Positions 1 to 64,000 of a stretch of 64,000 nucleotides of DNA are shown one piece after another. The position numbers and the translations under genes are program-made. The stretch's first letter is position 1. Each line of letters begins with the position of its first letter. The stretch is from an uncultured Chloroflexia bacterium. GTDB taxonomy: Bacteria > Chloroflexota > Limnocylindria > Limnocylindrales > CSP1-4. The DNA is taken from assembly GCA_963755285.1 (NCBI GenBank), contig CAVWJB010000005.1, forward strand, positions 2,987 to 66,986. Direction: 5' to 3'. The notes beneath the pieces were generated by a model. That model saw only the letters and a program-made list of their open reading frames with translations, made no database searches and was not told where the DNA came from.

Positions 1-157
1 ACGAGACGCCGCCGGAGACGAAGCGCCAGGACGCGAGCCGGTCGGCGTCCCGCTCGGGCCGATCCGGGTCAAGGGCAAGCGGGCCCCGGTCGAGGCCTGG
101 ATGCTGACCTCCGTTCCGTAGGCCCGCGCGCGGTCAGCCGATCGTGGCGACCCGCGC

Positions 158-1549
158 TCAGCCCGGCGGGATGTTCAGGTTGAACCGGAAGACGTTGTCG
201 GGGTCGTAGCGTCCCTTGACCGCGGCGAGCCGCTGGAAGCGCTCGGGGCCAAAGGCCGCCCTGACGCGTTCGGGCGTCTCGTCGACCGGGGCGTAATTGG
301 CGTAGCCGGCGCCGGACAGGGACCCGGGCTTGAGCGCGTCGGCGAGATCGCGGACCCATCCGATCTGGTTCTCGTCCGCCGTGGGGTCGTCCCAGATCGC
401 GATCCCGCTCACGTTCCAGCGGGCAGCCCGCTGACCGAACGCGGCGCCGTCGACCGGCTCACGTCGCGCGGCCCCCGTGATGGCCTCGATGAGGACGAAC
501 GAATCAGGCCCCGGTGGCCGGTCCATTGCCGCGACGATCGCTTCGATCATCGTGCTGTCGAGCGCCCGGACGAAGTGCCCCTTCCAGTAGTGACGCAGGC
601 CGAACGGAAGCTCTCCGCCGAGCGCCTGGACCTCGAGATAGGTCATCTGACGCAGGCCGTCCTCCACGATCGGCAGCGCCCGAAGTGGACGGATGACGCC
701 CTCCGCGGCCTCCGGGGTCCCCTGATAGGCGACCGTCACGCTGAACACCGCCGGCGACGGTCGGTCGTGATCGGACGTCTCGAGCTCCTCGAGCGCGGCC
801 ACCGTGGCCGGACCTCCGGCGAAGAGCGCGAGCTCTGCCGGTCCGTCCTCGGCGAGCTCGGCCATCGTCGCCAGCGCCGCGCCGGCGGCTGCGATCGGGA
901 TGGCGAGGTGGCCCGAGTAGAGCGGCCCGACCGGCTGCAGCGCGAACTCGAAGCGGGTCACGACCCCGAAGTTGCCGCCCCCGCCACGCAGGGCCCACAG
1001 CAACTCGGGGTCCCCGCCCTCGCCGGCGATGACGACCGAGCCGTCGGCCGTCACGACCTCGGCCCGGACGAGCGAGTCGCAGGTGAGGCCGCCAGTGCCC
1101 ATGAGGAACCCGAGCCCGCCTCCGAGGGCCAGCCCGCCGACGCCCGTGTCGCCGAACGTGCCGCCCGGCATGGCCAGGCCATGGGCGGTCGTCGCCACGT
1201 CGACGTCGAGCCAGAGTGCGCCGCCGCCGACGACCGCCCGCCTGCGGACCGGATCGACGCTCACCTCGCGCATGTGGCGGAGATCGATGACGAGGGCCTC
1301 GTTGGCCGTTGCGTGGCCGGCGACGCTGTGGCCGCCGCCGCGAACCGCGATCGGCAATCCGGCGTCGCCCGCCCAGCGCACCGCTGCCACGACGTCCGCC
1401 GTCGAGCGCGGCCGGGCGATCGCTGCCGGGCGCCGGTCGATCGTCGCGTTGAACGTCGAGCGCGCCTCGTCGTAGCCGTCGTCGTCGGGCAGGACGACGT
1501 CGCCCGTGATCGAGCTTCGCAGGGCGTCCAGCCGGACGTCGATGGTCAT
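158..1549 (-). CDS. FAD-binding oxidoreductase (berberine-bridge-enzyme-like)
   Basis: RGGGHS FAD motif, LRGGGGNFGVVT, C-terminal YANY...KGRYDPDNVF; GGAGG SD before ATG at 1549. Confidence 0.9.
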   Translation of the reverse strand: MTIDVRLDALRSSITGDVVLPDDDGYDEARSTFNATIDRRPAAIARPRSTADVVAAVRWAGDAGLPIAVRGGGHSVAGHATANEALVIDLRHMREVSVDPVRRRAVVGGGALWLDVDVATTAHGLAMPGGTFGDTGVGGLALGGGLGFLMGTGGLTCDSLVRAEVVTADGSVVIAGEGGDPELLWALRGGGGNFGVVTRFEFALQPVGPLYSGHLAIPIAAAGAALATMAELAEDGPAELALFAGGPATVAALEELETSDHDRPSPAVFSVTVAYQGTPEAAEGVIRPLRALPIVEDGLRQMTYLEVQALGGELPFGLRHYWKGHFVRALDSTMIEAIVAAMDRPPGPDSFVLIEAITGAARREPVDGAAFGQRAARWNVSGIAIWDDPTADENQIGWVRDLADALKPGSLSGAGYANYAPVDETPERVRAAFGPERFQRLAAVKGRYDPDNVFRFNLNIPPG

Positions 1550-1625
1550 CGAGCACTCCTCCCGTGCCGTCCCTCGCGGCTCTTGGTCGAGCATGACCAG
1601 CCGCACGACGAAGTCAATCGAATAC

Positions 1626-2828
1626 TCACGCGGCTGCGACGAGCTCGTCTCGTTCCGACGGCAGGCGTCCGACGAGGACGAGCGTCCCGGCACTCGCCAG
1701 GCTGAGCACGACCGTACCCAGCATCGCGACCGTCAGGCCGACCGTCACCGACAGGAAGCCCATGATCGGCGGGTAGACGATCGAGCCAACGACCGCGGCA
1801 CTCGCGAGGAGGCCACTGACGGCGGCCGTCCGATCGGGGTAGCGATCGCCGGCGACAGCCATGATCATCGGGTACACCGGGCCGGTCGCGACACCGGCCA
1901 GGCCGAACAGCGCGATGGACACGGGCAGCGACGGCGCCAGGATCGCCAGGCCGAGGGCGGCCCCGGTGGCGGCGCTCGTCGTCGCCGCGAACCGGACGTG
2001 GTCGAACCGGTCGGCGATCCGCGCCGAGATGAGGCGACCGAGCGTCAAACCGGCCCAGAAGAGGGCGAGGGCGGTCGTGGCCGTGCTCAGCGGTGCCGGC
2101 TCCAGGAATCGGACGAGCCAGCTCGAGACCCCGACCTCGGCGGCCACGTAGCAGGCGATGGCCACGGCCAGCAGGAGGAGCGGTGCCGCCAGCCGTCCAG
2201 GCGCCCAGCGAAGACGGCCACCCTCGGCCGGGCGGCCACCGATCGCGGCGGTGTGTCGGCCATCGGGCATCTTGACCACCGCGAACAGGAAGGCCACCAC
2301 GAGCGCCGCCAGCCCGGTCGCGAGCAGGATTCGCTGCCACTCGACGCCGCTCTCCACGAGCCGCCCTACTGCGAGGGGGGCGGACAGGGCGCCGAGGCTG
2401 AAGAAGACGTGGAGCAGGTTGAGGGACCGCCCGCGGCCGGCTGGGAAGAGGTTCAGGAAGAGCCCGTTCATGCCGCCGTCGATCACGCCGGCACCCAGGC
2501 CGGCCGGCAGGGCGGCGAGGACGAACACGACCCACGACGGCGAGACTCCGAGGGCGATGAAGCCGGCGCCGTGGAGCGCCACGCCGAGCGACAGCACGGT
2601 CCTCCGCCCGAGCCGCTCGGTCACGAGGCCGCCCCCCAGCGATCCGGTCGCGTAGACCAGGGCGTAGACGAAGTAGAAGAGTCCGATCCCGGCGTCGGAC
2701 TGGTCGAAGGCTCCCTCGACCGAGCGGATCAGCGAGGGAACGAGCAGGCCGCTCCAGCCGAGCAGCACGAATGCCACGCAGCCGAGGACGCCGGCTGCAG
2801 GCGGCCACGACCGTGACGAGCGGGTCAT
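1626..2828 (-). CDS. MFS transporter
   Basis: About 12 hydrophobic segments; GLVTERLGRR and ARIADRFD MFS loop motifs. Confidence 0.9.
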   Translation of the reverse strand: MTRSSRSWPPAAGVLGCVAFVLLGWSGLLVPSLIRSVEGAFDQSDAGIGLFYFVYALVYATGSLGGGLVTERLGRRTVLSLGVALHGAGFIALGVSPSWVVFVLAALPAGLGAGVIDGGMNGLFLNLFPAGRGRSLNLLHVFFSLGALSAPLAVGRLVESGVEWQRILLATGLAALVVAFLFAVVKMPDGRHTAAIGGRPAEGGRLRWAPGRLAAPLLLLAVAIACYVAAEVGVSSWLVRFLEPAPLSTATTALALFWAGLTLGRLISARIADRFDHVRFAATTSAATGAALGLAILAPSLPVSIALFGLAGVATGPVYPMIMAVAGDRYPDRTAAVSGLLASAAVVGSIVYPPIMGFLSVTVGLTVAMLGTVVLSLASAGTLVLVGRLPSERDELVAAA

Positions 2829-2874
2829 CCCGCGGATGCTATCGGGTCCGAGGGCGTCTTCGCGGCCGCCGAGA

Positions 2875-4848
2875 TCAGTCCCAGGTCACCGAAGCGATAT
2901 CGACCGGAGCGCTCACTCCCTTGACGGTGGCGCTGCGCCGTTCCCCGGCCTCGACGTCTCCGGCCTCGGCGAGGGTCGCCTCGGTGGCCAGGATCTCCCC
3001 TCCCCCGGCCAGCGCGGCCACCCGCGCAGCCAGGTGGACGCCGACGCCGCTGTAGTCGGCGCCACGCCGGTTCGCCTCGGCGGTATGCAGACCGATCCGG
3101 ACCGACAGGGCAAAGCCGCTCGTCCGGCGATGATCCACGAGGGCGCGCTGGATGGCCTGCGCACACTCGATCCCGCGGCCGGCCGACTCGAAGGCGACGA
3201 AGAACCCATCGCCGGTGGAGTTCACGACCTCCCCGCCGCTCCGTCCCACGAGCGTCCGGAGCATGTCGTCGTGCCAGCGCAGAAGGTTCTCCCACGCCTC
3301 GTCGCCGAGCGCCTCGGCCAGGTTCGTCGACCCGACGATGTCGGTGAACATGAACGTCTTGTGGATGTGGGCCGGGGCCGCGCGCCGATCGGCTGCTCCC
3401 TTGAGCTGTCGTGCGACCGCTGCAGCGTCAGGCGCGGCGCCGAGCCGCTCGAACTCGGCCAGCGCCGCCTTGAGCTCGAGATCGGCGTCGTCGTCGTCGT
3501 CGACCGCCTGGAGGGCCCTGGCCAGGAGGACCTGCGTCCGGGCAACCTCGTACGGGCTGACGACCTCGCGCCAGAAGCGGATCGCACTCCGCAGCTCGCG
3601 GGCAGCGCCGGTGGGATCGCCCTCGGCGATGAGGACTCGACCGAGCGCCGTGTGCTTGCCCGCCTCGAGCGCGGGCAGCGGATACGACTCCACGATCCCG
3701 CTCAGCTCGTCCGCGGCGGCTCGCGCTCGGACGGGATCGTCGGCGGCGATCGTGATCTCGACCTGCGCGGGCAGCAGGCGTGCCCGGGCCCACTGGTCCC
3801 AGGTCACGTCGTCGACCGCGGAATTGATCCCGGCGGCGGCCGCCTTGACCTTCCCCTCGGCCAACCGGATGAGGGCCAGGGCCGGCTGTGGCGTTCGGCC
3901 GCGCGCATGGGCCTCGCGGAGGGCCGCCTCGGCGCCCTCGTAGTCTCCCTTGAGCCGGCGGATCTCGCCGATCGCATAGAACCCGTCGGCCTGCGGGGGC
4001 GTGGCATCGTAAGCCTCGAGCTCGGCGGTCGCCTTCGTGAGCTCCAGCTCGGCCTGGTCCCAGGCGCCGCCCATGGCCACGACCTCGGCACGGTGGACAC
4101 GACAGACGCCGGGGAAGCCGGAAACGGACTCGCGCTGGCACCACTGCTCGGCGGCCTTCGTCCACTCGGACGCCCGGCGGTAGTCGGTCAGGTCGCGACA
4201 GGCGGCGATGAGCGAGCAGGTGGTTACGCCGGTCGTGATCGGGGACAGCTCGCCGTTGACGGCCGCGAAGGACGCCTCCTCCATGAGCGAGAACCCGTCC
4301 GACGTCTCACCCGTGGCGATCTTGAGCGCGCCGAGCCCCGAGAGGGCCGATGCCTTGAGGTCCGGGTTGGCGGCCGATTGGCCGATCTGGACCGCCCGCT
4401 CGGCCAGCTCCAGGGCCCGGTCGATGTCTCCCGTGGTCCGGGCCAGCTCGCTCTGGGCCAGCGCGAGATAGCCGTGGACATAGCCCTCGTCCTTGCCGTC
4501 GAGGAGCCGTTCCGCGCGCTTGAGCCAGCCCGTCGCGATCGAGATCCGGCCAGCCCGGCCGTGGGTCTCGGCGAGCGCGAGCGCAAGGTACGCCGCGCGA
4601 GCCTCGTTGCCGGCCGCGAAGTGGACTTTGAACGCCCGCTCGAGGATGCCCGCCCGCTGGTCGGCGTGGGCCGAGAAGAAGGCGACCTCGGCCAGGTCCT
4701 CGAGGTCTTCGCCGGACAGCTCGCCCTCGCGGTCGGCCTGCGACAGGAGCTCCCAGGCCTCCTGCCAGGCATGCCGGCCGAGCGCCTCGCGACCGGCGGT
4801 CAGCGGGTCGGATTTCGGGGTGTCGACGGGAGCGGTCGTCTCGCTCAT
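2875..4848 (-). CDS. TPR-like domain fused to class III adenylate/guanylate cyclase
   Basis: Helical repeat N-terminus; C-terminal FTDIVGST, GDGFF, RIGLH, VHLAARV. Confidence 0.88.
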   Translation of the reverse strand: MSETTAPVDTPKSDPLTAGREALGRHAWQEAWELLSQADREGELSGEDLEDLAEVAFFSAHADQRAGILERAFKVHFAAGNEARAAYLALALAETHGRAGRISIATGWLKRAERLLDGKDEGYVHGYLALAQSELARTTGDIDRALELAERAVQIGQSAANPDLKASALSGLGALKIATGETSDGFSLMEEASFAAVNGELSPITTGVTTCSLIAACRDLTDYRRASEWTKAAEQWCQRESVSGFPGVCRVHRAEVVAMGGAWDQAELELTKATAELEAYDATPPQADGFYAIGEIRRLKGDYEGAEAALREAHARGRTPQPALALIRLAEGKVKAAAAGINSAVDDVTWDQWARARLLPAQVEITIAADDPVRARAAADELSGIVESYPLPALEAGKHTALGRVLIAEGDPTGAARELRSAIRFWREVVSPYEVARTQVLLARALQAVDDDDDADLELKAALAEFERLGAAPDAAAVARQLKGAADRRAAPAHIHKTFMFTDIVGSTNLAEALGDEAWENLLRWHDDMLRTLVGRSGGEVVNSTGDGFFVAFESAGRGIECAQAIQRALVDHRRTSGFALSVRIGLHTAEANRRGADYSGVGVHLAARVAALAGGGEILATEATLAEAGDVEAGERRSATVKGVSAPVDIASVTWD

Positions 4849-4898
4849 GGCGAGGATTGTGCCACTCGCTCTCGCGGAGCGGCCGCCGAGCGTGACGG

Positions 4899-5942
4899 CT
4901 ACCTGACCGGGGCGACGATCACGTAGCGGCCGTACCAGGCCGAGTCAGCGGCGAAGATGCCGGGTGTGTACGGATCGTCCTTCGGGCTGTCCTTCTGGCG
5001 GTACTTCCGGAATCGGTACTTGAGCGAGCCGCTGGCGAGCTTCGTGGCCGTGATCCGCACGTTCCGCAGCCTGTCGCGCTTCAGCGGGTCGGTCAGGTAG
5101 AGCGCCTGGACGGTGAAGCTCGCCGAGGTCGCCGGATCCTGGCCAAAGGCCGCGTAGCCGTGCAGGACCTGGGCGTGGCCGCCGGCCCAGCCGAGCATCC
5201 CGACCGGCCGGTGATAGCGGGCCATCGCGGTCACCGCCGCTCGGACCGCCTCGTTGTAGGTCGGGTAGGCGAAGACCTGGTAGGTCATCGCCGCAGGATC
5301 CTTGTAGGTGCCCCAGCCATACCAGTTCAACGCGTTTCGCCAGCCGTTGGGATCCGTTCCGCCTGGTCCCGGCTCGAGGGTGTCGCGGACTCTCGCCCAA
5401 CGGATGATCGCCCGCTGGCGGGTCAGGCTCGTCGAGGGCGTCCAGCGGAACCCCTCGCCTCGGTGGCCCTTCGCCGTCACCTCGTTGAGCATGATCATCG
5501 TGGCCGTGGCGACGCAGGCGGTCATGTCGGGGTTCTGGTACCGGACGAGGCTCGAGTAGAGGTTCAGGGCGTACGCCTGGTCGGGCGGCGGCGGCGTCTG
5601 GATCGTGACCGTGTGGTTCTGGTGATCGTCGCCACCGTCGTTCGCGACGGTCAACCGGGCGATGTAGCGGCCGGGAGCGTCGTAGGTGTGAACCGGATTC
5701 TCGACGTCCGACGTCGCCCCATCGCCGAACTCCCACGTCCACGAGGTCGGATCGCCGGTCGACGTGTCGCTGAAGGTGACGGTGGCACCATCGACCTCGA
5801 ACGTGTAGCTGGCGACCGGGGCGGGGATCGGATCGGCAGCGGCGACCGGGACCACCAGGGCGAGGCTCAGGATCGCTGCGAGCAATCCGGCCGACACGAT
5901 CGAGCGCTGGCGGGTCGCGCGCGTGGGGGGCTCCATGGGCAT
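4899..5942 (-). CDS. Secreted PKD-domain protein with papain/C39-like peptidase domain
   Basis: Signal peptide; PKD WEFGDG...HTYDAPGRY; Q..C, H and D pattern (YQNPDMTAC, GHAQVLHGY, LTDP); start uncertain. Confidence 0.7.
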   Translation of the reverse strand: MPMEPPTRATRQRSIVSAGLLAAILSLALVVPVAAADPIPAPVASYTFEVDGATVTFSDTSTGDPTSWTWEFGDGATSDVENPVHTYDAPGRYIARLTVANDGGDDHQNHTVTIQTPPPPDQAYALNLYSSLVRYQNPDMTACVATATMIMLNEVTAKGHRGEGFRWTPSTSLTRQRAIIRWARVRDTLEPGPGGTDPNGWRNALNWYGWGTYKDPAAMTYQVFAYPTYNEAVRAAVTAMARYHRPVGMLGWAGGHAQVLHGYAAFGQDPATSASFTVQALYLTDPLKRDRLRNVRITATKLASGSLKYRFRKYRQKDSPKDDPYTPGIFAADSAWYGRYVIVAPVR

Positions 5943-6053
5943 CCCTACCTTAGCCCAGGTCGTTTGGACCGCGCTCCCTGACCATCGGCGATCTCGTCCC
6001 GGACTCATCCCCTACGAAACGAGGGCCTCGATCGCGGCGGATTCTGGACGCGA

Positions 6054-7142
6054 TCACGGGGCCGTCCTGACGTCCCGGTCGGCCGCATCCGGAGCCAGGA
6101 AGTCGATCAGACGCTCACCCTCGGAGCTCAGAGCGTCCAGGTCGGCCGTCGTCAGCTTCCGGATCGGCTTGATCAGCAGGCTTGCCCGACCCTTGTCCCG
6201 CTCCAGCTTCCAGGTGCCCGAGACCCGGCCGTCGACGATGAACGTGCTGATCGACTCGTTCCGCCGGACCTCGATCCGGGCCACCTCGATGGGCACGATC
6301 ACGCGGGACCGGTCGGCATAGGACAGGAGCAGGTTCTCGAAGTCGTAGAGGAACCGGGGTGGCGCCGGTGTGTCCGGGTCCGGCCGCGGGGCATCGGGCA
6401 GGTCGAAGACCTCCCTGTCCGACTCGTCGCGGAAGACGACGAGCTGCGGTCTGAGCCGGTCGAACACCTCGCGCAGCCTCGTGAGCCCGCACCAGGCCTG
6501 GGCGTCCATGACGGTGGCCGGCCCAAATGCTCCGAGGTAACGCCCGACCATGCCGTCGGTGGTCAGCGAGGGCGACGGTGGCGACCCGAGCCAGGCCTCG
6601 ATCGAGGTATGGGCGATCGGACCGCTCCGGCCCCAGAGACCCCGCGGCGGCACCTGGATGAGCGGCACCGCCGTTCTGATTGCCTGTTCCATGGCAGACC
6701 GGTCGCGATCGGGCCAGCGCTCGAGGAGGTGGTCGCCGAGCGCCTTGAACGTCCGCGGCTCCTGGTCGACGAACGCCCGACCACGCGCGACGAGCGCAAC
6801 CATGTCCACCCCATCGAGACGACGGCCGAACTGGCTGCCCTGGACCCGGTCGAGGACAGGCTGGACGAGCGGTCGTAGCTGCCAGGCGTCGCGCGCCGAG
6901 ACGAGGTGGATCGTGCCCCGCATGAGCGCGAGTCGGACGACCGAGCGATCCACGAGCCGGTCGGCGAGCTGTTCGGGCCGGAACCCGACCAACCGGGTCC
7001 ACAGCCCGACGTAGGCCGTGTGCGGGGTCTGCGCCTGGAGACCGACGAGCCGTTCGATCGCCTCCGGCACGGTCGCCGCGGACCGTTCGAGCAGCATCTG
7101 GCGTGCGAGGGTGGCGCGATTGAGCGCCCGACGGCTGAGCAC
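6054..7142 (-). CDS. AlkZ/HTH_42 family DNA glycosylase (crosslink repair)
   Basis: RALNRATLARQMLL, GLQAQ (QxQ) motif, MRGTIHLV, YLGAFGPAT; start uncertain. Confidence 0.85.
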   Translation of the reverse strand: MLSRRALNRATLARQMLLERSAATVPEAIERLVGLQAQTPHTAYVGLWTRLVGFRPEQLADRLVDRSVVRLALMRGTIHLVSARDAWQLRPLVQPVLDRVQGSQFGRRLDGVDMVALVARGRAFVDQEPRTFKALGDHLLERWPDRDRSAMEQAIRTAVPLIQVPPRGLWGRSGPIAHTSIEAWLGSPPSPSLTTDGMVGRYLGAFGPATVMDAQAWCGLTRLREVFDRLRPQLVVFRDESDREVFDLPDAPRPDPDTPAPPRFLYDFENLLLSYADRSRVIVPIEVARIEVRRNESISTFIVDGRVSGTWKLERDKGRASLLIKPIRKLTTADLDALSSEGERLIDFLAPDAADRDVRTAP

Positions 7143-7297
7143 GGTCCACGGAGCATGACAGGGCACCCCGATCGGGAGAAGCCGCGCCGCGCGAGTCTGG
7201 ATCCGTGTCGCTCCGGCTGAGTCGCCGTGTGTTCGTACGATGAACCCCGTAGAATGCGCAGGCAGCTTCACGCCAGGCGTCTCGACCCGAGTGTGAT

Positions 7298-8272
7298 GTG
7301 ATCGGCCGACGAATCCTCGTCACGACGATAACCCTGATCCCGCTGCTCGTGGCGTCCCTCTGGACGACCGCCGGGCCCGTTCTCGCCGCGCCATGCGACG
7401 GCAGCTCCAGTGCCCTCCAGAACGGCGGGTTCGAGACCCCCGGGGTCCCGGCCGGCACATTCCAGCTCCTGCCGGCAGCCTCGGTTCCACCCTGGCTCAC
7501 GACCGACTCCATGAACCAGATCGAGATCTGGGGGACCGGCTTCCTCGGCGTTCCGGCCCCCGAGGGTGCCAACTTCACCGAGCTCAACGCGAACACGGCC
7601 GCGACGATCTACCAGGATGTCGTCACGAACCCGGGCGACACGATCACCTGGACGCTCCTCCACCGCGCCAGGTCGGGGACGGACACCATGCAGGTGCTCA
7701 GCGGCGACGCGGCGGTCGCGAACCCCATCAACAACGCGGGCTGGACCTACTTCTCCAGCATCATCTCGGACACGACAGCCGCCTGGGGCAGCCACACGGA
7801 CGCGTTCGTGGTGCCCGTCGGTCAGGTCTGCACCCGGCTGGGCTTCCGCGCGATCAGCACGGGCACGGGCAGCCCCTCCATCGGGAACTTCCTTGATGCG
7901 ATCACCATCTCGGTGACGCCCGGTCCGACGCCAACGCCGACGCCAACGGCGACACCGACTCCGACCCCTACGCCGACTCCGACTGCCACGGCGACCGCCA
8001 CGCCAACCGCGACTCCGACCGCCGCGCCAACGACGACCGCGACGCCGACGGCAAGTCCGACGGCTACGGCCACGCCGACCCCAGCCGCGACTCCAACCCC
8101 GATCGGGAGCGTCGACCCCGGTGAGGGCGTGACCCCTCCCAACACGACGACGATCCCGCCGATCGTCCCACCGCCGGACGCGCCGCCGACGGTCGCCTTC
8201 GCAGCCGTGGCCCTGCTCGGTCTGGCCGCCGGCGCCTGGCTCGTCGCCCGGGTGGCGCGCCAACGGCGCTGA
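7298..8272 (+). CDS. Secreted surface protein with beta-sandwich domain, Pro/Thr linker and C-terminal anchor
   Basis: Signal peptide, LQNGGFETP, PT/AT repeats, TM segment plus RVARQRR tail. Confidence 0.75.
   Translation: MIGRRILVTTITLIPLLVASLWTTAGPVLAAPCDGSSSALQNGGFETPGVPAGTFQLLPAASVPPWLTTDSMNQIEIWGTGFLGVPAPEGANFTELNANTAATIYQDVVTNPGDTITWTLLHRARSGTDTMQVLSGDAAVANPINNAGWTYFSSIISDTTAAWGSHTDAFVVPVGQVCTRLGFRAISTGTGSPSIGNFLDAITISVTPGPTPTPTPTATPTPTPTPTPTATATATPTATPTAAPTTTATPTASPTATATPTPAATPTPIGSVDPGEGVTPPNTTTIPPIVPPPDAPPTVAFAAVALLGLAAGAWLVARVARQRR
7915..8100 (+). repeat. Degenerate 6-bp coding repeat (Thr-Pro/Thr-Ala linker)
   Basis: ACGCCA/ACGCCG/ACTCCG units encoding TPTPTPTATPT... Confidence 0.85.
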
Positions 8273-8296
8273 GCCCGCTGGGACGCTAGGCCGCCC

Positions 8297-10012
8297 TCAC
8301 AGGCGCGGGAAGGCGCGGCCGGATGGGGTCCGTCGCTGGAGGATCGTTGCCGGTGCCGTTCCCCTCTGCGCTGCCAGCGGCACCGGGCACAGGCCGGCGT
8401 CGGGCGGCAGTGGAGGCAGTGAGCCGAGGTACTTGGGCAACGGTCGGCCACCGAGCTCCTGCTCGAGGTCGTACGCATACGCGAGCAGCTTCGGCTCAGA
8501 CAGGAACCGGCCGTACATCCAGATCCCACCGGGCCGTCCGTCGGCGGTCACTCCGGTCGGAACCGAGATGTTCGGATAGCCGGCCACCGCGGGCGCGGAC
8601 GACCCGTAGCTGTAGGTCGGAGCGACGATCGCGTCGAGGTGGTTCTCGCGCATGACCTTGTCGATGCCGTTCTTGCGGGTGAGGTCGATGCACAGCCGGC
8701 GAGCGTCGCGATAGACCGGGTCGCTCAGCCCGGTTGTCGCATCCGCCAGCTCGAACAGCTCCTGGCCGAAGTAGGTCATCTCCTCGGTGCAGTGCTCCCG
8801 GTTGAAGGCGATCAGGTCAGAGAGCGTCCGCATCGAGGTGTGGTGGAGCGGTCGCAGGTACTTCGCGACGTCGACCTTGAACTCGTAGAACAGGACGGTC
8901 AGCTCGGCGTCTCCGAACGCGAATGGATCGGGCGCATCGACCGGGTCGACGATCGTCGCGCCGAGCGAGGCCATCACGGCGAGTGCGCTCTCGGTCACGA
9001 CGTTGAGATCCGGATCGGCGAAGTACGCCACATCGAACAGTCGGCGGTCGACACCGATTCGCGCCCCATTGAGGGCGCCACGCCGGAGGAACCGGGTGTA
9101 GTCGTGGGGCAGGTGGTGCTCCTTGACCCGCCCGAACGGCGACTTCATCGCGTTGAGCATGATCGCCACGTCGGTCACGGTCCTGGCCATCGGGCCGGCG
9201 GTGTCCTGGCTGTGGGCGATCGGGATGATCCCCTGCTGCGAGACCAGCCCGAGGGTCGGCTTGAGCCCGACGATCCCGTTGTTCCCGGCCGGGCACACGA
9301 CCGAGCCGTCGGTCTCCGTGCCGACCGCGGCGGCGCACAGGTTGGCGGCCGGACCGACCCCGGAGCCCGAGCTCGACCCGCACGGGTCCCAGCTCAGGAC
9401 GTACGGGTCGCGGGTGAAGCCGCCGCGGGCGCTCCAGCCGTTGAGGAAGAGACCGGCCGGGAAGTCGGCCGGGACGAACCCGCGGAAGTTGGCCCACTCC
9501 GACAGGTTCGCCTTGCCCAGGATGACCGCTCCGGCCTGCCGCAGGCGAGCGGCGACCGTGGCGTCGCGCGGGACGCGGCTGCCGACCAGGGCGAGCGAGC
9601 CAGCCGTGGTCTCCATGTCGTCGTCGGTGGCGATGTTGTCCTTGAGCAGGATCGGGATCCCGTGGAGGGGGCCACGGATGTGCCCCTGACGTCGCTCATG
9701 GTCACGGCGCCGGGCGATCTCCAGCGCATCCGGGTTCGTCTCGATCACCGCGGCAAGCATCGGATTGAGCTCGTGGATTCGATGGAGGTACGCTCGCGTC
9801 AGCTCGTGACTGCTGAGCTTCCGCCTGGCCATCAGCTTGCGCAGGTCGCGGATGCTCGCCTCGAACCACGGTGCGTCCTCGGCGCTCGCCACGACCGGTC
9901 GGTTGGCCAGGACCGCCGAACCAGTCCCGCCGAGCATGACGGCGGCACCCCCGACCGCGGTCGCGGCAAGGAACCGGCGGCGACTGATCGGGTGATCGAG
10001 CACGCGGTCCAT
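8297..10012 (-). CDS. Tat-exported amidase-signature family amidase
   Basis: SRRRFL Tat motif; LLKDNI, GSSSGS, GTETDGSV. Confidence 0.92.
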   Translation of the reverse strand: MDRVLDHPISRRRFLAATAVGGAAVMLGGTGSAVLANRPVVASAEDAPWFEASIRDLRKLMARRKLSSHELTRAYLHRIHELNPMLAAVIETNPDALEIARRRDHERRQGHIRGPLHGIPILLKDNIATDDDMETTAGSLALVGSRVPRDATVAARLRQAGAVILGKANLSEWANFRGFVPADFPAGLFLNGWSARGGFTRDPYVLSWDPCGSSSGSGVGPAANLCAAAVGTETDGSVVCPAGNNGIVGLKPTLGLVSQQGIIPIAHSQDTAGPMARTVTDVAIMLNAMKSPFGRVKEHHLPHDYTRFLRRGALNGARIGVDRRLFDVAYFADPDLNVVTESALAVMASLGATIVDPVDAPDPFAFGDAELTVLFYEFKVDVAKYLRPLHHTSMRTLSDLIAFNREHCTEEMTYFGQELFELADATTGLSDPVYRDARRLCIDLTRKNGIDKVMRENHLDAIVAPTYSYGSSAPAVAGYPNISVPTGVTADGRPGGIWMYGRFLSEPKLLAYAYDLEQELGGRPLPKYLGSLPPLPPDAGLCPVPLAAQRGTAPATILQRRTPSGRAFPRL

Positions 10013-10124
10013 CGGGTCCTCCTCCCATCGGTCCGGTGCGGGCCCGGCGACCTGCGACGAGTCGCTCTACACGGGTCCGATTACGTCCCGTGCCGCCCAG
10101 TATCCACCCACCGCGCCAGCCCGG

Positions 10125-10799
10125 TCAGACGTCGTCGGGCAAGGGTACGTCGAGGACCACCCGGCCGAACGGCTTCGCCCTGAACTCCGACCGCCAGACG
10201 CCAGCTCGGACGTAGACATCGTCCCGGACCAGGTCGATCGCCTCCGCCTCGCTCGCCGCACGCACGAACAGGAGCGATGCGCTGAAGTCGAGGAAGCCGC
10301 CGGCCTCGATCATCCGACCGGCTGCCACCAGCCGGGCGATCCGGGCCAGGTGCTCGGCCCGGTACAGCGGCCGCAGCGTCCTGGCGTCGGGCCCATAGGT
10401 CGCCTCGATGACGAAGACCTGCTCGACGGAGACGCCCGCCGGGACCGAGTCCTCGACCGTGCCCGGCGGTTCGAACGGCAGGAACGTCCCGTCGTCGGCT
10501 CGTGGGATCGGGACCGCCCGAAGGACGGCCGCCGGGGCGATCGGACCGTAGACGTGCGGATAGAACATCGGCGCGTCGTCGTAGCGCCACCGAGAGCCGG
10601 CCGCGTCGAGGTCGACGGTCAAGACGAGGTACGGCCGCGGGTCGTCGCGGTAGTGCCGATTGGCGGTCGCGACCATCGCGGAGGGGCCGTCGGTACAGTG
10701 GATGAAGCCCTCGGTGGCGAGGCTCGGCGGGGCGTATGGCGCCCCTGGGTCGCGGGCAGCCCATGTCTCGGCCGGCATGAGGTGGAACGTGGGGCGCAC
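10125..10799 (-). CDS. DUF952-YciI fusion protein
   Basis: SLATEGFIHC...YPHVYGPI (DUF952) followed by R..HL...AGG...DDVY (YciI). Confidence 0.75.
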   Translation of the reverse strand: MRPTFHLMPAETWAARDPGAPYAPPSLATEGFIHCTDGPSAMVATANRHYRDDPRPYLVLTVDLDAAGSRWRYDDAPMFYPHVYGPIAPAAVLRAVPIPRADDGTFLPFEPPGTVEDSVPAGVSVEQVFVIEATYGPDARTLRPLYRAEHLARIARLVAAGRMIEAGGFLDFSASLLFVRAASEAEAIDLVRDDVYVRAGVWRSEFRAKPFGRVVLDVPLPDDV

Positions 10800-10811
10800 G
10801 ACAGCCCCGCG

Positions 10812-12788
10812 CTAGGCCGGGTCGAGCCGGCCGACCGCCCGCCAGCGCCGGTCGAGCGCCACGTGGATGACCGTGGGAGCCTCGGCCGCAAGCGCCTCGC
10901 GCAGGGCGGGCTCGAAGCCGGCGTCGTCGTCGACCCGCACGCCGCGGGCGCCGAACGCCCGGGCGATCGCGGCGAAGTCGACCGGTCCGAGCTCGGTCGC
11001 CGCACCGACCCCGGTCCCGCGCGCCTCCTGCTCGACCCGGATCGTGCCGTAGCGGGCGTTGTCGAACACGATCGCGATCGGCCGGGCCCCCTCGCGGACG
11101 GCGGTCTCGAGCTCGCTCATCGTCATCGCGAAGCCGCCGTCACCGGCCAGCGTCACGACCGGTCGGCCCGGATGCTCGATCGATGCCGCGATCGCCGCCG
11201 GCAGGCCGTAGCCCATGGCTCCGGACGTCGGCCCGAGCAGGGTGCCCGGTCGCCGGAACCGGTAGCCGCGGGCTGCCCAGCCGGCGAAGTTGCCGGCGTC
11301 GGTCGTCACGATCGTCTGGGGCGGCAGGAGCTCGTTGAGCGTCGCGATCACCCGACCCGGATGGACGCCGGGACCGTCCCACGGGAGGTCGTCGACGGCG
11401 CTCGCCGCCTCGTAGGCCGCGCGATCCGACTCGTTGGCCGACCGCCGAGCCTCGAACGACGTCGCATCGAGGACGCCGGAGGTCACGCGCCGGCGGGCGA
11501 CCCGCAGGAACGTCCGGGCATCGGCGCTCACCGCGAGGTCGGGCGCGGTGAGACCCGCGTGCGCGGTACGCGGCTCGAGATCGACGTGGGCCCACCGAAC
11601 ACCCGGGGCCGGCACCTCGTAGCCAAACGACCCGAACTCGCCGAGCCGGCAACCCAGCACGACGAGGGCATCGGCCGTCGCCAGCCGCTCGCGCACCGTT
11701 GATGCCGCACCGAGGCCAGTCATCCCGAGATAGAGCCGATGATCGTTCGGGAAGACGTCGCCGCGACGCCACGACGCGATCACCGGGACCTCGAGGATCT
11801 CGACCAGCCGGATGAGATCGGCCGTGCCGCGTGAGCGGAGCACACCGGCGCCCGCCAGGATGACCGGGCGGTGGGCGCAGGTCAGGAGCTGGAGAACCGC
11901 TCGAACGTCGTCGGGCTCCGGCTCCACCCTGGTGGGGCGGAACGGCTGAGCTTCGCCCGACACCCCGGGGACGAGCTCGTCGAGGACGTCCTCCGGGATC
12001 GTGACGAGCACCGGGCCCGGACGCCCGGCGACGGCATGACGTACGGCCTCACCGATGAGCGCCTCAGCCCGGGCGGCGCTGTCGATCTCGACCGCCCACT
12101 TCGCCAGCCGGCCGACCGATCCGACGATGTCCGCCTCCTGGAACGCCTCACGCCCACGGACCGACCGCTGAACGCCGCCGACGACCGCGAACATCGGGCT
12201 GGAGTCGGCGCGGGCGGTGTGGATTCCGATCGCCAGGTTGGCCGCCCCGACGGCGCGGGTGGCGAGAGCGACGGCCGGTCGTCCGGTGAGCTGGCCATGC
12301 GCCTCGGCCATGAACGCGGCGCCGCCCTCGTGGCGGGTCGCGACGACCCGGATGCCGGCCTCCGGCAGGGCGTCGAGCAGGCCGAGGAAGCTCTCGCCGG
12401 GCACCGTGAACGCGATCGTCACGCCGGCGGCGTGGAACGCATCGGCGATGAGCCGTCCCACGGTCCGGGGCTCGACGGGGATCGGCGGCGCCGCCTCGAC
12501 CGGTGGCGCAGCGACCGACGACGCGGAACCGGCGTCGACGGACGTGTCGGGCGCGGCGACGGCCTCGTGCTCGCCGAGCGCGGCCTCCGGCTCGCCGAGC
12601 GCGGCCTCTGGCTCCTCCGAGGCAGCCTCAGGCTCGCCGAGCGCGGCCTCTGGCTCGGCGGCGGCAGCCTCAGGTTCCGCGACAACGGCCTCCGGCTCGG
12701 CGGCGGCAGCCTCCGGCTCGGCGTCGGGCACCAGCTCGACGGCAGGCGTCAGCTCGGCTTCGAGGGTCGGCTCGATCGTGTCGGTCAT
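10812..12788 (-). CDS. Thiamine-pyrophosphate enzyme (acetolactate-synthase-like) with acidic N-terminal repeat
   Basis: VPGESFL, RHEGGAAFMA, GAMGYGLPAAI, GDGGF...N TPP motif. Confidence 0.9.
   Translation of the reverse strand: MTDTIEPTLEAELTPAVELVPDAEPEAAAAEPEAVVAEPEAAAAEPEAALGEPEAASEEPEAALGEPEAALGEHEAVAAPDTSVDAGSASSVAAPPVEAAPPIPVEPRTVGRLIADAFHAAGVTIAFTVPGESFLGLLDALPEAGIRVVATRHEGGAAFMAEAHGQLTGRPAVALATRAVGAANLAIGIHTARADSSPMFAVVGGVQRSVRGREAFQEADIVGSVGRLAKWAVEIDSAARAEALIGEAVRHAVAGRPGPVLVTIPEDVLDELVPGVSGEAQPFRPTRVEPEPDDVRAVLQLLTCAHRPVILAGAGVLRSRGTADLIRLVEILEVPVIASWRRGDVFPNDHRLYLGMTGLGAASTVRERLATADALVVLGCRLGEFGSFGYEVPAPGVRWAHVDLEPRTAHAGLTAPDLAVSADARTFLRVARRRVTSGVLDATSFEARRSANESDRAAYEAASAVDDLPWDGPGVHPGRVIATLNELLPPQTIVTTDAGNFAGWAARGYRFRRPGTLLGPTSGAMGYGLPAAIAASIEHPGRPVVTLAGDGGFAMTMSELETAVREGARPIAIVFDNARYGTIRVEQEARGTGVGAATELGPVDFAAIARAFGARGVRVDDDAGFEPALREALAAEAPTVIHVALDRRWRAVGRLDPA
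12552..12719 (-). repeat. 8 x 21-bp tandem repeat (EPEAAAA-type heptad)
   Basis: GAGCC(G/A/T)GAGGC... recurring every 21 bp. Confidence 0.9.
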
Positions 12789-12831
12789 CGTCTCGGTCGG
12801 ATCCCCCTCCCCCGTCGACAGTCCAGGCACG

Positions 12832-13323
12832 CTAACGATAGTTCTCGAACTGGAGCGGGACGACCTCGTCGAGGCCGCGCAGGCGGGCGATGACCCGCTG
12901 CAAATCGTCCTTGCTCTTGCCCGATACGCGGACGGCGTCGCCCTGGATCTGCGACTTGACCTTCGGGAACTCGTCCCGGATGAGCCTGGTGATCTTCTTC
13001 GCGACGTCCTCGGGCAGGCCACGCCGGAGCTTGACCTCCTGGCGGACCTTGTTCCCGCCGGCCGGCTCGACCTTGCCCCAGTCGAAGATCTTGAGCGACA
13101 GGCTGCGCCGGATCGCCTTCGACTCGATCAGGTCCTTGACCACGCCGGCGTGGAACTCGTCGTCGGTCGTGACGATCAGCTCGCCCTTGCCCTGCTCGAT
13201 GTCGATGTGGGCGCTCTTGAGGTCGTAGCGCTGGGCGGCCTCGCGCCGGACCTGGTCGAGCGCATTGCGGAGCTCCTGCTCGTCGAAGTCGCTCACCACG
13301 TCGAACGAGACGTCGCCGGCCAT
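12832..13323 (-). CDS. yajQ: YajQ family nucleotide/c-di-GMP-binding protein
   Basis: SFDVVS, QIQGDAVRVSGKSKDDLQ, PLQFENYR. Confidence 0.95.
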   Translation of the reverse strand: MAGDVSFDVVSDFDEQELRNALDQVRREAAQRYDLKSAHIDIEQGKGELIVTTDDEFHAGVVKDLIESKAIRRSLSLKIFDWGKVEPAGGNKVRQEVKLRRGLPEDVAKKITRLIRDEFPKVKSQIQGDAVRVSGKSKDDLQRVIARLRGLDEVVPLQFENYR

Positions 13324-13391
13324 CGGCCCTCCTGCGCGCTGCGGTTCGGGGACGAACATGGTACCGCGCCGCCTCCGATACCATCGCAAGC

Positions 13392-15020
13392 ATGCGAGTG
13401 ACCTTTCTCGGCCAGGCCGGCCTCTATCTCGAGACGCGGGCCGGCAGCATCCTCTGCGATCCGTGGTTCAGCCCGGCCTACTTCGGGTCGTGGTTCCCGT
13501 TCCCGGCCAACGACGGGATCGACCCGCGGTCGATCGGCAGCCCCGACTACCTCTACGTCAGCCATCTCCACCACGATCACTTCGATCCGGCCTGGCTGAG
13601 CGCCAACTGTTCGCGGGACGCGACCGTCATCCTGCCCGACTACCCGGTCGACGACCTCCGCCACGAGCTCCACGAGCTCGGCTTCCGGCGGTTCGTCGAG
13701 ACGGCCGACTGCGAGCCGTTCGAGCTCGATGGCGGTCTCCGGATCATGGTCATGGCCCTCGACGCGCCGACCGATGGGCCGCTCGGCGACTCGGCCCTCC
13801 TGATCGACGACGGCGAGGTCCGGGTCCTGAACATGAACGACTCGCGACCGACCGACCCCGACAAGCTCCTCGCCTTCGGGCCGCTCGACCTCCTCTTCCT
13901 CCAGTTCTCCGGCGCAATCTGGTACCCGATGGTCTACGAGTTCCCGCCGAAGGCGAAGGTCACCCTCGGCCACAAGAAGCGGGTCGTCCAGCTGGCCCGG
14001 ACCCAGCGCTACATCGAGATCCTCGACCCGACGTTCGTGGTGCCGAGCGCCGGGCCGCCGTGCTTCCTCGACGACGACCTGTTCGAGCAGAACGACCTCC
14101 GCCGCGACCCCGCCAACATCTTTCCGGACCAGACGGTCTTCCTCGACCACCTCGCCGAGGTCGGGATCGGCGGCGGTCGGCTCATGCTGCCCGGATCACA
14201 CGGTGACCTGCGACCGGGCTCGTTCGATGTCGCGCACCCGCTGCCCGACGACGAGGTTCGCCTGATTTTCGAGGAGCGCGAGCGGTACCTCCGCGGGTAC
14301 CAGGCCCGGATGCGGCCGCTGCTCGACGCCGAGCACGAGCGCTGGCGCGGCGACCCGGACGCCGAGCCGCTCGACCTCCTGGCCGAGCTCAAGGCGTGGC
14401 TCGAGCCGCTGATGGGCTTCGGCGAGCTGATCTGCTCGGGGATCGGGGCGCCGGTCCTGCTCGACCTGACCGGCGACCGCCCGGAGCCCGAGGGGATCGT
14501 CCTCGACTTCGTCGACCAGAAGGTCCGTGGCTGGGACGGCGAGGAAGCCTGCCGCTACACCTTCCGGATCGATCGACCGCTGATCGAGGTGCTCGTTCGC
14601 GACCACGAGGTCGACTGGGTCAACTCCCTGTTCCTGTCCATGCGCTTCAGCGCCGCCCGGAAGGGGCCGTACAACGACTACATCTATACCTGGTTCAAGT
14701 GCCTCGACCTCGAGCGGCTCCAGTACGCGGAGGGGTTCTACGCCGAGAAGGCCAAGAGTGAGGGCTCGTTCGTCATCGACGGCTGGGAGGTCCAGCGCCG
14801 CTGCCCGCACATGAAGGCCGATCTCAACCGGTTCGCGTCGATCGAGGACGGCGTCCTGACCTGCTCGCTCCACGGCTGGCAGTACGAGCTCGAGTCCGGC
14901 CGCTGCCTGACGGCCGACGGGCACGAGATCAGCGCCCGGAGGCTGACCGAGGACGAGCTCGCGGCACTGGCCGCGGCGGCCGAGGCCGGTGGCGCCGTGC
15001 TGGCGGCCGCGGCCGACTAG
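13392..15020 (+). CDS. Metallo-beta-lactamase-fold protein with C-terminal Rieske 2Fe-2S domain
   Basis: CDPW, SHLHHDH MBL motif; CPH...CSLH Rieske ligands. Confidence 0.88.
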   Translation: MRVTFLGQAGLYLETRAGSILCDPWFSPAYFGSWFPFPANDGIDPRSIGSPDYLYVSHLHHDHFDPAWLSANCSRDATVILPDYPVDDLRHELHELGFRRFVETADCEPFELDGGLRIMVMALDAPTDGPLGDSALLIDDGEVRVLNMNDSRPTDPDKLLAFGPLDLLFLQFSGAIWYPMVYEFPPKAKVTLGHKKRVVQLARTQRYIEILDPTFVVPSAGPPCFLDDDLFEQNDLRRDPANIFPDQTVFLDHLAEVGIGGGRLMLPGSHGDLRPGSFDVAHPLPDDEVRLIFEERERYLRGYQARMRPLLDAEHERWRGDPDAEPLDLLAELKAWLEPLMGFGELICSGIGAPVLLDLTGDRPEPEGIVLDFVDQKVRGWDGEEACRYTFRIDRPLIEVLVRDHEVDWVNSLFLSMRFSAARKGPYNDYIYTWFKCLDLERLQYAEGFYAEKAKSEGSFVIDGWEVQRRCPHMKADLNRFASIEDGVLTCSLHGWQYELESGRCLTADGHEISARRLTEDELAALAAAAEAGGAVLAAAAD

Positions 15021-15064
15021 ACGCGGGACGGCGGCCGGTCGGTCGGACCGTACACCGGGCGGGT

Positions 15065-15454
15065 TCAGCCCTGGCGGATGCCGAGCGTGTTCCCGTCGGG
15101 ATCCTTGAACCAGGCGCCGCGCGCCGGCCCGAGCTGGGCGATGTGCCCGGTCGTCTTGAGCGGGCCGTCGTCGTAGTCGAGGAAGGTCACGCCGCGCGCC
15201 TCGAGGTCGGCGACGGCGACCTCGATGTCATTGACCTCGAAATGGGCCAGCGTGTGCTCCGTGACGATCCCAGGTCGCTTGAAGGTCGAGAGCTCGCTGC
15301 GATCCCCGCAGCGGAAGCGGACCGAGGCCGGGTTCTCCCAGAGGACGGTGAGCCCCAGCGTTCCGCCGTAGAACGCCTTCGCCCGTTCCAGGTCGCTGAC
15401 AGGCAGGGTCGTTACGACCATCGTCGCACCGAGCATCACGCGCGCCTCCGTCAT
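15065..15454 (-). CDS. VOC/glyoxalase family protein
   Basis: DLERAKAFYGGTLGL, AWFKDPDGNTL. Confidence 0.9.
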   Translation of the reverse strand: MTEARVMLGATMVVTTLPVSDLERAKAFYGGTLGLTVLWENPASVRFRCGDRSELSTFKRPGIVTEHTLAHFEVNDIEVAVADLEARGVTFLDYDDGPLKTTGHIAQLGPARGAWFKDPDGNTLGIRQG

Positions 15455-15541
15455 GTGCCGCTTCGCCAGCCCATGTCCCCTGCCGACAACTATCGGCCGC
15501 CGGCCGCAGCGGCGTCAATCAGCTCCGACGAGCAGGAAGGA

Positions 15542-16444
15542 TCAGGGGGTCAGCTCGACCGGAACGGGACGACCTTCCTTGACCTCGAGCAGCGCCCGAT
15601 CGCCGAGCGTGTCAGCCAGCTCGACGGTCGCGGTGCGCATGGCGCCAACGAGCGAACAGGTCTCGCCGAACGCATGAGGGTGCTCGGTCACGATGACGAC
15701 CGCGGCCGTCGCGGACTCGACCGCCTCGGCCGTGTAATCGGCTCCGCACGGCTTGTCGCCGCCATCCGGCGATCCGACAAACGAGACCGTCAGCTCCCGC
15801 CCGTCGCGCTTGCCTGTCGCTGATTCGATCGAGATGCCCACGGGCGGATCGTTGGGATCCCACGGCGGGGTCTCGACGGTCGTGCCGGTGGCGATCGCGA
15901 CTCGGGTGATCCGGACAGCGCTGCCCTGCACCGAGAACTCCCAGACGGGTGCCGTCGCCGGCCCGCGGGTCGTTTCGATCTGACCGGACCTCAGCGTCGC
16001 CCCGGTGATGCGCAAGGGCACACAGTCGGAGCAGCCGGTTCCCGCGTCCGACTTCAGCTGCGACAGGGCGGCCTTCGCCGAGAGGAGTCGCACGGGCTGG
16101 ATCGATCCATCCTGCCACCGCAGCTCGCCGTCGGGAGGATCGTTCGATGGCAGATCGACGGCCGCCTCGACCATGCCGGACATCAGCGCAGTCTTGTTGT
16201 TCTCGCCGACGCTCTCCTCCCAGTCCCCGACCTGGCCGGTCAGCTCCCCGGTCGGGACGAACGTCGCCGGGCTGCCCGAGCCGACGGCGCCGGCCCAACG
16301 CTCGAGGGCGCCCTTGGCCTGCTCCTGAAGCCTGGCACTGCCGGGGTCGGCCGACGGCGCCTGGCCGACGCCGACGCACCCCCACAGGAGTGCGACCAGC
16401 GTGATCGAAGAGGCGAGGTGTGCCCGTCCGAATCGACGAATCAC
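15542..16444 (-). CDS. Hypothetical lipoprotein
   Basis: GTG start, basic plus hydrophobic signal, LWGC lipobox, several Cys; start inferred. Confidence 0.6.
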   Translation of the reverse strand: MIRRFGRAHLASSITLVALLWGCVGVGQAPSADPGSARLQEQAKGALERWAGAVGSGSPATFVPTGELTGQVGDWEESVGENNKTALMSGMVEAAVDLPSNDPPDGELRWQDGSIQPVRLLSAKAALSQLKSDAGTGCSDCVPLRITGATLRSGQIETTRGPATAPVWEFSVQGSAVRITRVAIATGTTVETPPWDPNDPPVGISIESATGKRDGRELTVSFVGSPDGGDKPCGADYTAEAVESATAAVVIVTEHPHAFGETCSLVGAMRTATVELADTLGDRALLEVKEGRPVPVELTP

Positions 16445-16556
16445 GGCGGATTCTCCCAGACGGAGGCGTGCGTCCCGCTGACGCTCGAAGGCTGCTCCCG
16501 GTTCCACCCGGTCCATCGCTCGCGCAGCGTCACCCATCACGGGATCCTCTTGCTGG

Positions 16557-17222
16557 TCAGGTGGCCGCGGTTCCCGAAGTACCGGCCAGATAGCCCTCGA
16601 TCGTCTCGCTCAGGTCGTGCGCTCGAGGCGAGTCCGCGTTCAGGAGCGCCCCGGCCCGGATGAGCTCGAGGACGCGGCGGGGATCGTGCAACTCGTCGAT
16701 GAGATCCAATCCAGCAGACAGCACGACCGTTGTCAGGTTGCGCAGGTTCTCGTCCAGGTTCGATCCGTCATCTCGCATGTACCAGATCTCGGGGACATCG
16801 TGAGTCGCGTGGCTGACGAGCTTGCTCACGGCCTCGCGGTGAAGTCGGAATGAGGGCAGCATTCGCCGGTCGCGGGGCTCGCTGAACGGGCGGAACCATG
16901 GCTGCGCGATGGTCTTGCTCATCGGACGCCTGAACGGATCGCAATCCCAGTAGTGCGGGCGGAGGCGCCCGTCGCGAACCGGGATTCGCTCGGTACGGGG
17001 CAGGAAGCGGGGATAGACGGCCACGTACACGGACAAGGACAACGATGGGCAGCCGATCGCCTCGGCGGATTGGCCGACGGCTTGCAGCTCGACGACGTCG
17101 ATGTCATCGCTGACGTACCGCCACGCAACGCGGTCCGTCCGGACGCTGAACCCGTGCGCCTTGAGGGCCGGCCAAAGCGTCGTGCGGAGGCCGCGATTCA
17201 GGTCCTTCGTGTCGATAGCCAT
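16557..17222 (-). CDS. Hypothetical protein (DUF4304-like N-terminus)
   Basis: PALKAHGF...WR...DVVELQ pattern; fills the intergenic space. Confidence 0.55.
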   Translation of the reverse strand: MAIDTKDLNRGLRTTLWPALKAHGFSVRTDRVAWRYVSDDIDVVELQAVGQSAEAIGCPSLSLSVYVAVYPRFLPRTERIPVRDGRLRPHYWDCDPFRRPMSKTIAQPWFRPFSEPRDRRMLPSFRLHREAVSKLVSHATHDVPEIWYMRDDGSNLDENLRNLTTVVLSAGLDLIDELHDPRRVLELIRAGALLNADSPRAHDLSETIEGYLAGTSGTAAT

Positions 17223-17312
17223 GGGTCGGGACTCAGCCTCAGTGACTCATGCCGGACAATGGGCCAGGCCGGACCTGCCGGCAACACCGACGTGGAGGAT
17301 CGCGCGAGCTCG

Positions 17313-17984
17313 ATGGATCGAGACGATCCCGCCTACCCGGGCCAACGTGACTACACCAGGACCGTCCTCAGGCTGTACGACCCCTGGGTCCTCGGCTTCT
17401 CCGCCAGGTTCATCTGGCGCTGCCCGACGCCTCGACTGGTCGAGGGATACCGGGAGCACATCCACGATCGACACCTCGATGTGGGTCCGGGCACCGGCTA
17501 CTTCATCGAGCGAGCCGGGCTTCCCGAGCGCAGCCGGGTGACGATCCTCGACCCGAACCCGAACGTCCTCGCCCACGTCGCCCGACGCCTGCGGCACCTG
17601 GACGTCACGGCGGTCGAGGCGGATGTCCTCAAGCCGCTCCCGGTCGCCGGACCGTTCGATTCTGCGGCGCTCCACCTCGTGATCCACTGCCTGCCCGGAC
17701 CGCTCGCGCGCAAGGCCGCGGCCGTCGCCGATGTCGCCGCCGTCCTCGCGCCGACAGGCGTGCTCTTCGGCGCATCTGTTCTCGGAGACTCCGGACCCCA
17801 CACGTGGGCGGCGCGCCGGATGCTCGACGTGTTCAACGGGCAGGGTGGCTTCGACAACCGCGGCGACACGGAGTCGGGGCTCCGCGAGATCCTGGCGGCC
17901 TCCTTCGACCAGGTGGAGCTCGAGACCGTCGGCTCGATCGCGATCTTCGCGGCGACCGGTCCGCGGACCCACGGGTCTGCCTAG
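17313..17984 (+). CDS. Class I SAM-dependent methyltransferase
   Basis: HLDVGPGTGY motif I; upstream GGAGG. Confidence 0.88.
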   Translation: MDRDDPAYPGQRDYTRTVLRLYDPWVLGFSARFIWRCPTPRLVEGYREHIHDRHLDVGPGTGYFIERAGLPERSRVTILDPNPNVLAHVARRLRHLDVTAVEADVLKPLPVAGPFDSAALHLVIHCLPGPLARKAAAVADVAAVLAPTGVLFGASVLGDSGPHTWAARRMLDVFNGQGGFDNRGDTESGLREILAASFDQVELETVGSIAIFAATGPRTHGSA

Positions 17985-18412
17985 CCAGGTTCCCGGCGTG
18001 ACTCGGCGCGATCCGTCCGATACAGGGCGTCAATCGACGCGGTCGCGACGATCCCCTCGACGCTGCGCGCCAGTTCCGAGTCCAGGGTGACGAACGCATC
18101 TGCCTGGAGCTGAGTCAGGGCAACGTATTCGGCGTCGTACGTCGAGGCCCACCCCAACCGGTCCGCCAGGTCCCAGGCCCGACGCCGGAGCACGGCGTCG
18201 CCCAGGAGCCTGATCGGCATCCGCCCGATACGGGCGAGTCGGTCGCGCGCGACATCGGCTGGGATCTCGCCGCGCTGGACCGCCTCGTGCAGAGCCGACA
18301 GCGTCTGGGAACGCAGGAGTGTCGGTGCGAGCAGCTCGTGTGCCCCAGTGACCTCGACCCCTGCGCTCACCAGGTGCAGGACGGCGCTGGCGTCCACGAC
18401 GAACCTGGTCAT
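17981..18412 (-). CDS. PIN-domain (VapC-like) protein
   Basis: VVDASA, YDAEYVAL, FVTLD; GGAGG SD. Confidence 0.85.
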   Translation of the reverse strand: MTRFVVDASAVLHLVSAGVEVTGAHELLAPTLLRSQTLSALHEAVQRGEIPADVARDRLARIGRMPIRLLGDAVLRRRAWDLADRLGWASTYDAEYVALTQLQADAFVTLDSELARSVEGIVATASIDALYRTDRAESRREPG

Positions 18413-18562
18413 CGGGTACCTCCGATCGGACGTTGTCGCGTTTCTGCGCGGCCCGATTCGCCGCGGGCAAGTTGCTGTTCGCGCCTGGAAGTCGATCCGA
18501 CTCACGACTCGATGGAGGGTCGGGTGATTGACCTCGGCGAATCCGAGGATAGCGCCGCCCAG

Positions 18563-20164
18563 CTACCGGCCGAAGGTCACGGACTCGAGGGCCTCCACCA
18601 GGCGCTCGGCGATGACCGTCGAGCGGCCGCCGCCCATGACCAGGACGACGTCGCCCGACTCCACCAGCGGCGCGAGTGCGTCGGCCGTGGCTTCGGCCGA
18701 GCCGGGGGCGAGCGCCGGTGTGCCACGCGCCTCGACGGCCGCCGCGAGATCGGCCGCGGAGACGATCGTCGTGTCGGGGTCGCGGACCGCGAAGATGTCG
18801 GCGATCGCGACCCGATCCGCCCGGGCCAGGACGTCGGCGAACGCCTCGAGCATCGCGGCCGTCCGGTGGTAGGTGAGCGGCTCGTAGACGGCCCAGATCC
18901 GCCGGCCGGGGTAGCGCAGGGCGACCGCATCCAGGGTCGCCGCGATCGCCGTGGGGTGGTGGCCGTAGTCGTCGAGCACGACCACTCCGCCGACATCGCC
19001 CTTGACCTCGAACCGGCGACCGACCCCGGCGAACGTTCGGAGCCCGTTGAGGATCGCCTCCGGGCCGGCGCCATAGGCGAGCGCGCCGCCGGCCGCGCCG
19101 AGCGCGTCGTCCGCGTTGTGCCGCCCGACGAGCCGGAGATGAGCGGCCTCGCCATCGTGACCGGGAATCCCGTGGACGATGATCCGGGCCGTGCCGTCCT
19201 GGTCGGCCTCGTAGCGCGCCACCAGCGCCTCCGCAGGTCCGAGCAGAGTGCGGAATGCGCTGCGCAGCTCCAGCAGTCGCCGTCGAGCCGACTCCGCGTC
19301 GCCCACGATCACCGCGAACGCCAGCAACCGACCCGGCCAGTCCTCGAGCCGCGGCAGGAGCTCGGCAACTCCGGCGTCACCCGCGTTGGCGACGAGCGTC
19401 GGCGGATCCGCTCCCCCGTCACCCGGGACCGAGCCGCGGAACCGGCGGATCCAGCCTTCGAACGCCGCCTCGACGTCGTCGCGCGTCGCGAACACGTCCG
19501 GGTGATCCCAATCGGCATTGAGCAGGACACCGACATCCGGCCGGTACGGGTCGAAGTTGCCGGCGTACTCGTCGGCCTCGACGACCGTCGGCCTCCCCTC
19601 GCCAAGCCGGACGACCGAGGCCTCGGCTCCGGTCAGCTCGGCCGGCAGGATCGCCCCGACGAACGCCGACGGGTCGAGCCCGGCCCGGACGAGCAGGTGG
19701 ACGAGCCAGCCGGTCGTGGTCGACTTGCCGTGCGTCCCGGCGACCGCCAGGAGGTCTCCGCCGCGGGTCGCGATCGCGTCGGCGATGAGCTGCTGGCAGC
19801 TGACCGCCGGGATCCCCGCCTCGTGGGCCGCCCGGAGCTCGGGGTGATCCGGGTCGACCGACGTCAGCGCCTTCGAGACCGCGATCCGGTCGACCACGGC
19901 CCGTCCGTCGGCATCGACGACGTGAGCCAGGTCGTGCCGCCAGGCGATCGGAATGTCGGCGGCCTCGACCGCGGCGCTGTAGCCGGTCGGCTCTCCCGCG
20001 TCGCAGCCGCTGACGGTCGCGCCCGCCGCGGTAGCCAGGAGAAGCGACGCCGACGCGGCCGAGCCGGCCGCACCGACGACGTGGATCCGCTCACCCGGTT
20101 GGATCGGGCGCGGCGGGCGAGCGGGGTCGAGACCGCGGGCGATGTCGTCGACGCTGCGCGTCAC
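18563..20164 (-). CDS. murC: MurC/Mpl-like Mur ligase
   Basis: AGTHGKSTTT, VEADEY, DHPD, GRRFE, DDYGHHPT; N-terminal Gly-rich loop is divergent. Confidence 0.8.
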   Translation of the reverse strand: MTRSVDDIARGLDPARPPRPIQPGERIHVVGAAGSAASASLLLATAAGATVSGCDAGEPTGYSAAVEAADIPIAWRHDLAHVVDADGRAVVDRIAVSKALTSVDPDHPELRAAHEAGIPAVSCQQLIADAIATRGGDLLAVAGTHGKSTTTGWLVHLLVRAGLDPSAFVGAILPAELTGAEASVVRLGEGRPTVVEADEYAGNFDPYRPDVGVLLNADWDHPDVFATRDDVEAAFEGWIRRFRGSVPGDGGADPPTLVANAGDAGVAELLPRLEDWPGRLLAFAVIVGDAESARRRLLELRSAFRTLLGPAEALVARYEADQDGTARIIVHGIPGHDGEAAHLRLVGRHNADDALGAAGGALAYGAGPEAILNGLRTFAGVGRRFEVKGDVGGVVVLDDYGHHPTAIAATLDAVALRYPGRRIWAVYEPLTYHRTAAMLEAFADVLARADRVAIADIFAVRDPDTTIVSAADLAAAVEARGTPALAPGSAEATADALAPLVESGDVVLVMGGGRSTVIAERLVEALESVTFGR

Positions 20165-20180
20165 CGGTGGGCCGGGGCGG

Positions 20181-20720
20181 TCATCGAGCGCCGGAGGGCG
20201 CGGGCTGGAGCGCCTCCGCGGCCGCCAGCAGCATCTCGAGCGCCGCAACCGCGCTCGAGCGCTTGTTCGCCGCCCGGTCGCCGGTCCAGGCGTAGCGGCG
20301 GACCTCGACCCCGTCCGGTCCGGCCAGGCCGAGGTAGGTCAGACCGACCGGCTTCGCGTCGCTGCCGCCATCCGGGCCCGCGATCCCGGTCACCGACACG
20401 GCAAACGTCGCGCCGAGGCGCTCGCGCGCGCCGACGGCCATCGCCCGGGCGACGTGCACGCTGACCGCACCGTGGGCGGCGATCAGCTCGGCCGGCACGC
20501 CGAGCTGGGCGGTCTTGACCGCGTCGGCATAGGCGACGATCCCGCCGAGCACGTAGCCGCTCGAGCCGGGAACGTCGGTCAGCGCGTCGGCGACGAGACC
20601 GCCGGTGCACGACTCGGCCGTGACCACGGTCCAGCCGGCGGCGATGCAGCGGGCCTGGAGCCGCTCGGCGAGCGCCTGGAGGTCGGCGCTCGGCTGGTCG
20701 TCCAACGGTTGGCCGTCCAT
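20181..20720 (-). CDS. cinA: CinA/PncC nicotinamide-nucleotide amidohydrolase
   Basis: TAESCTGG, HGAVS, TGIAGPDGG. Confidence 0.92.
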   Translation of the reverse strand: MDGQPLDDQPSADLQALAERLQARCIAAGWTVVTAESCTGGLVADALTDVPGSSGYVLGGIVAYADAVKTAQLGVPAELIAAHGAVSVHVARAMAVGARERLGATFAVSVTGIAGPDGGSDAKPVGLTYLGLAGPDGVEVRRYAWTGDRAANKRSSAVAALEMLLAAAEALQPAPSGAR

Positions 20721-20733
20721 CGCTCCGCGGGCC

Positions 20734-22101
20734 TCAGCGGTGGTTCGTCTGCTCGGGCTGGGCCGGCGGTGCGAAGAGCCAGGTCTCCGGGGTCCCCGAC
20801 CGCCCGAGCTTGCCGATCGCCGTGCCGTTCAGCGTGAAGTAGGTCACCCCGGAGGATCCCGTGAACACCTCGACCGAGTCGTTGCCGCGGAAGGTGATCG
20901 TCTTGCCGTCCTTGAACAGCTTGCCGGCGCCGACCCGCGGGTCGAGCTCGCCGTCGACCCAGATCTTCATCCAGGCGTTGCCGCCCTTGACGCTCACGAC
21001 GAGATTGACGCCCTTGTAGCGGACGGTGACGTTACGGGTGAGCGAGGTCGTCTTGCCCTCGGGGCTCGCCGCGGTGATCGTGAGGGTCCAGTTTCCGGCT
21101 GTCAGCTCGACCGGGATGTTGAACGTGCCGTCGTCGCCGATGTCGGCGGTCTGCGGCGCCGGCGGGGCCGGGGTCGGGGCCGGCTTCGTCCCGGTGCCGG
21201 TCTCGCCGCCGGTGTAGGCCGCGCTGACGGTCACCGTCTTGGCGTTGGCCGTCGTGCCCTGGACGGGGATCGCGCCGTTCTCGAACGTGGCGCCCTCGCC
21301 GGGCTGGTCGACGGTCAGGATCGGGACGAGGACCTCCGGGAACGGCACCGTGATGAAGATGTCGACCGGGCGTTCGGCCCGTTTCGACGTCTGCGGGTCG
21401 ACGGCGGTCACGCTGAACTGGTTCTTGCCCCGGCGAAGCTCGACCTCGCTCGACCAGGTGCCGCTGGCGGAGGCGGTGGTCAGGACCGGTTGCTGCCGGC
21501 CGGCGACGGTGATCGAGACGGTGGCGCCGGGCACCGAGGTCCCGCGCAGCGTGTACGAGGTCGCCGACTCGTCGACGGTCGAGACCGCGGTCGTCGGGTC
21601 GGTGACCGCGATGTCGGGCGGCCGCGAGAACCGGACGAGCTGGAGGACGATGTAGCCGGCGAACAGGACGATGACGACCATGAGCGCAGCCGCCACGAGG
21701 AGCCCGACCGAGAACGTGAACCCCTGGCGCGGCGCCGACAGGGGCCGGGGGACGTTGATCGTCGGCTCGCTCTGGGCACCGCCGTCGCCGCGCTCACGGC
21801 GCCACTGGTCGAGGATCTCGTCCGGGTCGAGCCCGAGGTAGAGCGCGTAGTTGCGCAGGAAGCCCTTCGTGTAGACGGCCCCGGGCAGCTCGCGGTAGTC
21901 GCCGCGCTCGAGCGCGCCGAGGTAGCGGGCACGGATCTTCGTGTCCCGCTCGGCTCGATAGAGATCGACGCCCTTGGCCTCGCGGGCGGACAGCAGGCGC
22001 TCGGGCAGCATCGGCTGGGGCTCGGCCGTGATCGCGGATCGGCCGCGACTGCCAGCGCGGCCGTCGGCGCTCCGGTGGCGAGCCTCATCTCGGGTCGTCA
22101 T
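20734..22101 (-). CDS. rodZ: RodZ-like HTH membrane protein with Ig-like repeats
   Basis: TKIRARYLGALE, YTKGFLRNYA HTH; TM segment; beta-rich domains; WMKIWVDG C-terminal domain. Confidence 0.85.
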   Translation of the reverse strand: MTTRDEARHRSADGRAGSRGRSAITAEPQPMLPERLLSAREAKGVDLYRAERDTKIRARYLGALERGDYRELPGAVYTKGFLRNYALYLGLDPDEILDQWRRERGDGGAQSEPTINVPRPLSAPRQGFTFSVGLLVAAALMVVIVLFAGYIVLQLVRFSRPPDIAVTDPTTAVSTVDESATSYTLRGTSVPGATVSITVAGRQQPVLTTASASGTWSSEVELRRGKNQFSVTAVDPQTSKRAERPVDIFITVPFPEVLVPILTVDQPGEGATFENGAIPVQGTTANAKTVTVSAAYTGGETGTGTKPAPTPAPPAPQTADIGDDGTFNIPVELTAGNWTLTITAASPEGKTTSLTRNVTVRYKGVNLVVSVKGGNAWMKIWVDGELDPRVGAGKLFKDGKTITFRGNDSVEVFTGSSGVTYFTLNGTAIGKLGRSGTPETWLFAPPAQPEQTNHR

Positions 22102-22203
22102 GTCGTGAAGGTGAGTCCTGATCGTGGAGGCGAACCGTGCGCGGCTCGGGTCGTCGGCGCCAAGGATACCCTCTCGCGTCGAACGGCCCCGCTGGGCCGC
22201 CGG

Positions 22204-24664
22204 TCAGTCGCCTGGGTCGTCGATGTCGGCGTGGCTGCGGAGCCAGTTGTCGGGGCCGTAGACGATCCGCGGTGAAGCCGGGTTGCGCAGGTCCTGGGGG
22301 CCGATGATCCCGTACCGCTCGAGCTCGTCCATCAGCCGGCTGGCCCGCGAGAAGCCGACCTTGAGCTTCGTCTGGAGCATCGACGTGCTCGCCTTCTGGT
22401 TCGTCGTCACGAGCTCGGCGGCACGGACGAGCAGGTCGTCCTCGGCCATCTTGGCCAGCCAGCTGAACTGGCCGCCGTTGGCGCCGTCGTCGCCGTCGAC
22501 GAAGTCGAGCAGGGCCTCGTCGTAGTACGGCTCGGGCGCCTGCCGCTTCCAGTGGTCGACGACCGCGCTGACCTCCCGGTCGCTGACGAACACGCCCTGC
22601 ATCCGGACCGGCCGGGGCAGGTCGACCGGCTGGTAGAGCATGTCGCCGCGCCCGAGGAGGTCCTCGGCGCCCGGCTGGTCGAGCACCGTCCGGCTGTCGA
22701 CGTTCGACGACATCGCGAATGCGATCCGGCTCGGGACGTTGGCCTTGATCAGGCCGGTCACGACGTTGACGCTCGGGCGCTGGGTGGCGAGGACGAGGTG
22801 GATCCCGACCGCGCGCGCCTTCTGGGCGATCTTGACGACCGGGTCCTCGACCTTCCGGCCTTCGCGCATGATCAGGTCGGCCAGCTCGTCGATGATCAGG
22901 ACGACGAACGGCAGGCGCTCGTCGGGATCGACCTTGTCGTTGTAGGCGCCGATGTTCCGGACGGTGTTCGAGGCGAGCAGCTTGTAGCGCTCCTCCATCT
23001 CGTGGACGGCCCAGTTGAGGGCGGCCTTCGCCTCGTGGGGCTCGACGATCACGTGCTGGAGGAGGTGCGGCAGCCCGTCGTACGGCGCGAGCTCGACCCG
23101 CTTGAGGTCGACCAGGATCAGCCGAACCTCGTCCGGTCGGGCGTGCATGAGGAGGCTCGTGATGAGGGCGTTGACGCAGACGCTCTTGCCCGACCCGGTC
23201 GCGCCGGCGATCAGCAGGTGGGGCATCTTCGCCAGGTCGACCGCGTAGGCCTTGCCCGACACGTCGCGCCCGAGGGCGAAGGTGAGCCGGCTGGTGGCCG
23301 ACAGCATCTGGGTGTCGTCGACGAGCGTCCGGAAGTCGACGGTCTCGCTCTTCACGTTGGGGATCTCGATCCCGACCGTGTCCTTGCCCGGGATCGGGGC
23401 CTCGATCCGGATCGAGCGGGCCATGAGCGCCATCGCCAGGTCGTCGGCGAGGCCCTCGATCCGGGAGATCTTGACCCGGGCGTCCGGCCGCACCTCGTAC
23501 TGGGTGACGACCGGGCCGCTGTTGACCGCCACGACCTTGGCCTCGATCCCGAAGCTGCGCAGCTTCTTCTCGATGTCGGCCGAGTTCTCCTCGTGATCCA
23601 TCTGGCCACCATGGGTCGACCGCGCCTGGATCTCGAGGAGCGACGCCGACGGGAGCTCCCAGCTGATCTCGCGCACGTCCCCGATCGGCTCGACGACGGC
23701 GATCTCGTCCGGGCGCCCCGATGCGACGGGCCAGGCCGCCGGCTCCGACCCCGACCGAGACCCCGACGCCGACCCCCAGCCCGACCGGCTCGAGCGCCCC
23801 GCCCAGCCCAGGGCCCTGACCGGGGCGGGCCGGCGAGCCCAGGCCACCCCCACCGTCTCGTGGCGGGCCGTCCTGGCCGGACCAGATCGTCTGGCTCATC
23901 GGGACCGGGCTCGGGGCCCGGTTGCTCGGTCTGGCGTCATCCGCGGGCTCCGGCCCGATCGCCGTGGCCGGCCGATCGTTGACCGGGTTCGCGTTTGCGC
24001 GGGCGGTCGCCGACGCCCGGGTCGCTCCGGCCGGAGCCGGGTCGATGTCGGCCGGCGCCACGAGCGAGTCGCCAACGGCCTTCGCGCCCCGCCCCAGCTG
24101 GGCCAGGACGGTCGGCAGCGACCGATCGATCGCGACGAGGATCCCTCCGATCAGCCCGCCGAGGAGCAGGATGAAGGCGGCCGGCCGCGGGATGAGACCC
24201 GCCTTCGTCCCGGTCCCCACGAAGAACGTCTCGATGCCCCGGCCGATCCGTCCGCCGGTGAAGCCGAACACGTTCGTCAGCTCGATCAGCCCGAGCAGGC
24301 AGATGTAGGCGAACGCCGCTCCGATCAGCGCCACGCCCCAGCGGGCACCGACCCCCTTCGCCTGCTGGACGTAGATCCCGGCGACGATGAGCAGCGGCGG
24401 CAGCCACCAGCGTCCGGTGCCGAGCCAGGGCGCCACCGCGTTGCGCCACCAGTCGGTGAGCCGGCCCTCGCCGGGCAGGGTCAGGGCGACCAGCGTGATC
24501 ACCCCGACGACGAGGATCGCGATCCCGACCAGCGAGCGGGCGACGTCCGGGCTGATCTGCGGCCCGCTCGAGCTCCGGCTCGCGGTCGTCGCTCGCTTCC
24601 GGGTCGTGCCGGTCGAGCGGCCGGTGGCCCGGCGTGGGCTGGCGGTGCGCCGGCGGGTGGCCAT
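22204..24664 (-). CDS. ftsK: FtsK/SpoIIIE DNA translocase (one apparent +1 frameshift near 23.7-23.85 kb)
   Basis: N-terminal TM domain in one frame; AGATGSGKS, IIDELAD, ATQRPS and gamma domain in another. Confidence 0.92.
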
Positions 24665-24666
24665 CG

Positions 24667-26335
24667 CTAGACCTCGACCACCACCGGGAAGACCATCGGC
24701 CGTCGTTTCGTCTGCTCGTAGAGGTAGCGCGACACGCCGTCCTTGATCTGGCTCTTGAGCAGCGCGATCTCGCTGATGTGGTCGCCCGGGTTCTCGATCG
24801 AGGTGATGATCCGGGCGATTGCCCCGTCCATCATCGGATCCTGCTCGTTGAGGTGGACGAAGCCGCGGGTGATGACCTCGGGGCGGCCGATGATCGTCCC
24901 GGTCTGCTTGTCGACGGTCACGACGATCATGAACATGCCGTCGTTGGCGAGCGCCTTCCGGTCGCGCAGGACGACATCGCCGACCTCACCGACCGAGAGC
25001 CCGTCGACGAAGACGTAGCCGGCCGAGACCGGGCTGCCCGCGCCGCGCTGAGCCGTCCTCGAGGATCTCGATCGGCGTCCCGTTCTCGATGATGAACACG
25101 TTCTCGGGCAGGACCCCGGTCTCGATGGCCAGGCGTCCGTGCTGGACCTGCATCCGGAACTCGCCGTGGATCGGGATGAAGTGGCGCGGCTTGGTGAGCC
25201 CGAGCATCAGCTTGAGCTCTTCCTGGCTCGCATGACCGGAGACGTGGGCGCGCTTGATCGTGTGATAGAACACGTTGGCGCCGGCCTTGAACAGGTTGTC
25301 GATCGTCCGGCTGACGTACTCCTCGTTGCCCGGGATCGGGCTGGCACTGACGATCACCGTGTCCCCGGGCTGGATCTCGACGAAGCGGTGGTCGCGGTTG
25401 GCCATCCGGGCCAGGCCGGCCATCGGCTCGCCCTGGGCGCCGGTCGTGCAGATCACGAGCTTGTCGGCCGGGACCTCGTTGATCTTGTCCTTGGCGACGA
25501 TGGCGCCGGGGGCGTACTTGAGGTAGCCGAGGTCGCTCGCGATCCGGAAGTTCTGCTCCATCGAGCGGCCGATGACCGCGGTCTTGCGGTCGAACGAGGC
25601 GGCCGCGTCGAGGACCTGCTGGACCCGGGCGATGTTGCTCGCGAAGGTGGCCACGATCACCCGCCCGTCGAGCGGCTCCATGATCTCGCGGAACGCCTCG
25701 CCGACCGTCCGCTCCGACGGCGTGTAGCCGGGGTTCTCGGCCCGGGTCGAGTCCGACAGGAGCGCGATCACGCCCTCCTCGCCGAGCTTGGCCAGGATGT
25801 GGAAGTCGGACAGCTTGCCGTCGACCGGGGTGTGGTCGAACTTGAAGTCACCGGTGTGGACGACGACCCCGACCGGGGTCCGCAGGGCGATCCCCATCGC
25901 GTCGGGGATCGAGTGGCCGATCCGGAACGGGACGACCGTGAACGGGCCGATCGGGATCTCGTCGCCCGGCTCGAGCGACAGGAGCGGGTTGTTGTGGAGC
26001 TTGTGCTCCTTGACCTTGTTGCCGAGCAGGCCGCGGGCGAGCGTCGAGGCGTAGACCGGCACGCCCGGGAACTCGGGCAGGACGTAGGGCAGGCCGCCGA
26101 CGTGGTCCTCGTGGGCGTGGGTGATGAGGAACGCCCGGACGTTGGCCCGGTGCTCCTTGAGGTAGGTGACGTCGGGCACGACGAGGTCGATCCCGAACAT
26201 CTCCTCGTCCGGGAACATCAGCCCGCAGTCGATGACGACGATGTCGTCGCCGTACTCGAAGACGTACATGTTCTTGCCGATCTCGCCCACCCCGCCGAGC
26301 GGGATGATCCGGAGTGGCTGGTTCGATGAGGTCAT
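24667..26335 (-). CDS. rnj: Ribonuclease J (apparent +1 frameshift near 25031)
   Basis: PLGGVGEIGKNM, THAHEDH, HVSGH; C-terminal KRRPMVFPV in shifted frame. Confidence 0.93.
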
Positions 26336-26357
26336 GGTGTCCGTTTCGGTTAGGGAT

Positions 26358-27164
26358 TCAGAAGAGGGTCAGCTGGTCGGCGTCCGGCTCCGGCGGCTGG
26401 CCGGACGGCATGAACATCGGGGCCGGGTCCTGGGCCTGGGCGAGCTCGGCGGGCGGGACATCCCCGCCCGGGTCGGTCAGCGAGACGACGATGAGCGCGA
26501 CCTCCGCGGGCGCGGGAGCCGGTGACGGCCGTTCGGGCTCGGCGGGCAGCGGCTCGTCAGGCGCCTGCTCGCGCCGGGCCCGAGCCGCGAGGAGCGTCGA
26601 CGGAAGCCCGGCGATGTCCGTTTCGAGCGTGGCCCGGTTCGAGCCGTCGTAGAGCGCGAAGGCCGGGTGGTACATCGCGAACACGAGCGCGTCGCGAGCG
26701 CCGGTCGCCGGATCGGCCGGACGCGACGTGCCGTGGACTCGCCCGATCCGCTCGCCGGGCATGAACACGCCGAGCGAGTGCTTGCCGGCGGTCACGACGA
26801 CGGCCGGGTCGAGCACCTCGAGCTGGCGGCGCAGGAACGGTGCGCAGGCGGCGATCTCGTCGGGCTGGGGGTCCCGGTTGCCGGGTGGCCAGCACTTCAC
26901 GACGTTCGTGATGAACACGTCGTCACGGCGCCAGCCGACCGACTCGATGAGCTCGGTCAGCAGCCGACCGGAGGCACCCACGAACGGACGGCCGGCCTGG
27001 TTCTCGTCGCGGCCCGGTCCCTCGCCGACGAACACGACCTCGGTGTCCGGGCTCCCCTCCCCCGGCACCGTCCTGGCGCGCTGTTCGTGAAGGCGGCAGC
27101 GGGTGCACTCGCGGATCTCGGCCGCGATCGCCTCGAGCGCGGCGCCGCGCTCCGGGTCGGTCAC
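26358..27164 (-). CDS. Family 4 uracil-DNA glycosylase
   Basis: CTRCRL, VGEGPG, GRPFVG, NVVKC, YHPA; GTGA overlap with asd. Confidence 0.92.
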   Translation of the reverse strand: MTDPERGAALEAIAAEIRECTRCRLHEQRARTVPGEGSPDTEVVFVGEGPGRDENQAGRPFVGASGRLLTELIESVGWRRDDVFITNVVKCWPPGNRDPQPDEIAACAPFLRRQLEVLDPAVVVTAGKHSLGVFMPGERIGRVHGTSRPADPATGARDALVFAMYHPAFALYDGSNRATLETDIAGLPSTLLAARARREQAPDEPLPAEPERPSPAPAPAEVALIVVSLTDPGGDVPPAELAQAQDPAPMFMPSGQPPEPDADQLTLF

Positions 27165-28225
27165 ACCGCGCTCCCGACGGCGGCCCGGGCGGCCGCGGGC
27201 CGGACCCAGCCGCGGCGGACGAGGATCTCGGCGATCTCGACGGCATTCGTCGCGGCGCCCTTGCGCAGGTTGTCGCTGACGATCCACAGGGCCAGGCCAC
27301 GACCGTCGCCGATCGACTGGTCGCGGCGCACCCGACCGACATAGATCTCGTCGTGGCCGGCGGCGTCGATCGCGAGCGGATAGACGTGTTCGGCCGGGTT
27401 GTCCTGGACGACCACCCCGGGGACGGCCGCGAACAGCTCGCGCGCCCGCTCGGGCGAGATCGGATCGCGGGTCTCGACGTGGACCGCCTCGGAGTGGCTG
27501 GTCACGACCGGCACCCGCACGGCGGTGCACGAGATCCGGAGGTCCGGGAGGTGGAGGATCTTGCGGCTCTCGGTGACGACCTTCCATTCCTCCTTGGTGT
27601 AGCCGTTGTCGAGGAAGACGTCGATCTCGGGCAGCGCGTTGAACGCGATCTGGTGCGGGTAGACCGAGGCGGTCAGCGCCTCGCCGGCGACGTGGGCGCG
27701 GATCTGCCCTTCGAGCTCGGCGATCGCCTCGACGCCCGTCCCGGACACGCTCTGATACGTGTCGACGACGACCCGCTCGAGGCCGACCGCGTCGCGGAGC
27801 GCCATGAGGATCGGGGCCAGCTGCATCGTCGAGCAGTTCGGGTTGGCGACGATCCCCTCGTGCTGGGCCACGTCGGCCGGGTTGACCTGGCTGACGACGA
27901 GCGGGACGCCGGGCGCCATCCGCCAGGCGCTCGAGTTGTCGATGACGGTCGCCCCGTGGGCGACGGCGGCAGGAGCGAGGATCTCGGAGACGGCTCCGCC
28001 GGCGGAGAACAGGGCGATGTCGACCCCGTCGAAGGCCTCGGGCAGCGCCTCGACCACGTCGTGGGTGGTCCCGGCGACCGACACCGTCGAGCCGGCCGAT
28101 CGGCCGGAGGCCATCAGCCGCAGCTCGCCGAGCGGGAAGGCCCGCTCGCGGAGCACCTGGATCATCGTCCGACCGACGACGCCGGTGGCGCCGACGACCG
28201 CAACCGTGAGCGGTCTGGGGGTCAT
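27161..28225 (-). CDS. asd: Aspartate-semialdehyde dehydrogenase
   Basis: GATGVVG, ANPNCST, DNLRKGAA. Confidence 0.96.
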   Translation of the reverse strand: MTPRPLTVAVVGATGVVGRTMIQVLRERAFPLGELRLMASGRSAGSTVSVAGTTHDVVEALPEAFDGVDIALFSAGGAVSEILAPAAVAHGATVIDNSSAWRMAPGVPLVVSQVNPADVAQHEGIVANPNCSTMQLAPILMALRDAVGLERVVVDTYQSVSGTGVEAIAELEGQIRAHVAGEALTASVYPHQIAFNALPEIDVFLDNGYTKEEWKVVTESRKILHLPDLRISCTAVRVPVVTSHSEAVHVETRDPISPERARELFAAVPGVVVQDNPAEHVYPLAIDAAGHDEIYVGRVRRDQSIGDGRGLALWIVSDNLRKGAATNAVEIAEILVRRGWVRPAAARAAVGSAV

Positions 28226-28269
28226 CCCGGGCACGGCTCCACTACGGTCTTCATTCCGGGCACGGCGGG

Positions 28270-28278
28270 AGTATACCA
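28270..28278 (-). promoter_or_regulatory. Extended -10 promoter element of asd
   Basis: TGGTATACT on minus strand. Confidence 0.6.
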
Positions 28279-28349
28279 GCGTGCCGGCGGTCTCCCGCCG
28301 GCACGCCCTGGTCGCGGAGCACGGACGGGCGGTCCCGTCCGGCGGTCGG

Positions 28350-30935
28350 TCAGACGGGTTCCTTGGCCAGGTGACGCTGCATCGCGGCCTTGCGCGACAG
28401 GTTGATCCGTCCCTGGCGGTCGATCTCGGTCACGACGACCATCACCTCGTCGCCGACGGACACGACGTCCTCGACGGTCGGCACGTGGTAGTCGGCGAGC
28501 TCGCCGATCCGGACGAGGCCTTCCTTGCCGGGCAGGATCTCGACGAACGCGCCGAAGCCCATGATCCGGGTCACCTTGCCCAGGTAGAGCGAGCCGATCT
28601 CGACCTCGCGGGTCAGCGACTCGATCCACTGGATCGCCTTGCGGCTGTTCTCACCGGAGACGGCGGCGATCTCGACCGAGCCGTCGTCCTCGACGTTGAT
28701 CTCGGTCCCGGTCTCCTCCTGGATCTTGCGGATCATCGAGCCACCCTTGCCGATGATGTCGCGGATCTTCTCGGGGTTGATCTTGATCGTGACGATGCGC
28801 GGCGCGAAGTCGCTCATCCCCTCGCGGGCGGCGGGCAGGACCTCGGTCATCTTGGCGAGGATCTCGAGTCGGGCCGCGAGGGCCTGCTTGAGGCCGCCGC
28901 GGATGATCGCCTCGTTGATCCCCTGGACCTTGATGTCCATCTGGAGGGCGGTGATCCCGTCCTTGGTGCCGGTCACCTTGAAGTCCATGTCCCCGAACGA
29001 ATCCTCCTTGCCGAGGATGTCGGTCAGGACCGCGAACCGGCCGTCGGGCTCGCTGATGAGGCCCATCGCCGCACCGGCGACCGGGGCCGAGATCGGCACA
29101 CCGGCGTCCATCAGGGCGAGGGTCGAGCCGCAGGTCGAGGCCATCGACGTGGAGCCGTTCGAGGTGACGCACTCGCTGACGAGCCGGATGACGTACGGGA
29201 AGTCCTCCTGGCTCGGCAGGACCGGAAGGAGCGCCCGCTCGGCGAGGTGGCCGTGGCCGATCTCGCGCCGGCCGGGCCCGCGCATCATCTTGTTCTCGCC
29301 GGTGCTGTAGGGCGGCATGTTGTAGTGGTGGATGTAGCGCTTCTCGGTCTTCGGGCTGATCGTGTCGATCCGCTGGACATCCGACGAAGCACCGAGCGTG
29401 GCCACGGTCAGCGCCTGGGTCTCACCGCGGGTGAACAGGCCCGAGCCGTGGGCGCGGGGCAGGATCCCGACCTCGACCGAGATCGGGCGGAGCTCGTCGA
29501 CGGCGCGGCCGTCCATCCGGATGCCCTCGCTCAGGACGAGCTCGCGGACGGTCTTCTTGTGGACGAGGCTGAACAGGCTCTTGCTGACGCGCGCCTGGCG
29601 GCGTGCCGCGTCGAGCAGGCCGGGGGCGTCGCCGCCGGTGCGGTACGCCTTGACCGACGCCGTGATCCCCTCGCTGAGCGTGGCGAGCCGGTTCGGCACG
29701 TCGTCGGCGAAGAGCTGGAGGAGCTGAGCCGTCGCCTGGGCGTCGGGCAGCGCGCGATGAGCGTCACTGAGCTCCACCCCGAAGAACCGGGCCAGATCGC
29801 CGAGCTTGTAGCTCTCCGCCCAGTCCGGGTAGGCCTCGCGGGCGAGGACGAGCGTGTCGAGGTACGTTCCCGCCTCGAACCGGAACCCGTCGCCGAGCGC
29901 CTGCTCGAGGAAGCCCAGGTCGAACCCGATGTTGTGCCCGACGAGCGTCGCATCCCCGGCGAAAGCGCGGAACTTCTCGGCGGCCTCCTTCGGCGTCGGC
30001 GCACCCTTGACGTCCTTGTCGGTGATCCCGTGCATCTGGTGGCCGATGATCGAGCGGCCCGGGTTCACGAGCGTCGAGAACGTGTCGGCGATCTTGCCGC
30101 CCTTGATCCGGACGGCGCCGATCTCGAGCAGGTCGGCCATCTTCGGGTCGCGGCCGGTCGTTTCGACGTCGACGACGACGAACTCGGCCTTCGCCTCGAC
30201 GGCCTTGGCAAAGGTCAGGACCGAGTCGGTGCCGGGCTCGAGGTACGGCAGGCGCTTCGGCTTGCCGACGGCGGCCTGGAGCTCGAGCTGGAGGTCGATC
30301 AGCGGCTGGATGGCGCGGTGACCGAAGAGGATCGCCTCGGCCATCACGTCCTCGGGCAGGAGCTTCGCGCCGGCCTCGACCATCATGATCGCGTCGCGGG
30401 TCCCGGACACGATGAGGTCGAGCTCGGAATCGGCCAGCTGGCTGTAGGTCGGGTTGACGACGAATTCGCCGTCGATCCGGCCGACGCGGACCGCGCCGAT
30501 CGGTCCCTGGAACGGGATCTCGCTGATCGTCAGGGCGGCCGACGCGGCGATCGTCCCGAGGATGTCGGGATCGTTCTCCTGGTCGGTCGACAGGACCGTG
30601 ATCACGAGCTGGACGTCGTCCTTGTAGCCGTCCGGGAAGAGCGGGCGGATCGGGCGGTCGGTCAGCCGGGCGGCGAGGATCGCCGCTTCGGACGGCCGGG
30701 CTTCGCGCTTGATGAAGCCGCCGGGGATCTTGCCCGCGGCGTACATCCGCTCCTCGAAATCGACGGTGAGCGGGAAGAAGTCGAGGCCGGGGCGAGGCTC
30801 CGACCGGTTGGCGGTCCCGAGGACCATGGTGTCGCCGTAGCGGACGGTGACCGATCCGCCGGCGAGTCGGGCGAGCTTGCCGGTCTCGATGGTCAGCGGT
30901 CGACCACCGAATTGCGTCTCGAATGTCTGAGACAC
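28350..30935 (-). CDS. pnp: Polynucleotide phosphorylase with inserted DEDDh exonuclease domain
   Basis: FFPLTVDFEE, DRPIRPLF, RREIGHG, SNGSTSMAS, GDMDFKV, KH and S1; insert DVETTG/HNIGFD/HRALPDA. Confidence 0.96.
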   Translation of the reverse strand: MSQTFETQFGGRPLTIETGKLARLAGGSVTVRYGDTMVLGTANRSEPRPGLDFFPLTVDFEERMYAAGKIPGGFIKREARPSEAAILAARLTDRPIRPLFPDGYKDDVQLVITVLSTDQENDPDILGTIAASAALTISEIPFQGPIGAVRVGRIDGEFVVNPTYSQLADSELDLIVSGTRDAIMMVEAGAKLLPEDVMAEAILFGHRAIQPLIDLQLELQAAVGKPKRLPYLEPGTDSVLTFAKAVEAKAEFVVVDVETTGRDPKMADLLEIGAVRIKGGKIADTFSTLVNPGRSIIGHQMHGITDKDVKGAPTPKEAAEKFRAFAGDATLVGHNIGFDLGFLEQALGDGFRFEAGTYLDTLVLAREAYPDWAESYKLGDLARFFGVELSDAHRALPDAQATAQLLQLFADDVPNRLATLSEGITASVKAYRTGGDAPGLLDAARRQARVSKSLFSLVHKKTVRELVLSEGIRMDGRAVDELRPISVEVGILPRAHGSGLFTRGETQALTVATLGASSDVQRIDTISPKTEKRYIHHYNMPPYSTGENKMMRGPGRREIGHGHLAERALLPVLPSQEDFPYVIRLVSECVTSNGSTSMASTCGSTLALMDAGVPISAPVAGAAMGLISEPDGRFAVLTDILGKEDSFGDMDFKVTGTKDGITALQMDIKVQGINEAIIRGGLKQALAARLEILAKMTEVLPAAREGMSDFAPRIVTIKINPEKIRDIIGKGGSMIRKIQEETGTEINVEDDGSVEIAAVSGENSRKAIQWIESLTREVEIGSLYLGKVTRIMGFGAFVEILPGKEGLVRIGELADYHVPTVEDVVSVGDEVMVVVTEIDRQGRINLSRKAAMQRHLAKEPV

Positions 30936-30945
30936 GAGGTTCTGT

Positions 30946-30968
30946 TCCTCCTTTACCGTGCAGGAGGA
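30946..30968 (-). promoter_or_regulatory. Anti-SD hairpin occluding the pnp ribosome-binding site
   Basis: mRNA UCCUCCU, 9-nt loop, AGGAGGA: perfect 7-bp stem containing the SD. Confidence 0.55.
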
Positions 30969-31055
30969 GCGACCTTGCGGGCGCGTGGCCCGCCGACGAG
31001 GAGTCGGACGCGAGAGGACCCCGGGTTGACACCCAGGGTCCGGAGCGGCGATCGC

Positions 31056-31325
31056 CTAGCGGCGGAGTCCCAACCGTCCGATGACGGTGCGGTAGCGCGC
31101 GTTGTCCTTCTTGATCAGGTAGGCAAGAAGGCGGCGGCGCTGTCCGACGAGCTTGAGGAGGCCGCGGCGCGAATGGTTGTCCTTGGGAAAGCTCCTCAGG
31201 TGCCCCGTCAGCTCCTTGATCCGCTCGGTCAGGAGCGCGATCTGGACCTCTGGCGAGCCGGTGTCACCGTCTGCGGTGGCATACGCGGCCATGACCTGTT
31301 GCTTCTGTTCCCGCGCGAGCGGCAC
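31056..31325 (-). CDS. rpsO: 30S ribosomal protein S15
   Basis: [26 protein letters not shown]. Confidence 0.97.
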
Positions 31326-31357
31326 TCGGTCCTCCGAACACGAACTGAGATAGACGT

Positions 31358-32188
31358 CTACTTCTGTGACCGGCGGAGGATAGCAGGGTTGGCCTCCCCC
31401 GGCAAACGCCGGCCGAGCGCGACGCGCACGCGCGGCGTCCGATCGGGCTCCGAGCCAGGCGCCAGGATGAGCCGATCCGGCTCGACGCCGACGATCGATC
31501 GCCGACCCGGAGCGACGCTGCCCGCGGTCGTCCAGGCCGGCTCGAGGGTCCCCCGGTAGGCGCCCGCAGGGGGCAGGGCGACCGGGATCGGGAACCGTAC
31601 GGTCGACCCGAACAGGTCGCCGGTCGCCGCCACGGGCCGGCCCAGGAGGCGACGCGCTCCGTCGAGGTCGCCGGCCGCGATCAGCTCGCGGATCCTGGCG
31701 CTCCGGACGGGGTGGCCATCGACGACGAGCGGGGGGACCACCGCAACGTCGAAGCCGGCCCGCGCGCCGAGCTCGGCGAGTCGCTCCGGCGTCCCGCGCC
31801 GATCGTGCCCGAACGCGGCATCCGGGGTCATCAGGAAGCCGGCCAGGTCGACCCGCTCTCGGATCCGCGCGACGAATTCGTCGTACTCGGTCATCCGCAA
31901 CGCCACGTCGAAGTGCTGGATCACCGCGACTCCGACGCCGGCGGCGGCCAGCCGGGCGAGCCGCTCGTCCGGATCGCACAGGAGCGGCGGTGCGGCCCCG
32001 ACGACGATCTCGTCCGGATGCGCGTCGAACGTGATCACCGCCGGCCTGGCGGCGCGGGCCCGGGCGGCCCGACGGAGCCGGCTGAGCAGGTAGCGGTGGC
32101 CGCGATGAATGCCGTCGAACACGCCGACGACGACGAACAGCCGGCCGTTCGAGGCGCCGAGACGCTCCACGCCGACGGTGACGTCCAT
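31358..32188 (-). CDS. ribF: FAD synthetase (RibF) with degenerate riboflavin kinase domain
   Basis: [17 protein letters not shown]; no PTAN motif. Confidence 0.85.
31377..31385 (-). promoter_or_regulatory. Extended -10 element of rpsO
   Basis: TGCTATCCT. Confidence 0.55.
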
Positions 32189-32208
32189 CGCTCGTCCCGG
32201 TCGAGCGG

Positions 32209-33189
32209 TCAGGAGGCGCCCGTCGCGACCGCGACAGGCGGTGGGGGGCCGACGAGGACCTTGTCCGGCGCGAGGCGCCCGTCCCGGATCGCACCGACGG
32301 CCACCGGCCGGCCGCTCCCGTCGACGGCGATCAACCGCTCGTCCGGGGAGCCGACCCGTGGCAGCCCCGCCGCGGGTCGGACGAACTGGCCGCGGCCGAC
32401 GGCCTCGACCTCGGCGTCGCTCAGGACGACCCGCGGGAACCGGTCGAGGCCGGTGTCGAGCGGCAGGAGCAGCGCCGCGACCGCGGGTGGCTCCTCGGCC
32501 GCCGCGGCCCGGATCGACTCGAGCGGGTGAGCCATCTCGAGCGTGAACGAGCCGGATGCCGTCCTGGTGAGCGCCCCGAGATACGCCCCGCCACCGGTCG
32601 CGAGTCCGACGTCTCGCGCGATCGACCGGACGTACGTTCCGGCCGAGCAGTCGACCTCGACGATCGCGATCGGGCGGTCGGAATCCGTGTCGTCCCAGCC
32701 GACGAGGTCGAGCCGATGGACGGTCACCTCGCGCGGCGCGAGCGTCGGCGTCTCGCCCGACCGGGCGAGGGCGTACGCCCGGCGGCCGCCAACCTTGATC
32801 GCCGAGAACGCCGGCGGCTGCTGACGGATCGGACCGACGAGCGCGTTCAGGGCGGTCTCGACGGCCCGCCGCGTCGGGCCGGGGCCCGGCATCGGCGTCA
32901 GCTCGCCATCGAGGTCGTCGGTCGTCGAGCTCGCCCCGAAGCAGATCGTGGCTCGGTACGACTTCCGATCGCCGAGGTGGTACTCGACGAGGCGGGTCGC
33001 CTGCCCGAGGAACACCGGCAGCACGCCGGTGGCGAACGGATCGAGCGTTCCACCGTGGCCGACCCGGCGAGTCTGGGCAAGGCGCCGCACGAGCGCGACG
33101 ACGTCGTGCGAGGTGGGACCGGCCGGCTTCCTCACGACCAGGATCCCGTCCAGGCCGGGACCATCTCCCGGGCGCGCCCGCCGGCTCAT
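32209..33189 (-). CDS. truB: tRNA pseudouridine(55) synthase
   Basis: [32 protein letters not shown]. Confidence 0.96.
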
Positions 33190-34208
33190 CGGACGACCGC
33201 GGCCGCCAGCCGGCGGGCCTCCCCAAGCACCGCTTCGCGGGCTGCCTCGAGGGGCAGCTCGACGGTCGCCCCGGCAGCCCGGGCGTGCCCGCCGCCACCG
33301 AACGCTCCGGTCAGGACCGTCGCGTCGACCCCGCCGGGCTTCGTCCGGACGCTGATCCGGGTCGCCGAGCCCAGCTCCTTGAACAGGATCGCGACCTCGG
33401 CCCGCTCGGCCTGGGCGAGCAGGTCGATGATCCCCTCGGAATGAGCGGGGCCGGTCCCGGTCGAGGCCAGGTCGGAGTCGAGCAGCGTCGACCAGATCAC
33501 CCGGCCGTCGTCGGCATGGTCGAGCCGATCGAGGACCCGACCGAAGAGCCGGAGCTGGACATCGGGCTTCGAGCGGTAGAGCCGGCGCGAGATCTCGCTC
33601 AACGGCGCGCCGGCCTCGACGAGCGCGGCCGCGACGGCCAGCGTCCGCGGGGTCGCGTTCGGGTGGGCGAACGTCGCCGTGTCCATGACGATGCCCGCCA
33701 TCAGCACGGTCGCGAGCGCACCGTCGGCCGCCGTCAGCGGGACGCCGAGCCGGCTCGCGAGCAGGGCCGTCATCTCGCACGTGGCGGCCGCGTCGGGATC
33801 GATCCAGTCGGTCGGCGAATCGGCCTCGTTCGACAGGTGATGGTCGACGACGACCCGGGGCAGGCCGTTGAACAGCGCGGCGTGGCGCTGGCGGACCGCG
33901 CCGACCCGGTCGAGCGAGCCGCAGTCGACGATCGCGAGCAGGTCGTAGCTGGCGCCCGGCTCGGGGTCGGTCCGGACCCGCTCGATCGCCGGCAGGAATG
34001 CGTACAGCTCCGGAACGGGGTCCGTGCAGACGGCCGTCGCCCGGCCGCCGCGCGCCTCGACGACGGTCACGAGAGCAAGCGCCGCGCCGAGCGTGTCCGC
34101 GTCCGGGTTCTCGTGGCTGACCACCAGGACGTTCCGGGCCCCGGCCACGGCCTCGACGACCGGCACCGGGACCGTCCCGGCCCAGTCGGTGAGGTCGACC
34201 GAGGTCAT
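33186..34208 (-). CDS. nrnA: DHH/DHHA1 oligoribonuclease / pAp phosphatase
   Basis: HENPDAD, DHH, DT, GGGGHARAAG. Confidence 0.92.
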   Translation of the reverse strand: MTSVDLTDWAGTVPVPVVEAVAGARNVLVVSHENPDADTLGAALALVTVVEARGGRATAVCTDPVPELYAFLPAIERVRTDPEPGASYDLLAIVDCGSLDRVGAVRQRHAALFNGLPRVVVDHHLSNEADSPTDWIDPDAAATCEMTALLASRLGVPLTAADGALATVLMAGIVMDTATFAHPNATPRTLAVAAALVEAGAPLSEISRRLYRSKPDVQLRLFGRVLDRLDHADDGRVIWSTLLDSDLASTGTGPAHSEGIIDLLAQAERAEVAILFKELGSATRISVRTKPGGVDATVLTGAFGGGGHARAAGATVELPLEAAREAVLGEARRLAAAVVR

Positions 34209-34771
34209 CGCTTGGGTTTGCGGGTGCCGCCGCGCCGGTCGTGGGGGTGCTTGCCCCGGCTCTGACTCGCCGCCGTGGTCGGGCCGCTCGGTCGACGGCG
34301 ACGACGCCGGGCCGGAGGCGGTGGCTCGGCGGCCGGTGGTGGCTCGTCGGGCAGGTCGCCCTCGTGGCGGAGCCGGACGACCGGCGTCGGGAGCGTCTCC
34401 TCGTCTGGCGCGGCGTCGTCGGTCGATGCCTCGCCGGCCTCGATCTGCCCGAGCAGATGGAGGACCCGCGTGCCACGTTCGATCGTGTCGTCGAGCCGGA
34501 CGTGCAGGACCGGGATCCGCCGGAGCCGGAGCCGCCCGCCGAGCTCGCGCCTGACGAACGGCATCGCGTGCTCGAGGGCCGCGATCGTCTCGGTCCGCTC
34601 GCCGTGCTGACCGATGACGCTGACCCAGACCCGGGCATGACCGAGGTCCGGCGCGGTCTCGACCTTGGTGACGGTCGCGAAGCCGATCCGCGGGTCCTTG
34701 ACCTCGCGGCTCAGGATCGCCCCGATCTCCTGCCGGAGGAGCTCATCGATCCGATCGGTTCGTTGAGACAT
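34205..34771 (-). CDS. rbfA: Ribosome-binding factor A with C-terminal extension
   Basis: EVKDPRIGF, LRLRRIPVLH. Confidence 0.93.
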   Translation of the reverse strand: MSQRTDRIDELLRQEIGAILSREVKDPRIGFATVTKVETAPDLGHARVWVSVIGQHGERTETIAALEHAMPFVRRELGGRLRLRRIPVLHVRLDDTIERGTRVLHLLGQIEAGEASTDDAAPDEETLPTPVVRLRHEGDLPDEPPPAAEPPPPARRRRRRPSGPTTAASQSRGKHPHDRRGGTRKPKR

Positions 34772-34827
34772 CGCTGGAGCTGGCAACCTCGATCGCGAAG
34801 TGAGACTCGCCCTCCGAAGGCCGAGCC

Positions 34828-36741
34828 TCAACGCTCGGCCTGAGGACTCCGGCTGACCGTCTTCTGGGTGAAGCACTCGATGACGTCGCCCTCCTCCAGG
34901 TCGTGGAAGTTGGCCAGTCCGATGCCGCACTCGAAGTTCTTCTCGACCTCGCGGACGTCGTCGCGGAACCGCCGGAGCGATTCGATCCGATCGGTCGCGA
35001 TGACCTTGCCGCTGCGCCAGACGCGGGCACCGCCGCGGACGATCCGGCCGTCGGTCACGTAGCACCCGGCGATGACGGTGTTCTTGCCGACCCGGAAGAT
35101 CTGGCGGACCTCGGCGCGGCCCTCGACGACCTCGACGATCTCGGGTTCGAGCAGGCCCTTGAGCGCCGCATCGATGTCGTCGGTCAGCTTGTAGATGATG
35201 TCGTAGGTGCGGACGTCGACACCCTCGGCCTCGGCGGCCCGACGGGCCGTCTCGGTGATCTTCGTGTTGAACCCGACGACGATCGCGTCCGAGGCGGTCG
35301 CCAGCATGATGTCGTTGTCGGTGATGTCGCCGGCGCCCTCGTGGAGGACGTTGAGCCTGACGTCCTCGGTCGACAGCTGGTCGAGGGCGTGGGTGATCGC
35401 CCCGAGCGAGCCGGACACGTCGGCCTTGAGGATGATCCTGAGCTCCTTCGCCTGGCCGGCCTGGATCTGGCGGTAGAGATCCTCGAGCGTCGCTCGGCCG
35501 CTGCCGTCACCGGCCTTCGCCGCGGCGGTGGCCTTGCGCGCCTCGACCATCGCCCGCGCTTCCTTCTCGTCGGGCACCACGCGCAGGATGTCGCCGGCCT
35601 CCGGGACGTCGGACAGGCCGAGCACGACCGCGGGCGTCGATGGACCCGCCTTCGTGATCCGCTTGCCGGACTCGTTCTCGAGGGCGCGGACCTTGCCGTA
35701 CGTCTCGCCGACGACGATGACGTCGCCGACCCGGAGCGTGCCGGTCTGGACGATCGCGGTGGCGACCGGTCCCCGGCCCTTGTCGAGCTGGGCCTCGACG
35801 ATCGTCCCGATCGCGGGGCGCTTCGGGTTCGCCTTGAGCTCCTGGAGATCGGCCACGAGCAGGATCATGTCGAGCAGCTCGTCGAGCCCGAGCCGGGCCT
35901 TGGCCGAAACGGCCACGAGCGGCGTGTCGCCGCCGTACTCCTCGACGATGACGTTCGCCTCGGACAGCTCGGTCTTCACCCGGTCCGGGTTCGCGTCCGG
36001 CTTGTCGATCTTGTTCAGGGCGATGATGATCGGCACCTTGGCCGCCCGGGCGTGATGGATCGCCTCGAGCGTCTGGGGCATGACGCCGTCGTCCGCGGCG
36101 ACGACCACGACCGCGACGTCGGTGACCCGTGCGCCACGCGCCCGCATCGCGGTGAACGCCTCGTGGCCCGGGGTGTCGAGGAAGACGATCCGTCGGCCGT
36201 CCTTCGTCGTGACCTCGCTGGCCCCGATGTGCTGGGTGATGCCGCCTCGCTCGCCGGCCGCGACCTCGGTCGTCCGGATCGCGTCGAGCAGGCTCGTCTT
36301 GCCGTGGTCGACGTGACCCATGACGGTCACGATCGGAGCCCGGGTCTGGAGGAGCGACGCCTCGTCCTCCTCGTAGAGGACTTCCTTGGCCGCCTCGTCC
36401 GGGGCCTCCTCGGCGTCCTTGTCCGTGACACCGGCGGTCACGGCGACCGCCTCGGAGACCTCGTAGCCGAGCTCGCCGGCGACGAGCGCGGCGGTGTCCC
36501 GGTCGATGAGCTGGTTGATCGTCGCGAAGATCCCGCTCTTGATCAGCTCGCGGATCACGTCCGCGGCATTGACCCCGAGGAGCTCGGCGAGCTCCTTGAC
36601 CGTGATCGTGCCGGGCAGCTCGATCGCGCCACGTTCTCGCGGATCCGCGACCTGGACTGCCGCCTGGCCGACGCCACCATCGCGGCGCGGCGGCTTGCGC
36701 GGGCCGCGCCGGCCCCGAGTGCCGCTCCTACTCCTCGCCAC
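34828..36741 (-). CDS. infB: Translation initiation factor IF-2
   Basis: [24 protein letters not shown]. Confidence 0.97.
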
Positions 36742-37054
36742 GCTGGGTTCCTCCTTCGTTCGTCGTCGTCATCGTACCCGCACCAGCCAGCAGCTGATCA
36801 CGGAGCTCGGCCGGCAGCGGCACCCCGAGAGCCTTGCTCAGCGAGCCGCGCTCGACCGCCCGTGCCCAGCACGAGCCGTCGGCACACAGGTAGGCCCCGC
36901 GGCCCGGCAGCCTGCCGCTCGGGTCGCTGACCACCCGTCCGTCCGGTGTCCGGACGATCCGCACGAGCTCACGCTTGGCGCTCGACGTCCGGCAGGCGAC
37001 GCAGGTCCGGGTCGGTGTCGTGCGCGACCGTCCGGGCGCGGCCGGGCCGGCTAC
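36728..37054 (-). CDS. ylxR: YlxR/RnpM family protein (no canonical in-frame start; GTA proposed)
   Basis: PTRTCVACR, ELVRIV, GRGAYLC in one frame. Confidence 0.85.
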   Translation of the reverse strand, partial: VAGPAAPGRSRTTPTRTCVACRTSSAKRELVRIVRTPDGRVVSDPSGRLPGRGAYLCADGSCWARAVERGSLSKALGVPLPAELRDQLLAGAGTMTTTNEGGTQRGEE

Positions 37055-38482
37055 GGCGACACCTCCTCGACGGGCTCGGCCTTGCGCCGCCGGGTGGCCT
37101 TCGGCTTGGCCTCGACGGCCACCGCCGGCTCAGCCGGAGCCGGGTCGGCTTGGGCCGCGGCCACCGGCGTCGCAGCTGGCGCCTTCTTCCGGGTCGCCTT
37201 GGGCTTGGGCGCCTCGACATCGGTCGGGGCCGAACCGGCCGGCTCGTCCGCTGGGGCGGCCTCGGCAGCGGCGGCCTTCGTCGCGGCGGCCTTCGTGGCG
37301 GCGGCCTTCGTGGCAGCCGGCTTGCGGACGGTCTTCGGCTTCGCCGCGACCGGCTCCTCGGCCTCCGGGGCCCGGTCGGGTGCGACTGCTCGCGGCCCCG
37401 GCGGCCTCCGCGGCGGCCGCGGCCTTCGCCTCGGCGACCGACACGTCGCTCCGGATGTCGATCCGCCAGCCGGTCAGCTTGGCCGCCAGGCGGGCGTTCT
37501 GGCCCTCGCGCCCGATCGCCAGCGAGAGCATGCGCTCGGGGACCGTGACGCTCGCGATCCGGTGCTCCTCGTCGATCGACACGTCGAGGACCTGGGCCGG
37601 GCTCAGCGCGTTGGCGACGAAGACCGCCGGGTCGTCGTTCCAGGGGATGACGTCGATCTTCTCGCCGGCGAGCTCGGCCACGACCGCCTGGACTCGCGCG
37701 CCGCGCTGGCCGACCGTCGCCCCGACCGGATCGAGCCCGTCCTGGCGGCTGGCGACGGCGACCTTCGACCGCGACCCGGCCTCCCGGGCGATCGCCTTGA
37801 TCTCGACCGTCCCGCTGTGGATCTCGGGGACCTCGAGCTCGAACAGCCGGCGCAGGAAGTTCTTGTGGGCGCGACTGACGAACAGCTGCGGCCCACGCAG
37901 CCCACGGCGGACCTCGAGGACGAAGGCCTTGACCGGCTGGCCGATCCGGTAGTGCTCGAGCGGCGACTGCTCGGTCGTGGCGAGGATCGCCTCCGCCCGG
38001 GCGATCCCGCCCTGGCCGGTCAGGTCGAGGATGATCGCCCGCGGCTCGACCCGGTTGACCGTGCCGGTGATGAGCTCGCCTTCGCGGCTGGCGAACTGGT
38101 CGTAGGCGACGTCACGCTCGGCCTCGCGAAGGCGCTGCAGGACGACCTGCTTGGCGGTCTGGGCATGGATCCGGCCGAAGGCCTCGGGATCGAGCTCCTC
38201 GGTCGTGACGAGGTCGCCGAGCTCGGCCTTGGCATCGTGCGTCCGGGCCTCCTCGAGGCTGAGCTCGGTCAACGGATCCTCGACCTCGGCCACCGCGGTC
38301 CGCGCCCGGAAGACCCGGATCTGGCCGGTCTCGCCGTCGATCCGGACCTGGATGTCCTCGTCGCCCTCGGTCCGCCGGTAGGCCGACTGGATCGCGTCCT
38401 CGACGGTCCGGATGAGCTGCTCGCGCGGAACCTGCTTTTCGGCGTTGAGCTGCAGGAGGGCAGTGACGAAGTCACGGTTCAC
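37051..38482 (-). CDS. nusA: Transcription factor NusA with Ala/Lys-rich tail (apparent +1 frameshift near 37390)
   Basis: AQTAKQVVLQ, AREAGSRSK, LAIGREGQNARLAAKLTGW. Confidence 0.95.
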
Positions 38483-38543
38483 GGTTCGCCTCCCACACGA
38501 CTACGCCCGGCGCCGGTCGCCGAGCACGGACGACGGCCCGCTC

Positions 38544-38570
38544 AAAACAAAACGTGGGGGTCACCCACGT
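38544..38570 (-). terminator. Intrinsic terminator/attenuator in the nusA leader
   Basis: ACGTGGG-loop-CCCACGT followed by TTTGTTTT; TATACT -10 at 38597-38602 upstream. Confidence 0.7.
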
Positions 38571-38621
38571 CACGGAGCGGCCGTTCAGTTGGCCGGAGTA
38601 TACACCCGGGCAGGTGGACCC

Positions 38622-39869
<1,248 letters not shown>

Positions 39870-39873
<4 letters not shown>

Positions 39874-40949
39874 TGCCCCCGGCCCGGGGCCGTGATGTCG
39901 AAGTACGAGATCCAGACGAGGAAGCCCATCAGGAAGGCGAAGCCGACGAGGTAGGTCAGGCGCTCGGCGCGGACGCTGATCCGCTCGCCGGCCACGGCCT
40001 TGAGCAGGAGCACGGCAATCCGGCCGCCGTCGAGCGGCGGGAACGGCAGGATGTTCACGAGGGCGAGGTTGGCCGACAGGACCCCGGCCAGGAACAGGGT
40101 GTAGACCGGGCCGAGCTGCCAGAAGACGTCGCCGACCTGGCTGGCGATGCCGATCGGCCCGGCCACCGGCGGCGGCTGGGTCGGATGGTTGACCGCGGAG
40201 TCGACGAGCTGTCCGAGGCCCTTCCAGATCAACGTCAGGGCCTCTCCGGTCTGGGCGACGGCCATCCGGGCCGCCTCCAGCGGCGGGTTCTGAACGTACT
40301 CCACCTGGCCCCCGAACGAGATCCCGAGGGCGCCGCTCGTGACGGTGATGTCCTCGGGCTTGCGGAGCGTGGGGTGGAGCGTCTCGCTCGTCCCGTCGGC
40401 CCGGATGACCGCGAGCGCGACCGTCTGGCCGGCCTTGTCGCGCAGGGCGAGGCCCGGGTTGCCGAACCCGTCGAAGCGCTGGCCGTCGAGCGTGACGACG
40501 TGATCGCCGGCGACGAGCCCTGCGGCCGCCGCCGGGCTGTCCGGCTGGACGGTGTTGATGGTCAGCGTCCAGGTCGGATAGGCGAACGCGAAGATCGCGA
40601 AGAAGATCACGAAGGCCAGGGCCAGGTTCATCACGACGCCGGCCACGAGGATCACGAGCTTGGTCGGCAGTGGAGCTCGAATGAACGAGCGCGGGTCGTC
40701 CGAGTCGCCGTCCTCGCCCTCGAGCCGGACGAACCCGCCGATCGGGAGCCAGTTGAGCGTGTAGAGCGTCTCGCCCTCCGAGCGGAGGACCTTTGCCCGC
40801 GGCGGGAAGCCCAACCCGAACTCGAGGACGCGGACCTTCGCGAGGCGGGCGGTCACGAAGTGGCCGAGCTCGTGGATCACGACGAGGATCCCGAGCATCG
40901 CGAAGAAGATGACGACCGTGATCGCCGACTGGAGCGCGGACAGGGCCAT
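39870..40949 (-). CDS. rseP: RseP-like M50 metalloprotease
   Basis: HELGH, PDZ domain, [11 protein letters not shown]. Confidence 0.93.
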
Positions 40950-42175
40950 CAGGCGACCGCTCCGCTGACGAACGCGGCCCGGACCTCGGCGTCGAGCGCG
41001 ATGAGCTCGTCGACGGCGGGTTGCTGGTCGGGCCCGGTCCCGAACCGGGCGACGGCGCTCTCGAGGGTCCGGGCGATCCCCGGGAAGTCGAGGCTGCCGT
41101 CGAGGAACCGGCCGACGGCGACCTCGTCGGCGGCGATCAGGGCGGTCGTCGCCCGCGACCCGATATGGCCCGCCTCGCGGGCGATCCGGAGGGCCGGGAA
41201 GCGCGCCACGTCGGGCGCACGGAAGTCGAGGCGGGCAGCGGCGATGAGATCCGGCGCGGCGGCCGGTGACGGGTATCGAGTTGGGTAGGTCACGGCGTAC
41301 TGGATTGGGAGGCGCATGTCCGGCGTACCGAGCTGCGCCTTGACAGAGCCGTCCACGAACTGGACGGCGGAATGGACGATGCTCTGCGGGTGGATGACGA
41401 CGTCGATCGCGTCGTAGTCGACATCGTACAGCCAGTGTGCCTCGACGACCTCCAGGCCCTTGTTCGCGAGCGTCGCCGAGTCGATCGTGATCTTGGCGCC
41501 CATCGTCCAGGTCGGGTGGCGCAGGGCCTGCCCTGGGGTGACCGTCCGGAGCTCGGCCGGGGTCGCCTCGAGGAACGGACCGCCCGACGCGGTCAGGATC
41601 AGCCGGGAGATGGCGGCCATCGATTCGCCGGCCAGGCTCTGCCAGATGGCCGAGTGCTCGGAGTCGATCGGGCGCAGCCAGGCGAGCGGGTTGGCCAGGG
41701 GATCGTCCGGGCGGCTCGCTGCGACCGCCGCGGCGCGCTGGCGCGCGAGCGGCATCACGAGGTGACCGCCGGCGACGAGCGTCTCCTTGTTGGCCGTCGC
41801 CACGATCTTGCCGGCGGCGAGCGCGGCGAGGACGGGGCGGAGGCTGACGATGCCGCCGGTTCCGACGACGACGAGGTCGACGTCGTCGCGGGTGGCGAGG
41901 ACCCCGAGGGCGTCCGGCCCGGTCTCGACCGTCGTCCCGCCGGGCAGGTCGAGCCGGGCGGCGGCGGCCGGATCGCCGGGGAGCGCGACGACGTCCGGCC
42001 AGAGCCGGCGGGCCTGGGTCTCGAGCAGCTCGGCCTGGTGGCCGGTGGCCAGGGCGACCACCCGGACCGCGGGCCCGAGACCCAGCAGGACGTCGACGGC
42101 CTGGCGACCGATCGACCCGCCGGAGCCGAGCAGGGCGATCCGGATCGGCTCGTCGCGATGGATCGGCGAGGTCAC
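40949..42175 (-). CDS. dxr: DXP reductoisomerase
   Basis: [31 protein letters not shown]. Confidence 0.96.
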
Positions 42176-43026
42176 GCGAGGAACGCCAGGACGTAGAGGG
42201 TCATGACCGGGGCGGCGAACAGGAAGGAATCGATCCGATCGAGGACGCCGCCGTGGCCGGGGATCAGGTGGCTCGAGTCCTTCGCCCCGGCCGCTCGCTT
42301 GAGCATCGACTCGGCGAGGTCGCCCGCCTGCGCGGCCAGCCCCACGATCGGCCCGACGAGGAGCGCCTGCCAGGCCGGCCCACCGACCGCCCACAGGCCG
42401 ATCGCGAGGACGATCGTCGTCGCGGCGAGGCCGCCGAACAGCCCGGCATAGGTCTTCGACGGCGACAGGTGGGTCAGGAACTTCGTCAGCCCGGTCGCCT
42501 GGCCGAAGCGGACGCCGAACGTCTTGCCGATCAGGTAGGCACCGGTGTCGTAGGCCCACACGGACAGGACGAGGATCAGCACCCAGGCGCGCTGGCCGTC
42601 GAGGACCGACGCGAGCGGAGCGCCGGCCGGCAGGTCCGGGGCGGCGTTACCGAGCCGGACGACCGATCCGAGCATCCCGACGTAGATCCCGCCGAAGACG
42701 GTTCCGATCCAGGCCGCCAGGCCCTCGCGCGGGTCAAGCCGGGCGAACGCGCCGACGGCCGCCAGGATGACCGCCGAGGCCACGAGGAGCGCAGCCGAGC
42801 CGGCCAGGTCGGCCGGGATGGCCGCATCGACGACGATCGCCAGGGTGATCACCACCCCGAGCCCGACGAGCACCGGATAGCCGGCCAGGCGGATCAGCCG
42901 GAGCGCCTCGACCGAGCCGAACCCGGCCGCGACGAGAACGAGCGCAGCGATCCACGGGCCGCCCAGAAACAGGACGATGACGAGCGGCGGGACGAAGAGC
43001 GCGGCGCTGAGGGCGCGTTCCCGCAT
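42172..43026 (-). CDS. cdsA: Phosphatidate cytidylyltransferase
   Basis: SPSKT, KDSSHLIPGHGGVLDRIDS. Confidence 0.95.
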   Translation of the reverse strand: MRERALSAALFVPPLVIVLFLGGPWIAALVLVAAGFGSVEALRLIRLAGYPVLVGLGVVITLAIVVDAAIPADLAGSAALLVASAVILAAVGAFARLDPREGLAAWIGTVFGGIYVGMLGSVVRLGNAAPDLPAGAPLASVLDGQRAWVLILVLSVWAYDTGAYLIGKTFGVRFGQATGLTKFLTHLSPSKTYAGLFGGLAATTIVLAIGLWAVGGPAWQALLVGPIVGLAAQAGDLAESMLKRAAGAKDSSHLIPGHGGVLDRIDSFLFAAPVMTLYVLAFLA

Positions 43027-43038
43027 CGCTTCCCTGCC

Positions 43039-43842
43039 CTACCGGCCGAAACGACGGGTCCGGCTGGCGAACTCGAGCAGGGCCGCGTCCAACGCCTCGG
43101 CGTCGAAGTCCGGCCAGAGCAGCGGACTGACGTAGAGCTCGGCGTAGGCCGACTGCCAGATCAGAAAGTTGCTCAGGCGCTGCTCGCCACCGGTCCGGAT
43201 GACGAGGTCGGGATCGGGCAGCCCGGCCGTGTAGAGGGCGCCCGATACGGTCGCCTCGTCGATCTCGTCGGGCCGGATGCCGCGGGCGACCAGCGTCCGG
43301 AACGCGTCGACGAGCTCGGTCCGGCCGGCGTAGTTGAAGGCCACGTTGAGCACGAGCCGGTCGCCGCCGGCGGTGGCCTCGAGGGCCGACTCGAGCGATC
43401 GCCGGGTTTCGGCCGGAAGCTCGTCCCGGCGCCCGAGCAGGCGGACCTGGACACCCTCGCGGCGGAGCTCGTCGGTCTCGCTCCGGATCGCGCCCTCGAG
43501 CAGGCCGAACAGGCCGGTCACCTCGTCGTCGGGTCGCGCCCAGTTCTCGCGGCTGAAGGCGTACAGGGTGAGCACCGGGATCCCGCGCCGGACCGCGTGC
43601 CGGAGGAGGCCGCGGATCGCCTCGACGCCGGCCGCGTGGCCCTCGAGCTCGGTCAGCCCCCGGGCCCGTGCCCAGCGCCGGTTGCCGTCCATGATGATCG
43701 CGACGTGGCGCGGCGATTCCTCGAGCGGGACGATCGGCTCGGCCGCAGCCCGGCCACGTCCCTCGGGGGTGGACGCACTGCCGTCCAGGGCGTGGGCGAT
43801 CGGCGGGGCGTCGGTCGGGCGGGCCAGCGGCGGGCGGGCCAC
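43039..43842 (-). CDS. uppS: Undecaprenyl diphosphate synthase
   Basis: IMDGNRRWA, FSRENW, RTGGEQRLSNF; start uncertain. Confidence 0.94.
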   Translation of the reverse strand: MARPPLARPTDAPPIAHALDGSASTPEGRGRAAAEPIVPLEESPRHVAIIMDGNRRWARARGLTELEGHAAGVEAIRGLLRHAVRRGIPVLTLYAFSRENWARPDDEVTGLFGLLEGAIRSETDELRREGVQVRLLGRRDELPAETRRSLESALEATAGGDRLVLNVAFNYAGRTELVDAFRTLVARGIRPDEIDEATVSGALYTAGLPDPDLVIRTGGEQRLSNFLIWQSAYAELYVSPLLWPDFDAEALDAALLEFASRTRRFGR

Positions 43843-44399
43843 TAGACCTCCATCACCTCGTGCTCCTTCTGGCTGCCGGCCTGGTCGACCTCGGCAATGA
43901 ACCGGTCGGTGACCTTCTGGAGGCTGTCGAGCTCGCGGTGGGCGGCGTCGCTGCCGAGATCCCCATCGCGCTCCTCCTTGCGCAGCGCGTCGTTCGACTC
44001 GCGGCGGATGTTCCGGATCTCGACCCGGGCCTCCTCCATCCGGCGGTGGACCGATTTGACGATCTCGCGCCGGCGCTCCTCGGTGAGCGGCGGGATGTTG
44101 AGCCGGACGACGGCGCCGTCGACGTTCGGGACGAGCCCGATGTCGCTCTTCTGGATCGCCTTCTCGATCGCCCCGAGGACGCCCCGGTCCCACGGCTGGA
44201 TGACGATCTGGTGGGCCTCCGGGACGCTGATCCCGGCCAGCTGGTTCAACGGCGTCGGCGTGCCGTAGTACTCGACCACGAGCCGCTCGACCAGGGAGGT
44301 CGAGGCGCGGCCGGTCCGCAGCCCCTGGAAGTCGCGCTCCATCGCCTCGACGGCACGGGCCATCTTCCGTTCGGCTGCGGCCAGGGTCTCGCTGCTCAT
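43842..44399 (-). CDS. frr: Ribosome recycling factor
   Basis: [19 protein letters not shown]. Confidence 0.96.
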
Positions 44400-45156
44400 T
44401 GGCGGCTGCCTCCCGAGATCAGGGTACCGACCGGCTCGCCCCTGGCAACCCGGACGATGTTGTCCGGCTCGTTCAGGTCGAAGACGACGATCGGCAGGTC
44501 GTTCTCCATGCACAACGAGACCGCCGCCGCGTCCATGACCTTGAGCTGGTCACGGAGCAGATCGGCGTAGCCCAGCCGGGCATAGCGTTGCGCCTGTGGG
44601 TTCGTCATCGGGTCGCTGTCGTAGACGCCGTCGACCTTGGTTGCCTTGAGCAGGACCTCGGCCCCGATCTCGACCGCCCGGAGGGCGGCCGCCGAGTCCG
44701 TCGTGAAGTAGGGGTTGCCGGTCCCGGCCACGAAGATGATGACCCGGCCCTTCTCGAGGTGACGGACGGCCCGCCGCCGGATGTACGGCTCGGCGACCTC
44801 GTGCATCGCGATCGCGGTCATCACCCGGGTGGGCACCCCGACCTTCTCGAGCGCGTCCTGCAGGGCAAGCCCGTTCATCACCGTGGCCAGCATGCCGATG
44901 TAGTCGCCGGTCGCCCGGTCCATTCCCCGTGCGGACGCGGCGAGGCCCCGGAAGATGTTGCCGCCGCCGACGACGATCCCGATCTCGACGCCGAGCGCCT
45001 TGACCCGGGCGAGCTGCTCGGCGATCGTCCGGCAGAACTCCGGATCGACCCCGTACTGGCGCGTTCCGAGGAGCGCCTCGCCGGACAGCTTGAGCAGGAT
45101 CCGCCGGTAGCGGACGACCTCGCCGATCGCGGGCGGCTCGACGAGCCCGGGCTCGC

Positions 45157-45160
<4 letters not shown>
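44396..45160 (-). CDS. pyrH: UMP kinase
   Basis: [25 protein letters not shown]. Confidence 0.97.
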
Positions 45161-45756
<596 letters not shown>

Positions 45757-45847
45757 GTGTGTCCTGTGCTCCTGTTCCGTGTCGGCGAGTGCTTCCGACT
45801 CCGAGCGGGCCGAGCCGCTCGCGAGCGATCCGAATGGTCGACGGGGG

Positions 45848-46825
45848 CTAGACGGCGATCGGGGTCCCGGTCTCGCCGTCGTCCTCTTCGCGCTCGCTCG
45901 CCTCGCGGGCGAGCTCGGCGGCGATCTCGTCGGGGGACGCTTCGGCCGGAGCCGGCTCGACGATCGGGGCGGCGGTCCGAGCGCCGGGCAACAGGTCGTC
46001 CTCGTCGACGTCGGGCTCGAAGGTCAGGGCGGCACCACCGGCCAGGGCCGCCACGAGCGCGTCGGACGGCTCGCCCTCCTCGATCTCCGGCTCGACCGCG
46101 ACGACCGTCTCGGGCTCGGGTTCGATCGCCGCCCGGGCGGCCCGCTCGCGCCCGCCCTCGATCGCCGCCTCGGCGACGAGCGAGCAGAGCAGCCGGATGG
46201 CCCGGATCGCGTCGTCGTTGCCGGGGATGACATAGGTCAGCTCGTCCGGGTCGACGTTCGTGTCTCCGGTCCCGACGAGCGGGATCTCGAGCTTGTTGGC
46301 CTCGGTCACGGCGATCCGCTCGCGATGCGGGTCGACCACGAAGATGAGCCCGGGCAGCCGCTTCATCTTGCGGATGCCGCCGAGCGTCCCGGTCAGCTTG
46401 GTCAGCTCCTCCTGGAGCTTGGCCGCTTCCTTCTTCGACATCCGTTCGAAGTCGCCGTTGGCCTGGCGGGCCTCGAGCTGCTCCATGAGCGCGATCCGCT
46501 TCTTGATCGTGACGAAGTTGGTGAGCATGCCGCCGAGCCAGCGCTTGTTGACGTAGGGCTGGCCCGCCCTCGTCGCCTCCTGGGCGACCGGCTCCTGGGC
46601 CTGCTTCTTCGTCCCGACGAACAGGACCTGCTCGCCGCGGGCGACGGTTTCGTTGACGGCGGCGAGCGCGCTGTCGAGGCCCTTCACGGTCTGGGCCAGG
46701 TCGATGATGTGGATCCCGTTGCGCTCCGCGAAGATGTACGGCTTCATCTTCGGGTTCCAGCGGCGGGTCTGGTGGCCGAAGTGGACACCGGCCTCGAGCA
46801 GCTGGCGCATGGAGACGGTCGGCAC
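45848..46825 (-). CDS. rpsB: 30S ribosomal protein S2
   Basis: [30 protein letters not shown]. Confidence 0.97.
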
Positions 46826-46975
46826 GGGGATGGACCTCCTGTTCGGTTGTTGTCCTCCGCAGACCTCGTCGCCGGGAACCGGACCCGCTGGACCCGGCAC
46901 CGCCCCGGTCGGAACGGTCGTGCGTGTGTGCTCCGCCGCGACGGCGGGCGTTGAATTCGGCCCAGCCTGGCGGGC
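46826..46975 (-). promoter_or_regulatory. rpsB 5' leader (t44/rpsB-like cis-regulatory RNA)
   Basis: ACACACGCA...GGUG...UGCGGAGG landmarks; extended -10 TGCTACACT at 46984-46992. Confidence 0.65.
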
Positions 46976-47007
46976 CGGGCGGGAGTGTAGCACAGGGTCG
47001 CCCGGGG

Positions 47008-47428
47008 TCAGCCGCCGAGCGCGTCCCGATGATGACGGAGCCTGGCGGCGCGACCCGGAGCCACCGGGGGCTCGACCACGACGAGATCGATCCGGACCGG
47101 CGCGCCGGGCAGCGGACTCCCGTCGGGCAGGGCGCCCGCCGCGAGCAGGCGTCCGAGCGCATCCCGGAGGTTGGCCCGCTTCCGCCGGTCGAACGTCTCC
47201 TCGACGAGCCCGAAGTCGCGCCGCGAGCGCCAGCGGACCTCGACCAGGACGACCGCCCGGGGTGGACCCGGGTCGAGCGCGACGAGGTCGACCTCCTTGC
47301 GCCCGAGCCGAACGTTGCGGGCCAGGATGGACCAGCCGCGGGCCGTCGAGGCGGTCGGCGACGAGGTCCTCGGCGGCATCCCCGGCGCGTTGTACCGGCG
47401 TGCGACCCGCTCTCGTTCCGCGCTCCAT
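47008..47428 (-). CDS. yraN: YraN family (UPF0102) protein (apparent +1 frameshift near 47345)
   Basis: GDAAEDLV, then [17 protein letters not shown]. Confidence 0.85.
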
Positions 47429-47757
47429 CCGGCGAGTCTGACGGCGCCCGCTTATCCGGCCGTTTGTCGCGATCGCACGCCAAACCCGCACGCCGGGTGC
47501 ATCCGCGCATCGGCCCTTCGTTCATCGGCGCCGGTACCGTCGGGGGGGCACGCTCCGGCCGACCGGTGGCATACTCGTCCTGGCGCCCAGGCGCTGACGC
47601 GGACAACCAAACATGCCACCGCCCAACGGCAGGCCCGGATCGCGCTCACCGCTTCCGGTTCGCGTCTGACCCTCTCCGATGTCCCTGCTCAGGGCGGACC
47701 AGTCCCACCGTCGCCGTGCCCCAATGCACGACGTTCCGGCAGTGAGGAGGCAAGACA

Positions 47758-48567
47758 TTGCGAGTGGTGAACAACGGCGCCCAGCGGGCGTCTCGTCGAC
47801 AACGATCCGGGCGAATGCTCGCGCTGTTCGCATCGATCATGGCCTTATTCATTCTCATTTCCATCCCCGGAACAGCCAGCGCAGCCTCGATCAAGGTGGT
47901 CATCGTCGTCGGTCCGGTCGAATCGATGACGGCCAAGTACCGCGCGGACGCCAACCAGCTCGCGGCCACCGCCCAGAGCCACGGCGCGACCGTCGTGAAG
48001 ATCTACAGCCCGAATGCGACCTGGTTCAAGGTCAAGAAGGCCGCCCAGGGCGCCAACGTGTTCATCTACCTGGGTCACGGCAACGGCTCGCCGAGCCCCT
48101 ATCCGTACAGTCCTGCGACCAAGAACGGCGTCGGCCTCAACCGGCTCGCCGCCCACGGCAACTCGAACGTCAAGTACTACGGCTCGTCGTACATCAAGCT
48201 GATCCACCTTGCGCCGAACGCGGTGGTGATCCTGAACCACCTGTGCTACTCGGCCGGGAACTCCGAGCCGGGCCGGGCGAAGCCGTCGCCGAGCGTCGCC
48301 CGCCAGCGGATCGACAACTACGCGTCGAGCTTCCTCAAGACGGGCGCCCGGGCGGTCTTCGCCGAGCCCAAGGGCGATGCCCGGTACATCCTGACCGGGC
48401 TGTTCACCACGACGAAGTCGATGCGCGAGATCTTCCAGAGCCACGGCGCCGGCACCGTGGCGTTCAACTCGAGCAAGACCAAGGGGGCGACGATCATCGC
48501 GCGGCCGACGATCCGGTCGGTCGGCGGCTTCCTCGACGTCACGGCGGCCGACTTCCTGGGCGGCTGA
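47758..48567 (+). CDS. Secreted protein, possible clan CD (gingipain/caspase-like) fold
   Basis: GAGGAGG SD with TTG start, signal peptide, YLGHG and LCYSAG. Confidence 0.65.
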   Translation: MRVVNNGAQRASRRQRSGRMLALFASIMALFILISIPGTASAASIKVVIVVGPVESMTAKYRADANQLAATAQSHGATVVKIYSPNATWFKVKKAAQGANVFIYLGHGNGSPSPYPYSPATKNGVGLNRLAAHGNSNVKYYGSSYIKLIHLAPNAVVILNHLCYSAGNSEPGRAKPSPSVARQRIDNYASSFLKTGARAVFAEPKGDARYILTGLFTTTKSMREIFQSHGAGTVAFNSSKTKGATIIARPTIRSVGGFLDVTAADFLGG

Positions 48568-48598
48568 CCGGGCCGTCGCCAGGGCCGAGCGGCGGGGC

Positions 48599-49255
48599 TC
48601 AGACCAGTTCGAGCTCCGCCTGCTCGCCGCCGAACAGGATCCGCTGGGTGGTGATGAAGCTCCGCCGGTGGAACGCCGTCAGGCCGAGCTCGCTCATCGC
48701 GGCCCGGTGCTCGGCGGTGGCGTAGCCGGCGTTGTGCTCCCAGCCGTAGCCGGGGTGACGCGCCGCGAGACGGGTCATCAACCGGTCGCGCACGACCTTG
48801 GCCACGACCGAGGCGCAGGCGATCGAGTAGCAGCGGGCGTCCCCGTCGACGATCGCGGTGTACGGCCCGACCTCGTCCTCGAAGCCGCTGATCCGCAGCC
48901 CGTCGACGAGCACGTGGTCCCGGTCACCGACCCGGGCGATCGCCCGGCGCATCGCCAGGTGGGTCGCGTGGTAGATGTTCAGCCGGTCGATCTCGGCGAC
49001 CGATGCCGCACCGACCCCGATCGCCAGCGCGCGCCGGTGGATGATCGCGGCCAGCCGCTCGCGCTGAGCTGACGACAGGGTCTTGGAGTCGCGCACCCCC
49101 GGGATCCGCTTGCAGTCGGGCCGCATGATCACCGCCGCCGCCACGACCGGGCCACTGGCCGGTGCCACCCCGACCTCGTCGACGCCGGCGATGCGGGACC
49201 GTCCCTCGCGCCAGTGGCTGCGCTCGAAGCGGAGGGTCGGGACGATCGGCGCCAT
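48599..49255 (-). CDS. rnhB: Ribonuclease HII
   Basis: AGVDEVG, DSK, DG, SIACASVVAKV, HRRSF. Confidence 0.95.
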   Translation of the reverse strand: MAPIVPTLRFERSHWREGRSRIAGVDEVGVAPASGPVVAAAVIMRPDCKRIPGVRDSKTLSSAQRERLAAIIHRRALAIGVGAASVAEIDRLNIYHATHLAMRRAIARVGDRDHVLVDGLRISGFEDEVGPYTAIVDGDARCYSIACASVVAKVVRDRLMTRLAARHPGYGWEHNAGYATAEHRAAMSELGLTAFHRRSFITTQRILFGGEQAELELV

Positions 49256-49337
49256 CGGCCCCAAGGGTAGCCCACTCGCCGCCGGGCGGTCGGCCGGGGC
49301 GCCACCGCTCACGAGCGCAGGTCGCGCGGCGACCAGG

Positions 49338-49724
49338 TCACCTCGAGCCGGGCGACCAGCTCGTCCCGAGCGAGCGACAGCCCGGGCGGCGTTCGCGCAG
49401 CGTCGCGGCCTTGCCGACCCGCTTGCGCAGGAAGTACAGCTGGGCGCGCCGGGCGACGCCGTGTCGGACGACCTCGATCTTCTCGATCCGCGGGCTGTTG
49501 ATCTTGAAGGTCCGCTCGACGCCGACGCCGCTGGCGATCCGGCGGACGGTGATCGTGCGGGTGATCCCACCGCCGCGCAGGCGCATGACCGTGCCCTCGA
49601 AGACCTGGATCCGCTCGCGATTGCCCTCGACGACCTTGGCCGAGACCTTGACCGTGTCGCCCGAGGCCAGCTCGGGCAGGTCGGTGCGGATCTGGTCCTT
49701 GACGATCTCGTCGAGCACGTTCAC
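49338..49724 (-). CDS. rplS: 50S ribosomal protein L19
   Basis: [25 protein letters not shown]; 3' end uncertain. Confidence 0.95.
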
Positions 49725-49778
49725 GGCGGTTCCTGCTTCTCGTCGGGCAGCATGGGCTGCGGGATTGGCGTTCGGGAA

Positions 49779-49814
49779 TCGGTCGTAGCGGACGACCGAC
49801 GGCGGAGTATAGCA
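49779..49814 (-). promoter_or_regulatory. rplS promoter and leader hairpin
   Basis: TGCTATACT at 49806-49814; TCGGTCGT/ACGACCGA stem at 49779-49799. Confidence 0.6.
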
Positions 49815-49834
49815 CGGGACCCCGGCTCCGCCGG

Positions 49835-50578
49835 TCAGGCGTCGCCGGGGTCGTCGGTCTCCGCCCTCACCTCGTCGAGCAGGGTCCGCTCGAAGGGCGT
49901 CCAGTCGCGCTCGGCGAGCAGGTCCGGCCGCCGCTCGAGGGTCCGCCGGATGGCCTCGCGGTGACGCCAGCGACGGACCGCGCCGTGATCGCCGCTGCTC
50001 AGCACGGGCGGCACGCCGACCCCGTCGAACTCGGCCGGACGGGTGTACTGGGGGTATTCGAGGAGGCCGTCGGCGAACGACTCCTCGATGGTCGACTCCG
50101 CGTCGATCGCGCCCGGCAGGAGGCGCAGGACGGCATCGACGACGACGAGCGCGGGGAGCTCGCCGCCGCTGAGCACGTAATCGCCGATCGACAGCTCGAG
50201 GTCGACCATCGCCCGGATCCGCTCGTCGACGCCTTCGTAGCGAGGACAGACGAGGATCAGGTGCTCGCGGCCGGCGAGGGCCTGGGCACGTGCCTGGCGG
50301 AACGGCTCGCCGGCCGGGTCGAGGAGGATGACGGTCGAGCCTGGGCGCCGGAGCTCGGCCAGCGCCGCGGCGACCGGCTCGGGCCGGATGATCATCCCGG
50401 CGCCACCGCCGTACGGCTGATCATCGACCGAGCGATGCCGGCCGAGGCCCCACCTGCGCAGGTCGTGGACCCGGATCTCGGCCAGGCCGCGCTCCTGGAT
50501 CCTGGCCGGGATGCTCTCGGCGAGCGGTCCCTCGAGCATCGCCGGGAAGAGGGTCAGGATGTCGACCGCGAGGACCAT
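49835..50578 (-). CDS. trmD: tRNA (guanine-N1)-methyltransferase
   Basis: [30 protein letters not shown]. Confidence 0.97.
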
Positions 50579-50590
50579 TCGGATCGGGCC

Positions 50591-51259
50591 TCAGGCGTCG
50601 GATGCGGGCTGGGCGGGGCGAGCGGGCTCCGTGGCGGGCTCGGCGGGCTCCGTGGCGGGATCGCCGTCCGGCCCGGGCACGACGTTCGGCGAAGAGACTC
50701 GTCTGGCGCCCTTCCGCGGACGGGGCGGTCGCGCCGGTCGCGGTGGCTTCGGCGGCGCCAGCTCGAGGGCCTCGGCGTCGACCACGATCTCGCCACGCCG
50801 GGGCGCGAAGATCCGGACGAAGTCGCGCACGGCCGGGAGATCGAACTCGCCGCGCGGACCGCCGCGGACGACGTAGACGTCGGTCTCGCCGACGCGGTAG
50901 ATGTCGGAGACCGCGCCGAGCTCCTCACCGTCCAGGCCGCGGACGGACGCACCGACGACCTCGTGCCAGTAGGCGGCGCCGCGGCCCGGCCCGTCCTCGG
51001 GCGGGACGTCGGCCTCGAGGTAGGCGCCGCGGAGCGCATCCGCGGCCGTCCGGTCGGGAACCTCGCGGAACCTGACCCGCCAGCCCGGCCCGTCGGGGAT
51101 CGCGCGCGCCTCGGCCACGGTCAACGGAGCGTCACCGCCCTCGCGGTAGACCTGTCGCCCGGTGGCGAAGCGCGCCTCGGGACGGTCGGTCAGGATCTCG
51201 ACCCGGACCGCGCCGTTCAGGCCGTGGACGCCCCGGACGAGGCCGACCACGAGGCGCAT
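50591..51259 (-). CDS. rimM: 16S rRNA processing protein RimM
   Basis: HGLNGAVRV, DRTAADALRG, YWHEVVG. Confidence 0.92.
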   Translation of the reverse strand: MRLVVGLVRGVHGLNGAVRVEILTDRPEARFATGRQVYREGGDAPLTVAEARAIPDGPGWRVRFREVPDRTAADALRGAYLEADVPPEDGPGRGAAYWHEVVGASVRGLDGEELGAVSDIYRVGETDVYVVRGGPRGEFDLPAVRDFVRIFAPRRGEIVVDAEALELAPPKPPRPARPPRPRKGARRVSSPNVVPGPDGDPATEPAEPATEPARPAQPASDA

Positions 51260-51267
51260 CCCGACGG

Positions 51268-51501
51268 TCAGACGATCTCGAGCGAGACCGGCTCGCCGTC
51301 GCGGGCGGCGGTCACCTTGAGCAGGGTCCGAAGCGCCTTCGCGACGCTGCCGTTCCGGCCGATGACCTTGCCCATGTCGTCCTCGGCGACATGGAGCTCG
51401 AGGACGACCCCGTCCCGGTCGCGCGTCTCCTCGACGCGAACCGCTTCCGGATCGTCGACGAGCGACTTGGCGACGTACTCGACGAGTTCCTTCGCAGCCA
51501 T
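51268..51501 (-). CDS. khpA: KH-domain RNA-binding protein
   Basis: DMGKVIGRNG. Confidence 0.93.
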   Translation of the reverse strand: MAAKELVEYVAKSLVDDPEAVRVEETRDRDGVVLELHVAEDDMGKVIGRNGSVAKALRTLLKVTAARDGEPVSLEIV

Positions 51502-51511
51502 CTCGCGACTC

Positions 51512-51766
51512 CTACTTGGCCGCGGGCAGGATGCCCGCCGTGCGGAACAGCCGGGCGACCGTGTCCGAGGGCTGGGCGCCCTGGGCAAGCCACTTCTTGG
51601 CCTTGTCGGCGTCGATCTTCAGCTCGATCGGGTCGGTTCGGGGGTTGTAGTGGCCGATCGTCTCGATCGACCGGCCGTCGCGGGCGTTGCGGGCGTCGGC
51701 CACGACGACCCGGTAGGTCGGCTGCTTCGTCGCCCCGACCCGGGTCAGGCGGATTCGGACTGCCAT
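51512..51766 (-). CDS. rpsP: 30S ribosomal protein S16
   Basis: [22 protein letters not shown]. Confidence 0.97.
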
Positions 51767-51824
51767 CTGGGGGTGTGCCTCCTCTGGTTGGTGCGCCGCC
51801 GCCCGGTGCCCGGGCCCGGTCGGC

Positions 51825-53700
51825 CTACTGGGGGTTGGTGACGGTGATGATGAACCGCGAGAGCGTCGTGCCGTCGCTCGTCCGGCTCGCGCCGGCGAGC
51901 ACGTCGAACGGCGCCAGGTACGGCTTGACGTCGGTCGCGTAGTTCGAGCCCGCGTCCTTGGCGACGAGTGGCTCGACGAGCTTCCGGATCGCGCCGATGT
52001 CGACATAGACGCTGCTGGCGTTGCTCGAACCGACCCGGCTCATGGCGTCGCGGTAGCGGGCCTGATCGGCCAGCGACGAGCCGGGCTTGACGTCGACGAT
52101 CGACTTCACCCAGGCCGGACCGGTACCGACGATCACGAGCCCGTCCTGGATCGTGTACGAGATCTCGACGTGGCCGCTCAACGGTTGCTTGAAGATGGTC
52201 AGGTCGCTCCCGCCCATCAGCTTGCTGACGTCACCGAGGTCGATCGTCGTGATCGTCCCCGAGCCGTACGGCTCGTCGCGGATCGTGATCCCGGCCGATC
52301 CGCCGGCCAGCGCCACGAGGTTGCGAAGCTGGGTCGCGAGCGCGGTCGCCTGGTCGACGTCGGTCGGGACGATCACGATGCCGCCACCCGGGGTGGACCC
52401 GTCGGCGGTGACGACGATCCCGACGTCGTCGACCCAGCCGACGAGCTTGTCGAGGCCGCCGAGCGCGGCCGCGGCCTGGTCGATCTGCTTGAAGGCGGCG
52501 GCCATCGGGCCCTTCCGCTGCAGGTCGAGCTGGTGCTGGAGCACCTTGCCCACGTCGTGGGACTCGGCCAGGGCGAGCGTGGTGGCGCGGAACGTGACGG
52601 GCGATGACGCTCTCCGAGCTGGCGACCGTCGGGGCGTCGGCCACGACCGGCGCGGCGAGCTCGCCGATGAGCGCATCGGACTCGATCCGGGCGCCGGAGG
52701 CGGCCCAGGCCGGGAGCTGGTCGAGCAGCGCCTTGTCCATCGCCGATCCGGCGACGGCACCCAGGTAGGACTTCAGGTCAACGTAGGTCCGGCTGACCAG
52801 GTCGTCGCTGAGCGTCGACATGGCGCTCGAGAACGCCTTCGAATCGGCCAGCCCGTCCTTGCCGTTGCGGTCGATGGCGGCCTTGACCGACGCCTCGTCA
52901 CCGACGAGCAGGACGCCGCCCGTGGCGGCTGCGGCGATCGTCGGGCCGACACCCTGGGGATAGACCGTCAGGGCCACGTTCTTGTAGGTCTGATCGCTGC
53001 CCGAGGTCGGCGACAGCGACTTGAGCCAGCCGATCGCGGCCGCCGGATCCTTCTGGCTGACGACGAGCAGGGCATGCACGTCCTTGGCAGTGTCCGACGA
53101 GTCGACGGCCAGCCTGGGCAGGCCGGACACCGACACGGCAATCTGGCCGCCGAACCACGGCTTGATCTCCTTCGACCAGTTGCGCTTCCCGTCGCTCGCC
53201 TTGTCGACGAGTCGGTCGAGGGTCTGGTCGAGCTTGGTCTCGAGCGTCGACTGGTCGGCAAAGCCCGGGAAGTGGGCGAGGAACCGGCCGAGGTTCTGGC
53301 GCTGATCGCCGGGCAGGTCGGCCCGGATCTCGACGTAGGCGACCGAGTCGGCAGGCGCCCAGGCCGAGACGAGCGAGCTGTTGGAGGCGCCGACGAGGGC
53401 GTACAAGCCCGCCCCCGACAGGGCGACGACGATCAGGGCGATGAGCCCGGCGATCGCCCATCGCGCCCGCGACGGTCGCCTGGGCGGCGGGACGGCCTGG
53501 ACCGGAGCCGTCGGCGTGACGGACGCGGCGGTCGGCTCGAGGCTGGCCTCGGCTGCCGTCCAGCTCGGTGCGGGATCCGGCTGGGCCGCCCGGGCCGGGC
53601 TCGGCTCGACTGGCGCGGTCGGCAGCGCGGCCGTGACCGGCTCGCCGGTCGGTGTGGCTCCGGTATCGGGCGACGGTCCGCCCAGGTTCTGCTCGCTCAT
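51825..53700 (-). CDS. DUF3352-like membrane-anchored protein (apparent +1 frameshift near 52590)
   Basis: TM segment, [19 protein letters not shown]; two ORFs join at HVP/ATTLA. Confidence 0.65.
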
Positions 53701-53719
53701 GGTGTTCGTACCCCCAGAC

Positions 53720-55051
53720 CTATCGACGCCCGATCATTCCGGCGGCGGCGCGGCGTCCGCCGGCCCCCGAGAACTGCTTCATCAGCTTCTGCATCTCGCC
53801 GAATTGCTTGACGAGCTTGTTGACCTCGGTCAGCTCGGTCCCGGCGCCGGCGGCGATCCGGCGGCGGCGCGACGCATTGAGGATCGCCGGCTCGCGCCGC
53901 TCGCGCGGGGTCATCGAGCGGATGATCGCCTCGATCCGGCTCAGGTCCCCGCGATCGACCGCGGCCTGGGCCTCCTTGGCCATCCCGCCCATGCCGGGCA
54001 GCATGCCCATGATCTGGCCGAGCGGCCCCATCTTCTGGATCTGCTGGAGCTGATCGAGGAAGTCCTCGAGCGTGAAGCTGCCCTTGCGCAGCTTCTCCTC
54101 CATCTTGGCCGACTGCTGCTGGTCGAACGTCTCCTGGGCGCGCTCGACGAGGGTCAGCACGTCGCCCATCCCGAGGATTCGCCCGGCCAGCCGGTCCGGG
54201 TGGAACACCTCGAGGGCGTCGGTCTTCTCGCCGGTCCCGAGGAACTTCACCGGGAGCCCGGTCACGGCACTGATCGACAGGGCCGCGCCGCCGCGGGCGT
54301 CGCCATCGATCTTGGTCAGGACGAGGCCGGTCAGCGGCACGGTCCGGTGGAAGGCCTCGGCGACGGCGACCGACTCCTGGCCGGTCATCGCGTCGACGAC
54401 GAGCAGCGTCTCGACCGGCTTGACCGCGGCCGCGACCTCCGCGATCTCGGCCATCAGCGCCTCGTCGACGGTCAGCCGTCCGGCAGTGTCGACGATGACC
54501 GTGTCACGGACCTCGCGCCGGGCCGCCTCGACGCCGCCCCGGGCGGTCTCGACGACCGAGGCGCCGGCGGGGGGTCGATAGACGGGGATGCCGAGGCTCT
54601 TGCCGAGCGTCTCGAGCTGGTCGATCGCGTTCGGCCGGTACGGGTCGGCCGCGACGAGCAGCGGGCGCCGTCCGAGCTTGACGACGTGCCGCGCGAGCTT
54701 CGCGGCGGTCGTCGTCTTGCCCGAGCCCTGGAGCCCGGCCACGAGCACGACCGCCGGGTTGCCCTGGAGGTGGAACGTCTGGTCGCCGCCTGACAGCAGG
54801 GCGATGAGCTCTTCGTTGACGATCGCCACGACCTGCTGGCCGGCGGTCAGGCTGTGCAGGATGTCCGCCCCGACCGCGCGCTCGCGGACGCGGGCGATGA
54901 AGTCCTTGACGACCCTGAAGTTGACGTCGGCCTCGAGCAGGCTCAGCCGGATCTCGCGCATCGCCGCGTCGACGTCGGCCTCGCTGATCCGGCCCCGGCC
55001 GGTCAGGTCGCCGAGGGTCTTGCGCAGGCGCTCGCTGAGCGTGTCGAACAT
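53720..55051 (-). CDS. ffh: Signal recognition particle protein
   Basis: LLEADV, GLQGSGKTT, DTAGR, DGDARGG, M domain. Confidence 0.97.
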   Translation of the reverse strand: MFDTLSERLRKTLGDLTGRGRISEADVDAAMREIRLSLLEADVNFRVVKDFIARVRERAVGADILHSLTAGQQVVAIVNEELIALLSGGDQTFHLQGNPAVVLVAGLQGSGKTTTAAKLARHVVKLGRRPLLVAADPYRPNAIDQLETLGKSLGIPVYRPPAGASVVETARGGVEAARREVRDTVIVDTAGRLTVDEALMAEIAEVAAAVKPVETLLVVDAMTGQESVAVAEAFHRTVPLTGLVLTKIDGDARGGAALSISAVTGLPVKFLGTGEKTDALEVFHPDRLAGRILGMGDVLTLVERAQETFDQQQSAKMEEKLRKGSFTLEDFLDQLQQIQKMGPLGQIMGMLPGMGGMAKEAQAAVDRGDLSRIEAIIRSMTPRERREPAILNASRRRRIAAGAGTELTEVNKLVKQFGEMQKLMKQFSGAGGRRAAAGMIGRR

Positions 55052-55232
55052 CCGGTCAGGTGGCTCCATTCGGCTCGGCGGGGCGACGGATGCGGTCGCT
55101 CCGGGTGGCGCACGGGTTCTGGTGCGCCGAGGCGCCCGAAGTGTAGCGCATCGGCCTCCGAGCCCCCCATGACCCGATCGGCCGCTGCGGTGCCGCCGCG
55201 CACAGGACCGAGCGACGCGCCACGATGAGGCG

Positions 55233-56534
55233 ATGACCGGCGACGCCCGTCCCGTGGCCTCAGTCTGGCGCAACGGCGTCTTCGTCCGGCTCTGGCTGGC
55301 CGGCACGATCTCGATCTTCGGCTCGCTCGTGACCCGAACCGCGCTGCCGTTCGCGGCGATCCTCGTCCTCGGCGCCGGTCCGATCCAGATCGCGATCCTG
55401 CGCTCGCTCCAGCTCGTGCCCGGGTTGCTGCTCGGTCTGTTCGCCGGGGCCTGGGTCGACCGGCTTCGCCGGCGCCCGATCATGATCGCCGCGGACCTCG
55501 GCCGGGCCGTCCTGCTGGCCTCGATCCCGGTCGCCGCGGTGGCCGGGGTCCTCGGTCTCGGCCAGCTCTATCTCGTGACGTTCCTCGCCGCCGGCCTGAC
55601 GACGTTCTTCGACGTGGCCGACCGGGCCTACCTGCCGACGGTGGTCGAGCCGGACCAGCTGGTCCCGGCGAACAGCGCCCTGACCGCCAGCGCGTCGGTC
55701 GCCGAGTTCTCGGCGTTCGGGATCAGCGGCTTCCTCATCCAGCTGTTCAGCGCACCCCTGGCGATCGCCGTCGACGCGGTGTCGTTCCTGGTCTCGGCGC
55801 TGTTCCTCGGGTCGATCCGGCGACCCGAGCCGGCCCGGCCACCGGTCGAGACGCGCGAGCCGGTCGTCCAGGAGATCCGCGCGGGACTCACGATCATCCG
55901 GGGGTCGCCGATCCTGCGCGCGCTGGCCGGGGCGGGCGCCGCCTCCCACGTCCTGTGGGGCGTGTTCGGGACGTCGTACCTGCTGTTCGCGAGCCAGGAC
56001 CTGGGGCTCGGTCCGGCGGCGATCGGAGTGATCGCCGGCCTGGGCGGAGCCGGCGCCTTCGTCGGGGCGGTCCTCGTCGGCCGGTCGGAGCGACGCTTCG
56101 GCGTCGGCGGGACGATCGTGATCGGGATGATCGGGTTCACGATCGGCAGCGCGTTCATCCCGCTCGCGCCGTCCGGGGCACTCGTCCTCGGGGCGGCCTT
56201 CCTCATCGTCCAGCAGCTCGTCGGCGACTGTGCCGGGACCCTGTTCGAGGTCAGCCAGGTGTCGCTGACCCAGTCGGTCGTCGACAACCGGGCGCTGGGG
56301 CGGGTCAGCGGCTCGATCCGGTTCTTCGAGGACATCTTCCAGCTCGTCGGATCGATCGCCGGGGGCGTCATCGCCGAGCTCGTCGGCCTGCGGGCGTCGA
56401 TGGCGTTCGGCGTCCTCGGCGGGCTGATCGCGGTGGCGTTCCTGTGGTTCTCGCCGATCCCGCGACTGCGGACGATGCCCGAGCGTCCGTTGATCCCGGC
56501 CCTGCCGGGCGAGGAGGTGCCGCTGACCGAGTAG
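55233..56534 (+). CDS. MFS transporter (efflux-type)
   Basis: GAWVDRLRRRPIMIAADLGRA, about 12 TM segments. Confidence 0.9.
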   Translation: MTGDARPVASVWRNGVFVRLWLAGTISIFGSLVTRTALPFAAILVLGAGPIQIAILRSLQLVPGLLLGLFAGAWVDRLRRRPIMIAADLGRAVLLASIPVAAVAGVLGLGQLYLVTFLAAGLTTFFDVADRAYLPTVVEPDQLVPANSALTASASVAEFSAFGISGFLIQLFSAPLAIAVDAVSFLVSALFLGSIRRPEPARPPVETREPVVQEIRAGLTIIRGSPILRALAGAGAASHVLWGVFGTSYLLFASQDLGLGPAAIGVIAGLGGAGAFVGAVLVGRSERRFGVGGTIVIGMIGFTIGSAFIPLAPSGALVLGAAFLIVQQLVGDCAGTLFEVSQVSLTQSVVDNRALGRVSGSIRFFEDIFQLVGSIAGGVIAELVGLRASMAFGVLGGLIAVAFLWFSPIPRLRTMPERPLIPALPGEEVPLTE

Positions 56535-56538
56535 GCCC

Positions 56539-57658
56539 CTAGGCGAACAGGGCGGCGACGAAGGCCTCCGGGTCGAACGGCAGGAGATCGCCGACCTTCT
56601 CCCCCACCCCGACGAAGCGGACCGGGACCCCGAGCGCGTTCTCGATCGCGAACACGATCCCGCCCTTCGAGGTCGAGTCGAGCTTGGTGAGGACGACCCC
56701 GGTCAGCCCGACGGCCTGGTGGAAGGCGAGCGCCTGAGCGAGGCCGTTCTGGCCGGTCGTCGCGTCGAGCACGAAGAGCGTCTCCGGGCGGGCCCCCGGC
56801 AGCCGCTTGTCGACGATCCGGCGGACCTTCGCCAGCTCGTCCATCAGGTTGACCTTGGTGTGGAGCCTCCCGGCCGTGTCGGCGATGACGACGTCGATCC
56901 CGCGGGCCACCGCCGCGTCGAGGGCGTCGAACACGACGGCGCCGGGATCGGCCCCCGGGGCATGGGCGACGATCTGGGCGCCCGACCGCTCGGCCCAGGT
57001 GCCGAGCTGCTCGATCGCCGCGGCCCGGAACGTGTCGGCGGCGGCGAGGAGGACGGTCAACCCCTCGCTGCGATACCGGCTGGCGAGCTTCCCGATCGTC
57101 GTCGTCTTGCCGGTCCCGTTCACGCCGACGACGAGGATCACCGCCGGGCTGCCCGGGCCGGCCGGCTGCGGGCGCCACTCGGCGGCGTCGCGCGGAATGA
57201 GGAGGGCGGCCAGCTCCGCCCGGACCGCGGCCTCCGGGCCGTCCGGGTCGCGTCGGGCCCTCGCCCGCTCGACGACGTCCATCGCCAGGCTCGCACCGAC
57301 GTCGCCGGCGATGAGCGTCTCCTCGACGTCGTCCCAGGACGGGCCGCCCGGACCTCCACCGAGGAAGCCGCGCAGCCGGCCGACGAAGCCCGTCCGGCTC
57401 TTCTCGAGACCGGCGACGAGGTCCGCCTGGGCGTCCGGCGAGATCCAGCCGGGCACCGGACCCCTGTCGTCGGCCGGGGTGGCGATCGGTGCCGCGACCG
57501 GGGGGTCGATGTCGGCAGGCGCGGGCGAGTCCTCGAAGTCGGTCGGGTCCGGCTCCCAGTCGGGCGGGGCGTCCTCGGGCGTCCGCCACTGGGGCGGCGG
57601 TCGAATCGACCGACAGCTCCTCGACAGGCTCGTCCTGCGGCTTCCGACGCCAGAACAC
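56539..57658 (-). CDS. ftsY: SRP receptor FtsY (apparent +1 frameshift near 57600)
   Basis: GVNGTGKTTTIGK, DTFRAAA, DTAGRLH. Confidence 0.95.
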
Positions 57659-57663
57659 CGCGC

Positions 57664-60600
57664 CTAGCTCGCGACCGGGTCGAGCGCCCCGGCGCCGTTC
57701 CCCGCGGACTTCGCGGCGATCGCGGTCGCCTCGTCGAGCCGAAGGCTGATCACCCGGCTGACCGAGTCGTCGCCGACGGTCACGCCATACAGTGCGTCGG
57801 CCGCTTCGATCGTGCCCCGGTTGTGGGTGATCACGATGAACTGGGTCGTCCCGGCCAGCCCGCGCAGGGCGTCGGAGAAGCGTCCGACGTTCGCTTCGTC
57901 GAGGGCGGCGTCGACCTCGTCGAGGACGCAGAACGGGACCGGCCGGACCTCGAGCATGGCGAACAGCAGGGCCACGGCCGTCAGCGACCGCTCGCCGCCC
58001 GACAGCATCGCCAGCGCCTGGGCCTTCTTGCCCGGCGGGCGAGCGACGATCTCGACGCCGGTCGTCGCCAGGTCGTCCGGGTCGGTCAGCTCGAGTCGGG
58101 CGAAGCCGCCGCCGAACAGCTGCTTGAACCGCGCGTCGAAGGCCGCCTCGAGCGCACGGAACGTCGCCTGGAACTGGACCGTGATCATCGTCGTGAGCTC
58201 GTCGATGAGCGTCCTCGTCCGGGCGATCGCATCACGCAGGTCGGCGCCCTGGGTCTCGAGTCCCTGGACCCGGCTCTTCAGCTCGGCATACTCGTCGACC
58301 GCGAACGGGTTGGCGGCGCCGAGCTCGTGATAGCGCCGCCGAAGGGCCGCCAGCCGTCCCGGGGCCGGCGGGTCGGTCGCCGGCGGGGCCGCTTCCCAGG
58401 CCGGCAGGACGTGCGGCAGGATCGCCTCGAGCTGGGCCGCCTCGACGTCGTCGTCCAGGTCGCCGGCCGTCGAGTCGCCCGGAGCCGCGGCCACGATCGG
58501 CAAGGCGGCTTCGGCCGCATCGGGCGGACCCGACGGAGCGCCGGCTGCGGCCTCGAGCGCTCGGACCCCGACCGAGCCGATCCCGGCCAGCTCGACGAGG
58601 ACCTGCTCCCGGATGGCGTCCAGACCGAGCCGCGCCTCGAGCTCGGCGACTTCGGCTGCCCGGACCCGTTCGTCGGCTGCCCGCAGCCGCTCGCGCGCCG
58701 CGCTCGCCGCCGCCTCCGCGGCGAGGAGGCGATCGCGGTCGGCCGAGTCCGCGGCGCGGAGCTCCTCGAGGACGTCCCGGGCCGACGCTTCGCGCGACTG
58801 TGCGGCGGCGACCTCGACCGACAGCCGATCGCGGTCGGCCAGGGCAGACGCCTCGCGCTCGGCGAGGGCACGCTCGTCGGACTCCGCCCGGGCGATCCGC
58901 TGCTCGTCGTAGGTCGCCGCCGCGATGGCCCGGGCCACGACCGCCTGGGCGTCCCGGCGCACCCCGTCGACGGCCGCCTGCTGCGCGCCGAGTCGATCGC
59001 GCCGCGCGCGCAGGTCGGTAGCCCGCGCCTGCCACGTCGCGAGCGCAGACGGGTCGTCGAGCGCGGTGCCGTCGGCGCCGGCCTTGTCGGCCACGGCCTG
59101 CGAGCCCAGGTCCAGCGAATCGAGCGCTTCCCGGGCGCGGACGGCCTCCGCCTCGAGCCGGTCGGCCTGCGCCGCAGCCCAGCCGGCCTCGCGCGCGGCA
59201 CCTTCGGCGGCGCGACCGGCCGCCCGCTCCGTCTCATCGGCCGCCCGACGCGCGGCCGCCGAGGCGGCCTCATCGGCGCGGGCCGCGGCGAGGCGTTCTC
59301 GGGCCGTCGCGGCCGCGGCAAGTGCCGCCTCGGCGGCCGTTTGTCGCTCGCCGGCATCGGCCTCGAGGGCCGACAGCTCGGTCTCCAGGCGCTCGAGCTC
59401 CGCCCGTCGCTCGAGCGTGCCGTCGCCGCGACCGAGCGCGATCGCGACCTGGCCGGCGACCGCTCGCCCGTCGCGGCTGACGACGATCCAGCCATCGGGC
59501 AGGACCGCCTGGAGCTCGACCAGCGCGGCGACGTCCGGGACCCAGGCGGCACGCTCGAGGATCCGCCGGGCCGCGCCGGCGCGGTCCCGCCGGAGCGCGT
59601 CGGCCAGGATCCCGCCACCGAGCTCGACCAGCCGCTCGTGGAAGGCTGGGTCGCGCGCTGCGGGCACGGCCACCACCCCGTCGACGACGACCATTCCGCG
59701 CTCGCCGGCCAGCCCGACGACCGCGTCGCGTCCGACCAGATAGGCGCGAGCGGCCTCACCGAGGGCCGCCTCGACGGCGGCCCGCAACCCGGGATCGACC
59801 TGGAGGTCCTCGTCGAGACGCTGGCCACCGACGCGGCGCGCGGCCCGGGCGATCCCACGGGCCTCCTCATCCGCGGCCCGCTGCCGCAGGGCCTGCACGC
59901 TGCCGCGCAGGGCGGCGACCCGCGAACCGGCACCGGTCGCGGCCTCGGCCGCGGCCCGGCTGGCCCCGTCGGCTTCGTCGGCTGCCGATCGGGCGGCCTC
60001 GCGTCGATCGATCGCCTCGCGCTCGGCGGCCCGGGCAACGACGGCGGCCTCGGTCGCCGCGCCATGGACCGTCTCGAGCGCCTCTCGGTCGAGTCGAGCC
60101 GCAGTCGGCGAGAGCCCGCTCCTCCGACGAGCGGCGCTCGGCCTCGGCGAGCCGGCGACGGGCGGCCTCGTGCTCCGCGACCCGGGCCGACTCGGCTCGC
60201 CGGAGCGTGGCCAGCTCGTCGCCCCGCGCCTGTCGAGCGGCCTGCAGGGATCCGATCTCCTGGAGCGCCTCGGACAGTGCCCGGTCCGCGTCGGCCAGGG
60301 CTGCCTCGAGCGCGAGGTCCGGCTCGGGCACGGGCAACGCGGCCTCGCGTCGCCGGAGGACCAGGTCCGACTCAGCCGTTGCCCGCTCGCCGACCAGCCG
60401 CTCCCGATCGCGCGCAACGGCACCGAGGTCGGCGGTCAGGCGTGCCTCGCGGAGCTGGAGCTCGGCGAGCGCGGCGCGGGCGACCTCGTATGCCTCGCGC
60501 CGGCCCCGCTCGAGCTCGGCCCGCGCGCCGAGCGACGCCGACAGGGCGGCTGCCGATCCCTCGGCCTCGGTCAGCTCGGCCATCGCCAGGTCGGCGTCCG

Positions 60601-61366
60601 CCTGAGCCCGGCGCAGCCGGTCGGCCGCCGCCCGTCCCCGGCCGGATGCCTCGTACCAGCGCCCATGGGCCGCGGCGACGAGTGCCGCCGCGAGCTCGTC
60701 CCCGGCCGAGGCGCGGGTGACCTGCTGCTCGGCCTGGGCGGCCAGCCGGCGAGCCTGGGGGCGCAGCTCGGCCAGGATGTCGTCGACCCGGGCGAGGTTC
60801 GTCTCGGCCTCGGCGAGCTGCTCCTCCGCCTTCCGCCGACGGCGCTCGTGGCGGCGGACACCCGCGACCTCCTCGAACAGTGGCCGCCGCTCCTCGGGAC
60901 GCAGCGCCAGCGCCTGGTCGACCATCCCCTGGCCGATGAACAGGAAGGCGTTGTCGGCGAGGTGAGCCGAGTCGAGCAGCTCGACGAGGTCGCGCAGGCG
61001 CACCCGCTGCTTGTTGAGCAGGTAGTCGTTCTCGCCCGACCGGTACAGCCGCCGGCCGAGCTCGAGCACGCCGTACTCGACCGGGAGGAGCCGGTCGGCG
61101 TTGTCGAGGACGAGCGTGACGTCGGCCATGCCGAGGGCAGCCCGCCGGTCGGACCCGGCGAAGATCACGTCCTCGCTCTTGCGGCTGCGGAGCGCCCGGC
61201 CCTGCTCGCCGAGCGCCCAGCGCAGGGCATCGGCCAGGTTGCTCTTGCCCGAGCCGTTCGGTCCGACGACCGCGCTGATCCCGGGCCCGAACTCGACCAC
61301 CGTCCGCTCGGCGAACGACTTGAAGCCCTGGAGCCGGAGGGCAAGGAGCCGGGCGGGCGCGGTCAC
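57664..61366 (-). CDS. smc: Chromosome segregation protein SMC (apparent +1 frameshift near 60105)
   Basis: [15 protein letters not shown]; [18 protein letters not shown]. Confidence 0.94.
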
Positions 61367-62064
61367 GCCGGCGTCGTCTCGCGCAGACCCGGAAGCGCGG
61401 CCTCGGCCGCTGCGATCTCGGCCGACTTCTGCGACCGGCCCTCGCCGGTGCCGAGGACGGCGCCGCCGACCGACACCTCGACCCGGAACAGCTTCTCGTG
61501 GTCCGGCCCGCTCGCGTCGATCAGCCGGTAGTGCGGTCGCTCGCCGTTCGTCCGCTGGGTGTGCTCCTGGAGCCGGCTCTTGGCGCTCTTCAGGCTCGAC
61601 AACGGGGCGTCGCTGGTCAGCTCCGGGGCCGCCTGGTCGAGCAGCCAGTCGCGGGCGACGTCATAGCCCAGGTCGAGGTAGATCGCCCCGACGAGCGCCT
61701 CGAAGCCGGAGGCGAGCAGGCTGACCCGGGTCCGGCCGTCCCGGCGCGATTCGCCCTCGCCCAGCCGGAGCGCCTCGCCGAGGTCGATCCGCCGGGCGAT
61801 CCGGGCCAGGCCGGCAGCGCTGACGATCGCCGCCCGGCGCGCCGACAGGACCCCCTCGTCCTCGGTCGGGCGGAGACGGAAGAGCGCCTCTCCGATGACC
61901 AGGGTGACGACCGCGTCACCCAGGAACTCGAGGCGCTCGTTGTGACCGCTGACGGTTTCGCGGTGCTCGTGGAGGTAGCTGCTGTGGGTCAGGGCCTGCT
62001 CGAGCAGGTCGTGGTCGCGGATCGGGAGGCCGAGGCGTGCCGCGAAGTCATCGGCCGAGCGCAT
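61363..62064 (-). CDS. rnc: Ribonuclease III
   Basis: [11 protein letters not shown], dsRBD. Confidence 0.96.
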
Positions 62065-62086
62065 CGGGCCCCGCGCGGTCTCCCGG

Positions 62087-62323
62087 CTAGGAGGAGCGCT
62101 CGTCGATGTACTCGACGGCGTCACCGACGGTCCGGATCTTCTCGGCGTCCTCGTCGCTGATCTCGGTCCCGAACTCCTCTTCGAGGCTCATGATCAGCTC
62201 GACCAGATCGAGGGAGTCCGCGTTGAGGTCGTCGACGAACGACGCCTCGGGCTTGACGTCTTCTTCTTCGACGCCCAGCTGCTCGACCACGATCTTCTTG
62301 AGCCGCTCGTAGGTGGTGGCCAA
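62087..62323 (-). CDS. acpP: Acyl carrier protein
   Basis: [14 protein letters not shown]; SD before TTG. Confidence 0.96.
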
Positions 62324-62354
62324 CTGACTCCCTCCTCGGAGCTCGATCACCCGG

Positions 62355-62801
62355 TCAGGCGCCAGGTCGATCGCTTGCGATCCTGCCCAGCACGCCATTG
62401 ATCAGGCGTCGCGCCGGGTCACCACTGTAGGTGCGTGCGAGGTCGACCCACTCGGCGATCGCCACACGGGCCGGCGTCGTGCCGGAGTGTAGCACCTCAC
62501 CGATGCCGCAACGCAGGAGCGCCCGGTCCATCCGGGCGAGCTGGACGACCGGGTATTGCGGGGCGGTTCGCTCGATCAGGGCGTCGATCTCGTCGCGCTT
62601 GTCGACGACGACCGAGACCAGCCGGCGACTGAACGTCGCGGTCGCCGGATCGGCCTCGATCCCGGCCAGGTGGCGCTCGAGGACGGCGGTTGCCGTGCGC
62701 TGGCCGAACTCGGCCTCGAAGACGGCCGCCAGGGCGAGCCGGCGGCCCGCCCGAGCCGTCCGGGCGACGTCCGATCGACCGGGCTGGGCTGGATCGGCCA
62801 C
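62355..62801 (-). CDS. nusB: Antitermination factor NusB
   Basis: [23 protein letters not shown]. Confidence 0.92.
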
Positions 62802-62803
62802 CC

Positions 62804-63124
62804 TCAGGAGCCGACGCCGTCGACGACGATCACGATCTCGCCGACCTCGAGATCGACGAGCCGCTCGATCGCCGCCGAGACCGCCTCGCGGACCTGGCGG
62901 GTGAGCGGAACCAGCGGATGGCCCGGCCGGGCCACGATCGCGAGGCGGGCGTCGACCCGCCGGCCGTCGAGCCGCGCGACGACCGACCGGCCGCCGCGCA
63001 GGATCGCCAGCCAGCGCGGTCCGGGGCGATCGACCCGGACCACCCCGGGAACCTCCATCGCTGCCAGCCGGATGAGCTCGTCGACGACGTCGCGGGCGAC
63101 GCTGAGATCGGCCGATCGGGTCAT
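62804..63124 (-). CDS. Asp23/Gls24 family protein
   Basis: IRLAAMEVPGV...QVREAV...IVVDGV. Confidence 0.8.
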   Translation of the reverse strand: MTRSADLSVARDVVDELIRLAAMEVPGVVRVDRPGPRWLAILRGGRSVVARLDGRRVDARLAIVARPGHPLVPLTRQVREAVSAAIERLVDLEVGEIVIVVDGVGS

Positions 63125-64000
63125 CGGTCCGCCTCGATCGCCTCTGCCGGTCTCGGCCTGGTGGCCACCGGTCACCTCTCCGATCGGCGAGCCGGCGGCA
63201 GCCGCAGCCGCGGCCGCGTCGGCCAGCCGGGTCGGCTCCCCGCGGAACGTCTCGGCGATGAGATCGGGGATCCGCGCCCGCGCCGAAGCGGCGGCGACGC
63301 CGAGCGCGAAGCCGACCATCCGCCGCTTCGCCCGGCCGTGGGTGATGATCACGGTGCCCTTGACCCCGAGCAGCGGCGAGCCGCCGAACCGCTCGTAGTC
63401 GAAGATCGTCCGGATCCGGTCGACGCCGGGCTTCATGAGGGCGTAGGCGAGCGGGCCCCGGGGCGGACGGCGGAACTCGGCCGCGATGAGGTCGAAGATG
63501 AACGTCGAGAGGCCCTCGAAGAACTTGATCACGACGTTCCCGACGACGGCATCGCAGACGACGACGTCGGCCATGTGCCGGACCAGGTCCTTGCCCTCGA
63601 CGTTGCCGACGAACTGGAGGTCGGACTGGTCGAGCAGGCCGGTCGCCTCGGCGATCCGGGCGTCGCCCTTGCCGCGCTCCTCGCCGATCGACAGGAGCGC
63701 GACCCGCGGCCGCGCGACGCCGAGGACCTTCTCGGCGAACAGCGCGCCCATCTCGGCGTACTGGTAGAGGTTCTCGCCGGTCGAGTCGGGATTGGCCCCG
63801 ATGTCGAGGAGGACGAACGGCCCGGACTCGGTGATCATCTGGACCGCGAGGGCCGGCCGATCGACGCCGGCCAGCCGCCCGAGGCGGAGGATCGCGGCCG
63901 CGTAGGCCGCGCCGGTGTGCCCGGCGGTGACGACCGCGTCGGCCTCGCCGCGGCGGACGAGGTCGGTGGCGACGAGGATCGAGGCGTCCTTCTTCTCGCG
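63121..64000 (-). CDS. plsX: Phosphate acyltransferase PlsX (5' partial; stop likely lost to +1 indel)
   Basis: AGHTGA, GVDRPAL, LDIGAN, GNVEG, HG. Confidence 0.93.

Follow-up and report, generated by a model that had tools for sequence, protein, structure and literature searches.

Within the window (the whole 64,000-nucleotide stretch of DNA analysed here, taken from the metagenome-type assembly G000, 10 contigs, 88% complete), a single open reading frame, which opens with GTG and is free of internal stops, encodes a PNPase of 861 residues (Table 1). The gene belongs to a cluster composed of rbfA, an NrnA-like gene, truB, ribF, rpsO and pnp, and the rpsO-pnp order is common to canonical PNPase and to the insert-bearing form described below. 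Its status as the sole pnp of the window, in the usual position behind rpsO, had been proposed in the initial annotation and was borne out by the Ribosomal_S15 match upstream and by a whole-genome search, in which no second pnp was found in G000; of the weak partial matches elsewhere, two were S1-like stretches and one, on contig C1, resembled RNase PH. In the text, f1 (which includes G000), f2 and f4 designate the families of the class whose PNPase bears the insert, and f3 and f5 their insert-free sister families.

Table 1. Features of the pnp locus (positions in the window; residues refer to the 861-residue protein)
Feature	Position	Strand	Basis
pnp, 861-residue PNPase with DEDDh insert	28350..30935	-	ORF list, TIGR03591, Foldseek
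PH1 core (RNase_PH + RNase_PH_C), residues ~1-227	30255..30935	-	Pfam and sister alignment
Linker into the insert, residues 228-250, one predicted helix (237-247)	30186..30254	-	Alignment and AlphaFold2
DEDDh 3'-5' exonuclease domain (predicted activity), residues 251-410	29706..30185	-	PF00929, E 4.3e-30
Helical segment past the insert, residues 411-470; end part is the PNPase helical-domain remnant	29526..29705	-	Model and PF03726
PH2 core with phosphorolytic active site, residues 471-700	28836..29525	-	Pfam RNase_PH and motifs
KH domain, residues 715-772	28620..28793	-	PF00013 (KH_1), E 4.6e-12
S1 domain, residues 778-849	28389..28604	-	PF00575, E 9.3e-18
rpsO (ribosomal protein S15), directly upstream of pnp	31056..31340 (predicted start approximate)	-	PF00312 (Ribosomal_S15), E 2.4e-34
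NrnA-like gene (DHH/DHHA1)	33186-34208		Weak match, 79.8 bits (cut-off 350)

Domain layout of the PNPase

Two copies each of RNase_PH (PF01138, total E 1.3e-54, the second at residues 481-614) and RNase_PH_C (PF03725, one of them at residues 144-208) were recognized by Pfam, and no helicase family was found in the protein with this database. Among the NCBIfam models, the PNPase equivalog TIGR03591 was matched in two stretches with 951.6 bits (cut-off 525), and NF008805 with 947.5 bits (cut-off 471). The PH2 core contains SNGSTSMAS at residues 592-600 and DSFGDMD at residues 645-651, the latter including GDMD (648-651). SNGSTSMAS and GDMD, which we take to be the phosphorolytic active-site motifs of PNPase PH2, were invariant in 132/132 insert-bearing sequences; with the KH and S1 matches, this agrees with the earlier description of these PNPase elements as intact.

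To our knowledge, few domain architectures in RNA biology are as invariant as that of PNPase, from bacteria through to the mitochondria of humans. The present protein shares two PH cores, the PH2 motifs, KH and S1 with the canonical enzymes of E. coli (7ogl/3gcm), C. crescentus (4aim) and S. antibioticus (1e3p); unlike them, it is about 160 residues longer and carries a complete DEDDh domain between PH1 and PH2. An AlphaFold2 model of the PNPase with its insert was obtained with a mean pLDDT of 89.7 and a pTM of 0.82. When this model was compared with the PDB by Foldseek, the chains listed were all PNPases (E down to 2e-77, TM-score 0.73-0.94 normalised to the target), with lengths of 494-730 residues, and the inserted domain was present in none of them.

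The alignment with the insert-free sisters was colinear as far as a GKPK motif near residue 227. The linker that follows (residues 228-250) is missing in the f3/f5 sisters and is the least conserved segment, with a mean column conservation of 0.71. Beyond the insert, helices were predicted by AlphaFold2 at residues 395-433, 437-448 and 452-470. The helical-domain family PF03726 was matched by its positions 55-80 alone, at residues 452-477 and with 20.1 bits where 24.6 are required, whereas positions 4-81 and 6-81 were matched in the sisters L013 and L015, respectively. Compared with canonical PNPase, PF03726 is thus shrunk to its last ~26 positions, and when the helical domain of a sister was compared by BLASTP with the segments flanking the insert, no alignment was obtained. 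As judged by profile matching, an intact all-alpha helical domain (PF03726) is not present between the cores. The initial placement of the insert within the helical domain therefore holds for its location between PH1 and PH2, but not for a domain left otherwise intact, most of PF03726 being unmatched.

The inserted DEDDh domain and its relatives

The RNase_T family PF00929 was matched over its whole length (model positions 1-164 of 164) by residues 253-406, with 105.9 bits for a cut-off of 24. All the DEDDh motifs could be read from the translation, namely DVETTG with D256 and E258 (ExoI), HNIGFD with D339 (ExoII) and HRALPD with H393 and D398 (ExoIII), as well as the HGIT motif with H302, in exact accordance with the numbering first given. 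In addition, the dnaq subfamily-domain model TIGR00573 was matched above its cut-off (85.3 against 71.5 bits). By domain match and motifs, the insert is a DEDDh exonuclease of the DnaQ superfamily, for which hydrolytic activity is predicted.

D256, E258, D339, H393 and D398 were found invariant in 132/132 insert-bearing sequences, and H334 and H302 likewise, although the identity of the insert between families falls to 45-54%. The dN/dS ratio amounted to 0.16-0.61 for the insert (10 pairs), compared with 0.09-0.27 for the PH cores, and the insert is retained in the small f2 genomes of 1.0-1.4 Mb. The insert is under purifying selection, and both catalytic centres look intact at the sequence level. 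The natural reading of two such conserved centres is a 3'-5' exonuclease with a dual mode, phosphorolytic at one site and hydrolytic at the other. In another explanation, the DEDDh fold would be a structural or regulatory module that binds nucleotides or oligonucleotides, gates PH2 as the helical domain does, or docks a partner. As most of the helical domain is replaced or disrupted (PF03726 positions 55-80 being left), its structural role may have been taken over by the insert, whose dN/dS is moreover above that of the PH cores. However, inactivated DEDD domains usually lose their catalytic residues, and the invariance of the five catalytic residues and of both histidines in so divergent a domain renders a non-catalytic role improbable.

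The best NCBIfam matches of the insert (best 25 of 63 families) were the PRK07883 DEDD exonuclease, DinG and PolC, the first rank being held by NF005906, the PRK07883 type (residues 249-443, E 2.6e-44). The best PDB matches were the PolC exonuclease, DinG, Cas2-DEDDh and DnaQ; the closest solved sequences were the PolC exonuclease 2p1j (E 5.1e-25) and DinG 8zef (E 1.6e-18). Neither Orn nor RNase T figured among the PDB matches with E ≤ 1e-5 (10 sequences) or among the best 25 of the 63 NCBIfam families. This weakens the Orn-like and RNase T-like roles that had been offered initially, since the relatives of the insert are of the PolC, DinG and DnaQ types. The epsilon equivalogs remained below their cut-offs (TIGR01406, 76.9 against 222.7; NF004316, 69.5 against 196; NF004964, 79.9 against 236). 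In sequence, the insert thus resembles the proofreading or repair exonucleases of PolC, of DinG and of GIY-YIG-linked proteins.

Each of these relatives differs from the insert-bearing PNPase in its setting. The proofreading domain of PolC (T. maritima 2p1j; 9qpc) is the closest solved sequence and all motifs align with it, but the host of the PolC domain is a DNA polymerase, in which it edits the nascent DNA strand. The PolC exonuclease is itself a DEDDh domain inserted within another domain of its host protein. Proteins of the PRK07883 type associate DEDDh with GIY-YIG (and UVR); they provide the best NCBIfam match and their Chloroflexota members are close relatives, the architecture being confirmed in 3/3 of those tested. 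Unlike them, the PNPase lacks GIY-YIG and UVR and scores 151.5 bits, whereas 495 are demanded by the equivalog. Together with these proteins, DinG with an exonuclease domain (exo-DinG; 43-48% identity, architecture confirmed in 2/2 tested) makes up the nearest relatives outside PNPase in the phylum. DinG of the Bacillus/Staphylococcus type (8zef) belongs to the same DEDDh subtype; in contrast to DinG, no helicase domain is present here and the host is an RNA phosphorylase.

In the maximum-likelihood DEDDh tree, the insert was placed outside the DinG exonuclease domains, without nesting among them (split support 87/89), on a long stem (0.64). AU tests in which the inserts were grouped with the DinG exonuclease domains of the class itself, or with all DinG-type domains, a group named after the tree had been inspected, gave p = 0.057 and p = 0.028, respectively. 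As the inserts do not group with the DinG exonuclease domains of their class on this tree, direct descent from these domains is improbable.

Distribution and inheritance of the insertion

Continuous full-length matches to the insert-bearing PNPase were obtained in 41/41 genomes of the order searched, which cover two families. At the level of the class, the match was continuous in 44/44 genomes of f1 in addition to G000, in 6/6 of f2 and in f4, where 49/50 genomes had a match, whereas split matches, in frames of ~740-820 residues, were observed in f3 (48/49) and f5 (1/1). In a sample of 301 genomes of the phylum, continuous matches were limited to the 33 genomes of f1, f2 and f4; an ordinary PNPase of ~740 residues was found in the two sister families and in every other Chloroflexota family sampled. 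The class, phylum, PF00929, DinG and close-DEDDh genome tallies include some unpublished genomes.

A tree of the PNPase core, calculated without the insert columns, separated 45 insert-bearing from 45 insert-free rows by one change with a support of 100. The insert-bearing PNPases occupy one branch, consistent with a single origin. In the DEDDh tree, 18 inserts formed one clade (100/99), in which the split between f4 and f1+f2 mirrors the taxonomy. On the evidence of these sequences, the insert is vertically inherited since the ancestor of the three families.

Given the metagenome-type and incomplete source assembly, a chimera, in which a DnaQ-like gene fragment had been wrongly fused into pnp during assembly or binning, was considered. 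The unbroken frame first reported, devoid of stops, was confirmed, and the GC content (0.67-0.73) showed no step across either insert junction. Positions 29446-30363 are covered without gaps by a 918-nt DNA contig of an independent run; among contigs of RNA libraries, some span junction 1 and others fall inside the insert. Both junctions are therefore bridged by independent metagenome contigs, as the initial annotation had asked for, and the insert is found in relatives, through the order and into a third family. Furthermore, PF00929 and PF01138 were both present in all 120 database clusters among those listed. The same continuous frame in all 41 relatives of the order and in about 100 genomes over three families, together with the clusters and the independent contigs, refutes the chimera, whose probability we consider negligible.

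The literature searches gave no description of a PNPase with a DEDDh insert, in line with what was first supposed, and the architecture is apparently undescribed so far. It is a domain insertion built from known parts.

Complementarity with DinG and possible functions

In G000, a single PF00929 match was found, located inside pnp, and exactly one match was counted in 38/45 f1 genomes and 46/50 f4 genomes. Genomes of f3 and f5 possess an exo-DinG instead: their single PF00929 match is that of DinG, and they have no stand-alone DnaQ. When the class was searched with a sister-family DinG, full-length matches were obtained in f3 (48/49) and f5 (1/1); in f1, f2 and f4, the same query matched by its exonuclease part only, inside pnp. 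The identity between the insert and the sister-family DinG exonuclease is 38-49%. Likewise, Helicase_C_2 was detected in two of five genomes, those of f3 and f5 only, and was not found in the insert-bearing G000, G025 and G042. DinG and insert-bearing PNPase thus occupy complementary sets of genomes across the class. This correlation represents one evolutionary split (f1+f2+f4 against f3+f5) and could be a coincidence. There are also other Chloroflexota families lacking both a close DEDDh domain and the PNPase insert, 41 of the 301 genomes being without a match at E ≤ 1e-10.

The fact that the insert is the only PF00929 match in G000 and in most f1 and f4 genomes, its TIGR00573 score and its closeness to the PolC proofreading domain could also suggest an editing exonuclease acting in trans for the replicative polymerase, or another replication-linked editor, with PNPase as its carrier. 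However, the scores of the epsilon equivalogs lie far under their cut-offs. Moreover, a stand-alone DnaQ is equally missing in f3 and f5, where the PF00929 match is DinG, so that the class evidently replicates without a classical epsilon subunit. Such a proofreading role appears very unlikely.

Passages of a study on B. subtilis (PMC12525004) describe the DEDD domain of DinG as degrading ssDNA in the 3'-5' direction and the RNA strand of R-loops, and name PNPase as a further exonuclease able to process such 3' tails. Action on ssDNA in repair, another of the roles first suggested, is strengthened by the distribution complementary to exo-DinG, the function itself being a prediction. With slightly better than even confidence, we favour a sole PNPase that would be a bifunctional, phosphorolytic and hydrolytic, 3'-5' exonuclease, in which the DEDDh domain may cover tasks of the DinG-exonuclease type. 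According to this scheme, the insertion of a complete DEDDh domain took place in the ancestor of the three families, close to where the helical linker between the PH cores begins. Two centres for 3'-5' degradation, independent of each other, would then be present in each subunit of the ring: PH2, which depends on phosphate and is reached via the central channel, and a metal-dependent hydrolytic DEDDh site at the face or periphery of the helical domain. The latter would perform the phosphate-independent trimming of 3' ends handled elsewhere by a DinG-type exonuclease; PNPase would be the platform that binds the nucleic acid, in a lineage whose searched genomes yielded no exo-DinG. PNPase is a trimer, so three DEDDh modules would be present per ring. 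In canonical PNPase, KH/S1 and the helical domain occupy opposite faces, so that KH/S1 may or may not be able to feed the DEDDh site.

In a stronger version, which we regard as rather unlikely, the single DnaQ-type exonuclease function of the cell would have shifted from the DinG helicase to PNPase, either by functional replacement or by relocation of the domain followed by fast divergence, and one trimer would couple RNA decay and genome maintenance. Such a machine would bind its substrates via the ring and KH/S1, and its targets for phosphate-free hydrolysis would be 3' tails of ssDNA or the RNA strand of R-loops. If this were true, PNPase would be a DNA-repair and R-loop nuclease by design and not by side activity.

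Alternatively, the DEDDh domain could act on RNA only and finish its decay, by hydrolysing short oligoribonucleotides (as Orn or REXO2) or by trimming 3' ends near structures when phosphate is limiting (as RNase T). In the Orn and RNase T subfamilies, a homodimer forms the substrate site. The host is indeed an RNA-decay enzyme in an RNA-related gene cluster. PNPase leaves short end products, Orn and REXO2, which clear these, are DEDDh enzymes, and the side on which the PH2 active site releases its end products is close to the helical domain. Furthermore, RNase II/R of the RNB family was not found in 5/5 genomes of the class, in which processive 3' decay of RNA may therefore depend mainly on PNPase. 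However, RNB is equally missing in the insert-free sisters among these genomes. The NrnA-like DHH/DHHA1 gene adjoins the pnp cluster in 5/5 genomes tested, with or without the insert, and leaves no visible nanoRNase gap. In addition, neither Orn nor RNase T appeared among the best PDB and NCBIfam matches given above, and the nearest relatives of the insert act on DNA. An RNA-only role is accordingly doubtful.

The association of an RNase PH-like ring with a DEDD nuclease has precedents. In the eukaryotic nuclear exosome, an RNase PH-like ring is associated with the DEDD nuclease Rrp6; unlike the present case, in which the domain is DEDDh and both centres look active from their motifs, Rrp6 is of the DEDDy type and the ring is catalytically inactive. 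In the mitochondrial pathway of PNPase plus REXO2 (PMC7261184), an RNase PH-type ring is likewise paired with a hydrolytic DEDD exonuclease. The DEDD nuclease forms a polypeptide of its own in both cases, whereas here the two centres are fused in a single chain.

The predicted second centre, chemically different from the first, has been carried by PNPase since the ancestor of the three families, with all its catalytic residues kept, in a large and widespread clade of uncultured Chloroflexota from soil and freshwater. Should both centres prove active, the protein would unite phosphorolytic and hydrolytic 3'-5' exonuclease activities naturally in one chain. It would then offer a handle on the limits of PNPase (phosphate supply, end products, structured ends, non-RNA substrates), on whether its reported role in DNA repair can turn into a selected function, and on how insertions are accommodated and exploited by the helical domain. 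The complementarity with exo-DinG provides a testable case of one nuclease function on two very different scaffolds.

At NCBI, close homologues bear the label Candidatus Limnocylindrales or Chloroflexota. The annotation of these proteins is split, which should be kept in mind: many are named 'DNA polymerase III epsilon subunit family exonuclease' by JGI, and NCBI names them plain PNPase.

Architecture of the gene and its authenticity

The initial annotation had reported, in the window, an 861-aa PNPase carrying a DEDDh 3'-5' exonuclease domain. This architecture was borne out by the unbroken reading frame and by the Pfam and NCBIfam matches (see table), and every motif was found at its annotated position: D256/E258, D339, H393/D398 and the HGIT motif (H302) in the insert, SNGSTSMAS at residues 592-600 and DSFGDMD at residues 645-651. 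Pfam detected two RNase_PH and two RNase_PH_C matches, with the RNase_T domain lying between the two RNase PH cores (PH1 and PH2). The NCBIfam PNPase equivalog TIGR03591 scored 951.6 bits against a cut-off of 525, in two stretches split by the insert. Of PF03726, the model of the PNPase helical domain, no more than positions 55-80 were matched, at residues 452-477 and below cut-off, and no BLASTP alignment was obtained between the helices flanking the insert and the ancestral helical domain. The GC content did not show a step at either junction.

Coordinates of the features discussed (the three last rows are loci fetched from genomes of relatives)
Feature	Position	Strand	Remarks
pnp	28350-30935	-	single unbroken ORF, 861 aa, GTG start
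RNase_T (PF00929), between PH cores	residues 253-406	-	Pfam, model positions 1-164 of 164, E 4.3e-30
KH	residues 715-772	-	Pfam
S1	residues 778-849	-	Pfam
UDG-superfamily domain ORF	26358-27587	-	domain in the C-terminal 247 residues
NrnA-like DHH/DHHA1 gene	33186-34208	-	340 aa; NF053633 79.8 bits vs cut-off 350 (weak)
rbfA	34205-35065	-	with NrnA-like gene, upstream of truB
L028 (G027, f2)	1121-1738	+	second DEDDh besides PNPase insert, ~206-aa open frame
L029 (G173, f1)	867-2192	-	
L030 (G068, f4)	846-2174	+	

In the AlphaFold2 model, computed from a 90-sequence alignment (mean pLDDT 89.7, pTM 0.82), residues 252-384 formed a compact alpha/beta domain, followed by a long helix (395-433) and by helices 437-448 and 452-470 leading into PH2. 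When this model was compared with the PDB by Foldseek, all chains listed were canonical PNPases, 494-730 residues long.

A whole-genome search found the insert-bearing PNPase in 41/41 genomes, which represent eight genera in two families of the source genome's order, most matches being full-length, stop-free and 71-93% identical. Furthermore, PF00929 and PF01138 occurred together in the precomputed Pfam sets of all 120 best database clusters listed, most of which were 860-878 aa long. NCBI labels these clusters as PNPases from MAGs of 'Candidatus Limnocylindrales' or 'Chloroflexota'; the JGI label is often 'DNA polymerase III epsilon subunit family exonuclease'. Among independent public sequencing runs, X2 yielded a 918-nt DNA contig on 29446-30363 which spanned both junctions with 35 mismatches and no gaps, and X1 a 454-nt contig on 29946-30398. 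Contigs from metatranscriptome libraries covered 30063-30333 (X3), 29415-29596 (X8) and, inside the insert, 29893-30083; they do not prove transcription, and the gaps between them (for example 29669-29791 in X3 and X8) are uninformative either way. An assembly chimera, of which unsupported junctions or absence of the insert from relatives had been named beforehand as the signs, was ruled out by the clusters combining both Pfam families, by the 41 relatives, by the class-wide matches and by the independent contigs bridging the two junctions.

Four close homologues in NCBI MAG records bear labels of other phyla (P0024, Verrucomicrobiae; P0093, Acidimicrobiales; P0102, Dormibacteraeota; P0120, Saccharimonadales). 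They are 70-79% identical over the insert region, and their labels are probably binning errors.

The genes around pnp all lie on the minus strand, in the order rbfA, the NrnA-like gene, truB, the FAD-synthetase gene (ribF), rpsO, pnp, asd and a UDG-family gene. The listed frame of the last one begins with about 160 Arg-, Pro- and Gly-rich residues that perhaps do not belong to the protein and reflect a spurious upstream extension of the kind seen in high-GC DNA.

Distribution and origin of the insert

The distribution of the insert was followed through the families of the class (f1-f5) in a sample of 151 genomes. Matches were continuous through the insert in f1 (44/44, in addition to G000, the source genome of the window), in f2 (6/6) and in f4 (49/50 with a match, 63-66% identical). 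In f3 (48/49 with a match) and f5 (1/1), matches came in two pieces, residues ~5-244 and 410-853, within frames of ~740-820 aa. Four pnp genes fetched from these two sister families encoded 736-741 aa, and Pfam found the helical domain PF03726 in full and no RNase_T in the two sister PNPases L013 and L015. The class tallies of matches, of PF00929 and of DinG include unpublished genomes among G102, G121, G125, G130, G139, G145 and G156; without them, the tally of PNPase matches still counts 46 f4 and 45 f3 genomes, and the family-level pattern is independent of them. Across the phylum (301 genomes, with unpublished ones among G217, G313, G338, G386 and G425), continuous matches were restricted to the 33 genomes of f1, f2 and f4, and all other families listed gave the split pattern.

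Of 59,233 matches in a library of 1.84 billion representatives, the best 150 included one full-length, single-stretch match through the insert, P0121 (864 aa); the other single-stretch matches among them were shorter, partial proteins. As for independent DEDDh insertions in other PNPases, PF00929 was detected in 0/10 unusually long PNPases scanned from these 150, their extra length being due to additional S1/KH copies or to unassigned segments. In every ESM Atlas cluster listed that combined RNase_PH and RNase_T, Chloroflexota was the commonest phylum.

Three other PNPases from the same search, P0152 (899 aa), P0177 (944 aa) and P0138 (823 aa), have ~100-170 extra residues at the same place, between RNase_PH_C and the helical domain or PH2. 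These segments did not match any Pfam family at E <= 0.001, and the junction after RNase_PH_C may be a recurrent insertion site. At the C-terminus, P0177 has three KH stretches, and P0131 (914 aa) and P0134 (983 aa) have three S1 stretches each.

A FastTree phylogeny of the PNPase core was calculated after removal of the insert and helical columns, with 45 insert-bearing and 45 insert-free rows. A single change, with a support of 100, explained the two states, and the nearest insert-free rows were the f5 and f3 enzymes. Similarly, in a 66-row tree of DEDDh domains, the 18 PNPase inserts formed one clade (100/99), dividing into f4 and f1+f2 as in the taxonomy. Since the core tree requires one change and the inserts are monophyletic and follow the taxonomy, these results fit a single insertion in the common ancestor of f1, f2 and f4, followed by vertical descent.

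The insert probably does not descend directly from the DinG exonuclease domain of the class itself. Such an ancestry was supported neither by the 66-row tree nor by AU tests (p = 0.057 when the inserts were grouped with the class's own DinG exonuclease domains, and p = 0.028 when they were joined to all DinG-type domains, a group defined post hoc, after the tree had been seen), although the long stem branch leading to the insert clade makes this rejection less than clean. The inserts were placed near small or miscellaneous DEDDh proteins, weakly (83/73). Sporadic 442-443-aa frames with an N-terminal DEDDh domain were observed at L029 and L030, the former also matching TerB weakly. The maximum-likelihood tree puts their domains in the clade adjoining the inserts, with the same weak support. 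The L028 domain was left outside the 66-row tree, its score against the insert being too low.

Kinship of the domain and complementarity with DinG

In NCBIfam, the insert was matched best by PRK07883-type DEDD exonucleases (E 2.6e-44), DinG (1.8e-37) and PolC (3.3e-37). Its score exceeded the cut-off of the dnaq subfamily-domain model and fell far short of those of the epsilon equivalogs. Among sequences of solved structures, the order was the PolC exonuclease 2p1j (5.1e-25), PolC 9qpc, DinG 8zef (1.6e-18), Cas2-DEDDh and DnaQ/epsilon. The nearest non-PNPase relatives in the phylum, 43-48% identical, were frames of 930-960 aa, and the two tested were both exo-DinG (RNase_T+DEAD+DEAD_2+Helicase_C_2); next came RNase_T+GIY-YIG(+UVR) proteins (3/3 tested). 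By homology, the closest relatives of the insert are all replication or repair nucleases.

In G000, the only PF00929 match is the one inside pnp. Exactly one match, in pnp, was also the rule in f1 (38/45 genomes) and f4 (46/50); in f2 this held for one genome of six, the five others having a second match besides that in pnp. Exactly one match was likewise found in 38/49 f3 genomes, where it lies outside pnp in a frame of 890-930 aa. In f3 and f5 this frame corresponds to exo-DinG (RNase_T+DEAD+Helicase_C_2; PRK08074 at ~600 bits, below the cut-off of 789). When such a DinG was used as query against the class, full-length matches were obtained in f3 (48/49) and f5 (1/1). In f1 (45/45, including G000), f2 (6/6) and f4 (49/50), the exonuclease part alone was matched (query residues ~5-170, 37-49% identity), inside pnp. 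Stray exceptions to this split were G120:C10 and a fragment at G074:C69. In addition, Helicase_C_2 was present in the f3 and f5 genomes tested and was not found in G000, G025 and G042.

The PF00929 and DinG distributions taken together indicate that, in nearly all genomes of the class, a single DnaQ-type domain is present and resides in DinG or in PNPase. As this complementarity reflects one evolutionary split, it counts as one event. A close DEDDh domain was missing altogether from 41 of the 301 Chloroflexota genomes.

Conservation and possible role

In 132/132 insert-bearing sequences, D256, E258, H334, D339, H393, D398 and H302 of the insert were invariant, as were SNGSTSMAS and GDMD of PH2. 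The dN/dS values of the DEDDh domain (Nei-Gojobori, 10 pairs) spanned 0.16-0.61 and those of the PH cores 0.09-0.27, which at the sequence level indicates purifying selection on the insert, more relaxed than on the cores. The insert is retained even in the f2 genomes of 1.0-1.4 Mb. Comparative analysis demonstrated that an apparently intact DEDDh domain of the repair/proofreading type was inserted once into PNPase and kept together with both catalytic centres. The PNPase ring would thereby combine three phosphorolytic and three hydrolytic 3'-5' exonuclease sites and, by analogy with established PNPase structures, the hydrolytic ones would lie on its helical-domain face.

If the domain is an active enzyme, the role that we favour, tentatively and at rather less than even chances, is to shorten 3' ssDNA tails, or the RNA of RNA-DNA hybrids, independently of phosphate. 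These are the tasks of a DinG-type exonuclease; PMC12525004 describes B. subtilis DinG as trimming such tails and such RNA, and names PNPase as another 3'-5' exonuclease that can act on 3' tails. The main rival reading, RNA-only finishing or trimming by the DEDDh site, is compatible with this DinG-like role. Neither Orn nor RNase T was found among the PDB sequence matches to the insert at E <= 1e-5.

The initial annotation knew of no description of such a protein, and a PNPase with an exonuclease insert is likewise undescribed in the full-text literature searched, most subscription journals lying outside it; within these bounds, the parts are already known and their combination is new. The terms PNPase, DinG and exonuclease had no match in the text of the main Limnocylindria genomics paper (PMC13212565).

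Finally, the nuclease set was compared in five genomes, one from each of f1, f2, f4, f3 and f5 (G000, G025, G042, G043 and G051; 88-97% complete). Compensation for a missing nanoRNase, by which insert-bearing genomes were expected to lack NrnA or Orn, was rejected: each of the five had three DHHA1 matches, one being an NrnA-like gene of similar size beside the pnp cluster, and the insert-bearing ones showed no special lack. No PF01612 (DEDDy) match above cut-off was found in any of the five. No match to the RNB family (RNase II/R) was found in any of them either, so that PNPase may be their main processive 3'-5' exoribonuclease. The sole difference found between the insert-bearing and insert-free nuclease sets was DinG.
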